Shown: positions 1-64,000 of the stretch, in pieces
How positions within the stretch are numbered: the stretch's first letter is position 1
Layout: each line of letters begins with the position of its first letter
NCBI GenBank assembly: GCA_965645245.1
Contig: OZ287070.1
Location: 1,178,001-1,242,000, forward strand
From: Massalongia carnosa
Lineage: Eukaryota
Direction: 5' to 3'
Length of the DNA: 64,000 nt
Made by a program: the position numbers and the translations under genes
Notes under the pieces: model-generated
Seen by the model: only the letters and a program-made list of their open reading frames with translations
Told to the model about the DNA's origin: nothing
The model's database searches: none

Positions 1-335
1 TGGTAGAATAGAAACCCGGAAAATATTAGCAGTATCTCTACTTCAATTTCCATTTGAAGTCCCACTCACATAAAATAATTGGAATTTGAAGCACCATCCC
101 CACCAGAGTAATCGGAATCGAATTGTACCCTGGCTCCCGCCTCTCTTCCCTCCGAAGAGAAAAGAGAAAGGCAAAAGCCAGAGGCACGCTGCGTATTGCA
201 CTAAAGTGTCATACCTTTCCTCCCTTGGATCCCAACCCCAAGGCCCTCCATGACAGAGAGCTTGAAGAAGGTGTCCAAAAGAGTTAGAAGTACACACAAT
301 CTTCGCAACGGCTCTCCCATAGGAAACACCCATAC
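1..335 (-). other. Probable 5' exons/introns of a gene running off the left edge of the window
   Basis: Minus-strand donors GTATGG (335) and GTATGA (214), an ATG at 251, and a branch site GCTAAT plus pyrimidine tract ending at the window edge. No product recognisable. Confidence 0.3.
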
Positions 336-3300
336 CTCAGTTCAATCCACCTCGACAACCTTTTCTCGCCGCCCCCACCGAAGTAGAGACAACGAAATTA
401 GAGAATAGAGCAGGAGAAAGTCGGTTGGGGTTCCTGCTTTTCTGATGCCAATTGCAGAACGCTTGCGCGTCAGGCCCTCGCAGGCAGAAAACCCCAGCAC
501 TTTTCACTCCGAAGAGTTTGAGTGGAAGGGGTTTTGTGGGATTATGAAGATTACTCCGAATTTCTCATTTGCATGATGGAGACATTCTGCGGCCGAGCGC
601 AGATATCATTCGTAAGCAAAGAAACGCAGCGTTGGTGGAGATGGTGCTTGAAGGAAAAGGAAGAAGAAGAAGAAGAGAATATGACTCTAATGTTTCTTCT
701 GTGGCGTTTTTTTCTGCCGACTTAACTAGGAGAGCGGTGAATGATAACCCCCGCACTATCCCCAAGTAAGCTTAACGTGCTACAGAGTACGAGTAACTAC
801 AGTGTACTCCATCGCCAGATGACTAAGCAGGCAAACGACTTAGATACTTTCTATTAAAGTACAAGGTATGGTACTTATGGTGTTTAACACCATCAAACAT
901 AGATTATACTCTGATTTTTGTCATCCACCGGTCATTTTAGACGACTCTTGCTTATAGAGCACGGATTTTCCAACGGGAATTCCGTTTCCTTTGATCTGCT
1001 CAAGCTTTGCCCGAAATCGTTCATTGTTGCACAAAATCGACTAATTTCCCCTTGAGCGGGTTTGGTGCCACCGTTTCCCGGCTCAACTTCACGTTGCCGA
1101 TGGCATTTCGATGCTTGGATCTATCAAGCACGGCGAGGCAATTTCCGCTTCCACGTTTTGAGAAGGGGGAAAAAGCTTGTGATGCAGCCCAAAAAGTGAA
1201 AACAGACGCCCTACTCCACAAACGGCAATGCAGTTTATCGGTTAAAATATCTCGCATGATAGCACAAGCAAAGCACTGTTTTTCGTTGCTAATGATTTTA
1301 ATGAAAATAATGATGTTTCCACATTAATCAAGTGCAGTATGCATGTATTTGGGTGTTACGAGGGAAGGAAATCGTATACATATATCTGATAGACAAACTA
1401 AGCCTACGATCTCCTACTAGCTTGACTTATCTCTACGCAAGACCTAGGCGGTGCCAACGCAGGTACGGAAAGCATCAACAACGTTTCAAAAACCATGTTC
1501 ATGATTATTTAAGAGAGATGTGTGTATTGCCACACGGAAAGAAGCAACATCAGCACGTCAAGTCGCAAAGATCAATGATAATGTTGCATTCCTAAGGTTG
1601 GCCAGCGATATGTTCTTGTTTTGCGATAGGTATAGGAGAACCTTTCTGCTTTGCGTTGATTGGGTAATTTGGGTCGCATGATGATGATACATGTCTAAAG
1701 ACTGTTGGTGGAACACAACCACACTAAGTGGAGCGGCAGTGGCTTTATCACACGTAATGATACGCCCGAAATCCTAGTTGTCCCGAAAGAGTATGGATAA
1801 GTAGAGGTACAGAGTACTAGTCCCTGAGTGACCGTTTCTCCTCTACGATGGGCTCAAAGTCTTATTCTGTACACTTGTGATGCACGCATAACGGGACAGA
1901 GTACCTAACTACTTGTGAAGATGTAAACCTCTCCGAGTTCAGATTCCTAGAAACGTCTGAACGTCTTTGGAAGCCATATTGCGCTTTCCTCCAACTAACC
2001 GTTAGAGGAGATGGACAATGCAACCCAAAAGGGCGAAAACCAAGTTATGATTGTTTGCTGCACAGAGTACTTTGGAGCTACGGAGTACTCTGTAACGGCA
2101 TCAAACGCCTCGGGGCCCTCGCCGCCTCATCCGGGTTTGGTCGCGGCGGACAAATCACAATTCTCAGGGTTCGATAGGGCAAGGTTAGACCTGCCCCAGC
2201 ATCCAAATTCCAAATTAGACTTTTTTCGGTCTAATGCCGAGGCCGTAGGCACAGATCCCTTCACGGATCATGGCGACCCTGTTCCACCTATCGCCCGCCC
2301 TCTCTTTGCATTCCCGAACAACACTCAGGCTCAACGAGGTAAGGGGAGCTGTAGGAAGCTCGAGTGAACAACGATGAAGTCTCAGCTACAAGATTGTGAG
2401 AGGTCCGTATGGACCGCACAATCAGGACAACAAAGAACATCTTTGTACTACAGAGTATAGCGATCGGATAGTCTGCGCGCTTGTCCAAACCGACGAAGTT
2501 GGGATTTCGGTCAATGCTACCCTATCTCGGCATCATTGCGCTGGCACCGGATCGTTTGGAGAAAGCATGAAGCTACACGGGGAGGAGTGGCGAGAACATC
2601 GGTGATGAATGTTGGCCCACTGGAGGTGGTGAGGTAATTGGGGTAGATAACCTGACCAAAGAGGCAACTCGATCAATTCGTTTGGAAACATCTATAACGT
2701 TATTGGGGGTTACTCTGTAGTTATCTCGAGTCGAATCGTTCGTTAAACTAACGAGATAGGGCACATGATGGGGAACTGCACAACGCTGCCTTGTGCCTTT
2801 GCCTTGCCTTGCGTTGCCCGTACCTTGGCGGAAGCTTGAGGCTTGCTTGCTCTCGGCGCCTTGCTCCCTCGTTCCCTCGTTCCCTTGTTCCCTTGTTCCG
2901 TCGATTGCCCATTATTACTGTGTATTCACACTTCAGTTCCTTCTGCGGTTCTGGGGCCCCCACTTGGGATCAAGTCCTTATGGTACCATACAGGGTACTC
3001 TGTATTTTACCTTTATTGTCCCACCCAACCAAAGCTGACACATTCTGGCATTCTGGTCGACTCTTACCCACCTCCATTCATTCTTCCCCCCTCCACCCCT
3101 CCCCCCAAGCCCAAATATTCCAATCCACTGCGGACAATGAATTAGAACGAGTGCATTTGGTTTGCTGAGGTATTCATCGCTGTTCCTTTCAAGCACACGA
3201 CACTTCCTACTATCCGTCGAGCTGTTTGTCTGACCCAGCGGGACTGGTAGCTCAACAACTCGTTATGTTCTAACCCGCCATTAACCCTCCACCTTCTTGG

Positions 3301-3362
3301 AATATTCTTCCGTCTTGGAAAATAGAAGTGTCGAGTTACTGGCATATTCAGTCTTCCTCAGC

Positions 3363-5659
3363 ATGGATTCTCTCATCGTACCAGCGAGTGGGCTCACGCT
3401 TACAGGCAGACCCGCCTCCAACCTACAGACTGACCCCACCAATGTGGGAGCCAAGTCACCTCAAGTTCTGCAGTTGGATCTAACACAAGCTGTACTCGAA
3501 GAGCTCTTAAAAAATGCTGTCGCTGGCGGGAAGGGTATACATGTCTCGTTTGGAAAAGTTCCTGTAAGTCATCCATCATCGTCAATGATCCGCTGTCTGT
3601 TGGACTGTTGCTGATGTTTCGCTAGACTCTTCATTATGGCAGCAAATCACACCAGCTCCTCACCACGCCACTGCCGTCACAAAGCGAATTATATAGCTAC
3701 TCGACAGACTGCACGAACGAACTCACGTTCGCTGGACTGCTTAGCCATAAGCTTGCCATGAAGAAGGCTCAGGACAACCTGGCAGGGACTGATGCCGCTT
3801 TGGCAATGCTACAAGGCCAAATGGCTTCGCACCGGCAAAACAAGCAGTCTAAGCAGTAAGTGATCGTTATATCAGTGTTTCCAGCAAGCCATCGTCGCTG
3901 TTGTTGACATTAAGGCTTTTTTAGAATCAAGTTCGTTCCAGACAGCTCCGATCTTCCACCTCCAGTTCAAGTAAAGCAGGCTACCCTAAAGGCGTCTTCA
4001 CTTGCCCAGCTCAAGAAGCATAAGGCCTCTAGCCGACTGAACGCTGCCACCACCCGCTCAATGCCTTCGAGTCCTGCTATCGGAGCTTCTCGCTCCCTAG
4101 CCGTACCCCCGACCTCTGTTCCAACCATTCGCGACGAGAAGAACCAGAAGTTACAAGCCTTACGAACTCCACTTGTCCATCTTCTTGCAGTTCGACAAGT
4201 CTCCGTGAAATTTCTGGCGCAAAAAATTTGTTGTACCCAGGAGGAATGCCGAGAAGTCTTGCAAAAGGTTGGGCGGGAGTTCATTCTCGACAACTCAAAG
4301 TGGGATCTCTCAGATAAAAGCTTCAAAGAACTGGATGTTTGGAAGTTTCCCTATCCTTGCGAGGCTGATCGGCAGTTTGCCATTGATCATGCCGTTTCCG
4401 CCTTTGACCGAATGCGAATCTCTCGTGAAGAAAACCTGTGGCAGATGCTCCTGCCAAAGGATGAGAGAGGCAAGGGCAAGATTCTGTCGAAACTAAACCT
4501 ACACGTCGGTCCGATGCAGAAGAGCAGCACTCCAAGAATCAATGTCCACCCGACTGATGACTCCATTCAGACAGGACAAGAGACGGGCAATGACAGTGAT
4601 CGGAAAGATCGATTAGCGCCCAGCGATGCGGAGCCAATGGTCAGGTCAAAGTCACACGATCAAATTACGAAGAAAAAGGTCAGCGAGAAGGAAGCACAAT
4701 CAAAGCGACTGTTATCAAAGAAGCCAAAGAAGCCTGTACAGGCTTCCAAATCTAAAGAGGCTCAACCTAATGTGAAGAAGGGGACAAAGAAGGAACCTGC
4801 TGCTTCGAGCAACGTACCCAAGTCAACAGAATTTGTCCACGACTCTGATGAAGACGTGGAGATGGGGGATGTTGGTGCAGTTCAACCTAAGCATGCTCTC
4901 ACTCATTCCTCAACCAAAGAAGCCAAGAAAGCCCCACAAGCGGTAGCCACGAAAGTGCCGGGCGGCTCCGCGAAACCTAGGATTCCCGAGCAGAAGAGGA
5001 AGATTAATGCACCATCATCAACGGTCGCTGGAAAGAAACTCCCCACTTTAAGCTCTTCAGGCTCGAGTCAAGGCTCTATCTCGATGTCGAAATCACTTTC
5101 TCACCAGCGAAGCACAAGCTCTCCACATAAGCCATCTCCTCTAGGCTCTTCTCCTCCTACAAATGCCTCTGACTTGGACAACGACTCGCTTTCCCTCCTG
5201 GCGTCCTCGACCTCGTCGACCCCATTAGTTGCTCAAGCACGAAAAACAAACAACCCCACCCAGGCAGCTTTACTGGGTAATTCTCGGTCGACTCCTCAGC
5301 CAGCTCAAAACAATTCCGATAATTCCTTGAAACGAAAGGCGAACACTATTGATTCTAGTATCCATAACCACAATCACACGCTGGTTGATGGCCCCATCAA
5401 CTCAACCAAGCGCCAAAAAGGATCCATACTATCTCCGCCAACGTCTGACAGTAGCAACAGCAGTCCACCGCCGATTCGAAGCGAGACCATAGACTTGGCT
5501 CAACGGTTCAAGACATTCCACGCCAAGTATGAGAAGCAGTATCGAGAGCTGACCGGGTGCCGGGATCCGCCAAAAGAGGAGGTTGATAAGCTTCTCAAGA
5601 TGCACGATCGGCTCGTGGCAATGAAGGACGAGATCTCTAGAAGCGTGGTTGTTGGGTGA
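3363..5659 (+). CDS. RNA polymerase II elongation factor ELL-like protein (3 exons)
   Basis: Exons 3363-3563, 3626-3855 and 3925-5659 join in frame via GTAAGT..TAG introns. Central folded region (LRTPLVHLLA...WDL...ELDVWKFPY), long S/K-rich linker, C-terminal occludin/ELL-like helix (AQRFKTFHAKYEKQY...LLKMHDRL). Confidence 0.7.
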
Positions 5660-6608
5660 CGATATTATGGAATTGAGCACAGAAGAAGGACCCCGTACAT
5701 TGTTTAGCGAGGCGTTGGAGGATCCAAAAGGATGGGTTGTGGGATGCATCGGCATATCAGGAGTTACCTAGGCCAGCGTGAAGAATCAGCGCTGTTGATA
5801 ATGGGTTCGGGCAATAGGAATTTAAGAGTCTGCCGATTGGGTCAGCATGGGCGATCATCTTTGTTGGTCCCGTAGCAGGCATGTTTGGCAATCATCTACA
5901 TGCCCTAGACGAAGAATATGTCCTTGTAGCTAGAACCATGAACATCGTCAAATAAAAGTATCGTGGTCACCACACTCGTCATTGAAAAAGTTTAAGTTCC
6001 GTCGGTCTCTAGTACGAGAGTAACCTTGACTTGTTCGAAATCCAAATTTAGCGTCTTTACGCGGCACGTACCGTCGTCGGGAAGATTTAAGGAAAGGGGA
6101 ACAGCAGCGCTAACACACTCGTACCTGACGTATATGCAGGGATAAGGAAGCCCTTAAAGACCCCCGGAGTCGGGACGTTGATCCAGCGAATGGGAGCATT
6201 CCGACATCGATCGAGCGTACATGATGTCATGAAAACTGCGGAGTAAGGTAGATAACTCAAGCTTGATTCCCAAGGTCCCTCCGTACGCAAAGTAGTTACC
6301 GTAATACTTACTCTGTACCATAGTACATTGATGACGAATGAAGCTATAGAATACCATACCTACCGATATGTAACTAACTACATGTAATCTACTTGGCTGC
6401 AAACCCCCCTCAATTACTTTCATTGCTGAGCATCATCTACCAACCTACTTACAGTGCGTACTTATCCGATACGATCATCCCAAACTCCAATTAAAGAAAA
6501 AGATCCTTGGGGGGACGTTGAATGCCCCACGGCCTCAGGACGATTTCGAAACTCTCCATTGGCGTTTTACTTCCCGTCTTTGTGGCTGTAATTTTGCTGG
6601 CGTGCGAG

Positions 6609-7594
6609 ATGGCGACTAGGCCGAGTAATTATAATATGAATGGTGAGTTGGGGGTTTCGTGAGCTTTTCTCTCTTTGGTGGGGGTTGGTGGATTTGGGGG
6701 GGGTCTAGGGGAAGGAGATTTTGGTTTTTTGGTTTGGAAACTTACGAAAAGATCATCAGCGTGGGGTTTTTCTTGGTCGTGGTGGGGATTAGGCTGGTCT
6801 TTGGAGCAAGATGGAGTTGAAGGATTTCTGCTTGTATCTATGTTTCTTTTCTTTCCTTGGCTTTGAGTTCTTTCATCCCAAGACTAGAGATAGTGAAGCT
6901 ACAGCGATTAGCTAACAAGCTCACAACATCTAGTCTTCAAAAAGCCCCTGGCCCTGTTCTCCCAATCGCCCATGACAGGCTTCTTCCGCGACGGATACTG
7001 CCGCGTCGGCCCTGAGGATGGCGGCAATCACGCGATCGCTGGTATTTGTTCCACCTCTCCATTCTCGCCTTCTCCCTACCCTTAGGGATGAACTCTTTCT
7101 TGGTGGATTGCTGACGAGGAGATCTACGACTTGGCCAGGAGTCCTAACACGCGAATTCCTGGACTTCTCCGCCTCCCGTGGGAACAACCTTCGCAGCATC
7201 GGACTAGAGCCGGGGTGCAAATGGTGTCTTTGCACCGCGCGGTGGAAGGAAGCCGTAAACGCCCGGATAGGGGACGACGATCCCGTGGTTCCTAAGTAAG
7301 CCAATTGATTCTTGCCTTTGTTCTCTTTTTCTTTTTCCCGTAGAACTCTCTACCTTGCCAACTGAGATGATCTTTTCTGTGTTCTTCTTTCTTGATCCGC
7401 GCAAACTCATCGATTGGGCGGGTAGGGTGTTCCTCCACGCAACGGACGAATCGGCCCTCTCGAACGGGGTCACGTTAGATTTGCTCAAAAAGTTCGCCGC
7501 GGAGGGGGAGGCGCAGGGGGGAGGTCAGTCGTTGGAGAAGAAGGTGCCGATCGAGCCAGGGAAGAAAGATGGTATCGCAAGGGAGACGCATTGA
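6609..7594 (+). CDS. DUF2237 family protein (4 exons)
   Basis: Spliced reading MATRPSNYNMN-VFKKPLALFSQSPMTGFFRDGYC..GNHAIA-GVLTREFLDFSASRGNNL..GLEPGCKWCLCTARW..VFLHATDESAL. TGFFRDGYC and WCLC are DUF2237 hallmarks. Introns ~6643-6933, ~7042-7138, ~7296-7425. Confidence 0.85.
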
Positions 7595-8045
7595 GCGAAT
7601 GGGTCTGAGGAGACGGGGGAGGGAGAGTGGGCACGAGTTGGTAGTGGAGGGAGGAAGGGGGGGGAGATGGGGAGGGGAAATTCCTGGAGGAGAGGCAGAC
7701 GAAAGATAGGTAGATGCATAGATGGTAACACTACCTCCGTTGTCTACCACACTTAGGTGTATGCTCGTGCGCAAAAGCGTAAGAGAATTGATTACCTTGG
7801 AAGCTTGCCTACCCCTCGTTCTATGTAAAATCCCGCCACTCATCTCCGCCTTTATCGCATCTTGGACTCCTTTCACCTTCACGGCTATCCCGATGGCTTA
7901 TCTTTAGACACTGCTATGAGAATGCAGTACTTTAAATTCCTTGTAGGATTTCGAAGGCTCGTTACGGTAGAAAGTAATTTTCTACTGGAAACGGTCGTAA
8001 CTCTTGTTCTTGGTCTTATTCTTATTACTTTTATCGGCTTTTTTT

Positions 8046-8065
8046 AAAAAAAAAAAAAAAAAAAA
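8046..8065 (+). repeat. poly(A)20 tract preceded by a T run
   Basis: Directly visible homopolymer. Confidence 0.9.
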
Positions 8066-8080
8066 GGAACATCAGAAGTG

Positions 8081-8710
8081 TTAAATTTCCTGTAACTTTC
8101 TGTTGCTAAATGTACAAACAACAGAACGAATATATAATTTTGTAGCACCAGAACCATACTGAGGTCTTCCCCCGTGACGAATGCGCAGAAACTGGGTCTG
8201 GGGAAGAGTGCTAGGCTTTTCCAACCCTTTCTTCAGCCAACGGGCGATTGATCGAAATTGGGCATCATCCATTTCTAGTCCTGAACCCGCGGTGTTTTCC
8301 TCCAACAGGGCACTTCTGCAAAAACCCGCATCCCTTCTCTCCGGACCGGTGACTTTCGTTTCCCCCCAGCGGAACAGTCGCCCGAGCTTTTTTGACCTGC
8401 CTTTGAAAGCCGGGAAAATGACAACGTATCCTGAGCTGATACTGGGCTAGTATATCGTCGGATCGATGAGTCTTCCGGATTACATCTTCGCGAAACGTGT
8501 GCCGTAATACTCCTCCTCCGGACGCCCTTTGTTGTCCATAAAACATGCACGGATGGAATCGTTTCCGTTTACTTTGCTAGATCCTTAGCGCTCATCCTTA
8601 TCTCCACAGGATGCCTTCTCGTTTTGCCGTCGGGAATCTGGCGCGCACTGCAGGTAGGAGAGCTCCAGGTCGCTCGCTGTCTTCTTTGGAGTGAATGGAC
8701 TGTTTGCCAT
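8081..8710 (-). pseudogene. Possible decayed orphan gene
   Basis: One minus-strand frame from ATG 8710 to TAA 8081 (210 codons) has only 3 internal stops and reads protein-like. Splice-like signals lie upstream (~9150-9270). No family recognised. Confidence 0.3.
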
Positions 8711-9839
8711 TTGGATCTGTAGGCTCTCAATTGAGATTTTTCTTCTGAGGATCGGTAATAACCTCTGGGTTTGGTAGATTTCGATAGCGGAAGATTAGAC
8801 TGTAGTTTTTGTTAAGCAGACACTTGGAAGCAAAGTTTGCAATCCTTGCTGAGTGGAGCATTGCTGTCCGCCGGTAGGGCACTGCGCTCATTGGGTCGGT
8901 GGTAATGGTAGTGCTGGTGGGATCTCGGAATTACTACGTGAGTGTGAATAGCATATATAGTATAGATAAGCTTGGCAAAGTTGATGATCGAAGAAACCAC
9001 GTCATGAAGTCCTGGCTGGCTCTAGACTGTTGCAACTTCTTTCCTTCTCGGAGCCTTTAAGTTTCCTCGGAAAGGCTGTTGATTCAGCTCGTTGATCGTC
9101 GAAATGATTGATTCTCCGAGTTTGTGGCCCTGTGGGCGACTTGACAAGTTTGCTATTTCATTTACGGGCAGTTAGTCATTTCAAATAAAACCCGAGTGTT
9201 TCAAGTTTCCTTTTTGTTGTCAAGCAGTTCATTTGCTCTTCAGCTACCGGTATTTTCTCTTGAACATACATGCTTTCTTGGTGAGACATCGTTGTTCTCC
9301 ATGGTAGAGTATTTTTTCCATCAGCCGTCGACTATCCAATCCACCGAAGAACTCTTTTGCGGGAGGTGCAAAGGTGAATAGATTTTTGGCTATTCCTCAC
9401 AAGGAAATCGGGGGGTTGGGTACTGGTTCGTTCCGAGTCAAGGATCGCTGTATCAAGATACTCTAGTATATCATATTTGGATTGGGAGAAACATTGCCAT
9501 GTATAATCATTTCAATGTGAAAATAGAGAAATGTATGGATAGCGCTATAGTATATTGAGGCGAGGACAGAAGACCTAAGAGTGATACTTGACTGGTAAAA
9601 AAAAAGTGACATGCGGCATGAATAGTAATAGATGGTTTTTATCGAGAGTTGGACCTGTGGGGGCACTAAACGGCAAGCTTGCATTAGTTCTTGAGTGCTA
9701 CTTAAATATTCCACAAATGAGAGAGAACGAATCTGCAGCACTATCAAGGGAATCAATGACAAAACTGCCCCTGTGAATCAATACATCCAACAGTTCCCTG
9801 GAGAAAGCCACTATCGGCGAGTCACCCAGGTCATTATGC

Positions 9840-10898
9840 TCATTCAAGGTTTTCTTGCAACAGCTCGCTGTCTCCGTCGTCGTCACCCTCCTCTGGCACA
9901 AACGGCATGAAACGAAAATCTATAAAGCTCACGTCACCACCGTCTACCTCAACCATGAACTGAAGACTTAAAACCCCCAACTCATCCCCTCTGATGCTGA
10001 CTTTACTAGCAATGGCCATTGCCCTACTGGCTCCTTTGATTGAAGAAAATTTGTAAAGATTAACCGTCCTCTTGGATACCTGGAAGGTTTCTAATAAATC
10101 GGGATTTTTGCTGAACTCTACTGTTGCGGAGCCCAGTGGACCAGTGGAAGATAGAGTGAAATAAGGCGCCGTGGGCGAGGCTACGATGGTGAGCCGAGTA
10201 GGCGATGTAGAAGAAAGCTCGGTGATGGCGTCATAAAGCCAATTTGCGCGCATAATTATCTTGTGCGCAAGAGCATCCAACTGCAATGGAATATCTTCCT
10301 CGAATTCAGGCTCATACGTGACAAGCTCGCATGTCGTTGTAACACCAGCCTCCTCGAGGATAATACACAACGGATCTCCTGGGGCATTATAGCTTAGCCG
10401 GCACATTCCGGTCATACCAAGAGCCCTATTTTCAAACGCCGCAGCTGGTCCACCTCGGGCTAAAGAAGCTGTCACGCCTCCATAAGAAGGATCGCGGTTA
10501 GCCCAGCGATCCTTGCCGTCATTGATACCAAAGATTTGCAGTGTCTCGAGAAGGGAGGAGAGTGAGATTTGGAATACGGGAGTCTCGGTTTCTTCTTGAC
10601 TTCCATCGTCAGTGGGAGGTGAGTATATGTATGTAGTAAATAAAGATTTCTCCAAAAAGGCAAAACCTAACATGTTTTAATCTCAATTTATTCGGGAAGG
10701 AGTTACGGCAAACAAACCTTGCATCACGCGCATCTGCTCGACGGTGAAGCGCAAACCTTCCGTAGAAATTCTTACTTGAGCTTTGGGAGCAAAATTTATA
10801 CATCGGAGGAGTTGAAAGAGCTGTCGAGCTGAGCTCGAGACGGCTGTGAAAAGAGGACGCTCATAGTGACTAAATGAATCCATTTCTTGCTCATCCAT
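9840..10898 (-). CDS. RAD1: Checkpoint clamp 9-1-1 subunit Rad1/Rec1 (S. cerevisiae Rad17) (2 exons)
   Basis: PLFTAVSSSARQLFQLLRCI..GLRFTVE..VMQG-FAFLEKSLF, TTTCELVTYEP, ASKVSIRGDELGVLSLQFMVE, FIDFRF. Intron 10667-10717. Confidence 0.92.
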
Positions 10899-11741
10899 GA
10901 ACCTTTAGACCTGATTTGCAGGTGTTATGTTTGAAGCTCTCTGGCTCTCAAAGACAGAGGAAGGGAAGCTTTTCGAAGGTGAAAAACCTCGAGAGCGTTT
11001 GACTTTTGAAGGTTTTATTTATGCGTATGAAGAAACGATATAGTACAACACCAACATAGTTCGAGCCAAAAGGCAGCCCTAGACGTAGACCCCTACAGCA
11101 CAGATCATATAAACCGCCCCGAAACTGTGTAAATTAAATGTCAGACTTCCAGCAGCAAAAGCTCATACGGAGCATACATACCCGAACGCTAAAGACGCAG
11201 GTAAACCGAGTAATGGAAGATTCTTGAATGAGCGGTCTTTGATCTATTAGCTACTTTCAGTCGATAGCAATCGACTATCTATTGACTTACTTAGTCCGAA
11301 GAGACCAGTTAGTACGAATGCTGAGGTGGTGTGTTAGAAACTGATTTATGTAGATACGATTGACGAGCGAGACTAACCTATGAACAATAAGGTGAAGCCA
11401 ACAAAAAAATGCCGGTCCTTTGAAACCACAGGGTTGAACGGACTTCCAGCTGCAGCCTCCCAAACCTCATTCAAAGACATTGGGCTTGATGTTAAGTAAT
11501 CGCAGATGACTTTTCGAGTCTATGACTGCTTGTGAAATATGGTGCGCAAGTGAGTCGGAATGTGATGAGTGCTCTGGTACAGGATGAGGAGATTTAATTC
11601 GATCAGGACAATTTACCTTTCCGGCCCGAGGCACGGACGCAAAAGCAATCTCACAAGCGACGAGATTAGCCGCCCGGCGCTAAAGGACTGATGAATCTGG
11701 AACTGTCTTGCTCCTCTCCTCCGAACAGAACTCCAAATCAA

Positions 11742-13158
<1,417 letters not shown>

Positions 13159-13678
13159 AAGGCAAGCTTCCTCTATGGGTCTCGACTCTGGATATTTGGC
13201 ATGAGGGGTGTTTTGGTTGAGAATTTCCCTTGGGAGCAAAGGGCAGATACCCAGGAATCATAGGACGGATCAGGCGCCAAGGTACCGGAAATGTTTATCC
13301 TTTTTTAGGTCGCCGCTCGAAACGGCTATTCTTTGTTTGCGGATGAGAACCAGCTGCTGCATACACCATCATTGGTGTTAATACTGTTCAGTCATTGTCT
13401 CTTGTGACGATAGTTCGCTTGTTCATCGTTTCATTGCCATCATGTGTCTTCTGTGACCGCTGGGTAACCTGATGTGTAGCAAGTCTAGCGGAAGACTTTG
13501 CGTGACTAACCTTAAACCATGAACATGATTGCCAGTTACCCCTTTTTTGGTCATTCTCCGTGGAGAAACAAGGAACATTTATTATCAAAAGCCCTCTATT
13601 GTTGTCGACTCCTCGCAAGACCAGTCGGGCCCTTGTGCTATGGCCTTGAGCAAACGCCATCACAGGGACTGTGCTCGT

Positions 13679-14615
13679 CTATCCTCCAAATCTTTTCGCG
13701 AGCCCCACCAGCCTGCCCCCGCCCCTCTTGGTTGCCCTTGTCCTCATCTTCCCCGGCGCCGCCTCATCAACATCCATCTCCTCCCCGGCCTCCGCAGTGC
13801 CACCACCATCTCCCCCAACCACATCCTTGGCACCTCGCTTCCCCCCCGCCTTGCCCTTATCCCTCCAGCTGTCCTCCAGCGCCCTCTCCAGTGCCCTTTC
13901 GTTTTCTACCTCCCTCTTCCTCGCCTCCTGTGCCTTCCGCCGCACATCCGCGACCTGCGCCTCGATTTCCGCCAGAACACCCACGCACCGCGCGTTCCAG
14001 TCCTCCAGCACAGTGACCATTTGCGGCACGCTGTTGGGGCGCAGGTCGCGCAGCGGCGCCACGGAGGAAACGTCCATACGTTTTTGGAGGGTGTCGAGTT
14101 TGGCACTTAGCAGTCCGGCGTAGATGCTGCTGATGATGAGGTCTTCGAGGGCTCGGATGGAGGGGAGGGAGAGGGCGATGAGGAGGTGGGGATAGCCTAA
14201 AGCTGCGGGGGAGGTAGAGATGGAGAGAAGGGAGAGTTGGCGGAGTTTATGCGATTGAGCTTCGGAGAGGGGGGGGAGATTTGGGGTTGCTTTTAGGCAG
14301 GCGTACATTAGTTAGGCGGCGGATGGGGCAAGCGTAAGTAGGATGGATGAAGGGGGGGTTGGGCAAACCTTCATAGTCAGACCAGGTGCCCCATGCGAAG
14401 ATTTCGAGGAGGGTGAGATAGCTGGCGTGGTCCGGGGAAGCATTGCGGAGCGCTTGGATGTTGGGGGTTTGCAGCAGCTCGGCGAAGACGTATGTGTTTA
14501 GGGCCGAGGTGGCTTGGGTGACGAGATCGATGGCGGCGCGGGGTGAGGTTGCGTTTTTGGAGAGTAGGATATAAGGTTCTAAAGCGTTGAGAGCTTTTTG
14601 CTGCAAAGGGTCCAT
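13679..14615 (-). CDS. CSN7: COP9 signalosome subunit 7 (PCI domain; 2 exons)
   Basis: ALEPYILLSK..ATSALNTYVFAELL..LLEIFAWGTWSDY, then KLRQLSLLS..LEDLIISSIYAGLL.AKLD..VSSVAPLRDL. Intron ~14290-14368. Confidence 0.9.
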
Positions 14616-15273
14616 GATTCTGGGTGATGAAAGTTGTTTGTTTGCCAATGCTAGGGGGGTTTCCGGAAGGTATTTTCTGATTTGGACAACTGTGGCTCAA
14701 CTTCAATATTGCTTACATTGGTAACCACAAGGATGCTACTATACTTAGGTACCTATTAATTAGTCTATCTAGTCTGTAGACCCTGGACGATTTCCCTTCT
14801 TAAACACGTGACACAGCCTCAAGTGATATAGGGCTTAGTAGTATTTGTTCTCGCTCTCGGGCAGTTGAACGATGTAACCTGCTCAGAATAGACCCATCAC
14901 CCTAATTAGCCGTCCAATAACTAAGAAGAGCCCGACACTGCCTTAAACGGTTAGTTGGATCCTTAATAATGCAGTTGCCGCCATTGTCAGCTGTAGCAAA
15001 GGCCCGCAGCTATATTTCAACCAAAGGAGCTGGATCTTCTCTGAACATCCTGTGTACTGTACCTACCGCTTACTTCATATTTACATGCTTTTTAAAGACC
15101 TTCGTTGTTACAAAGTAAATGTCCGACTTCGTTCCACCCATAATGAACAAATGAACAAATGACACGCTTACAGCCTCCCCGACAGTTTACTCTGGACTTC
15201 AATTGTTAGGCGCTGGATTCGACTTTCTTGACTATTCTCTCGCACGAGAAGCACAGATCTCGAATCGCGCAAA

Positions 15274-18200
15274 ATGGCGTCCTCAATGCATATGGCGACA
15301 ACAACCTTAAGGGTGGATGGGATGACATGCGGGGCTTGTACATCCTCAGTGGAAAACGGTTTCAAGGGCCTTGATGGCGCAGGAAATGTGTCTGTCAGCC
15401 TCATTATGGGACGTGCTGTGGTACAGCATGATCCGCAAAAGTTGCCACCAGAGTCGGTTAAGGATATCATTGAAGAAAGGGGTTTCGACGTGGAAATACT
15501 TTCAACAGATATTCCCATATTTACGGGATTGGAAAGAATTGAGGAAACGACAGCTGATCTGGACAATACAAAAAGACCTGAAGAACCAGGCTTTTTCATA
15601 AGCACGCTGGCTGTCGAAGGTATGACATGCGGAGCTTGTACCTCTGCAGTGGAGAGTGGCTTCAAGGATGTTGCTGGAGTGAAGACAATGAGTATATCGC
15701 TTTTGTCTGAGCGAGCAGTTGTGGAACATGACCCTTCGATACTCTCCTCAGAAGCGATTGCTGAGATCATCGAAGACAGAGGATTTAGCGCTACAGTTCT
15801 GAACTCGCAGCCTTCATCAACAAGCCGTACGCAAACCAGCAGCGGTCAAAAGCTGAAAGATATACAAGGAAATTTTGTGACCACGACTGTGGCGGTCGGG
15901 GGTATGACTTGCGGTGCTTGTACCTCGGCCGTTGAAGAGGGCTTCAAGGATATTGCAGGATTGAGGCAATTCAATATTAGCCTGCTGGCTGAACGGGCAG
16001 TAGTCATACATGATCCAAAAGTACTTTCATCTGACCAGATCCTCGAAATTATCGAGGACCGAGGGTTTGACGCAAAGATTTTATCCTCGCAGCGGATGGC
16101 TGCTGAGCATTCATTGACATCCCGAAATGTGCGGCTGAAACTCTTTGGTCTTCCCAGCTCTTCGTCTGCAACGGCGCTGGAAGATGTTTTGCGTTTACTT
16201 CCTGGAGTCAGCTCTGCTGTTGTTAACCTCTCGACCTCTCAGGCTAATATTACACACAATCCTGCTTTGACAGGGCTTCGATCATTGGTGGAAGCTACTG
16301 AAAACCTGGGTTACAACGCTTTAGTTGCCGACAACGATGAGAATAACGCGCAGTTAGAGTCGTTGGCTAAGACCCGCGAAATTCAAGAGTGGCGGCGAGC
16401 CTTTTGGTACTCCTTGTCGTTCGCGATCCCGGTTTTCCTGATTAATATGATAATACCAATGTTTCTACCTCCGCTGGATTACGGATCTTGTCTTTTGTGG
16501 ATCCCTGGTCTCTATCTGGGCGATGTTATTTCTCTTGCGCTTACCGTTCCTGTGCAATTTGGTATTGGGAAGCGCTTCTATATCTCTGCGTTCAAATCTC
16601 TCAAGCACGGGTCGCCCACCATGGACGTATTAGTCGTTTTGGGCACTTCTGCCGCCTTCTTCTTCAGTGTCGCAGCAATGGGCGTGTCTATACTTATTTA
16701 TCCTCACACTCGTCCCAGTACCGTGTTTGAAACAAGCACGATGCTGATTACATTCATCACTCTTGGTCGATATCTTGAAAACCGCGCCAAAGGCCAGACA
16801 TCAAAAGCTTTGTCGAAACTGATGTCTTTGGCCCCGTCGATGGCTACTATATACGCCGACCCCATCGCCGCTGAGAAATCAGCAGAGAGCTGGGATGTCC
16901 CTTCGTCGGTATCTACAGAGAAAAATGGCCATTCCGGTAAAGATCAAGTCAGTTACACGGCAGAAGAGAAAACCATACCTACAGAGCTCATCGAAGTCGG
17001 CGATATTGTGATACTGAGGCCTGGTGATAAAATTCCTGCCGACGGCAGAGTTACCCGAGGGCAGAGCTTCATTGATGAAAGCATGGTCACCGGTGAAGCA
17101 ATGCCCATTATGAAAGGGATCAACAGTCATCTTATGGCAGGTACAGTTAACGGGGCTGGTCGTCTGGATTTCCGTGTCACTAGAGCAGGTCGAGATACTC
17201 AATTGAGCCAGATAGTAAAACTTGTCCAAGACGCACAAACCAGCCGAGCGCCTATTCAGCGGATGGCTGACCTTGTAGCTGGCTACTTTGTGCCTATCAT
17301 CATCGCTCTTGGATTATCAACGTTTGTTGCTTGGATGGTGCTAAGCCATGTCCTCCCCAACCCACCGGCTGTCTTTCTGAAACCCGAAAGCGGTGGGAAA
17401 TTCATGGTCTGTCTTAAATTATGCATCTCTGTCATAGTATTTGCGTGCCCCTGTGCTCTCGGACTCAGTACCCCTACTGCGGTTATGGTAGGCACAGGCG
17501 TTGGGGCTGAACATGGCATTCTGGTTAAAGGTGGTGCTGCTTTGGAGACAGCTACGAAGATCAATCACGTAGTATTTGACAAAACTGGGACATTGACGAT
17601 GGGAAAGATGAGCGTTGCGGAAACTAGACTTGAACAACTCTGGCAAGCAAATGAATGGCGGCGCCGGCTTTGGTGGACCCTAGTTGGTCTAGCGGAGATG
17701 GGCAGCGAACATCCAACCGGCAAAGCTATACTCAACGCTGCAAAGGTCGAACTGAACATCGGCAGCGAAGGGATGATAGATGGCAGTGTCGGCGAGTTTG
17801 AAGCTACAGTTGGCAAGGGCATCTCAGCTTATGTGGAGCCTGCCACTTCAGCAGAACGAAAACGTTACCGGGTCCTTGTTGGCAACGCGGCATACCTACT
17901 TTCCAGAGGCATCAATCTACCAGCAGATTTTGACGCTAGCTCTTCTACGTCCCCTTCGCACCCGAAAAGCCGAGAAACGCCACCCTCTGGCACAACCCAA
18001 ATTTACACCGCCATTGATGGCAGCTACGCCGGAGCCATCTCGCTTTCCGATATCATCAAACCCAGCGCAAGGGCCACTATCATCGCCCTACAACGCATGA
18101 ACATTACGTCGGCGCTTGTCACTGGGGACCAGCTGTCCACCGCCCTTGCTGTTGCCTCACTTGTGGGTATTCCCAAATCCAAGGTTCATGCAGGCGTTTC

Positions 18201-18804
18201 GCCAGATCAAAAGCAGACTATCATCAAGGAGATCCAGGCAGGCGGGTTAATTGTTGCCATGGTAGGGGATGGCATCAATGACTCCCCTGCTCTCGCTACC
18301 GCTGATATCGGCATTGCTCTCAGCTCAGGCACCGACGTTGCTATGGAGGCGGCTGATATTGTACTGATGCGGCCTGAAGACCTTTTGAGCGTTGCCGCAT
18401 CCTTGAGCCTTTCGCGAACGATTTTTGACCGCATCAAGTTGAATCTTGGATGGGCTTGTCTGTATAACTTTATCGGTTTGCCTTTCGCTATGGGCTTTGG
18501 CTTGATGTTACCTGTCAGCATTATGCTTCCCCCCATGGCCGCCGGAGCAGCAATGGCGGCTAGCAGCGTCAGCGTTGTAGGAAGTAGCTTGTTGCTGAAG
18601 TTCTGGAAAAGACCAACATGGATGACTGTAGAGCGGTTAGAAGAGGAAGGGGAAAAGGTGCAGGCGATGCAAGGTATGAGAACTTCTACTAATGGCTGGG
18701 AAAGGACGTGGCCAAGGTTGGGCGGTGTTAGGGACTTAGTAGGAGCTTTCATTGGAAAGCGACGAAAACTCAGGGATGGGTACTTACCTTTGAATGCGGT
18801 TTGA
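15274..18804 (+). CDS. CCC2: Copper-transporting P1B-type ATPase (Ccc2/ATP7-like), intronless
   Basis: Three GMTCGAC HMA motifs plus one degenerate HMA, TGE, CPCALGL, DKTGT, SEHP, MVGDGINDSPALA, YN and MAASS motifs. Confidence 0.96.
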   Translation: MASSMHMATTTLRVDGMTCGACTSSVENGFKGLDGAGNVSVSLIMGRAVVQHDPQKLPPESVKDIIEERGFDVEILSTDIPIFTGLERIEETTADLDNTKRPEEPGFFISTLAVEGMTCGACTSAVESGFKDVAGVKTMSISLLSERAVVEHDPSILSSEAIAEIIEDRGFSATVLNSQPSSTSRTQTSSGQKLKDIQGNFVTTTVAVGGMTCGACTSAVEEGFKDIAGLRQFNISLLAERAVVIHDPKVLSSDQILEIIEDRGFDAKILSSQRMAAEHSLTSRNVRLKLFGLPSSSSATALEDVLRLLPGVSSAVVNLSTSQANITHNPALTGLRSLVEATENLGYNALVADNDENNAQLESLAKTREIQEWRRAFWYSLSFAIPVFLINMIIPMFLPPLDYGSCLLWIPGLYLGDVISLALTVPVQFGIGKRFYISAFKSLKHGSPTMDVLVVLGTSAAFFFSVAAMGVSILIYPHTRPSTVFETSTMLITFITLGRYLENRAKGQTSKALSKLMSLAPSMATIYADPIAAEKSAESWDVPSSVSTEKNGHSGKDQVSYTAEEKTIPTELIEVGDIVILRPGDKIPADGRVTRGQSFIDESMVTGEAMPIMKGINSHLMAGTVNGAGRLDFRVTRAGRDTQLSQIVKLVQDAQTSRAPIQRMADLVAGYFVPIIIALGLSTFVAWMVLSHVLPNPPAVFLKPESGGKFMVCLKLCISVIVFACPCALGLSTPTAVMVGTGVGAEHGILVKGGAALETATKINHVVFDKTGTLTMGKMSVAETRLEQLWQANEWRRRLWWTLVGLAEMGSEHPTGKAILNAAKVELNIGSEGMIDGSVGEFEATVGKGISAYVEPATSAERKRYRVLVGNAAYLLSRGINLPADFDASSSTSPSHPKSRETPPSGTTQIYTAIDGSYAGAISLSDIIKPSARATIIALQRMNITSALVTGDQLSTALAVASLVGIPKSKVHAGVSPDQKQTIIKEIQAGGLIVAMVGDGINDSPALATADIGIALSSGTDVAMEAADIVLMRPEDLLSVAASLSLSRTIFDRIKLNLGWACLYNFIGLPFAMGFGLMLPVSIMLPPMAAGAAMAASSVSVVGSSLLLKFWKRPTWMTVERLEEEGEKVQAMQGMRTSTNGWERTWPRLGGVRDLVGAFIGKRRKLRDGYLPLNAV

Positions 18805-19270
18805 AATTTAATGGCTTAGCACATGTCACGATGCTATGCTGCATTGAGCGTGGGCGTTGATTGAGTTTTTGGATACTCCGTACAAAGTGGCTATATAAAA
18901 TGCTTTTTTGCTCGCATTTGTGTAAACCATTAATGTTCATCGTGAGCTCATCTGCTATACGGTTCCTCGTCATATTAAAACCCGAGAAACCTTTTTAGTT
19001 ACCGTGCCACAGCGCCACGGTGGGACAACGGCGTCAATGTGGTGAGCCGCCTTTATATGTGTAGCTATTTGCTAACTCTATCGAATTCTTCTCATGCAAA
19101 GAACAACGTTAGGAATTCTCTGTACAAGGTCTGAAACTATGTAGAAATTCCTACTCAACCTGTTGAATCAAGCTATCCTGATGATCGCTAGATGATCATG
19201 GTCACTTCTGCTGCTATCTATTCTATTGCCCAAGAATAGGTTCCTACATTTCCATTGTCTTTCCATTGAA

Positions 19271-21165
19271 ATGGGCCCGATGTCTACCGCAGCTGGAAAG
19301 AGAGGGCCCGCAGTCTTGGTTAGTTCCCTCTGTTGTATTACACACCTCCTAGATCGGTTCTCTTTGGTTGATTTCTTGCATCATATCTGATATACTGTGC
19401 TATAGGTCACTGATGCCCGTGACCGTCGTTCCCACCAAGAACGACCTTCTCCGCTTCTTCGCCAGAGCACTCGGCTCATAACCGTGGATAGCGTTCTACA
19501 ATATGCCTCTGAGATTCCTTCAATGCAGCAGCGTTATCCGGGTATACGCCCTCGCGCTGCTCGTACAGGCTCTGGTAGACCTGCAGATCCAAAGCTCTCA
19601 GGTCGAATGGTGCCGCCTCACATGCCTGCGCGGAGTACAAAGGTGAGCGAGAAGCTGGTGCTACTGCCTGAAACTGCGGGCGAGTCAGATATTGAGGAAA
19701 AGGAAGACTATGACGAAGACAATGACGCTGCACCGACTCAAGATAACGAAGAAATTCTGCGCCGAACGGGGGGTAGGAAAGGAAAGAGCTACGCGGAACG
19801 GCTGCCCAAGTCGAGACGGGCGGAAAAGTTAGCAAGAGTGACTGCATATTGTACTGCGCAAGCCTATAAGTTGAAGGCGACGGCTGCTTTTCTCAAAGAT
19901 CAGCATGGCGCTAAAACCAAACTGTACGACGATTGCCTCTACGTAGTGTATCATTTACCACTTCTACCGGGGATTAAGGGCTACAGAATTAGGAGCAGTC
20001 CGGTGCTAAAGAGCCCTGGTGGGAAAGCATTATTAGACGAAGAGATCGAAAGGAGCGAATTGAGAGACTATGGAGAAGGGTTTTTTGATGAAGACGGTGG
20101 TGAGTAATTCGGTGTACGAGGCAACGACCCTTCAGAGGAAAGCCCTAAAACGGAAGTATTAGGTTTTCAAGGGTCCAATCTAAGGCAGCCCGAAGACGAA
20201 TTCAACACTGAACCAAGGCGGCCGACAAGTCCCACCAGAGTAGCTCCAGACGCTTTAACCTTTGCAGAAATGTATGTTTTCTCGTACGGAGTTGTGGTCT
20301 TCTGGAATTTCACGGAACGTCAAGAAAAGGACATTCTCGCCGATCTCACCTTCTCTGAACATGAGACAGGTATCGCGTTAGTGACTCGTGCACTAAGAGA
20401 GGAAGATTTTGAGACTGAGGAGTTCCATTTTGAATACTCACCCGATACCCCTCGACCGAGAGTATTCAATGACATGATAACTTTGAGAAGTGGAGATCAT
20501 ATGATCAAGCTCACCATGTCACACGCCATCGCACAGAGTACCAAGCTCAGTTTCTTCGAGCAAAGGATGGCTGATCAGATGGCTGAAGCCCAGCATGTAC
20601 CTCGGCGGCTAGCTTTGACTGGTAAGCTAGGCATGAAGCGCGAAGAAGTATTCAAGATTATTGGAGCATTGTTCAAGAGCCGTGTTGATGTGAATTTATG
20701 TAAGCCTTGAACTCCATATCCAGGTTGTCATCTTGGCCATTGATGATCTCTCCGTTAGCCTCGAATATGCTTGACGTCCCTACCTTTTTCTGGGAGAGCG
20801 AACCGACTCTTCATCCTCTCTACTACGCTGTCCGAGAATATCTTGAGATTAAACCCCGAATCCAAGTCCTCAACGAGCGCTGTAGGGTTTTTCTTGATCT
20901 GGCGGAAATTCTTTCGGATTCCATTGCCGATAACAAAATGTCTCGTGAGTTGATTATTATCACTGTTTCACTCTCAATTTCGTAAGTTTCGGGACTAATG
21001 TGATGAGTTCCAGGGCTCACCTGGATCATCATCGTCCTCATCCTTCTTTCTATCCTCGTCACTTGCACTGAAGTTTTCCTTCGCTTCGGCATCTTATCCA
21101 CCCGTGGATCAGTGCAGAAGGGATTGCCAATTTGCATTATGCCTACGCATGATGGCCTCCTCTAA
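19271..21165 (+). CDS. Rmd1/Rmd8 (DUF155) family protein with C-terminal TM helix
   Basis: RVTAYCTA, FSYGVVVFWNF, PRVFNDMITL, SHAIAQSTKL, YLEIKPRIQVLNERC, LTWIIIVLI. Introns 19319-19405, probable 20100-20162, ~20700-20758, ~20946-21013. Confidence 0.88.
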
Positions 21166-23038
21166 CCAGCATTTTGTTTCCTGAGTCCTCAGCTGGCGTC
21201 CGCCACCCTATAGTGAGAGATACTACCCTGATTTTAGTCAGTATCTTTTAGCGTGGCGCTTCGGAGAAGACTTTCTGCATCAATTTCAATTCCACATGCG
21301 ATCATGATTATGTTCTCTGTATATATTTTGTTTTGGCTGATCCATATTTCTTGCCAGATTTGTAAATTATCGGCTGTTTCGATAATATCAACCGTACTCT
21401 TATGCATCTATATGTAACACTATGAATGGTTTGTAACCCAATCTTTCATGGCCTTCGTTAATCGATTCCTCTGGGTTCCTCACTCAAACTCTGGTGTAAA
21501 TCTGCTCGTTCTTTCCTACAGCTCTATCCCTCCTTTGCAATACTATAAGTCGCTGTCTTTAATCTCATTACGAAGGTTTTGGACACTCGATCCCACTCAA
21601 ACTTCATAGCAAGTTTAAAGCCACAAACAGCCTTCGAACCAAGCAATCTCAAAAATCAATAATCTCAAAACTCCTTGCTCGATTAACATGGCGTTTTCCA
21701 CAATTCTATTGCTTTCAATAGAAGCAACGTATAAATCTGCGACCGGGTTAACGACCTTGCAGGATATTTGCGAATAATCTTTGACGGTTGATGGGCAGAC
21801 AAAGCTGGATGTGTATATAGAGTTCTACAATAACATTGATTCCCTAGCTATCTTAAGTCCTGGGGTATTCAAGAAAATGGCCTGACCGTGGAGACGAAGC
21901 GGTATGGATTTTACGCCTCATGACCGTGGCGTAGCCCCTTTAGGCTTTCATACAACCGAGATATTCTCTCCGTATGAAACATACGCTAAGTTGGCTCTTC
22001 TAAATTACATATGAATACAATCCAAATACTATAACTAGGGACGAGAGATGCTGGGGCGGTAGGTACGGTCGACGATTTATCTTGGCAGTTGCTGAAAGCG
22101 TTGCTAGTTTATAGTAAGTTTTAACTTAATTTGTTCTAGGAATACGCCGTTACGTTTGCCTAGATTAGACTCAAAGAAAACATTCTGGGCGCGGATGAGG
22201 CGCCTGCCACTTTGCTCCACTGGAATTCGACAACGTGTCGTCTCCATCTAAAGAGGCTTCACTATACTTAATGTAGGAACATGCCCGCCATTAGCTGACT
22301 TCAACAGCATCAGATTACGCAGTTTACCTTTTTTTGCAATGCAAAACATAGGTATAAAGATATTCGAGACAGCTATCAAAATAATCTCGTTTCCGACGCT
22401 TGAACTCTCACCGCTCACTCTGGCAGCATCTCTTATTAAGATTCTCGAGAGTTGTTTCATTGTTATTTTTCACCTCGATAATTGTAACTTATATTTACCG
22501 GTTTCTTCGCCGGGGATGGAGGGAGGAGAAGAGGGGGGAAGGGGGAGAAGAGGATAACTAGTTTAGGGGATGTGGAAGTTGGGATCCGAATGAGTTGCCG
22601 GGAACTTGAGATAAGGGCGTATGGATATATAGATAACAAAGAGGGGGGTAGATACATAGGTGTGGTTAGTAGGTACATACTTCGCGGACGGAATTGTTGG
22701 GGAAATGATGGGGGGTTTTGTATTTAAGGGTTAGAGATGGCAGCAACCAAAGAGTCAGAGGCCTAAGATACTTCTTGCATGAATGGGAAACCGGTAAAGG
22801 TAGTTTCTTCCGAGTGACCTTTACAATTAGTAGCGAGAGTAGGTGAATTTCCTTTCCGAACAGAATGTTTATCGTCAACTCACCCTCTTCCAGGAAGGCT
22901 TCTCACAAGATCAATGCAGAAATCATGTCCCTAAACGGAAACCGAAATCCTCACTCCCACCCGATCATCCCACCAACCCCCCGTATCATCCACAGACCCC
23001 TCTGCCTCCCCCATCCCCAACCCGACCCCGCCAGCCGG

Positions 23039-23831
23039 CTAGTCCCCACCATCCCGAAACATGTCAAAAGGACGAAAAGACCCGTCCTCAGGTTGCGGAG
23101 GCATTTCTATCTCGGGTTCCCGAAACGTCTGCTCGAGTTCCTGAACGCCAGTGTCGGCCGGCTGATATGTCTCCCAGGGGGGCGAGTAACCGTCTCCCGG
23201 TGGTTGACTCTCGTCCCCGGCATCTGCTCCGGAGAAAGATACGAGCCTGTTCGAGGCCCCCTGGTGGCGGTTGATGCACGGGTTCAAGGTGGGACGTCTT
23301 TCGTGCTTATTCTCGCATCTGCACTGTGTATACCTTGTCAACCAAACGACTGGGCCGTCGTACTATATATGTACGGATTGGCGACGAAGCCATACCGTAT
23401 CAATCTATGCCCAGGCACGGTCAGCATGATAAGCTTTAGCCAGGTCGAGAAAGAAAGAAAAGAACCCAGCTGGTCCCTCCACTTACGCAATACCCGCACG
23501 ACCTCGGGCGTCTTCGATGCCAGCAGTCGGAGAGGCTGGTGTAATCCTGGACGTTTGCCGCGAAACGCCGTTAGCGAGGCGTGCCAAACTGTGGGAATGT
23601 GGATCCTGATGCTACTGACGCAACCTGGGACCCCTGAAGACTGGCCGTGCCGAGGAGAGGCGATTAGCGTTGTAAGGGCCTCGTGGTAACACGGCTTTGT
23701 CTTTGCCTTGGAGGAGGAAGAAGGTCGTTGAATATACATACACACCAGCCAGCTACGGCCGAAGGCGCTTTTTGTGGATGCGCGTAAGCCACGTTCAGCC
23801 ATGCAGCAGATAAGAACAACAGAATACGCAT
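23039..23831 (-). CDS. Small secreted cysteine-rich protein, 154 aa, 5 exons including micro-exons
   Basis: Exons 23742-23831, 23620-23640, 23487-23546, 23396-23404, 23039-23323. All four introns GT-AG with branch sites, phase 0. Signal-peptide-like N-terminus MRILLFLSAAWLNVAYA; 8 Cys. Confidence 0.75.
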
Positions 23832-24416
23832 TGCGGGCAAAGAGGCTTAGAACAGCCACGGAGAAAGGATATTTTTGCTATCATCCACCTTTGAGAAAAG
23901 GATGTGAAGAATATATGACTCGGTATGACTAACGGCGTAAACTTGCAACAAAATAAGAGAACAGCGATAGCGATACGCATATGATAAACGTAATGCCTGC
24001 ACATGACATGCCGTGGGGTTCAGGAAATCTCCGAAGCATCGACATGGCTCGAGTTGAGATAGCGAAAAGGGGGCGTGCACAATGAAAGAAAATGCGAGTC
24101 ACGGGATCGCTGTGCTTTTAGGGCTTAACCCCGCAGGTCAATTACCGTACCCGCGGGCTCTTAACCGCCTTCAGCAACAACATCAATCCTCCGTAGTTAA
24201 AGCATTCTTCGTGATTGCATCTTTCGATTTGCATGTAAAGAGGAGTAAATTGCTATTTTTCGCAGATAGGGAGGATGTAGTGGGAATATGGCTCGATGCA
24301 GGCAGGATCCCGGCAGTCTTGTCTACCACCCTGGCTATGAGTACAATTGATCGTACATGGCATTATACGACATCGTCCTGCATCCTCACCGATCAAGCCA
24401 TATTATCATAAAGAGA

Positions 24417-27004
24417 CTAGCTGTCCAACCCCAATCCGTAAGCCTCAATCAACCCCAAGTCAAAGTCTATTCCTAGCACGACGTTTGCAATCTCGTCAAT
24501 CTCCCCCAACACCTGGTCGCGATCCATCATATCACCCCCTTCCTCAAAGCCTCCGCTCTGCAGTTGGGTGTGTGCCCATTGAACTGCTTGATCCATCGCG
24601 TGCCACTGCTCGAGATTGAATGGGTCGGGGGGGTGCGGAGCCCGCTGATCATGATAAGGGGGGGCTGGTGAGTGCTGGTCATCTTGGGCATCTGGCTGAT
24701 GTTGACGTGGCGGTATGTTCCCCATTAAAGGAACGCAAGCGGCTGCGTAAGAGGAAGATTCATCTTCAGGTTGGGAGAAGGAGAGCTGGCTGTGCATCTC
24801 TAGTAAGCCTTGCACTGCAGCGTCGGTATGGGCGTCGGTTTCAGTCAGCGTGGGATTAGGGTTATGAGTGAACTGGTACGGGGCCGAGGAAGTGGAGGGA
24901 AGCGTGTATTCCGTGTGCTGCGGTTCATAGTCTGCATCTTGTAGGGGATAGTATGAGTCTTTAGAGAGATATTCCTGGTGTTGTACGTCTACCACTGAAC
25001 CATGCAGATGGACGGTAGAGGCTTGAGCAGGAATAGGAAACTCTCCCGAAAGATATTCATAGTCTTGCAAGGAATACATCGGGTCATGAGAAGGATAATT
25101 CAAAACCTGCGTGTCATATGAAGGATCTTGCGAATGGGAAGCGTAGTCTCGGGGGCTATATATAGAATTGTGCGCCAGCTCGAGCGGCAAGATGGAGTTT
25201 GAGGTAGATGATGGGAACGAAGTTGATGTGGAGGATGGAAATGAACGGTAATCGGCCTCGTGGGGGGGAAGTGGTGAGCTAAACCGCGAATTTTGGCCCG
25301 CATACAGTATCTCTGGATTCTCCACGTACAAATTGGGCTGATGATTAAGATGCTCTGCGTACTGTGGGGTTGGGTGCAATAAGTCTCGGTGGAGTGCTGT
25401 GTCGATCGCTAAGGAAGGCTCTAGGTATTGGGAACTCGATGACGGATTGAAATAAGGCTCGGTCAAGGGAGCAGGTGGAATCAACTTTCTCCAAGTAGTG
25501 GTAGCAGCCTCATTATTTCGAGTTTGACGGAAATTCCAAAGAAGAATTGCCATCCGCCGAGGGGAGGAATGGCCAGCTCGAGGTTTTGCCCGTAGCTCCT
25601 GCACAACCGATATATCCTGGATGTGGCACGGCAATCTCTCTGCCTCGTGCTGTATGCCTAGGAAAGCTCCTTTGTGCTCTTTCTGTAGGTTTTCTTTGGT
25701 GAGAGCAACGAAAAGATCAACCCACCATTTGCTATGCAAAAGTACTAAGATCCTTGCATCCCCGGTCCCAGAAAGAAACTCAGACTCCGTTTGGGTGGAG
25801 AGACTTTCCGTCAAGATGTTATTCTCGTAGAATTTGGTATGGCACTCCCAGTCGGTATACTCTGTTCCTCGGACGATGTCAATGGTGAAGTCAATTCCCA
25901 GTTGCGATTTAAGAGGCGGATGATTTTCCATTAAATCCAAACTCGTCTCAAACAAAACAAGTTCACCATCAAGCTCGCCTCGATCGTAATAAGGAACAAG
26001 CTGGGGATATGTCATTCGCCAGCCATTCGCTTCTTCTAAAGCCTTGGAAGCAGTTCCTATTTCGCTCTGCAACGAGCTATAAATATGAAGTTTTTCAAGT
26101 AGCTCCGGTTCAAGGAGATACATCTCAAACTTGATTCGACGGATTGAATGTGGCTGGGGGGGTACACTAGAGTCTAATATGCGACGAGGTAATTGGTTTA
26201 GGAAAGTGGGATGTACATCAGGTACTTGTCTGTCTAAGACCCTGCTGCCACTCTCAGCTGCACGATCGTTTGTACCGGTTTTTGTTACAAGAGCCATCCC
26301 TGAAAGGTTAGCCATAGCTCTATAACTGTGTCGTCGAGGGTACGAGAGCATACAAGCATGATTATCTTTCTGAAAGTTTTTAAGAACTTGTATGTGACTT
26401 GAGACTTGTTTCCGGCATCGCGTAATGCCTGTATGCCATTTGATAAAATGCTCGATGTGTTCATTCCTCCCACATGGCCTGGTTCCGACTCTTCCACATT
26501 GATGGGGAACACAAAGAGTCTTCCTTCTGCCAAGATTTGGTATTTTCCGCAACGCTAAATGAAGATCAATGCGAGCGGTCAAGGTTATGAGTTTTCTCTA
26601 TAAATACCTAATTGAAAGGCCTGCTCTAATTCATCGGTCCATTTTTGCTCTTCGCCGGATTTCTTATTTTTTAAGCGTTGCTTTTCTAGGTAAGCAAGGT
26701 ATCTATCTGAATGAAGCTCGGCTTGGGTAAAAATAGGATCGGGAGATCTGTGACGTCGCTTCCTTCGGTCCTGAATTCGTGAAGTAGTGCCATATCCATA
26801 TCTCTGAGGATGTGGTGTAGGAAGTGAAGTCGGGTTTAAAACACGGGAGGTTGATTTGCTGACTGCAGGAGCGAATTCATGGCTGCTCAGCCCAAAGTTC
26901 CCAGATCCCACTTTAAGAGCCCCTCTCGAGCCTTCCGGACTTTGTCCTGGAGCTGGAGCATTGGAAGGTAGCACGCACAGACTACGTCGAGGCTCCATGA
27001 CCAT
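24417..27004 (-). CDS. TEA/ATTS-domain transcription factor (AbaA/Tec1-like; 3 exons)
   Basis: KWTDELEQAFQL-ALRKIPNLGRRK...GRNE..I...TG.TR.RKQVSSHIQVLK is a TEA domain. Introns 26555-26607 and 26300-26353. Confidence 0.88.
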
Positions 27005-27650
27005 TGAGCGGAATTCTTGAAAGGAGTGGCGTCTGCTAAGAAATGCAAGCAAAGCTAAGAAATTTCCAAAGGAATGAGGATACACAGAGCATTAAATACC
27101 ATACTTTGGTAGAAAAGAGCGTTGGAAAAGATATCACCCAAAAGAGCCATCTATCTACAATCCAAAGCCTTGAGATTATTCTGAGCAATCAGACATGATG
27201 AAGCGTCCAGTTTCTCGAGGTCTCTACTCCTAGCCACTAAACCGGAAACAGCTTCTGTCTAGTCCAAGGGCCTCTCCATGGTAGCAGCCTTGCTGCGACT
27301 CTAATTGCGGAATTCTCAGAGATATCAACATCCAATCTTATCCCTTGCTTGGCTATTTCGCAATATAGAAGGAATGATGCTCACTGCCCAGCGAGTATTA
27401 CCAAAGGCTGTCAGTGGAGTTGGATGCGAAATCGTTTCCGATGATTTAGACTTATTTCACAGCAGCGAATGATCATGTGCAGCTATGCCACACTCTGGGC
27501 GTCTAAATTATGTCAGATGAGAGCTTGAGCAATTATGTGTAGGTAGTCATAAATAAATGCTGAACCTGGCTCCGGATGAGGAATGCAAGGGGTTTCATGA
27601 TCGATCCCCTTGGAACGAACCCCCTCAATAGATGAACGCTCAAATCTTGT

Positions 27651-30500
27651 TCAATCACGCTCGGAATCGTCCCCTCCGTCTAGGTTGAACTTTTTACGGC
27701 CCGAGCCAGCCAATTTTTGCAGCGCAACCTTGTTAGCCTGATTTCCAACTTTGTTTTGCATCTGTTCTATCTCCTTTTCCGGATCCAGCGCATCTTCAGC
27801 GGCGAACTCTAATACCAGCCTCCTTCCCAATAGATGGGTATCTTTTAAAGCTCCTATAGCGTTCTCGGCTTCTCTTGCGGTCACGAATTCTGCAAATGCA
27901 AAACCTCGTGTTGAGCTATCGAATTTCTTAGGCATACGTACAGACCGTAGTTTTCCGTACGAGCCAAACAAGGCTCGAATGTCTTTTTTCGATGCTTCGA
28001 AAGGTAGATTCTTGATAATAATCTTGGTCCTCCTGCCTGCAATTTTCTTTGCTTCATCAATTTTACGTCGATCTTCCGCAGCACACACACCTTTATGAGA
28101 CGCTCTAATAAGGAGGTTGTGCCCATCAAGCTTATATCCATCCATAGCCGCCAACGCCGCTTGTGCTTGCTGCTTAGATCGGAACTCAAGAAACCCAAAT
28201 CCCATGCTTAGGAACTGTCCAGATTTCTTCGGATCCGGTTTCATCTTAACTTTGGCAGACATGAAGCCATCCAGAGATTCGAAGGCCTCACGCAGCCGTT
28301 CCGTGGTGCTCAAAAAACTGAGATTTCGGACGAAGAGCGTTGACGTATCTACCGTGCCATGCGAATCATCCACCTCAAGCAAATCGCTAGACAAAACCTT
28401 TGCACGTTGGGAGCTCTCTAACTGAACCTCTCCTGTGGCCGTTCGAGATTCTGTACTATTAAGTAAAAGTTTTGGCGCCTTCTCTAGTAGTAATACAGAG
28501 TCCTTGAACTTTCTATAAGCAAGACTTCGAAAAGCTGATCGTGCATGCTCCGCATTTTCAAACTGCACAATGGAGATAGTACCAGCAGGAGGCATGAGCA
28601 CTCTAAGAACGTTACCGTGGACTTCAAACAACTTTTTCAGTTCCTCAGATTTAGTGCCATAAGCAAAGTTTTTGACAAGAATTGCGGTGTCGCCCCTCTC
28701 TCCGTTTTTGAAAGCATCCAAATTAACACCATTAGTGGTAAAATATGCTTTTGTCTCTTGGATAATATGTGTTTCTGCATGAGCTTGCTTTATTGCAGCA
28801 TTAGAGGACATAGGATCTAGCAGTTCTGACTTGGAGATACCAAGCCGATCTGAAATGGAAGACATGACAGCGTCGGCCTTCATGTAGGCTGTCAGAGACA
28901 TCCTCTAGACATGGTCGTAGGATGTCTACAACTTACGTTCATATACAGCGAATTCCATTTGAACGTAGCTGATGCAGCTTCCGCTTTTCGTTTGATATGC
29001 TGTTGTTTCTTCAGAGGCAATTTAGCAATAGCGAACTCATCTAATACACTCTGCTTTCTTGCAAGAGCAGGAATGATATGCAACAAACGGCCTTGGAATG
29101 GTTTTCCGTCTAGGATTTGGAGAGCATTATTTGCCGATTCTATATCAGGGTATTGAACGTAGGCAAATCCTTTACCATTTCCCGTTCGTGAATCTACAGC
29201 AAGGTGCACCTAACAACAATCAGTATTGACACTTTTGTAAGAACAAAGCAAAAATTTATACGCAGCATGGAACAGGTCATCTCAGGTAAAAGAAGCATCT
29301 ACTAAAACACTCTTCCTGTTAACATCATATGCATACATAAGCTGTCCCTATCAGGATATTCATCATTGACCAAATCGTAAACTTGTAGCATTTCTGGGGG
29401 AAAATTCATCCTGCTTACTTCTACGATAGAATTCGGCTCAGCACCCTCGAAATGCCTCCTTAGGTCTTCCTCCGTAGTTGTGTATGATAGATTTCGTACA
29501 AAAAGGCGTCTAGACGCTGCGCTGAGTTCGTTGCTGATATCTAAGGGTGTATTTGGTATGGACTCTCTCGTAACTTCAGTCCTTTCGTCGGTCTGAGAAC
29601 TAGGATCTAGAAGTCTTCCGTTGAGCAATCTGGTAGCGTTTATGGACCCCTCGGATATCTCCACCTTGTCTCTTGTAAGCTCATTTGCTGACACCAGGAT
29701 ATCTTTATCTTCGACTAGCCCTAACAACCTGTTGGTACGTGAACGCAACCAGTCTTCGTCTGATGAGCGTGGGCCCGCAACCTCTGGCGTTTCAATTTTC
29801 TCCGCAGGAGATGGAGTAATGCTGGCAGAGATATCTAAAGTTTGGGGCGATATCTCAACTTCCTCAAAAGGCTCGCTGTCTTCCTTAAACATGCGAGATT
29901 TTTGGGGCTTTTTGGGTACAAACTCATACTCTTCGTCCTTTTGGATTTCCTCGACTCTCTGAGGAGCAGGGCTTAAAGGATGATCGTTCTTAGTCTTGCT
30001 TCGTGCCAAATCTTCATTTGCCCATATCCTAGATTTTGATGGTGGTTGCATAACCTCAAGATACTCTTGAAGCTTAGCATTTTCACCCTTCAAATCGACC
30101 CGCTTGCGCTTTCCCAGGCTAGATTTCTCTAGACCATGATCAGCAACGACCGACGGCGCTTCACTTCCCCCATTGTCTGGTAATGGCTTCAAGGTTCTCT
30201 GTTCGTTAACCTTTACGGGAGGGTTTATTAGAATGTATATTACGGTCATATTAGAATTACCTCAGACATTACCGGGCGAGCCACCTCGACTTCTATTCTC
30301 GTTGTTCGAATAAAGGTCTTGTTATAGTATTTGACAGCCTTTGCGGCATCTTCAGGGCTTTTGAAACCAACATATCCTATCCGTCTGTGAGGTATACATT
30401 TGGCGTCTGTGATCACTGCTTGCTTTGAGAAATGCTTTCGAAACTCGTCAGACGTTAGATTAGGAGGTAGACCGCGGACAAAAATCCTCGAAGATTCCAT
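27651..30500 (-). CDS. MRD1: Multiple RNA-binding domain protein 1 (five RRMs, pre-rRNA processing; 4 exons)
   Basis: SRIFVRGLP..RRIGYVGF; RLFVRNLSY; DGKPFQGRLLHI; WNSLYMN-ADAV; QAHAETHIIQE; LSMGFGFLEF; KIIIKNLPFEA; HLLGRRLVLEFA. Confidence 0.96.
29275..29371 (-). ncRNA. Intronic box C/D snoRNA, snR64/SNORD74-like
   Basis: Inside MRD1 intron 29210-29418: terminal stem GGTCA/TGACC, box C ATGATGA (29366-29360), guide GATAGGGACAG followed by D' CTTA, C' ATGATG, box D CTGA (29285-29282). The guide is complementary to LSU rRNA CUGUCCCUAUC (rRNA sequence recalled, not searched). Confidence 0.85.
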
Positions 30501-30779
30501 ACTTGAGTGCGATTGATTGCGTCTTTGTTCTTGATGTTGCGCAAACGCGGTTTACACAAAATAACAGAAAAAATTTCCGTGCATACGAAAATGGAAAAAA
30601 CCTTCTTCCTGAACGCGCTAGCTCCCTTCGATTACGGAAAGCTAATAAACGCTAGCTCCAGGCCTCCGAGCTCTGAGTTCTTCCCCACGCACAATACCGA
30701 GCTTAAACCTTTCTTATCAATCCGGATCGCTTCACTACCAAGCTTCATGTCAACATCCAACGCTCCGGCCCCGGCAAAG

Positions 30780-31654
30780 ATGGCGACGGAAAAGAAAGAG
30801 AAGCTCGATGGTGAGCCTAAACCCCCGCAACCCCCGCAACCCCCGCAACCCCCTCCCCCTTCCCTACACTATGCATACTAACCTTACCCTAGCACAGATC
30901 AAATCTGCAGACATGGTACCTACATCTTTCCGAAGCACAAACTCCCAGTCACTCGCTCAAGCGCACCATCTCTGACTGTTTCACTTTCCCCCAAGGCTGA
31001 AGAAATGCAACAGCAAGCCATTGAAGTTGGTATGAGGCGCTGCTTTCCCCCGGCGCTCCCCTATTTCCAGACAGTGCAGCGTTCGCTGACGAATTTGTGG
31101 GTTCGCGCAGCATCGGAGGCGATGGAGAAGTACAGCATCGAAAAGGTACGGAGAGCAAACACGACACGCGCATGATGCATGCCCCGAGCTCCTTTTTATT
31201 TATAGGAACGCCTTCAAAGCTGACTCCGCCGGCGACATAGGATATAGCACAATTTATCAAACGAGAGGTATGCCCTATAACCTTGCTATTATTCTTCCCT
31301 CTCCCACCCGACCCCATCCTACAAGTTACATCCCGGATCCAGTCCCTTCTCCCTTTCTCGCAATCCTAGACTGGGCGGCTAACACCACGTTTCGCTCGTT
31401 CTCCGAGATATAGTTCGACTCGAGAGCAGGAGCAACATGGCACTGCATAGTCGGCCGGAATTTTGGAAGTTTTGTCACACATGGTAATGTTGAACCCTCC
31501 CCACACCGGCCGTATCCACCCCTTCTTTCTTATTCAATTTCCAGCAAAGTGAACCCTTTACCTAACATCCTTCTCCGTTGTCGCTGCAGAAACGAAACAT
31601 TTCATCTACTTCTACCTCGGCCATTGTGCCATCCTTCTCTTTAAAACCCAATAG
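30780..31654 (+). CDS. DYN2: Cytoplasmic dynein light chain LC8 (Dyn2/NudG; 7 exons, absent from ORF track)
   Basis: Spliced [94 protein letters not shown]. Confidence 0.95.
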
Positions 31655-32085
31655 CCCTTGTCTCCTCCTCTACCGACCTACTCGCGAGGGGCGGGTCTAT
31701 AATGATCAATGATCTTTCAGCGACCAAAACAAGGGTTGCTAAGCTGTATTTGAGTGCGATGTTGCCTATTTTATGTAAGAGAAATGTGGAAACTAAAAGA
31801 ATCTTACCTTTACTTATTTACCACTTTTCACATTTGGAGCGCAGCGGAGGATATAAGGATCACCGAGGCGGAACGATTCGGATGTCAGTTTTCGCATGTT
31901 CCAATATCATGGGCTTGCAGCTTGAGTATAAAGAACGGGAATCTTTCGTATTGTTTTGAACTGGGCAGGTAGCTTATGAGTATCCATGTGTTATCATCAT
32001 TTTGGACGTAGATTGGAAGGAAATGATATCAAACAGCGTAGATCATATACTCGTTACAAGCATCTGGCAAAACCCCATCTCAAAT

Positions 32086-34461
32086 CTAAGACACATGGGT
32101 CACTTCTCCCCCACCAACCTCCCTCATCCCCTTTGCCCCCGAACCCCGACCCTTCTCTCCCTCATCTTCCTCCTCCACCACAGCAACAATTCCTCTTCCC
32201 CCTCGTCCCATCAAATCTCTCCAGATCCCCAGAAACGTATGTGAAATGCTCCCCCTCCCCTCCCAGAGCGGAAACAACCCTACACAAAAGGCGCTGCCAA
32301 ACAGCCATAGTATTCCCACAACCACCCAGCCCGTAAAGAAGCGCTTGCTAAAAACGTAAGCCGTGCCATAGAGGGGCATGGGCCAAAGGATCAGCAGAGC
32401 TAACGTTAAGAATGCTGTAAGGGATTTGGCGATGAGGGAGGCGTGGGCGAGGGCGGCTTGGTCGAGGTTATTAGTGGTGGAAGGGGGTGAGTTGATGATA
32501 GGGTTGGTGGGTAAGGCGTTCATAGATGGGGAAGGAGATTCTTTAGATATGGGAGACGAGAGCTCCGGGTCGGAGGAGGGGAGAAGTTCGGAGTCGTTGG
32601 CGAGGCGAATTTTGGCCATGGAGGCGTAGTCATAGGATTGTGGGCCGAAGGCGTACGTGAGGATGGGGATATAGAGAAGAGGAGAAAGAAGAGCAACAAC
32701 GTTGCCGGCTAGCATAGGGTTGCTGTAGGTAGCAAGATGCAGGGTTAGCTTGAAGGTTGAGCTTTGGATCTTTTTAAAAGGACTGAATGGAGACGGCCGT
32801 GCGAAACGAGGTTACGGTGACTTACTTGCTGCCGGTGCTGTTGACGGAAAGGCTCCCGAATTGCCTCTTTGCGGTTACAAGCCAGGCGGTGAGAGAGCTT
32901 GCAAGACCAAGGATGGGGGAGAGGGTGGCAGCAATGGTGTTTTGCTTGCTCCACATTAGGGTTAGAGTGGCTGGGAGGACTGCGGAGCTGATGATGACGC
33001 CCATCATTAAGTATAGATAGCCCATTGAGATGCCGATATCTTCAGTTTTAATGGTTATTAGCAGTGTTTAGGAGTTCACGGATTGAGCCAAGGATTTACA
33101 GTATAAGCCCGTAGAGAAGGCAGCTAGCAATATGGCATACACCACAACGCAGGTGTGGGCCATGTATATAAGCATTTTGCCGCTGGCTCTCGGGTTGTAA
33201 TATGTCTGGTATATATCGTAGGTAAAAATACTGCTGACAGCAATGTATTCCGCTGAACTAGCTGAAGTGACGGCCATGAAGACGAGCAACAACGATGCAA
33301 CGGCGCCACCCTTGCCGAGAAGAGCCACTGCAGCATCGGGAAGGACAAGGCCAGCGGTGACGTCTACATCCGGCATACGTAAAGGGAAGGTTGGGAACAC
33401 CGGATTCGTCTCCAAGGCTAGAGCGGAAAGACCCATAGTTGTAGCTGTAAGCCAGGGAATCGCAAACCAGCTGAGGCCCCCCATTACGTATCCTGGGAGA
33501 GCATGGATTGGGCTTGCTGCGATGGCTTTATTGTAATAGCCTAAAGATATTGACATCAGTGCGTGAACATGGTGATGATGGGGAAGGACTGACCGTTGTC
33601 ACAAAAGACAGTACCAAAATTACCCACAATATTGATAACAAAAAATATGGCTCCTTCCTTTGATCTCATAGTGAGATAGCTGCCTTCTGCATTCCCTTTC
33701 ACCGGGTGCCTTTTCCCTGCTTCAACTAAAAGATCGTAGACTTTGCCTGGACTTCCCAGGTTTACGTTCGTCGTGTAGGCCGTGAATGCAAATATCAAGA
33801 TGATGATGAGCAGCATAACAGTATGAACTATAGCACGTCAGCTTTATGGAAGATACTGTTACTGTAATAAATACGCGCCATAGTCGGTAAGAAAAGTTGC
33901 CTTGATACCCCCGAAAATCGTATACATCACCACTCCCACCGGTAGCAAGAAACAAGCTGCCGCAGTAGGCATACCGGTCAAAGAATTCACCACAGCAGAT
34001 CCACCGGTAAGCAGCATAGCCGTCACAAGGATGTTCGTCATCAAACCAAAGACGCTGAATACGAGATGCGTATAGACCCCGTAGCGCGCCCTGATGACCT
34101 CAAGAAACGTATGCGCATTCGGGGCCTTCCGCTTCAACTCGATGGCCAACGTCGCGAACAGCAAGATCTGTACCGTGGCGCCAGAAGCATACCAGAACGG
34201 ACCCGAGACTCCATAGCGATAGGCGACGCCGGATGACTGGAGGAGCGTGGCCGCCCAGGTCCATGAGGATACGACAGCCGAAGCTACTAACCCTGACTTG
34301 ACCGTTCTCCCGGCTGTACTGAACATTTCCGAGGTTTGCACCTCATTTTGGTATCTCTTGAGAACCCAGGTAGTGAGGATCATCCCAAACGCGAAGAGGA
34401 ACCCAAGGCCAAGAACTACACCATAACCCACACCTTGGCTCAATGGTGGTTTCAATGCCAT
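32086..34461 (-). CDS. DUR3: Urea active transporter (DUR3/UreA, sodium:solute symporter family; 5 exons)
   Basis: [94 protein letters not shown]. First intron is GC-AG. Confidence 0.96.
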
Positions 34462-34668
34462 CTCGTGCAGTTGACCTAGAAATGCAAATATAGAGTTGAA
34501 GTGGACGTAATGAAGGAAGAGACGTCTTTAGAAGGTTAAGACGCTTTGTGGAACCGTATATGCAGACTCTCCCTAGTAGAAACAGAGACGCAGGAGCCCA
34601 GCCGGCACGATTCTCAACGGCAAGGAGACACGATTAAAAGGAAAACACAACTAGTTTTAACAACTCTC

Positions 34669-34867
34669 CTTATCGACTTGTTAAGATATGTGGTACGACA
34701 GGAGAGCTTTCCCCGGGATACCCCACGCCTTCCACCCCCCTCAGCTTTACACATCCCCCCCGACGTAGCACCCAAACGTAAGGACGTTGCGGTAAGAAAC
34801 AACCCAAGCTTTTCTCGTAATGGTAATCGATCGGATTGGATCATGCATCTTTATCATCAGTGATAAG
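34669..34867. promoter_or_regulatory. GATA (AreA/Nit2-type) sites upstream of DUR3
   Basis: CTTATC 34669-34674, TTATCA 34851-34856 and TGATAAG 34861-34867 (close opposed pair). Fits known nitrogen regulation of urea transporters. Confidence 0.55.
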
Positions 34868-35443
34868 GGAAAGTTGTGTAGTACAGTATATGCTTGTAGA
34901 TCGGAATCCAGAACCTGACGGGAAGTAACGCTTTGGTGGCATACTTGGCATACCCGAGCACACCCCATGCATATGCATTCCAAACACTCAAGACTCGCCA
35001 GAAAGCCAAAGTCTTTGATGATCATATCAGGCAAAACTTATATAGAGATTTCAGAATCATCATGAGTCCGTAATCGAAAATCTATAGCACTATTATTAAT
35101 ATCAGCCTAGCGAAATAGAAATACAATACAGTACGATACGAGCACACCCCTTGATGCCCATTGCTGGGACAACTGTATCCCTATAGAGAGGTCATTCGCC
35201 TTGTTTCCAACCAATGAAGCCTGAAAATAAGCAGACATAGCCACTCAGAGCCTGAAAAAGCCCGCTGAGCTTCTGCCATACCCATTAGCCTAACCATATA
35301 CCTAATGGTGACTCCCAATTCTTCAAGCTCCATTCCCTACGACCATGCCCTCCCACGAATCTTCTACCTCGACCTTATAGCTCCCAGCTTTATGCAACTA
35401 TTTTATTTGTACTGCGGTCCGCCCCCCGGACCGGCATATCCCC

Positions 35444-36173
35444 CTAGGGGGGCCCCTGTCCGGGACCCTTCCCACCGCCAGTACCTTGAATGAGGTTTCC
35501 AGCACCCGGATGCTGTGATTGGATATCCGGCCGCATACTGTTGGCCGTCCTCGCGATTAGCGACAGTCTCGTCATAGTTTGGCTGCTTCGGTAAAGCGAG
35601 TAAGTTGGGGGACTAAGTGTCAGCCCACCTTAGGTCTTGTGTGAAATGGCAGATCGGGCATGTCACTTCCTGCAAAGGCTGAATTAGCAGCGTTTGCTCA
35701 CACCGAACTCTTTGCGCTGAATAGCAGGATGATGTAGATCTACCTTGTACTTATGAGTCGAAAGAGGGATCAAGGGCTGGGGTATATACAGAATTAGCGA
35801 CTTCGTTCATGATTGAAACCCAAAAGCTGCAGGACAATCATACCAAAAAGCAGATCGTAAAAAAAGGCCTAAGATTCTCCTCCATTAGCGCTCATCCTTG
35901 TACATTGACTTGTCCATAACCGCTCCATACTCACCACCGCGTAATGCAATGCGCCGACCAATTCCCGCCTACTCTTACCATTAGCAATCTCTCTTCCATC
36001 GATGCATAAGCGCGCAAAACATTCAGTTGTTGCATTGTGCTGTGACGCCTTCGTAGCCTTTAAGCTGGGAGCTGAAGTCTATGCATAGGTTAGTCTTGAT
36101 GCCAAAAAGCCCAACTTCAAACCTTAAAAGGGAAAGAATTACCATGAGTGCCAAAGGTGATACAGAAAAACAT
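35444..36173 (-). CDS. Small zinc-ribbon membrane-associated protein (UPF0768 / zinc_ribbon_15-like), 7 exons, absent from ORF track
   Basis: Exons 36143-36173, 36025-36078, 35935-35968, 35844-35868, 35744-35776, 35629-35669, 35444-35537 give MFFCITFGTHDFSSQLKGYEGVTAQCNNCGNWSAHCITRWPFFTICFLPLIPLSTHKYKEVTCPICHFTQDLSMRPDI..GQGPP* (103 aa; CxxC-hydrophobic-CxxC). Needs a GA donor at intron 2. Confidence 0.8.
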
Positions 36174-37189
36174 CACAAACGTTGAGCTTAGAGCAGGACT
36201 AATTAACTCGAAGGAGGGAGACCGAGGAGGATTATTCCGAATATCGATAGCTTTTTTTATGAAGGGAAACGGCGGCAATGCTGAATGACACGCAATCAGG
36301 GTTCGTACTCACGTGCACCAGTTCATGCAGGTAGTTAGGCTAAATTAAGCGTGCATAACAAAAATACACATTTTCTTAATGCACGGACTTGACGCCACGG
36401 CAGGAAGTCAGCGTCAGATTCAACATCTTGAAAATAGTATGATCTTCGTGTAGCGAACGGGAGGGTATAAACCCTAAACCCACAACAACTTTAGATTCTC
36501 GAAATCCATCCAACATAAAAGCAGGGGGTGAAGGCCGCAACACCCCCTTTGTTACCTTAGCTACCTAAATTACCTAAGGGGGAGCAGATATTTTCTGGAG
36601 CCTTCAGATGTCACTGCACTGCTTTATCCGATCACGTTATTTAGGAGGGAGTGTTGGAATGCATCGTTTCGCTTGCGAAGTAAGCAAGTACTTACAGTTC
36701 GGACGTAGAAGTAGAGTTCGAGAAGCTGTTGCACCGGTAGAATCCGCCTCTAGGCAGTAACGACCTCGATATAAGGAATACCGGGACTAAATATGTTTGG
36801 GAGCAATTCACACTTTGTAGAAATTTGATCATAGAAAGCCAGTCTCGTACGCAAAGTATCTCTAGATAGGAATGCAAACGCACTTTCCTACCTCTTCTGT
36901 GCAAAAAGCTCATAGCAATAAAAAAATAGTACTACCCGTATGATTAACATACTGTCACACGTACCAAAGAAACTCTCTGCCTCAAAGGGTGTTTTAAACT
37001 TTTTTGGGGTTTTTGGGTTTCTATAAAATGCTAGCTAAGATGTAGGTGTAGTACGGGCTGCAGAGTACGCGCCAGCGAGGGCTCCCTACAAGAGGTGGAC
37101 CTTGCCGGGAGGATTTGCTCTACTCTGCAGCCCGCAAAGAAGAAAATAACAAGGAGCAAAACAGCAAAAAAATAAAAAAGAAAAAAGAA

Positions 37190-37191
37190 AA

Positions 37192-37223
<32 letters not shown>

Positions 37224-37229
37224 AAAGAA
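37190..37229 (+). repeat. (GAAA)n microsatellite in an A-rich tract just 3' of the large minus-strand gene
   Basis: Visible AAAGAAAGAAAG... run. Confidence 0.85.
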
Positions 37230-37230
37230 A

Positions 37231-40200
37231 CTAGAGACTAGAAAAAACAACGTAAAAAACCACACAGATAGCCGCAGCCAGAAGACCACAGCACACCCCC
37301 CCCACCACAAACGCCAGCTTCTTCTCCTCCCCCCCAAACCCGTCGATCTCCCCCTCCGTATGCCACGCCACGATGCCGTCCATTAAGCCGGCACCGAGGA
37401 CAATGAGCATTGGGAAGCCCACGATTGAGAGGGCGAGCCCAGCCACCCAACGCCGCCCCAGGGAGCGCTGCCACTCCCGCGCTTGCTCGTAGTCCAGGCG
37501 AGGGACTCTGAGCAAGTGCGGCGACTCGGCGCGCGCAACCGGGAACGGCCTTGACCGTGGCTGGGCCACTGGGCGCGAGAGGCAGACGGAGACCGGGCGG
37601 GGAAGGTCGGAGTAAGCATCCACTGCCGTGTGTACGGCAGAGGACAGGTCCACCAGCTCAAAAAGTCCAGCATCAGTGTCGGAGCGGGAGCGGGCTCGCA
37701 AGTTCCCGGCGGGAGGACTAACAGGGGCGGCCCTTACGAAGTGGTGCTCCTCTGGCCCCATGTTGATGACCTGATCCCCACTCGCATTGCGCCGGCGTGG
37801 TGATCGTTTGCGGACCTGGTGTCCGGGAGTGTTGGGCGCAATGAGAGGGGTTGCCCGAGAACCCAAGCCGAAAGAAGCAGGTGAGGCAAGACCGGTAGAT
37901 GAAGATGACCCTCCCTTTGTAATAAGCTCTAGCGGCACGGAACGGCGGTTTTCTTCGCTAAGTGGAGGTTCAGGAAACGCAGGAAGGAGCTGGTGGTCGA
38001 CAAGGTGTTGACGGTGTTTTCGAATCTCGGGTGAAAGTTTGTGCTGAGATTGAGCCAAGAGCAGAGATTCATGCTCTTCGCCGAAGAGATTGATGTCACG
38101 GCTGATAGGATACTTCCGGAGGCGTTCGTTCAGTGCTTGGCTCGAAGCTTGAGATTCCTTTGGATCCATGCTACCATGGATCGTGCGTCTCTGAAGTTTC
38201 TTTGCTGAATGTGAGGCAGGGTGTTTTCGAGGTGATGGTGTTTGAAGCAGAGCGGAGTTTTCGCCTTGTGATGATCGGTGGAAAAGTGATGATGGCTGGC
38301 TAAGTGGCGAAGGTTGGCCAAAAGGTGAAAAAGCTGAAGGTTGTGAAGGTTGTGAAGGTTGTGAAGGTTGTGAAGGTTGTGAAGGTTGTAAAGGCTGGTG
38401 ATAGGGTGAAGCGGGTGAAGGTTGGTGATAAGGTGAAGAGGGTAAAGGTTGATGAAAGGGTGAAGGTTGGTTAAAGGACGAGGTTGGACCAAAAGGTGAA
38501 TTTGCCGTAACGAGACTACTTGCATCGGCGAGGCTACTCCCCATTTGACGCGCTCCTGTACTAGAATCAGGAGTGCCGGTTAGATTAGCCCTAGAGCCTA
38601 ATCTGGCGATCTTGGAGAAGCGTCCGCTGCGGAGATAGCTCTCAATTTCAGTCTCGTTAGAATCAGCTGCAGCCGGCCGTCCATCAAGAGTACTCAACCA
38701 CGCCGATGATAGATAGGAACGTTGTTTTCTACCACCGTTACCACTACGATTTAATATTTCTTCACGTCTATCTTCTTCAGTCTCTCGATTTCCAAGTGCG
38801 AATATGTTAGCCCGAGATAATGGGGAAGTTCCTTCTTCGTTATTCGACGTGTCTCGTGCCTTACCGTGACCTGAACTTGGTGATCCTAGAGTCAAACGTG
38901 ACGATCTGTCGGACAGCGGAGAGACAAGCGCTGAGGTTCGCAGAGGCATTGACAACGTGAATGGATTAACATATTCAGCAGACAATGGCGATGGATGTTT
39001 GTGAGAGCTACCTCGGGTGATTACGGGCTTCGACGCTTTGCTAGGACGCAAGTATACCTCGCTAGGTGTCTCACAATCAGGTCTTAGCATCATGTTTCCA
39101 CTCAGACGATTCTGAAGCAATTTCCAGGTATGTGTATATCGAGGATGATTGAGCTGTGGAAGCACAGGTTCCGCTGATGATACTCTAGTCATCTTCGAGG
39201 GGCTCAGGCTTCCAGAATCGGAATTGTCCGCAAGACTACTCCCGGTGCCTGCCTGAGCGATAGCGTCCAGCACGATCTTCCGGTTGAAACTTATACTATT
39301 GGCTTCCGTCTCCCAGTCCCGATCATCCTCGCCCTCCCCGGCTGGAGCGAGGCGGCTGCTGTTGCTTTTGAGCTTTGATGCTGAAAGAATTTGAGCTAAC
39401 CGACCATTGCTTCTGGACCCACTTAAGGTTGACTTAAATGAAGGTTCTTCGCTCATATTCACCCTACCTCTCCCATACAAAAGAGGTGGGGTACCACTAC
39501 GATACCGTGATGGGCGATGTTCATCCTCATCCTCGTCATAAAATCCCAGTCGAGCTTCACGACCAGAAATAGCTTCGCGATAGTCACGGCCGCGCCGAGA
39601 GGAGTGTAACTCAAGACCGAAAAAGGACGAGCCTTGGCTGCTTGTGCGGCCTACTTCTTCAGCCCGAGTATCAGATTGCGAATAAGACATTATTAGACGG
39701 CCGGCGGGCTCTAGTCCATCGCCTTCTACATCACCTTGCATATGGGCTTCGATATCATCCTCAATCTCTCGGACCTCAGATTGTGACAAAGTCTGAGAAT
39801 AGATCGAACCATCGGTGTCCACTATGGAAAGGCGAGCAACATTGCGGGTCAGATTCTGCCTAGAAGCATGACTGGAAGGCAGCCCCAACAAGTTGCTTAT
39901 GTTTCCATAAGGTGCAGTGTCCTGGGAATTCTGCTCCAAGGTTGATGCTTTGTCTCGAATAATTCGACGAGCTTGTATCTGTGATGGCAATGATGGGAAG
40001 GGAATGTTTGGTGGCCCTGTCAAAATTTGTGCCGAGCTGTCGACTACTGCCTCTGCCTCAAAACTACCACGTGGACTCCAGGCAAATTGAGATAAACTTG
40101 AAACATGCTCGGGATGACTGGTACTTCCATCTTGAGTATCAATAGCGTGCAAAATTTTGTTGAATGGCTGAACCTGGACTTCAGAGCCATCAATGTTCAT

Positions 40201-40968
40201 GTTTGGGGAGTTGGTGTTGTTGAGATGTGTGTTCTCGGCATAGTTGCGCAAACCATCAAAATTCAGGAATCCTGAAGCTTGTTCTTCGCCTGGAGACGAC
40301 TCGAGAAAGTACGACGCAACTGGTCCGAACTGATGCTGATCGTCGAGAGATCCTAGTCGAGACTGGTTGACGAAGGCTGTTTGACGAAATGGATTAGAGG
40401 AGCGCCCAGTGTCATTAACTGGAGAGCCAAGCTCTGTTGAGGAAGCTGAACGCCGATGTACATGAGTGCTGCTTGGTTTTGTGGCAAGTTCGGGCTTCGC
40501 TCCATGTCTAAATGGATCCATAAACACTCTTCGCTCAATACCAGGACCCAAGGATGGTGACGGAAATTTTGTGCCTATCTCTGATGGATCAATTTCTGGA
40601 GGCCGAGAAGGTACGGGAGGTGTCATTGGCGATGGCAAGCTCTGCAAATGAGAAGCATGCCCGCGAAAGCCAGTCTGGAACGAAGCACCAGGCTGAAAAA
40701 ACTCATGATCCTTCGAAACACTGGATAGGTTTGGAGACTTGGAGTAGCCAGGCGAATAAGGATTTGTGCTCAGCGCCAAACTACGAGCTTGAGCCTCGGA
40801 AGATATTGATTGTAAAGAAATCTGATTGGACTGGCTATTACCTGGATGACCTGTGATGGCTGCATAAGCAGTGGAGAGGTCACCGAAAACTGCCCTTGGA
40901 GCTCGTGGTCCTCTCTCGCTCTTAGATCTTGGCCGCTTGAACAATCCAAAGGCTGGGAAAGCTGCCAT
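37231..40968 (-). CDS. Large (~1245 aa) Ser/Pro-rich disordered protein with two C-terminal TM segments, function unknown
   Basis: Uninterrupted 3.7-kb ORF; first ATG at 40968. C-terminal RAESPHL..hydrophobic..MDG..W...GE..hydrophobic module. Confidence 0.8.
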   Translation of the reverse strand: MAAFPAFGLFKRPRSKSERGPRAPRAVFGDLSTAYAAITGHPGNSQSNQISLQSISSEAQARSLALSTNPYSPGYSKSPNLSSVSKDHEFFQPGASFQTGFRGHASHLQSLPSPMTPPVPSRPPEIDPSEIGTKFPSPSLGPGIERRVFMDPFRHGAKPELATKPSSTHVHRRSASSTELGSPVNDTGRSSNPFRQTAFVNQSRLGSLDDQHQFGPVASYFLESSPGEEQASGFLNFDGLRNYAENTHLNNTNSPNMNIDGSEVQVQPFNKILHAIDTQDGSTSHPEHVSSLSQFAWSPRGSFEAEAVVDSSAQILTGPPNIPFPSLPSQIQARRIIRDKASTLEQNSQDTAPYGNISNLLGLPSSHASRQNLTRNVARLSIVDTDGSIYSQTLSQSEVREIEDDIEAHMQGDVEGDGLEPAGRLIMSYSQSDTRAEEVGRTSSQGSSFFGLELHSSRRGRDYREAISGREARLGFYDEDEDEHRPSRYRSGTPPLLYGRGRVNMSEEPSFKSTLSGSRSNGRLAQILSASKLKSNSSRLAPAGEGEDDRDWETEANSISFNRKIVLDAIAQAGTGSSLADNSDSGSLSPSKMTRVSSAEPVLPQLNHPRYTHTWKLLQNRLSGNMMLRPDCETPSEVYLRPSKASKPVITRGSSHKHPSPLSAEYVNPFTLSMPLRTSALVSPLSDRSSRLTLGSPSSGHGKARDTSNNEEGTSPLSRANIFALGNRETEEDRREEILNRSGNGGRKQRSYLSSAWLSTLDGRPAAADSNETEIESYLRSGRFSKIARLGSRANLTGTPDSSTGARQMGSSLADASSLVTANSPFGPTSSFNQPSPFHQPLPSSPYHQPSPASPYHQPLQPSQPSQPSQPSQPSQPSAFSPFGQPSPLSQPSSLFHRSSQGENSALLQTPSPRKHPASHSAKKLQRRTIHGSMDPKESQASSQALNERLRKYPISRDINLFGEEHESLLLAQSQHKLSPEIRKHRQHLVDHQLLPAFPEPPLSEENRRSVPLELITKGGSSSSTGLASPASFGLGSRATPLIAPNTPGHQVRKRSPRRRNASGDQVINMGPEEHHFVRAAPVSPPAGNLRARSRSDTDAGLFELVDLSSAVHTAVDAYSDLPRPVSVCLSRPVAQPRSRPFPVARAESPHLLRVPRLDYEQAREWQRSLGRRWVAGLALSIVGFPMLIVLGAGLMDGIVAWHTEGEIDGFGGEEKKLAFVVGGVCCGLLAAAICVVFYVVFSSL
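38336..38389 (+). repeat. 9-bp coding tandem repeat (GAAGGTTGT)x6 encoding QPS repeats
   Basis: Directly visible; flanked by degenerate ~30-bp repeats (HQP..SPY). Confidence 0.9.
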
Positions 40969-43295
40969 CTTGCTTATCAAGAGGATTTGTTGAGATATTG
41001 AAACTGCGAAAGATCTAGTGCACCTCAGGGGACCTTGATACCCCCTGTCCTCAAAGATGATTCTTAGGGATCTAAGGAGATGGGTTGAATATGCAGCAGA
41101 TCACATATGAGTTCAGAGAGGCAACGCGGTTGAGATTACCGATGCAAGTCGGTTGCCTCTTGGGTTGATCTTGAAGGATGACGGAGGAAAAGTCAGACAT
41201 AAGATCAATTTTATAATCCAACGTTGAACTTACCAGTACGAAGAGTGCTACTATGTAGCTATGATTACCTGAGACTGGGATGATAATAGTTGTGAGTGAT
41301 CGCAAGATGGAGCCTCGGGTCAAACAAGTTGATACCAGGTGGTGCGACCGCACTGGTTTAAATAAGCCAATTTCTTATCATCAGCACCAAGTTGGGCAAG
41401 TTTTTCATGAGGAAGGTTACGTTGATGATGGAGAAGTGCGTTGGTCGGAAGGAAGAGTGATGCCGATGAAGCTGGAACAGGAAGAAACGACAGTGATGTT
41501 GATATTTGTGCAAAATCGAACCTCGCTTGTTATAGGATGTGCGAAGCGGATGCCCTAGTCTCCCTTTGCTGAGATCATGTCGACACCAAGAACGCGTCCG
41601 GCACAAGCCGGTTCAAGACACCGGCTTCAAGATGACCGTGTAGCGGTAGGTGTTTTGGATCACGAGGCAGATAAAGAGTGATCTTGAAACAAAGTAGTTC
41701 TGGTTAAAGGGGGATGTCTGAAGATATGAGGTGTGTAGGACTAGATCGCATCCTCCTTATTAGCAGCTGTGTTCCTTTCCGTAAAAAAGATCATCCCTGC
41801 CGAGACGCACACCGTCTCCTTTTTACCTTGCTCCTTTTTCAAATGCCTCTGAAGAGTTATTCTATGTTGTCCTAAGAAGCCACAACGGTAACGCGCGGTC
41901 ATTTCGGATCCCTCATCGCGATCTTAACAGCGGTTCAGGGATGAACTCTGAGGGATGAACATGGTGCATATGGGAAACTTCCCATATATAGTGTACTCCC
42001 TTTGAGCTTTCAGGGCCTTGGGTTACTAGGAGGGAATGTGATCAGCACTATTGAGCCTCGTCTTGCTCGACAGCCATACATTCTCGCCTGCCCAAGTAAG
42101 ACGAACGCTCTCATGCTGTTAGTCTTAGGAGGTAAGTACTCACTGGGAAGCATATGGTACTCAAAGTATCCCTTCTTCCAAATCTTACGTTCAGCCATTC
42201 AAGTGTATAGTTTTTCACGGATTAAATTGCACATGGCAGCGTAAAAGGCTTTATGATTGCTGAGTGCGAGGGGAATCCGACCAAACGGCTGAGTGGCTGA
42301 GAAGCTCATAGAGAGCCTTTCTCAATTTCTAAGAAAGGCATATAGCTGACCAAGAATACAGGTTGCCCAGGAGAAGCGACGTTGAGTATTTTACCACTTG
42401 AAGGTAGAGGATAAGTTATTGGCGTCAACCCGCAACTTCTCCTACGGGTAGAATAGAAGAAAATAAGGAGAGGAAGGAAAAGACTAGGAAGAACACAACG
42501 AAGGTGAGGAGGAAAAGAGAAGAGAGGGAGAGCAGGGAGTGAAGGATGAACGAAAGAATGAATGTGTACACAAGGGAAAACGGCACCAAATGGCAGCAAT
42601 GGTGCAAGGCCCGCTACTATGCGACATGGGAGGTCATTCGGTCTCGTCAATTACCTTCATCGCCATTGTCCTTAAGCGTACAGCGTTGTGCAACGAACTT
42701 CATTAGATATTACGGGCAAGGAAAGTTGAACGTATTGTGTGAGCAAATCACACCAAGTAGGAGAATGAGAAACGAGCGGAGACAAGGGTCGTCAAGTCTG
42801 ACTTCTGCTAAATCGCAGCCGTCCTCGGGAAGGATCCTCTCTTCCTTTGTTCCTGGTCATCTAATGCTCCAGGCTTTTCGCGCAATGTCTTCAGCATAGG
42901 GATTCAGCGTAATTAAGCGTGCGGATTAGAAATCCATATTAACCAAACTTTTATCAACAGACCTACCTGGTCGTCATTCCGCAGCCCCTGCAAAGCATTA
43001 TGGGTGTCAATGTCAGGATTTGGAGGGCTTTTAGGACTTGGTTTACGAAAATCCCCGGGATAGGCGGGAAAGCGAGGCACAGAACAGGTCAATAACGCAA
43101 ATCAATTCCATGAATGATACTGTTCGCAACGTCCCAATGAATACAAACGAACTCACTTGCAGTTTTCTCCTCTCGAGTCCCCACCATCCGTCTCATAGGT
43201 TAAATTTTGCTATTTTCCAAGAAGTCGCACAGGTGTGCCTGGCAAACCGGAAAAGAGAAAATTTTTGCCCAATCCACACTCCCATTTGTTAGCTA

Positions 43296-44633
43296 CAAGT
43301 CCCGTGCCAAAAGTCTGCGGCCCAACCCGTAATTTTCGTGATTTCGCGTTTTCAACTCATCAACCCCCCATCTTCCACCTCATCATTTCACCATGCTTCG
43401 TGCTTCTTTGACCCCCATAAGTGGTAATCGGCCTCGTAACACTGAATTGACGCCATATCAACGTGGTATGATTGTTGGGGCCCAGGCGTTGGGGCACACA
43501 CCGACCGAGATTGGGAAGACTCTTAATTTCACTAAATCGACCGTGCAGAGCACCATTCAGAAGCACTCAATTCGCAACGACGGCGTGTCTAAATCACGTT
43601 CTGGACGGCCTGAAGTGCTGTCAGAACGCGATCGACGTTATATCATCAAGCATGCACGAATCAATCCACGAATCACTTATGCACAAATCAAACTAGAAGT
43701 GGGGCTCGGCTGCAGTCGTACGACTATTTATCGGGCACTCAAACTGTATGGTTTAACCAACTGGGTGGCTAAAAAACGACCTTTATTGACGCCTGAGGTG
43801 GCCAAGAAACGATTGGATTGGTGCTTGCTGCGGCGTGAGTGGACTTTTGAGCAGTGGTCAAGAGTTATATGGTCAGATGAGTGCTCGGTGGAAAAGGGGT
43901 CAGGAAAACAGCGTCAGTGGGTGTTCAGATTGCCGAAAGAAAAATGGAATAAAGAGATGATACAACCTGTCCCCAAAGGCAAAGGAGTCAGTGTCATGGT
44001 CTGGGCAGCTTTTTGGGGAGATGACAGGTCAGATCTTTACAAATTGGCTCGTGATTTTGCTGCGAAGAAGATGGGGTACTCGGCGAACTCATATATGGAA
44101 TTATTGAACGATAATCTGCTTGGAATTTGGCAACCGGGCCTCATTTTCATGCAGGATAACGCACCTATACATAAGGCTAAAAAGGTGATGGAATGGTTCA
44201 ATGAGAACGGCATAGAGGTCATCGATTGGCCCCCCTATTCACCTGATTTAAATCCCATCGAGCACGTTTGGTATGTGCTCAAAAAGCTCGTCTATCAAGT
44301 CAACCCGAACATAGATTTGGTGATCGGCAGTGATGAAACTGTTCGTGAGGTACTTTGGAAAGCGTTAGAAGAAGCCTGGACGTTGATAGATGTGAAAATG
44401 ATGAGGAGGTTAATAGAGAGCATGAATAGGAGGATAAAAGCGTGTATAGCGTCGGAAGGATAGTATACTAAATATTAAAATTAATTTTTGGGGGAATTCT
44501 TGTTTAGTATGTATGTAATCATTATGTAAAGTTTCAAGACATTTCAGCAATCGTGACGTGGTTGATTGTTGATTGAATAGAATGATTGAAATGTTGGTGG
44601 GGTGCGGGGCCGCAGACTTTTGGCCTAGTACTG
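43296..44633 (+). mobile_element. Tc1/mariner (impala-like, DD34E) DNA transposon, 1338 bp
   Basis: TA flanks at 43294-43295 and 44634-44635. Imperfect TIRs share the core GCCAAAAGTCTGCGGCCC; transposase inside. Confidence 0.92.
43393..44463 (+). CDS. Tc1-type transposase
   Basis: HTH N-terminus with RSGRP, WSDE, QDNAPIH and WPPYSPDLNPIEH; 34 residues between the second D and E. Ends EG*YTKY*, where GWYTKY would be expected. Confidence 0.93.
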   Translation: MLRASLTPISGNRPRNTELTPYQRGMIVGAQALGHTPTEIGKTLNFTKSTVQSTIQKHSIRNDGVSKSRSGRPEVLSERDRRYIIKHARINPRITYAQIKLEVGLGCSRTTIYRALKLYGLTNWVAKKRPLLTPEVAKKRLDWCLLRREWTFEQWSRVIWSDECSVEKGSGKQRQWVFRLPKEKWNKEMIQPVPKGKGVSVMVWAAFWGDDRSDLYKLARDFAAKKMGYSANSYMELLNDNLLGIWQPGLIFMQDNAPIHKAKKVMEWFNENGIEVIDWPPYSPDLNPIEHVWYVLKKLVYQVNPNIDLVIGSDETVREVLWKALEEAWTLIDVKMMRRLIESMNRRIKACIASEG

Positions 44634-44923
44634 TATCTTTCCACAAGGTTTTTTCAGGCCCAACAACAACCCCCCAAAAAAACCGGACGTAAAAAATCAC
44701 AGAATAGGAAATGTATCTGAAATATTGTCATTTTCAAAAAACTTCAGATCGTTGTAAAGTAAAATAAACATAATATAATGGAGAAGACGAGGCAGAGCCG
44801 GCTTCCTAGCGAGAGAATGAGAATGAATACCCTTTTCGGCTTAGTATCATAACTAGTTACCGAGTTAGCTCATGGGAGAAGGAACCACGTGATGGGATCT
44901 TTATGGTAAATGGTATTTATTTA

Positions 44924-47542
44924 GGGAACGGATAACAGGACACCACTTTGGTTAGATAAACACCACCTCCGGTTAGATAAACACCACCTCCGGTTAAGTA
45001 AACACCGCTAGCCCAGGTAGGGTAGATTCCTCGGCCCCGTCCGCCTTCTTCCCCTTTTAGGTCTAGCAGTCCACATCCCAACATTGACACCTCAAGAAAA
45101 AATTCAATTCAGCTTTCAACCATCGATTACTAGACATTGGATTTGTCGATTGGCACTGTCTTCATGAATCGCACCCTTTATTTGAAGCTTAGTAATGCAA
45201 ATCAGTTGATTGGAGCCGCATTCGCTGCATCCCCGCCAATTCCATCTGCTGCATCCACGCCAATCCCGTCTCCCCTTCCTCGACCAGCTCTGCCTCGACC
45301 AGCCCTAGCCCTAGCTCGGCCAGTCCTTGTGTTTGTCTCAGCTCTTTCACGAATCCCCCCTCCCCCTCCTCTCCCTCCCCCTCGTCCTCGCCCTCGCCCT
45401 CGCCCCCGACGTCCTACCCTGCCTGGTGTAGTATTGGCTCGATGAATAGCTCGTTCCACCTCCGGAGCTATTGCATCAGCTGTTTCCATTTCAACCCGTT
45501 CGAATTGAGATGGTAATCGATGAGTGGAATTGTCAAATGCCTCCGCTCGTCTGTTTTCCGCTCCCTGAGGGCGACCACGAGGTCGGGCTATCTCCGGTTC
45601 CCTCACTAGAAGAAGAGGATTAATCAAAGCAATCGGAGGGGCGCGCTTTTCCAACCTTGAACTGTTGTTAGTAGCTGATCGCTGACCATCGATCAGATGA
45701 CAATAACCTACTTCCAATGCGGGTGCACATCTTCCAATTTCAGACTTCCTTCATTCTCGAATAATCGTTGCTGAATCAGATGACTACAAGGCAAGCCGGT
45801 GATGGTAGTGAAGACGTTGGTACAAGCTGGAATAACAGTCGGTCTTCCTGTTAATAACTCGTATTGGTGTAGAATCTTTTTCAGGGCATAGGGACTGATA
45901 AATGCTCTCAGTTGCTGAAAGATAACTTTGCGAAGATGAAGTGGAAAACGTGTTCTGGCTTCTTCAAAAGCAATCAGATGATCATGATACTGATTTGTTA
46001 GTAGCAGATTAATGCCGTCAACTACCAGCTTCAAATCTCCGGTCGATGATCCTAATTGACGTTTTAATACTGCATGTGCGCCTTCCGCTCGCGACGTTAC
46101 CGTTGTCTCAAAATGCAGCACCTTGTTGGTGTAGCATGCCACGAAGCGATCGCGATGATTATCAATGTAGGTGGACTTCAAATATCGAATACAATCTTCA
46201 TGAGAAGTCATATAGGTAGCAGAAAACTGCTCCCATAGCTTCCAAAATTGAGGCTCGGTTGCTGCATAGATCACTGATTTCCAATCTGACAAAAAGATCT
46301 TCCATTCCTCATTGTCGAAAGATTTTTTGCACTTTGTCAACACATTCTGATTGATGTGCCAGATGCATAGCAAATGATTGATATTTGGAAAGACTATGGA
46401 AGATACCAACATTAATCCTTTCTCCATGTCGGACACGAGAATAATCGAATCAGGAAGTTCCAATCGAGAATACACCTCCTTCAATTGCTGTAAAGCCCAG
46501 ATGTAGTCCTCTGCTGTCTCCGTGATCAGAAAGCAAAAGGCGACATAAAAGGTAGTATGTAGCGCGGTTTGTCCGCCTGATGACGAGAAGAGGCATTTTG
46601 TATCGATTGGTCTTGTACGTGCAATCCATAATGAGAACTTCATGATTATCTATCAGAAGAGTTTGGGAACTGCCCTTGATGAAGAAGAGATGCGTAATCT
46701 GCTGATGAATGTCTTGTTGAAAGTTGTACACCCAATCCTTTTCGTCAAACTCACGAATCAATGCCTGAATAGGAGTCAATGGTCCCAAGACATCACGTCT
46801 CATCTGCGCCTTTAAGTTGTAGATGTCCCGAGGTTTAAACATCGGATTCACAATGATCTCGGCATTGGGATCATGAGGACTGAGATCTGCATTCACATCG
46901 GGAACACGCAGACTAGACAAAACCTTTGACGCCGACGTTTGTACTGTTAACTGTCTGGTAACGTCATCCTTTACACCGGTCAGAGCGATTTTTCTCAAGG
47001 CAGGATGAGAGCCAGCAAGACTGGACGGATGATTGTGTGTCCCATTTACCACCTCCAAAAACCACACCTCGTCGTCCATTTTGGCTGTCAGGGCAAATGG
47101 ACAAGCAATTAGTCGACTGCTGGTGTGCCGACGATCCTGACCCTGCGGTTCTCTGACTTTTCCACCTCGGTCGCATTTTAACCAAGCTTTATTTCTCACT
47201 CCCAGCTTGGTTTTCTTGGTTCGAAGAAGCACCACGGCGTAGCCTTCGGGGGCGGCATGCTCATTGACTCTAAGCAACAGGTCTTCTAGTGAGGCAAAGG
47301 ATTGACTATCTTCGGGAGGTCGAAGCGGCATGACGACGTGGCGGCGGCAGGGTGCCTGCAGATCAAATGTGAAATATGAGTGCAAGGATGAGGTGCAGGT
47401 AGAATGTGGGAGTTTCAACCGCTAGACCTAAAAGGGGAAGAGGCGGGCGGGGCCGAGGAATCTACCCTACCTGGGCTAGCGGTGTTTACCTAACCGGAGG
47501 TGGTGTTTATCTAACCAAAGTGGTGTCCTGTTATCCGTTCCC
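44924..47542 (-). mobile_element. Mutator-like (MULE) DNA transposon, 2619 bp
   Basis: Long TIRs starting GGGAACGGATAACAGGACACC (left ~44924-45066, right ~47423-47542); 8-bp direct repeat TTTATTTA at 44916-44923 and 47543-47550. Confidence 0.93.
45202..47331 (-). pseudogene. MULE transposase, frameshifted
   Basis: FAR1-like N-terminus (CDRGG..CPF..HNH), MDCTYKTNRYKMPL, D.EKGL, LLCIWH, TSRAEGAH, GLPCSH..HW. Extra G near 46577 (ATCAGGCGGA); one intron near 45660-45712; C-terminal GRGRG repeats. Confidence 0.88.
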
Positions 47543-48087
47543 TTTATTTATCATCCAGGTGTCAACCAGCTACCTTATCTAGCTATGAGCAACAATTAGG
47601 TAGTGCCGGGAGAGTCTGAATAACTAACTTGGTTACCCTAATACCAAAGGGGGGCCCATTTGCAGGGTTTGGCGATAGTACAGAGTAGGTATGTAATTGA
47701 TTATTATCCTACAAGCCAGCATTGCGGGAGGAATGTGGCCCGAAGGTTAAATCAAAGAAGAATTGATCAATACCTAAACAAACAGAGCATGTTTTGGCAA
47801 AACATCAGAAACTGCAAACACCTACCTAGTTATATATATACATGGTGTCTCGAACCTGTGTGTGCTCTGTAATGCCAATTTGAGGGAGCCCTTGAAAAGA
47901 AAAGAAGAAGAAAAATCCATCACAAAAGGACGGCGCGGCTATGATGTACCTATATGCATGTGGTAGGAACTCCTTGATGGCTGGAGGGAAAGAAGACAAG
48001 ATCGATGCAAGGTAGAAACAACACGTCCTGCGCCGTCAAATCACCCCAGCTATGCAAATCATTGCGGTCATCTCGGTCGTTAGTGAT

Positions 48088-51000
48088 CTAGTGTCGCTTG
48101 TACTTCTGCCAAAATAAAGGTTGATTAGCTACAAGCTCTCATTTGCGTGCCAAGGGACAGGAATACCCACATCCTCGATCCTCCTCCGATTGCCCGGGTC
48201 TAGACTGTTCGTTGCGCCCATCAACGTCTGCCCTACTGCTTTAGTGATCCCCATCGCAGGCCGCAAAATCACGGTTGGTGCGCCGCGGAGCACCGCCCTC
48301 GCCGCACCACCGGCCGTTCCACTTTCCATGACCTCCCCAGGCATCGCCACAATGGCATCCCTGGCCGTTAGTAAATCTCGCTCAAGGCTTGCGTAAGCCC
48401 CGCGTAGCCCCTGCACTACTCCCACAGGTTGCTCGGCGTAAAGGCTGATATGTTTCTTCTCCTCGTCCTCCAGCTCGGCGTTTTCCCAGCCGGCTGACAC
48501 ATCTGGTTGCTGTTGCCCGGGCTGGGTCAGGAAACCTTCAGCGCCTTGTAGTACAGTTTGTGTACCAATGGCGAGCTTGGCACCTAACTTGACCAGTTCA
48601 CTGGTGGTGGTTTTCGCAAAGGCCAACGCGCCTTTCTGGAAGCTCCGCACCACCCGACCATCTTTCCTGTATTCTCTTATAGGTATTACCACTAGGTCAC
48701 GGACGCCACCTCCAACATTTACTAGTGATCTCACGGGAGCAAGACCGGCCAGGACCCCAGATAGTTGGTTCTGCTTGATGTCTGGCATCCAAATATCGTT
48801 GAGTGTTTTACCAAGTTTATCAAACCCAGAGACACCGTAAATGATGACGTGCCGAAGCACCATGTCCGCTCGATCGAGGATGAAGAAGTTCATAAATTCG
48901 TTTGTGCGGCCAGAGCGAAGACCAGCATAATCAACCCGCTTAGGTTTAAAGTCGAGTTTCAGCTGCACCGAGTTTACTTCTACGCGCTGAAGAAAAGGTG
49001 CTTCTGACTTAGAACTTTGTGACGGGATCGAGTCATCCTTGAACTCAAAGAAACGAGTTAGAAAATCGAGAGCATCTTGATCTACATGTAAACGTAGAGG
49101 AAGAACGGTAGCCTAGACGATCGTTAGCTTTGAGAATGCAAAGCGAAAACACAACTACCTTTAGTATGATCTCAGAAGCTGCGAGCTCCGGGATAGGCTT
49201 CACATTCTGAATCTCAAGATGGATCATGCTGGTGCCACTCTCACGCTCTCCGGCGTCGTGCATATAAGTCACAAATTTTTTCCAGGTAGAAGTTGGCACA
49301 TGATCAAAAATATCTAGATCTTGCACTCGGATATCGATTGAACTCTGAGTCTCCTCTATACCGGGCGGAAAGATGACCAAGTCTGCCGAAACTCCCTTCA
49401 ATTCGAAAGTCATCTTGTGATACTTGCTGCGGGCGAGGCGCAATCTCTTGCCTTTCGCGCGTGGCAGATGAGCTTGTCGGCTTGGTGATCCCGAAATTGA
49501 CGATGGAGCATAAGTGTCCGTTTCGCTTGCTAGATCGTCAATATTCTGATTGATTTGCCGGGCTAAATCTTTGGGATCACGGTTTGCAGGTATTCCAATA
49601 TAAATGGAGTTGAACAGGAAGTCCCCAATTACGGACTCTTCCTCTTCCTCGGTCTCAAAAGATTTCCGTCGATCTTGCCGGGAAAGGCGTTCGGCGGCTT
49701 TGGTCTCGACCTCTGCCACGGCTTTGCTGATTGTGTCCCTAGTGTTCTGCCAGTCGTAACCATCAAAGAGATTCCATATAATGTGGACGTCTCGTACACG
49801 GAGCCTCAGCGGACTTGCACGGATTTTGAACTCGTTAGCTAAACCATAGGTGTTCTGTCTTATATCCCATCTATGAGCCGTTCCCCCAATCGTTGAGCTC
49901 GTTCCAAAATGGTCTTCTCGAAATTCTAAAGGCGCGTTGCCCGCAGCAACTTGATACTGCTCTTGAAAACTTTCTAGAAGTATTTTATCCCCAATCTCAC
50001 GAGTGATGGGAGGACTTGCCAACGATTCCAGTTCATCTTCGAGCATGCTGTTCGCAATGCCTTCATGAAAACTCTCAGGATGAGGGTTGTAAAAACTACT
50101 AACAAATTCCAGATTTTGGGGGACTTCATCATCTACCATGTCGCCTTCCTCAAGGTCCAATGGAGATGTGTGGTCATTTCCCTCGTTCCCTTGAGGTGCC
50201 GCAAAGGCATCCCCAGATAATGAAGCGAGCATATCTTCCACGGGGATAATCTGTGTTCTATATTTAAGCTCTTTTTCAGGTGGGAGTGGTGGCTTAAGCC
50301 CGTTCAGAATTGCTAACAGGGTTTGCGTAGAATCTGCGCACGATTCTAAGACTAAGAGGTCATCTCGGATCTCAACGTCGTAACACTCGCCTCCATTGGA
50401 ACCCAACTTGACCATGTTAAAGGTCGCTTTCGCCGACGAGATATCGCTAACAGAAATGAAGCCCGAATCGAGTATATTTTGCAACATGCTACTCTGATCG
50501 TTGCGAATAAGTGTTCTCGTAGATTTACTTGCAGATATGATATTTTTCAGATCATCGATTACCATAAGCGAAGCCTTGTTTATCTCCAATGTAGCGCTGG
50601 TTTCGTCTTCCTTAGGTCTTGTCCCATTGAATTGTGCGCTCGTAAGTACTATGAGACCTCTGCCTGGAGAATCACGAGGATTTAGTCCAATAATTGAGTC
50701 TTGTATAGCAATATCTAGTCTCATAAATATTGAGCTATTGAAAGATTTTTCACTCTTTGATGAGGTTTGGCTCGAAAATTTTGGTGTAGACCGGTGACGG
50801 CTTTTAACGATTGGAATGGAGGAAACCATCTCAGTAACAACAGTTTCTATGCTGACATCGTCCGAAAGCCCCATCATTGACAGGATAGTCGAGACATGAT
50901 ACTCAACACGGATGTTTTGTATTTTAACCTTAATGGTGGGCTCCATTTCATTACCAATAAATCTCGCCATGACCATAGGCGATACTCTCTTGTGCTCCAG

Positions 51001-54000
51001 AGTTTGGTCCAGAGTGTCTCCAACTAACTCTTCGATGCGATTTCGATGAACCTGAATAGTGCTGATACCAAGTGCTGTTAGGCTAGGTAAAGTTACATGC
51101 GCCATTTCGAAGTTCGTAGAAACAAATGAGACCTTTCCAACGCTAGAATTGACTGACACTTCGCAATGGAGATCGCGGATTAAGCCAAGCGTTAGAATTC
51201 CTGGACGGTCATCTTCAGGCAGATATTTTGTCACGCTAGAAAGTTTCTTCAGCTCCTCGGCCATGTCAGGCAGAGACTGTAGATGCTCAAGCTTGGAGAT
51301 ACTACTTTCTATTGCTTCTACAGTCACGCGTACAACACCTCCTTGGCGTCTTTGGCGTAAGAGCGTATCTAGCAAAATATCATCATCTCTTTCATATTTG
51401 TCTTTAGACGGAGAAAGCAGCGCGAGTAACCGGGCCAAATCAACTTCTTTCGGCGTTGACAAATATTCCATCCTGACGTTTGTCAAGCCCACTTTGATCG
51501 AAGGTTCGTCAATGTTCTGTGACAGGTATGGTCCAGAAAACTTAAGTCTGTCAATTTGGAGACCAACACCTTCCGTTCGACTGACGAGCTTCATTGCCGA
51601 ACTTTCAAGACGAAGCGTACAGTTAGCGCCTTGCAAAATCATGACAAACCCACCAACCCTTGCGGTGATCTTTGGCGTCTCATTTTGGCCTTTCTGAGAG
51701 ATCCTACTTGATGCAGGAGTCTCGAAATGGACTCCACGCAAAGGCTTTGAAGACTGCAGAAGCCCCGGCTTGGCATTAATGACTGTCACAGTTGACATCA
51801 TAGAGCTACCTAGACCTAAAATGCTGCTGAACCCCCCGAACCAGCTAAAAGTCTCATCAAGCCGTCTTAAGTCAAAAGTTACTTGCATCGGCAGCGTTGT
51901 TATCTCAACCTTTGATGATCCACCATTTTGCGTAATATTTAAGATTAGGTCCTTGCCTATCGGAGCCAAAATATCGCGGGTAGAATCTCTCATTTTTAGT
52001 CCTGAGTCGAATGAAAGTATGTTCTCTGAAATATATCCAAATAAGATCTTGCGGAGCGAAAGCGTAGTATTCGTTGAAAACCCGTTCTTGAGAATTACTA
52101 GATCTAGATTATCGATTGAAGCCTTCAAAAGGGTTTCGGCATTGGTATCAAAGGGCCCAGGGATAGGTTTTGAATCTTCCACCTCACCGTTCGAAGTAGT
52201 GAATCCTTTGACTAGATCAAGAAACCTCCAAGTGATGTTTTTCACGCTCATTTTTATATGAGAAGGCGATGGTTCTGCTATCTCGCTAGCATTTTTGGCG
52301 CTGCTCCTAAATTTAAGTAACTCTAAGTGTTGCTGAATGATCATAACAGTCAGCTTCGTGAGAGCCACATCACTAAGTACCTCCACATCACCAATCTCTA
52401 CTGAAGCTGGTTGAAAATATGGTTGATTCGCTATCTCTGACTTGAAGGTATTCAGATCATTGTTTTTGATATCATCTCGACTATGCGGTTTCGCATGATT
52501 AGCTTCGCTCGCTATTCTAGACTGGTTAGATGAAGAAGGTGGACCAATCGCACAGCGCCCTGATTCCTTTTTGGAGGCATTCAGCCCAGTTGTTTCTAAA
52601 GCATCCTTAGGTGAACTAACATCCTGAGGAAGTTTTAGGACGATGGTGTCTATAAAGAAAAATCGTTTCATTATTATGAGAGGATTTTCTGATTCTGCTG
52701 CTGACTCGCCAGCGCCAGAGCCTTGGGAAGAAGAGCCGGCTGGTCGTAGAGCACGACTCTGAACATTTGCTTGAGAGTTTGCTGTAGGACTGGAACTCGA
52801 TGTATGAGAAGAATTAGCACTAGTAGAATTTGAGTCTATCATGGAAGTCTGCTCATTATTGTTTGAAAGCTGTGCTAGCTCAATTGTGGTTGAGCCCTGA
52901 AACGGGTTTGAGTCAGGGGCAAAGGTACGACCCTCCACCCCTTGGTGAAAAGGCGACTCTAAGCTGAGTTGCTCGTTATCAGAGGTAGAGAAATCGCCAA
53001 AACTAGAGATCAAGGCATTGGATTTGCCTGGCCGAGCAGACACAGTGCTCAACGCGCTCATATACATAGACTTTGCTTCTTCAGGACTGAAGATTTTCGA
53101 CTGCGTGAGATCGTCGGAGTCGGATGATAAAGAATCACCTTCATAATCCGAAGGCATCGAAGTAGATTTTAGCTTTTCAAGACCGGTAGAGAGATCGACA
53201 GGTCGTTCGCCTTGGAACATGTCATGACCTCTGATCATAGCCATAGAAGAACGAGAGCCAGACCGAGAGCCGAAGCTTTCCTCTGCATGTAAATTCAGAC
53301 TGGAAGTTGGAGCAGGTTTAGCTCGCGTTCCTTTAGCGGAACCATAGGCTACTCTAACGTGCTGCTCATGTTTCTCTGTAGAGAAATGCGTAAATGGTTT
53401 CTCATTTTCAATTCCGTCGAATCCACGAAGCCCAAAATGTGGCTTAGATAGGGCGGTAGAACTTCCGGCAAGCTCCTCATTTTCCGAATTTGAATAGAAG
53501 GAGTCTGCAAGAACGCTATCCTCATATTGGCTTTCTCCAAGACGCGAGTCGTATGCAGGGCTAGGCGCCTCTCCTATTTCATCGCCATATTTAAAGGCAG
53601 CAAGTCGGCCGCTATCAGTATGCACAAATGAAGTTTCAAGATTTGATGGGTTCATGGGGCGATCCCGGACATATGTCTCCGTAGATCTTGTGAGTCCAGG
53701 AGCTGCATTTGAAGACGTCGAAATGGATTGAGATGTCGGGCTACTAGTTCTTCTATCGAGGCTTGTATGGGTGGCCGCAGGAGAAGAAGGTATGACAAAG
53801 CGCGAAAGATTCGCAAATAATGTGGCATCAGATACGAGCATAACTTGAATGCGATTCATTGAAATACGGCGAATCACTTGGCCCAACGTTCGAGGCGGTT
53901 CAGCAGTAGTATTTGCTGTAGCATTTATATCTTTCCCAAACTGGTCCAGGCTTGATGGAATGTTCGCGACCCCCTGAAGCTCTAGGTCTCCGATGGAAAA

Positions 54001-54917
54001 TCGGATTGTTACAGCCTCTGATCCATCGGTAGGTTTCCTCGCCGAAGATCCCAAAGGAAATTCAAAGTCGATTTTTAGGTCTAGCCTCACATCTTTGACT
54101 TTTAGCTGTAGTCGGTCTCCAACCCCTTTCAAAAAATCTGCAAGGAATCCAGGCAGGGAAAGTGAATTTCCAACCCCCAATTCAGATGACTCGTTTTCCG
54201 ACTCACCGAGTTCGGGCGATTGTTCGAAATAGCTGGAGTGTGCTATATCTGCTTCCAGCTCCCTTTTCTCTTTTTGCGGCTCTGCTTGTAGAAATGATTG
54301 GGCAAGATCCGCTGTTGTGGGCAGCTTCTCCGAGACATCTTCCTTCCCGCCTGTATCATCTTTCCTGATTTTTGTGCTCCACCCAGCGAGTGGCCCGCCA
54401 GGGTCATGGATGTGGGACTGAGAAATCGGTCGATCCGCGTGGACACCTTTAGGTAGCGGTTCCTGCCCACGACTTGATCTTGAGTTTACACCGCTCCCCG
54501 TTTCCCTAAGCCTTGTTTCAAACTGAGCATTTATTCCCTCGACTTCAACTAAAATTCCGCTTTTGTAAAGATCGGCAGGAATGGTAACTCGGAGCAAATA
54601 GATGCGTGCCTTCAGTAGCACGAGACTTTGCGGAAGCTTCAACACAGAAGCAAGTTTCTAGCATGAAGCTAATCAGCGGGAAGAACTTTACTGACCGGGT
54701 ATTACGCTCTGCAAGCAATGTGAAATATCTTGCGGTCAAATTTTTCCAAACATACCTTTAGATGTACGCCAACATCGCGTAGCTCGACAGTGCTTTTCCT
54801 TCCCCATGCTATATCCAACTTATCCAGGCCTAGATCTTCTGTGTCTAATAGCTCAAGTCGAGATAACGCATACCTCAGAATTCGCTTCTGGACGAACGAA
54901 GGCAAGAAGTAGGTCAT
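48088..54917 (-). CDS. ATG2: Autophagy-related lipid transfer protein 2 (4 exons)
   Basis: Chorein-N start ([15 protein letters not shown]), [53 protein letters not shown]-terminal PTVILRP..RRRIED-KYKRH*. Confidence 0.97.
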
Positions 54918-55461
54918 GTTAACTAGCTGCGGCGCTGTCAAACCAGCATGAATACTATCGGTATATCATAATGAAGAATCCTGAAGCTCAAAGTTTGAAG
55001 TAAGCTGGATATATTTAGCTGAGTGAAAGAGGAGCATGTAGAGTACTTTGGGCGCTGCCAGCGTATTTGTATTTTTGTAACTATGGTATACAGCGTGGTT
55101 GGATTCGTTTCAAATAGGCCTAAGCTGTGACGGTGAGATACGGAGCATCTAAATATTACTAGCATCAAACCGCCACTTAATCTAGTACATAGAAACCCTA
55201 GGTCCTGTGGCGCAACAGCACATGATGTGGCTTGCTGACATATTCGCTTGAGGCTCTGCAGTAATGTTACGCTACCACTACCTTATCGCCCTGCATGATA
55301 CCTAGTTAGGTATTAAACGAAATCTTATCATGTCCAGTAATTTAAGTGAAGACGTAAATGTTGAGCCTGATCGAAAGTCACTTCAATTATTTTAACTCCA
55401 GTGGTCTTCATGTTCTTCATCTATCGTTGAAAACTGAATAAAACGCTAATCCTGTTCGGTC

Positions 55462-57210
55462 TTATTCATCATCGCTACCATAGTCACCAGCATGCTCCAT
55501 TACGATCCATTCGCAGAACTTATTCCATTCAGCGTGAAACTCCCTCAACCGCGCGGCTCGAATGCCATCGCCAAAGACACCGTCCTTGATGTCTTTGTTC
55601 CATTCTTTAGTCGTTTGATCGGGGCTGAATGCTGCATAGCGCACGCTATTTTCTGCCAAAGAACCCAGACCTTCCAGACCAAGGCTTTCCCATCCTTGAA
55701 ACGCCTGCCAGAAGTCATGGGACGTGCCGTTGGTTCCTTGACCCAAAATTGCTGGGTCATCGTTGCACAACGCAACTGCAACTCCTCGAGACAAGAGAGC
55801 AGGTAAAGGGTGAGACCTGATCGAGCTTGTTAGTCGTAGCACTTCATTAGAAATCGGGCATGATTCTATCAAGATCTTCTTCTGCTTCACCATCTCGATC
55901 AACAAAGGATGCTTGTACAAGGAAAAACCGTGTCCTATTCGACGAGTCCCAAGTAATATGGCGTCGAATAGGTTTTGGTCCGTGTCATCGCCGTCTCCCA
56001 AACATTCACCGGCATGGAAGAAGAACGGAATGTCCACATTGCTTTCCACACATCTCTTTCGAAACCAGAAGAACTCAGGGGTTAAGTCCACAAGAGTTCG
56101 TCCCAGATCCTCCTGCCCAACTACATCAAATCCAGATACCAATTCCGGATATTTTTGTTTGATCAAGATGCATTCCTTCATGCTTTCAACCATCTGTCTC
56201 TTTCCGAAGGATCTCAAAGTGGTCCAAATGAACCTGCAGCCCCAAAATTTAGCACCTTCTACTGTTCTCTGAAAATTTTCAACTTCTTCGCCGAACACGC
56301 GGAAAAATTCTTGATATCCTTCTTCCGGTTCCTCGGAGCCTTCCCTGTAATAATCAAAGATAAAGGCTAGACGGAGGTCAACCCACCGTAAACCATCATC
56401 CGCTAGGTCTCTAAGCAAATGCTGTATTGAAGCCCGAAGGATTGGCTCATAACCTATCATTGAGTTCAATATGGGAAAACAGCTTTTGAACTTCTCCCAT
56501 ACCGCATCCAACCCGTGATGATGATCGAGAGATTCTTCCAGCGTAATTGTGCATCTCCCCTTTAGCCAAACTTTAAAGCCTTGTAGACCCCCTTCTGGGA
56601 AGTTTGCTGCTGCTAGCTTCAAGGGTACCATCTTGTTGGGATCATACTCTTCGTCCCAGATTGAGTTTGGATGGGTTGGTGTTATCTTTTTGTACCGAAA
56701 TGATACATGACCACTTGCCCTTGACTCTACCGTAACTAATCCTTTATCAGCTTGGATGGCCATTCCATCCGTTGATAGTACTTGCTCAATCAACCAGTCT
56801 AGGTCAATCATAGCGTCGAAATGGGCGTGTAGTAATGCTCCTTTGGGCATTTTTTTGATTATCTGCCAAGACTTTGTCGTCTCCATCCTTTCCTTGGCGA
56901 GCGTGAACATCATGCCTGGATAGTAGTTTACCCCTTCACGGCTAGGTGAAGGCTCCTGATGGTCGTTTGTCCATATCGTCCGTAGCTCTTCAGCCCGTAT
57001 TCTGGATAGAATGGCACAAGCTTCCACCGCGAGCGGGTTGAGCGACTGACGAAAGGCGTAATCACTTCGCTGCGTCTTTTCCTGCTCAATGAGTGCCTCG
57101 CGTCCTTCCAAGTATCTTTGGACGAACTGGTCGGTCGGTTGAGGCAAACCTTCCCCAGTCTCCCAGGCCGAGATGTCTGCCTCGGGCTCGGTAAAAGAGT
57201 TAGATGCCAT
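55462..57210 (-). CDS. Adenosine deaminase, ADGF/CECR1 (ADA2)-like, intronless, no signal peptide
   Basis: MPKGALLHAH, GFDVVGQED, FFFHAGE, NLFDAILLGTRRIGHG, ESCPISNE, NDDP catalytic motifs. Confidence 0.93.
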   Translation of the reverse strand: MASNSFTEPEADISAWETGEGLPQPTDQFVQRYLEGREALIEQEKTQRSDYAFRQSLNPLAVEACAILSRIRAEELRTIWTNDHQEPSPSREGVNYYPGMMFTLAKERMETTKSWQIIKKMPKGALLHAHFDAMIDLDWLIEQVLSTDGMAIQADKGLVTVESRASGHVSFRYKKITPTHPNSIWDEEYDPNKMVPLKLAAANFPEGGLQGFKVWLKGRCTITLEESLDHHHGLDAVWEKFKSCFPILNSMIGYEPILRASIQHLLRDLADDGLRWVDLRLAFIFDYYREGSEEPEEGYQEFFRVFGEEVENFQRTVEGAKFWGCRFIWTTLRSFGKRQMVESMKECILIKQKYPELVSGFDVVGQEDLGRTLVDLTPEFFWFRKRCVESNVDIPFFFHAGECLGDGDDTDQNLFDAILLGTRRIGHGFSLYKHPLLIEMVKQKKILIESCPISNEVLRLTSSIRSHPLPALLSRGVAVALCNDDPAILGQGTNGTSHDFWQAFQGWESLGLEGLGSLAENSVRYAAFSPDQTTKEWNKDIKDGVFGDGIRAARLREFHAEWNKFCEWIVMEHAGDYGSDDE

Positions 57211-57637
57211 ACAGAGTTAGCAGGCAACGATTTGGCCTGGATCTTGGGGCTAATTATGGGCGTGAGGTCAAGACTCAGAGTACCGCCTCACAGTGCTAAG
57301 TTTGACGATGAAAACAACTCCAACTCTAAACGGTTCGCTGAGTGCAGAGTGAATGATAGGTTTCTTTCAAGCAAGCCATCGCCAGGGGTACTCCCGATTA
57401 GTCTTTCGTCGCCGAAGAAGGATGCATCAGCCCTACTTGTACCTTGGGTCTTCTTGGCGCCGTTGATGCACTCTCAAACGCTCGGGGTATTTAAATCCCT
57501 CTACAGAGTACTCTATGGGTAACCGACCACCGTCCGCGCTATTCATGATCTTAACGCACGAGAATGTGCCACAGACTACGGAAGTACTCTGTACAGACTA
57601 GTGAAAGGGCCTGCAAGTGGAATGCACAACATCGGCC

Positions 57638-57884
57638 GATAAGGAAGGTTTGATGGCTTTGGAAACGGCATTTCCCCCGACACTCACCTTACATAACAAG
57701 TTAATCATCGCTTCGCCGTCCCTTTCAACTCGCTTTCTCGGGTGTAACCAACATGCTGTCCAGTTCATCTCTGTGTTTCTGAGTGCCTATCTCGGCTTTG
57801 ACCGTTGAATGTGGTAAGGCGCGGGAGGTACTCTGTGCCTTAGACAAGAGACGAGTCGAAGACCGATCTGCGTGGGCTCTTATC
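57638..57884. promoter_or_regulatory. GATA sites and a CGG-N6-CCG (UaY/Ppr1-type Zn2Cys6) site in the ADA-CNT divergent promoter
   Basis: GATAAG 57638-57643, CGGCTTTGACCG 57793-57804, CTTATC 57879-57884. Confidence 0.4.
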
Positions 57885-58078
57885 GCTGGGATTCCCTATG
57901 TGCAGTTAGATCTAATGTAGCCTACGTTTACTTAATGAGAGATGTACCCGTCGCTGTCCTATCAATTGATCGATTCCATTTTTCTCCGCATGAGATCTGG
58001 GTGGTGTTGTTGCTTGTGCAGCCAAAATAAGTTTGCGTGCTGTGCACCTTGCGATTGTTTCCACGACTCTTTTCATCT

Positions 58079-60381
58079 ATGGCCGCACCAGGACACGACG
58101 ATGTCATGGCCGACGGCCTGCACAATACTTCGAACCAGCGTCATGTAGAGGTGAATCATGATCCCGCTCTAGCCCTAGACCGCGAGCACCACCATGCGCA
58201 TCTGCACCATGATGCCCATGCCGAACAAGGCCGGGAAGATGAAGTGGTCTATTCCATTGGCACCACATTTGAAAAGAGCACGATACCACAGCAAGACCCT
58301 CAAGACCACGACCTGCATAGGCGTCATCATCCTAGTAAGCATCAAGGCGCAATGGAGGTTATCGATGCTGAAAAGGGCATAATGAGCCCGGCGCCTCTGG
58401 AGGAGGAGGACCCTCAATCCCACAAGGTGTCGGCGTTCTATGTCAAGTATCGAATATTCTTCCATCTCTTCGTATGGCTGTTCTTTACAGGGTAGGTAGA
58501 GGGTATGTTTTCGTTAAAGCTGGTATGCCTTATTATACTCGGCGAATTTGGAATCGATCCAAACATATCTCCCATCAGCCTGGTTTGATGGTGTTCTTGG
58601 GATACTCTTCGTTTTTGTAGATGGATTTGATATAGGACATAAGCTAATATTGCCTAAGCTGGTGGATTGCAAGCTTGGTGCTTCATCGCAGTGATGCGCT
58701 CAGCTCGAGCACCGGCTGGCTCAAACCTTTCCTCGTCTACCTCGCCATTTCTCTTCGGATCTTCTTCTTCCACGCACCTATATCCATTGTGACGAAGCCT
58801 ATGCATTTTGTGTGGAGGAACACTGGCCCAAGGATTACCAACATGATTCCGGAAAAGCTCAGGATTCCCGCAGGCGCAGCGATTGTCATCGCGGTCATGT
58901 TGATTGGAGGCTTTGCAAGCCCTGAAAGTCGAGACAATACGCGCGGCAATCGAGCCATCAGCCTATTTGGGCTGGCCCTCATCATTTTCGTCATGTGGGC
59001 CACATCCAAGCACAGGAGTATGGTGAAGTGGCATACAGTCATTGTGGGAATGCTGGTGCAGTTCCTCGTTGCTCTTTTTGTCCTCCGATCAAAAGTGGGC
59101 TGTAAGTGTGGAGGACTATTTGCCTGTGTGTTTTTTTGCTAATATCCATTTAGTCGATATCTTTGCCTTCGTCTCTGAACTCGCTAGAGACTTGTTAGGT
59201 TTTGCGGATCAAGGGACGATTTTCTTGACCGCTTCGACAGTGCCGCCGCTTCACTGGTTTCTTGTTGGGGTTCTCCCCGCCGTGATTTTTTTCGTTGCTC
59301 TCGTTCAGCTCTTCTACTATCTGGGTGTGCTTCAATGGTTCATTGGTAAATTCGCCGTCTTCTTTTTCTGGTCCATGCGAGTCTCCGGTGCCGAAGCCGT
59401 TGTCGCTGCTGCATCCCCGTTCATCGGGCAGGGCGAATCCGCTATACTCATCAAACCATTTGTGGCGCATCTCACCCAAGCCGAGCTCCATCAAATCATG
59501 TGCTCCGGCTTCGCCACCATTGCTGGAAGCGTTCTCGTGGCCTACATCTCCCTGGGCGTGAATGGCCAGGCCCTGATCTCGTCTTGCATCATGAGCATCC
59601 CCGCCAGCCTAGCGATTAGCAAGCTCCGGTACCCGGAAACAGAGGAGACCCTCACCACCGGCCGATGTGTGGTGCCGGATGACGACGAACACCGCGCCGC
59701 CAATTCCCTGCACGCGTTCGCCAACGGCGCCTGGCTAGGACTGAAGATTGCAGGCATGATTCTTTCAACGCTACTCTGCATCATCGCTCTCTTAGGGCTG
59801 GCGAACGGCCTTCTCACCTGGTGGGGCCGATACCTCAACATCAACGATCCCCCCTTGACCATCGAGCTCATCGTCGGCTACATCTGCTATCCCATTGCCT
59901 TTCTCCTCGGTGTTCCCCGCAACGGTGATCTCCTCAAGGTCGGCCAGCTAATCGGCACCAAGCTCATTGCCGTAAGCCCTCTGCCCAACCCTTCAGCCTC
60001 AAACTGTTCACCCGTTCCTTCCACCATGTGTGTATACCATATTCGATTTTACTAACTTTCATTCCATTTCTTTGATGTCCCCAAAAGAACGAATTCGTCG
60101 CTTACACCGCCCTGCAAACTGATCCTACCTACGCCGACCTGTCCCCCCGCTCCCGCCTTATCGCCACGTACGCACTGTGTGGTTTCGCCAACATCGGCTC
60201 TCTTGGCACTCAGATCGGCGTGCTCTCGCAAATCGCGCCGGGACGCAGCGGTGACGTGAGTCGCTTGGCGGTGTCGGCATTGATCGCCGGCGCGCTGAGC
60301 ACGCTGACCAGCGCGAGCATTGCGGGCTTGTTGGTGACGGATCAGGCGGCGTATTTCACGCCGAAGCCGGCAGGCGGGTAG
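58079..60381 (+). CDS. Concentrative H+/nucleoside cotransporter (CNT/SLC28; 4 exons)
   Basis: SGAEAVVAAASPFIGQGE, ELHQIMCSGFATIAGSV, SKLRYPE, KLIA-NEFVAY, TYALCGFANIGSLG.QIG. His-rich N-terminus. Confidence 0.95.
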
Positions 60382-60876
60382 AGATAGGTCTTATATGGGA
60401 ATACTTTCATGAGTTTCTATGGCATTTGACGGATATATGTATGAGGGGCTTGATCGTGACCATATCCCCAGGTAGCAATGGAGGAATTGGTGGATTAACA
60501 ATAGAGTGAGTACGTGTGCACCTGATACAAGATCTAAAGCCCATGATGAAAGAAGTCTTCCTGGTCAGAACCTTGGCCTGCTCTACTAATGCTCTCCCTC
60601 TCCCTACCGGTGCTAGCTACTCAATTGAATTACAACCTTAAAACGAAGAGCTGCATGAGCCCGACATCAAGGGCTTAAAGCTTCTGGCTTCTTTGAACAT
60701 TAATACTAGAGTTCCCATCGCAAGACGTTAACGCATAGGCGTCACATGATACCCAATGCAATGCAGCGCAATGATCCTACCAATGCCATCGCAACCAGGA
60801 CTCGCCGACCGCATACTCCAAGGCCTGATCGCCCATCAAGCACTCTGCCCCAACCCAGAATTATGATACGTTTCTT

Positions 60877-61581
60877 CTAGTCTTCATCAATATCCTCATG
60901 GCGCCCCAAGACCAGCTTCTTGAACTCAGCAGGATCCGAATCCCACAGCTGCGCTGCTTGACCGTTAAGTGGACTCGCGCTGTTGTGGCGATATCAAGTC
61001 AGCAGGCAACACCCCACGAAGACAACTCTGGAAAATTTACGGGAAAAAGATAAATCTTACTTGTTGGGTTCGCCGAGTAAGCTCTGCAAACTTAGGAGTA
61101 CGCTTCGTACGTTGTATACTGCGCTCCATTTATCCTTTAGGATATCCAGGCAGATTCGACCCGAGAAATCCACGTTGGGGTGATAAATGGGGGTTTTAAA
61201 TAGCACGGTTGGGGGAGCATAGGGATACGAGGAGGGAAAGACAAATGACAGCTTGAAGGTAAGGGATGCGTAGGGGGTTTCGGCCGGACCGGCGATGGTG
61301 GCGGTCCAGGCAAGAAGGTTTGATGGGGTGTTTGGAAAAGCAGAGATGCCGGGTGTAGAGGATAGCATTAATTCCATCAACTCTTTTTGGAGGCTGAATG
61401 TAGGAACCATGGTTAGTATTTCTTATCCGAAGGGAGCTGCAAAGTCAACAGAATTGTGGGTTTACCGTTTGGTGACGCTATGAGTATCTTGCCTACGGGG
61501 AACTGCCGAAAGCTTGGCCGCTTCATGAAGAGTGGGCTGGCCAGGTGCCGAGTTCTGTGTGTCTTCCATGTTGTAGGCCAT
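60877..61581 (-). CDS. Ubiquitin-conjugating enzyme E2-C (UbcH10/Ubc11 type; 3 exons)
   Basis: [58 protein letters not shown]. Confidence 0.92.
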
Positions 61582-61805
61582 ACTTGATTGTGAGGGGTTT
61601 AGATGTTGTTGATGGGAAAAAGGTAGTTCAGTAAAGCTTCTGAAGCGGATCCGAAGCTATCTCAAACGGTAGTGACTAGTTGGGAATGTTTAGTTGTGGA
61701 TAATCGAGATATTTGCTGGAATAGTTGGAGAGGAAGGTGAAGTTTTTATGAACGAAGGGGATAGGAAGTGATGGGGGATCTGTATTTTGGAAACTCTTTA
61801 TCCGT

Positions 61806-61983
61806 TTGTTTACGGAGGCATTTTCGTGTTTCTTAGAGCAACCGCAGGTTTGACAAGGATTAGAGATCAAACGCTTTCCGCATATGACTTAGATGGGCGG
61901 CTCGTTTTTCCGGTGAGGCTCTAAGAAACCACTTTACGCGGTCAAACGTCAAATTTTCAAACAAGAACGTGTCCAGGACGCGT
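61806..61983. promoter_or_regulatory. Forkhead site and MCB elements in the UbcH10-CHK1 divergent promoter
   Basis: TTGTTTAC 61806-61813, ACGCG 61936-61940, ACGCGT 61978-61983. Confidence 0.45.
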
Positions 61984-62154
61984 TTAATAGATCAATCATT
62001 GGCTGCAGAGTGCTCTGTACGGAGTACCTACTCTGTGTTGCGACCATATGCACTTTACGTTCTGCACTCTGCACCTGCACTTCGCCGTTTAGCTGACATG
62101 GGAAAAACACCTACAAACCGCAAAGCATAATAGGTCTACGCCAAAACACGGAAT

Positions 62155-63837
62155 ATGATCGCCCATTCGCAGTTGGCACCGCTTCCCAACGAGTTACCGT
62201 TTCGCATCATCTCTAAAACAATTGGCCAAGGAGCTTACGCGTGGTAAGCTGTACAGCTTCACGCTATTTTGTTCCCGACTTGACAATTGACACCTAGCAT
62301 CAAGAAAGCTGCGCCATTGAAAGCTTCAAAACCGGTCTTCGCTGTCAAGTTCATTCACAAGGAGTATGCGGTCCGGCACGGTCGCCTCACGCCGCATCAA
62401 CTGAACCTAGAAATTAGTCTGCATCATCACCTCGGACACCATGCCAACATTGTACAATTCTTCAACTCGGGGGAGGATCCTTCGTGGAGATGGATAGCAA
62501 TGGAGCTTGCCGAAGGTGGGGACCTCTTCGACAAAATCGAGTCAGATGTGGGGGTTGGTGAGGATATTGCGCACTTCTATTTTACGCAACTCATCAGTGC
62601 TGTGAGCTACATGCACTCGAAAGGTGTGGGGCATCGTGATATTAAGCCAGAAAATATTCTTTTATCCGCTGAAGGTGATTTGAAGATTGCCGATTTTGGA
62701 TTGGCAACCCTGTTTGAACACAATGGCATTAAAAAGCTATGTAAAACTAGTTGTGGAAGCCCTCCTTATACCGCACCCGAAGTCGTGACTTGTGACACGA
62801 GAATGGTAAAGAAGCTTGGGAAAGGCTATTATGGCAATCTTGTGGACATCTGGTCCTGCGGCGTAGTTCTCTTCGTGCTTTTGGTTGGAAACACGCCATG
62901 GGACGAACCGTTAGACCGGAGTTACGAGTTTCATGAGTACGTGGAGACGAACGGGCGTCCGAATGATGAGTTGTGGAACAATCTGCCTTCCGAAACTCTC
63001 TCGCTTCTTCGCGGTATGATGCGAGTTGAGCCCTCAGAGCGATCTTCGCTCGCAGATGTGCGGCGCCATCCATGGTTCACGAGGAAGAACAAATTCCTGA
63101 CGCCTGACGGCAAGCTCGAGAACCCCTTGGTATTAGCCACCCAGATGTTCGAGAGGATGAAGATCGACTTTTCCCAAGACCCTATGGCCTCCCAGCGAAG
63201 CCAGCGTTCCGCAGATGCAATGGATCTCGACAGCCAGGACTGGGCGGCTACATTCGCATCGACGCAGCCGGAGACTCCTACTAGCGACATCATGTTTGAC
63301 TGGGAGCGCCCTCCTCGGGTCATGGCGAACGAGAGGATATCGGCCAGTCAGCCCGCTGCCAACGACGCAATGGCGATTACGACCTCTGTCGCGTGGGACG
63401 ACAAGCTGGCGGAGGAACCCTCGTTTTCCCAATTCTCCAGCACGCCCTCTGTGCCTCTCAGCCGCACGCAATTCGCACAGCAGTTCCGCGACATCGTCCC
63501 CTCGCACTCCCTCACCCGCTTCTTCTCTCTCTGGCCCCTCGAAGCGCTGCAGTCCAGCATCTCCGAGGCTCTCCTCCGCCTGCACACGCCCACGCCCAAG
63601 ATGCCGCAATTCGCACACCACACGCTCGACGGAGCCATGTGGATCAAGATCCGGACCGCCGACAGCAGGAACTGTCCCATGAGCGGCGACGTGGTGATCG
63701 AGAGGCTGACCAGCGCTGATGACTATATTCTCGAAGTCAACTTCGTCAAGGCCAAGGGCGACCCGGTGGAGTGGAGACGGTTTTTCAAAAAGGTTGTTGT
63801 TTTGTGCAAGGACGCCGTATACAAGCCCGAGGGCTGA
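62155..63837 (+). CDS. CHK1: Checkpoint kinase Chk1 (2 exons)
   Basis: SQLAPLP..LPFRIISKTIGQGAYA, MELAEGGDLFDKIE, HRDIKPEN, CGSPPY.APE, LVGNTPWDEP, ASTQP, LTRFFS, C-terminal KA1 (KGDPVEWRRFFKKV). Confidence 0.95.
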
Positions 63838-64000
63838 AATAGATATCCTGCTAAGAGCAGCTTCATGGGGAAATCCGGAATTTATCATGAAGCATAGCAT
63901 TAGATAGATAGAGTAAGAGGCGATTTTTCCGCATGACTTGTCTATAGCTTTTAGTCCCAGGCTTGCTGACTACGTTGCATTTCACGGCTGCATCCTTAGA

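Follow-up and report, generated by a model that had tools for sequence, protein, structure and literature searches.

The gene described here occupies positions 36173–35444 on the minus strand of a 64-kb window (the whole stretch of DNA that was analysed). It is flanked on one side by a urea active transporter gene (34461–32104, minus strand) and on the other by an open reading frame of 1289 aa with no Pfam match (37231–41100, minus strand), the downstream end of which adjoins an A-rich microsatellite of the (AAAG)n type (37160–37225). The window also holds a multi-RRM RNA-binding protein gene (27651–30551, minus strand), an open reading frame with a TEA/ATTS domain of the transcription-factor type (24417–26597, minus strand), a Tc1/mariner-like transposase reading frame with HTH_Tnp_Tc3_2 and DDE_3 domains (43342–44463, plus strand) and a transposase reading frame of the MULE/Mutator type (45708–46649, minus strand).

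Over its first 200 residues the urea transporter is 95% identical to proteins named from Pseudocyphellaria aurata and Peltigera leucophlebia. Because no identical urea transporter is present in a collection of 5.8 billion proteins (the best match there is 95%), the genome is seemingly not annotated in that collection. Taken with the presence of the gene in a lichen metagenome (run X4, below), the transporter matches point to a lichen-forming ascomycete whose proteins the collection lacks. At 33820–33876 of the minus strand, where the window has a 51-nt GT–AG intron with stops, the Pseudocyphellaria aurata protein P0002 has about 18 residues; judging from this comparison, the annotation of P0002 probably reads through an intron.

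A gene of seven short exons for a putative zinc-ribbon protein

Seven exons (31, 54, 34, 25, 33, 41 and 94 nt) and six introns (64, 56, 66, 67, 74 and 91 nt) make up the gene, with introns accounting for 418 of its 730 nt and a coding sequence of 312 nt specifying a protein of 103 aa. Exon 1 (36143–36173, with its ATG at 36173–36171) ends in phase 1 and offers the sole phase-1 GT donor that goes together with an in-frame ATG and a 10-residue peptide resembling the N-terminus of the protein family described below. It replaces an earlier exon 1 at 36326, and its adoption raised the score against the family profile from 118.0 to 127.9 bits. Two models with this earlier 5' end, both using the donor ATGAACTGGTGCAC|GTGAGT, were rejected: with the acceptor at 36079 the model is out of frame, and with the acceptor at 36123 it is in frame but brings 19 N-terminal residues that find no alignment in the family. 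Intron 1 (36079–36142; GTAATT...CTAAC...ATAG; phase 1) corresponds in position and phase to intron 1 of two related fungal contigs, L001 and L002.

Exon 2 (36025–36078), exactly at which family homology began in a profile comparison of the earlier gene model, ends with the T of a split Cys codon, and exon 3 (35935–35968) opens with the GC that completes it. Between them lies intron 2 (35969–36024; GAATGT...GCTAAT...GAGTAG; phase 1), which has GA–AG borders. The remaining introns follow in close succession: intron 3 (35869–35934; GTGAGT...GCTAAT...TTAG; phase 2), which is absent from L001 and L002, where a single exon spans its site; intron 4 (35777–35843; GTATGA...GCTAAT...CCAG; phase 0), between exons 4 (35844–35868) and 5 (35744–35776); intron 5 (35670–35743; GTAGAT...GCTAAT...GCAG; phase 0); and, after exon 6 (35629–35669), which carries the second CxxC of the protein as CPIC, intron 6 (35538–35628; GTGGGC...GCTAAT...ACAG; phase 2). 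The extent of intron 6 was compared with the earlier exon 1 still in place, and the 91-nt version scored 118.0 bits, a 46-nt version 110.0 bits and a model with no intron 99.4 bits. The coding part of exon 7 (35444–35537) encodes a G/P/Q-rich tail as in the family and terminates at TAG (35446–35444); a putative poly(A) signal, AATAAA, can be read from the sequence at 35402–35407, 37 nt after the stop.

Scored against a profile of 84 related proteins, the 103-aa spliced product reaches 127.9 bits (E = 1.5e-41), with profile positions 14–118 covering residues 1–101 and no gap at any exon junction. When introns 1 to 6 are retained in turn, the scores are −0.8, 23.5, 44.3, 59.9, 83.9 and 109.2 bits, and thus every exon adds to the match. 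Five of the 23 minus-strand GCTAAT motifs of the 64-kb window fall within 35561–35985, a clustering matched by 10 of 20,000 random placements. A loose intron pattern is by itself unspecific in the window, with 89 matches for GT, 121 for GA, 77 for GC and 99 for GG. Codon usage in the earlier gene model, which had the wrong N-terminus, does not resemble that of coding sequence: it scores −0.033 bits per codon, where coding chunks average 0.187. The frame of the same model stayed open in 160 of 20,000 shuffles. Measured against the profile match, the codon-usage and shuffle signals and the unspecific intron pattern are outweighed. By homology, then, the hidden zinc-ribbon gene proposed in a preliminary description of this DNA is genuine.

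Several other readings of the region were tried and set aside. The regular spacing of GCTAAT does not reflect a repeat array, since the region has no tandem repeat, just short two-copy repeats; a snoRNA host or another known RNA found no support among Rfam families (0 matches in 34000–37500); and a suspected frameshift in the tail gains little, since read-through by way of an X adds 2.0 bits where a control frame adds 1.1. Beyond the stop, at 35395–35447 of the minus strand and beside a G4C6 run, a different frame ends like the family C-terminus (...QY followed by K and a stop).

Searches with pieces of the gene yielded little. Five unspliced fragments of the window matched 0 Pfam families, no candidate came from a word search in which the exon-6 stretch was compared with proteins of 80–2000 aa, a degenerate exon-6 pattern had 0 matches in metagenome contigs, and a protein atlas search gave no usable match. 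The lone HMMER match of a 40-aa exon-2 stretch was to a repetitive 529-aa protein matched in six stretches and was judged spurious. What is gained here is an annotation: a conserved gene for 103 aa, divided into exons of 25–94 nt, would escape ORF finders and probably gene predictors too.

Family relationships of the encoded protein

The two fungal contigs L001 and L002 came from a scan of metagenomes with a 49-aa stretch, free of stops, that surrounds exon 2; over the 18 residues it encodes, exon 2 is 72% identical to them. The related genes (L001:2169–2670 and L002:2903–3386) have two introns only, and window exons 3–7 correspond there to one uninterrupted exon. With that exon of L002 (3108–3383) we recovered 84 proteins of approximately 110–125 aa from Leotiomycetes, Sordariomycetes and Eurotiomycetes, and these are the proteins from which the family profile was built. 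Relative to L001 and L002, introns 3–6 of the window are extra; an insertion that two proteins, P0186 and P0191, have exactly where intron 4 lies in the window looks like an intron that was read through.

In blastp comparisons the window protein is 49–59% identical to its relatives over about 95 residues. Its two CxxC pairs consist of C26 and C29, preceded by 25 residues, and of C63 and C66. The second pair is invariant in the family (C in 84 of 84 rows at each position), and the two positions of the first pair are C in 66 and 65 of the 84 rows, with 11 and 9 rows gapped. All eight residues that are invariant in an alignment of 40 members (A1: M1, G8, P49, P52, L53, C63, C66 and R75) are kept in the window protein. 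Up to residue 78 it differs from the family at 13 of the 34 near-invariant positions, and the conserved GW and MxY are missing from its tail. From the alignment, this divergence could be a matter of lineage distance or of an earlier relaxed constraint.

At a threshold of E ≤ 0.01, 37 of 40 relatives match Pfam PF17032 (Zn_ribbon_15), the best with 2.4e-06, and several relatives carry PF17032 as a precomputed annotation. These matches are at the margin: the first family member scores 25.8 bits, below the gathering cut-off of 28.9, and the one large exon of the L002 gene obtains 18.1 bits, that of L001 17.9. On the basis of these comparisons the window protein is a member of a filamentous-ascomycete family of about 120 aa at the edge of PF17032. 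It is colinear over its whole length with family members that carry the label 'Zinc-ribbon 15 domain-containing protein' (for example P0156, from a metagenome, and P0194, from Cladophialophora chaetospira according to its source) and shares their layout of a CxxC, a short hydrophobic stretch, a second CxxC and a G/P/Q-rich tail. It differs from the family in having six introns against the two of L001 and L002, a shorter tail and the GA donor of intron 2. Some relatives are called 'Rhodopsin family protein' or 'ribonuclease P complex subunit' by their sources, labels unsupported by the evidence we found, and within the library searched no paper mentions PF17032, Zn_ribbon_15 or 'zinc-ribbon 15'.

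LITAF (PF10601) was considered as the family and rejected, with 0 of 40 relatives matching it at E ≤ 0.01. As excerpts of PMC5142333 describe it, the LITAF or SIMPLE-like domain resembles the window protein in that its Cys pairs flank a hydrophobic stretch, but this stretch is 22 residues long in LITAF and about 13 in the window protein, and the proline-rich part of LITAF is N-terminal whereas the G/P-rich part of the window protein is C-terminal.

A PDB sequence search gave 0 matches to solved relatives. The AF2 model of the relative P0156 has a mean pLDDT of 60, with 70–83 in the core; a Foldseek search with this model of mean pLDDT 60 gave no match at E ≤ 0.001. In a VIA-align comparison with the same model the best Z was 3.2, and the zinc ribbons of TFIIS, Rpb9 and Elf1 obtained Z values of 2.6–3.1, tied with unrelated folds.

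The GA donor of intron 2 and a GT counterpart

Read along the minus strand, exon 2 closes at 36025 with ...CAA TGC AAC AAC T, giving the flank ACT|GAATGT, and GC GGG AAT TGG stands directly after the intron. Removal of 36024–35969 joins T to GC in a Cys codon and restores the motif CNNC-GNW; at the conserved position of the Cys so completed, 65 of the 84 rows of the family have C and 9 are gapped. The branch A, within GCTAAT, lies 12 nt before the 3' end of the intron. If intron 2 is retained, TGA follows directly after ...CNN and the product ends after 28 aa, with a stop at codon 29. A U12-type intron was considered and rejected, since on inspection there is no donor of the ATATCC or GTATCC type. 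At the level of the bases the preliminary description has proved accurate: it had read a 56-nt GA...AG segment that brings in a TGA if kept, with branch site and acceptor intact, had found the other five introns to be GT–AG, and had pointed out that exact removal of the segment completes a zinc-ligand Cys codon.

That description had also allowed for an assembly error at position 36023, the +2 base of the donor. The stretch is present in five of nine listed sequencing runs, and we compared the contigs of four of the nine (X1, X3, X4 and X5). Three carry the A. The X1 contig (41 kb, depth 429, from a run that may be the assembly's own source) shows no difference from the window, nor does the X3 contig (depth 870), which comes from another sample of the same study, nor do the X5 contigs (depth about 9), which come from another study and bear another organism label. 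An assembly error is thereby excluded. The X5 contigs have loose ends at 35358, 35771, 35853 and 36127, three of which fall at GATC|GATC (35771 and 35853) or GANT|ANTC (35358), and X5 looks like a proximity-ligation (Hi-C-like) library. Because its joints have this appearance, X5 may stem from the genome project of the assembly itself and cannot safely be counted as independent, and the three GA carriers may represent one individual or clone.

A third study supplied the fourth run, X4, which is a lichen metagenome. A single 29-kb contig (depth 25.7) is 99.6% identical to the window over 1301 nt, from which it differs by a 2-nt insertion and five SNPs. Position 36023 is among the latter: here the window, X1, X3 and X5 have A on the minus strand and X4 has T (T versus A on the plus strand), at a depth of 25.7 of 25.7, and the X4 donor is thus the canonical GTATGT. 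All five SNPs are intronic: two are in intron 2, two in intron 4 (35821 and 35830) and one in intron 5 (35722). The exons of the GA and GT haplotypes are identical. The chance of such a distribution is about 0.06, and we take it as a weak hint of exon constraint.

We consider it highly improbable that the A at 36023 is after all a sequencing or assembly error, or that the X4 contig derives from a paralogue at some other locus. Rare variants are lost from Logan contigs, and X1 is possibly the assembly's own data, both of which would leave some room for such an account, but the absence of any difference from the window in three runs of two studies, at depths of up to 870, speaks against the first version of it, and the single X4 contig, spanning all 1301 nt at 99.6% identity, indicates the same locus and so speaks against the second.

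At the matching junction both L001 and L002 have a canonical GT–AG intron (TGC|GTAAGC...CAG|GGG), so that GT is found at the corresponding donor in three of three comparators (X4, L001 and L002). In the neighbouring urea transporter gene, four of four introns backed by homology are GT–AG as well. Because of these three comparators and four introns, the most plausible reading is that GA is derived, by a T>A change at +2, from the donor of an ordinary GT–AG intron; this polarity draws on one conspecific contig and on two distant relatives in which the intron is shifted by 2 nt. The reading of intron 2 as a conserved GA–AG intron is, on the same alignments, not supported, with GA absent from X4, L001 and L002. 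Among the explanations offered in the preliminary description, a recent mutation is the one favoured by the 99.6%-identical contig reading GTATGT and by GT in two of two distant relatives; the ortholog comparison it had called for found GT throughout.

The 2-nt offset is itself of interest as a side observation. Intron 2 of the window is in phase 1, inside the Cys codon, and its counterpart in L001 and L002 (L002:3066–3107) lies 2 nt downstream in phase 0, directly after the Cys codon, which makes this site a candidate for intron sliding.

Predicted consequences for splicing

The difference between GTATGT and GAATGT is the same hexamer change at +2 as that of the yeast ACT1–CUP1 U2A reporter (GUAUGU to GAAUGU). 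In excerpts of PMC10578475, U2A is described as leading to a build-up of lariat intermediates and as limiting the second splicing step. Since the change is the same, little correct mRNA is to be expected from the GA allele, bearing in mind that U2A is an engineered reporter in Saccharomyces and that the window GA occurs naturally, in an ascomycete of lichen type.

The data show the gene, the exact intron, the reality of the A and its polymorphism with T. On our preferred reading intron 2 is an ordinary GT–AG intron in the species and its relatives, and the sequenced haplotype carries a derived single-base change at donor +2, from GTATGT to GAATGT. For the consequences we argue by analogy with yeast. 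The first splicing step would proceed and exon ligation would stall, as with ACT1 U2A, so that most transcripts would fail to yield mRNA; RNA left unspliced would stop at codon 29, before completion of the first zinc ligand pair. With a probability that we put at roughly 70%, the GA allele would accordingly be a natural null or a strong hypomorph. As a splice-donor variant the GA site is of a textbook kind and ordinary as such; what makes the allele worth noting is that it probably knocks out or knocks down, in nature, a protein of the zinc-ribbon family.

A substitute splice seems not to be at hand. Among 42 frame-keeping pairs of donor and acceptor near the site (counted with the earlier 5' model) a GT donor occurs once: GTCACA at 36046 would be joined to the AG at 35991, and this pair has no branch motif. 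As far as the sequence near the site allows a judgement, then, no canonical substitute for intron 2 is credible.

It is also conceivable, but in our view unlikely, that the GA–AG intron is spliced well enough for protein to be made, in which case the GT/GA difference would be neutral or mildly hypomorphic. GA–AG junctions are reported from fungi, in agreement with the preliminary description, which called them a rare but real class: excerpts of PMC11590231 give 35 GA–AG introns among approximately 92,000 (about 0.04%) in Ganoderma lingzhi, and excerpts of PMC3577648 list GA–AG in the 0.31% of 'other' splice sites in Fusarium graminearum. Because fungi have such introns, if at a low frequency, the GA allele may give rise to some correct mRNA. 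The intact branch site and acceptor of intron 2, the presence of the GA haplotype in runs of two studies and the identity of the exons between the GA and GT haplotypes likewise count in favour of this reading. Against it stand the limitation of exon ligation by the same change in yeast (PMC10578475, as excerpted) and the want of conservation of GA in X4, L001 and L002. The immediate surroundings of the donor are also unfavourable. The human FGFR GA site is described in excerpts of PMC7072748 as efficient and as helped by a GT six bases upstream; at window intron 2 this helper GT is missing, and the exon end ACT brings no extra pairing with U1. Somewhat less likely again, in our estimation, is that the spliceosome tolerates the GA donor in such a way that the GT/GA polymorphism tunes the output of the zinc-ribbon protein and does not abolish it. 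If that were so, the species would offer a natural U2A allele on which proofreading of the second splicing step might be followed in the wild.

The preliminary description had put forward a further possibility, namely an inefficiently spliced intron acting as a switch through NMD; GA would then be kept on purpose, to turn the zinc-ribbon protein on or off. Retention of intron 2 does produce the layout that a switch needs, with a stop at codon 29 and four exon junctions downstream. A regulatory device should be conserved, however, and X4, the nearest relative sampled, and both of the two distant relatives have GT; with GA not conserved the switch finds no support, and we give it very little credence. 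The case carries a warning that a single non-canonical site should not be taken for a regulatory device before a population or outgroup check.

To return to the GA allele as a probable null or strong hypomorph, its intron can be set beside the GA–AG introns of animals. According to excerpts of PMC7072748, GA–AG introns abound both in Eurytemora affinis and in Oikopleura dioica, and the introns of these two species and of FGFR combine a U2-type GA donor with an AG acceptor, as does the window intron. The introns of FGFR and of the two species are fixed and conserved whereas the window GA is polymorphic with GT, FGFR depends on its GT six bases upstream, and in the animal cases AG precedes and A follows the GA, in contrast to the flank ACT|GAATGT of the window (PMC7072748, as excerpted).
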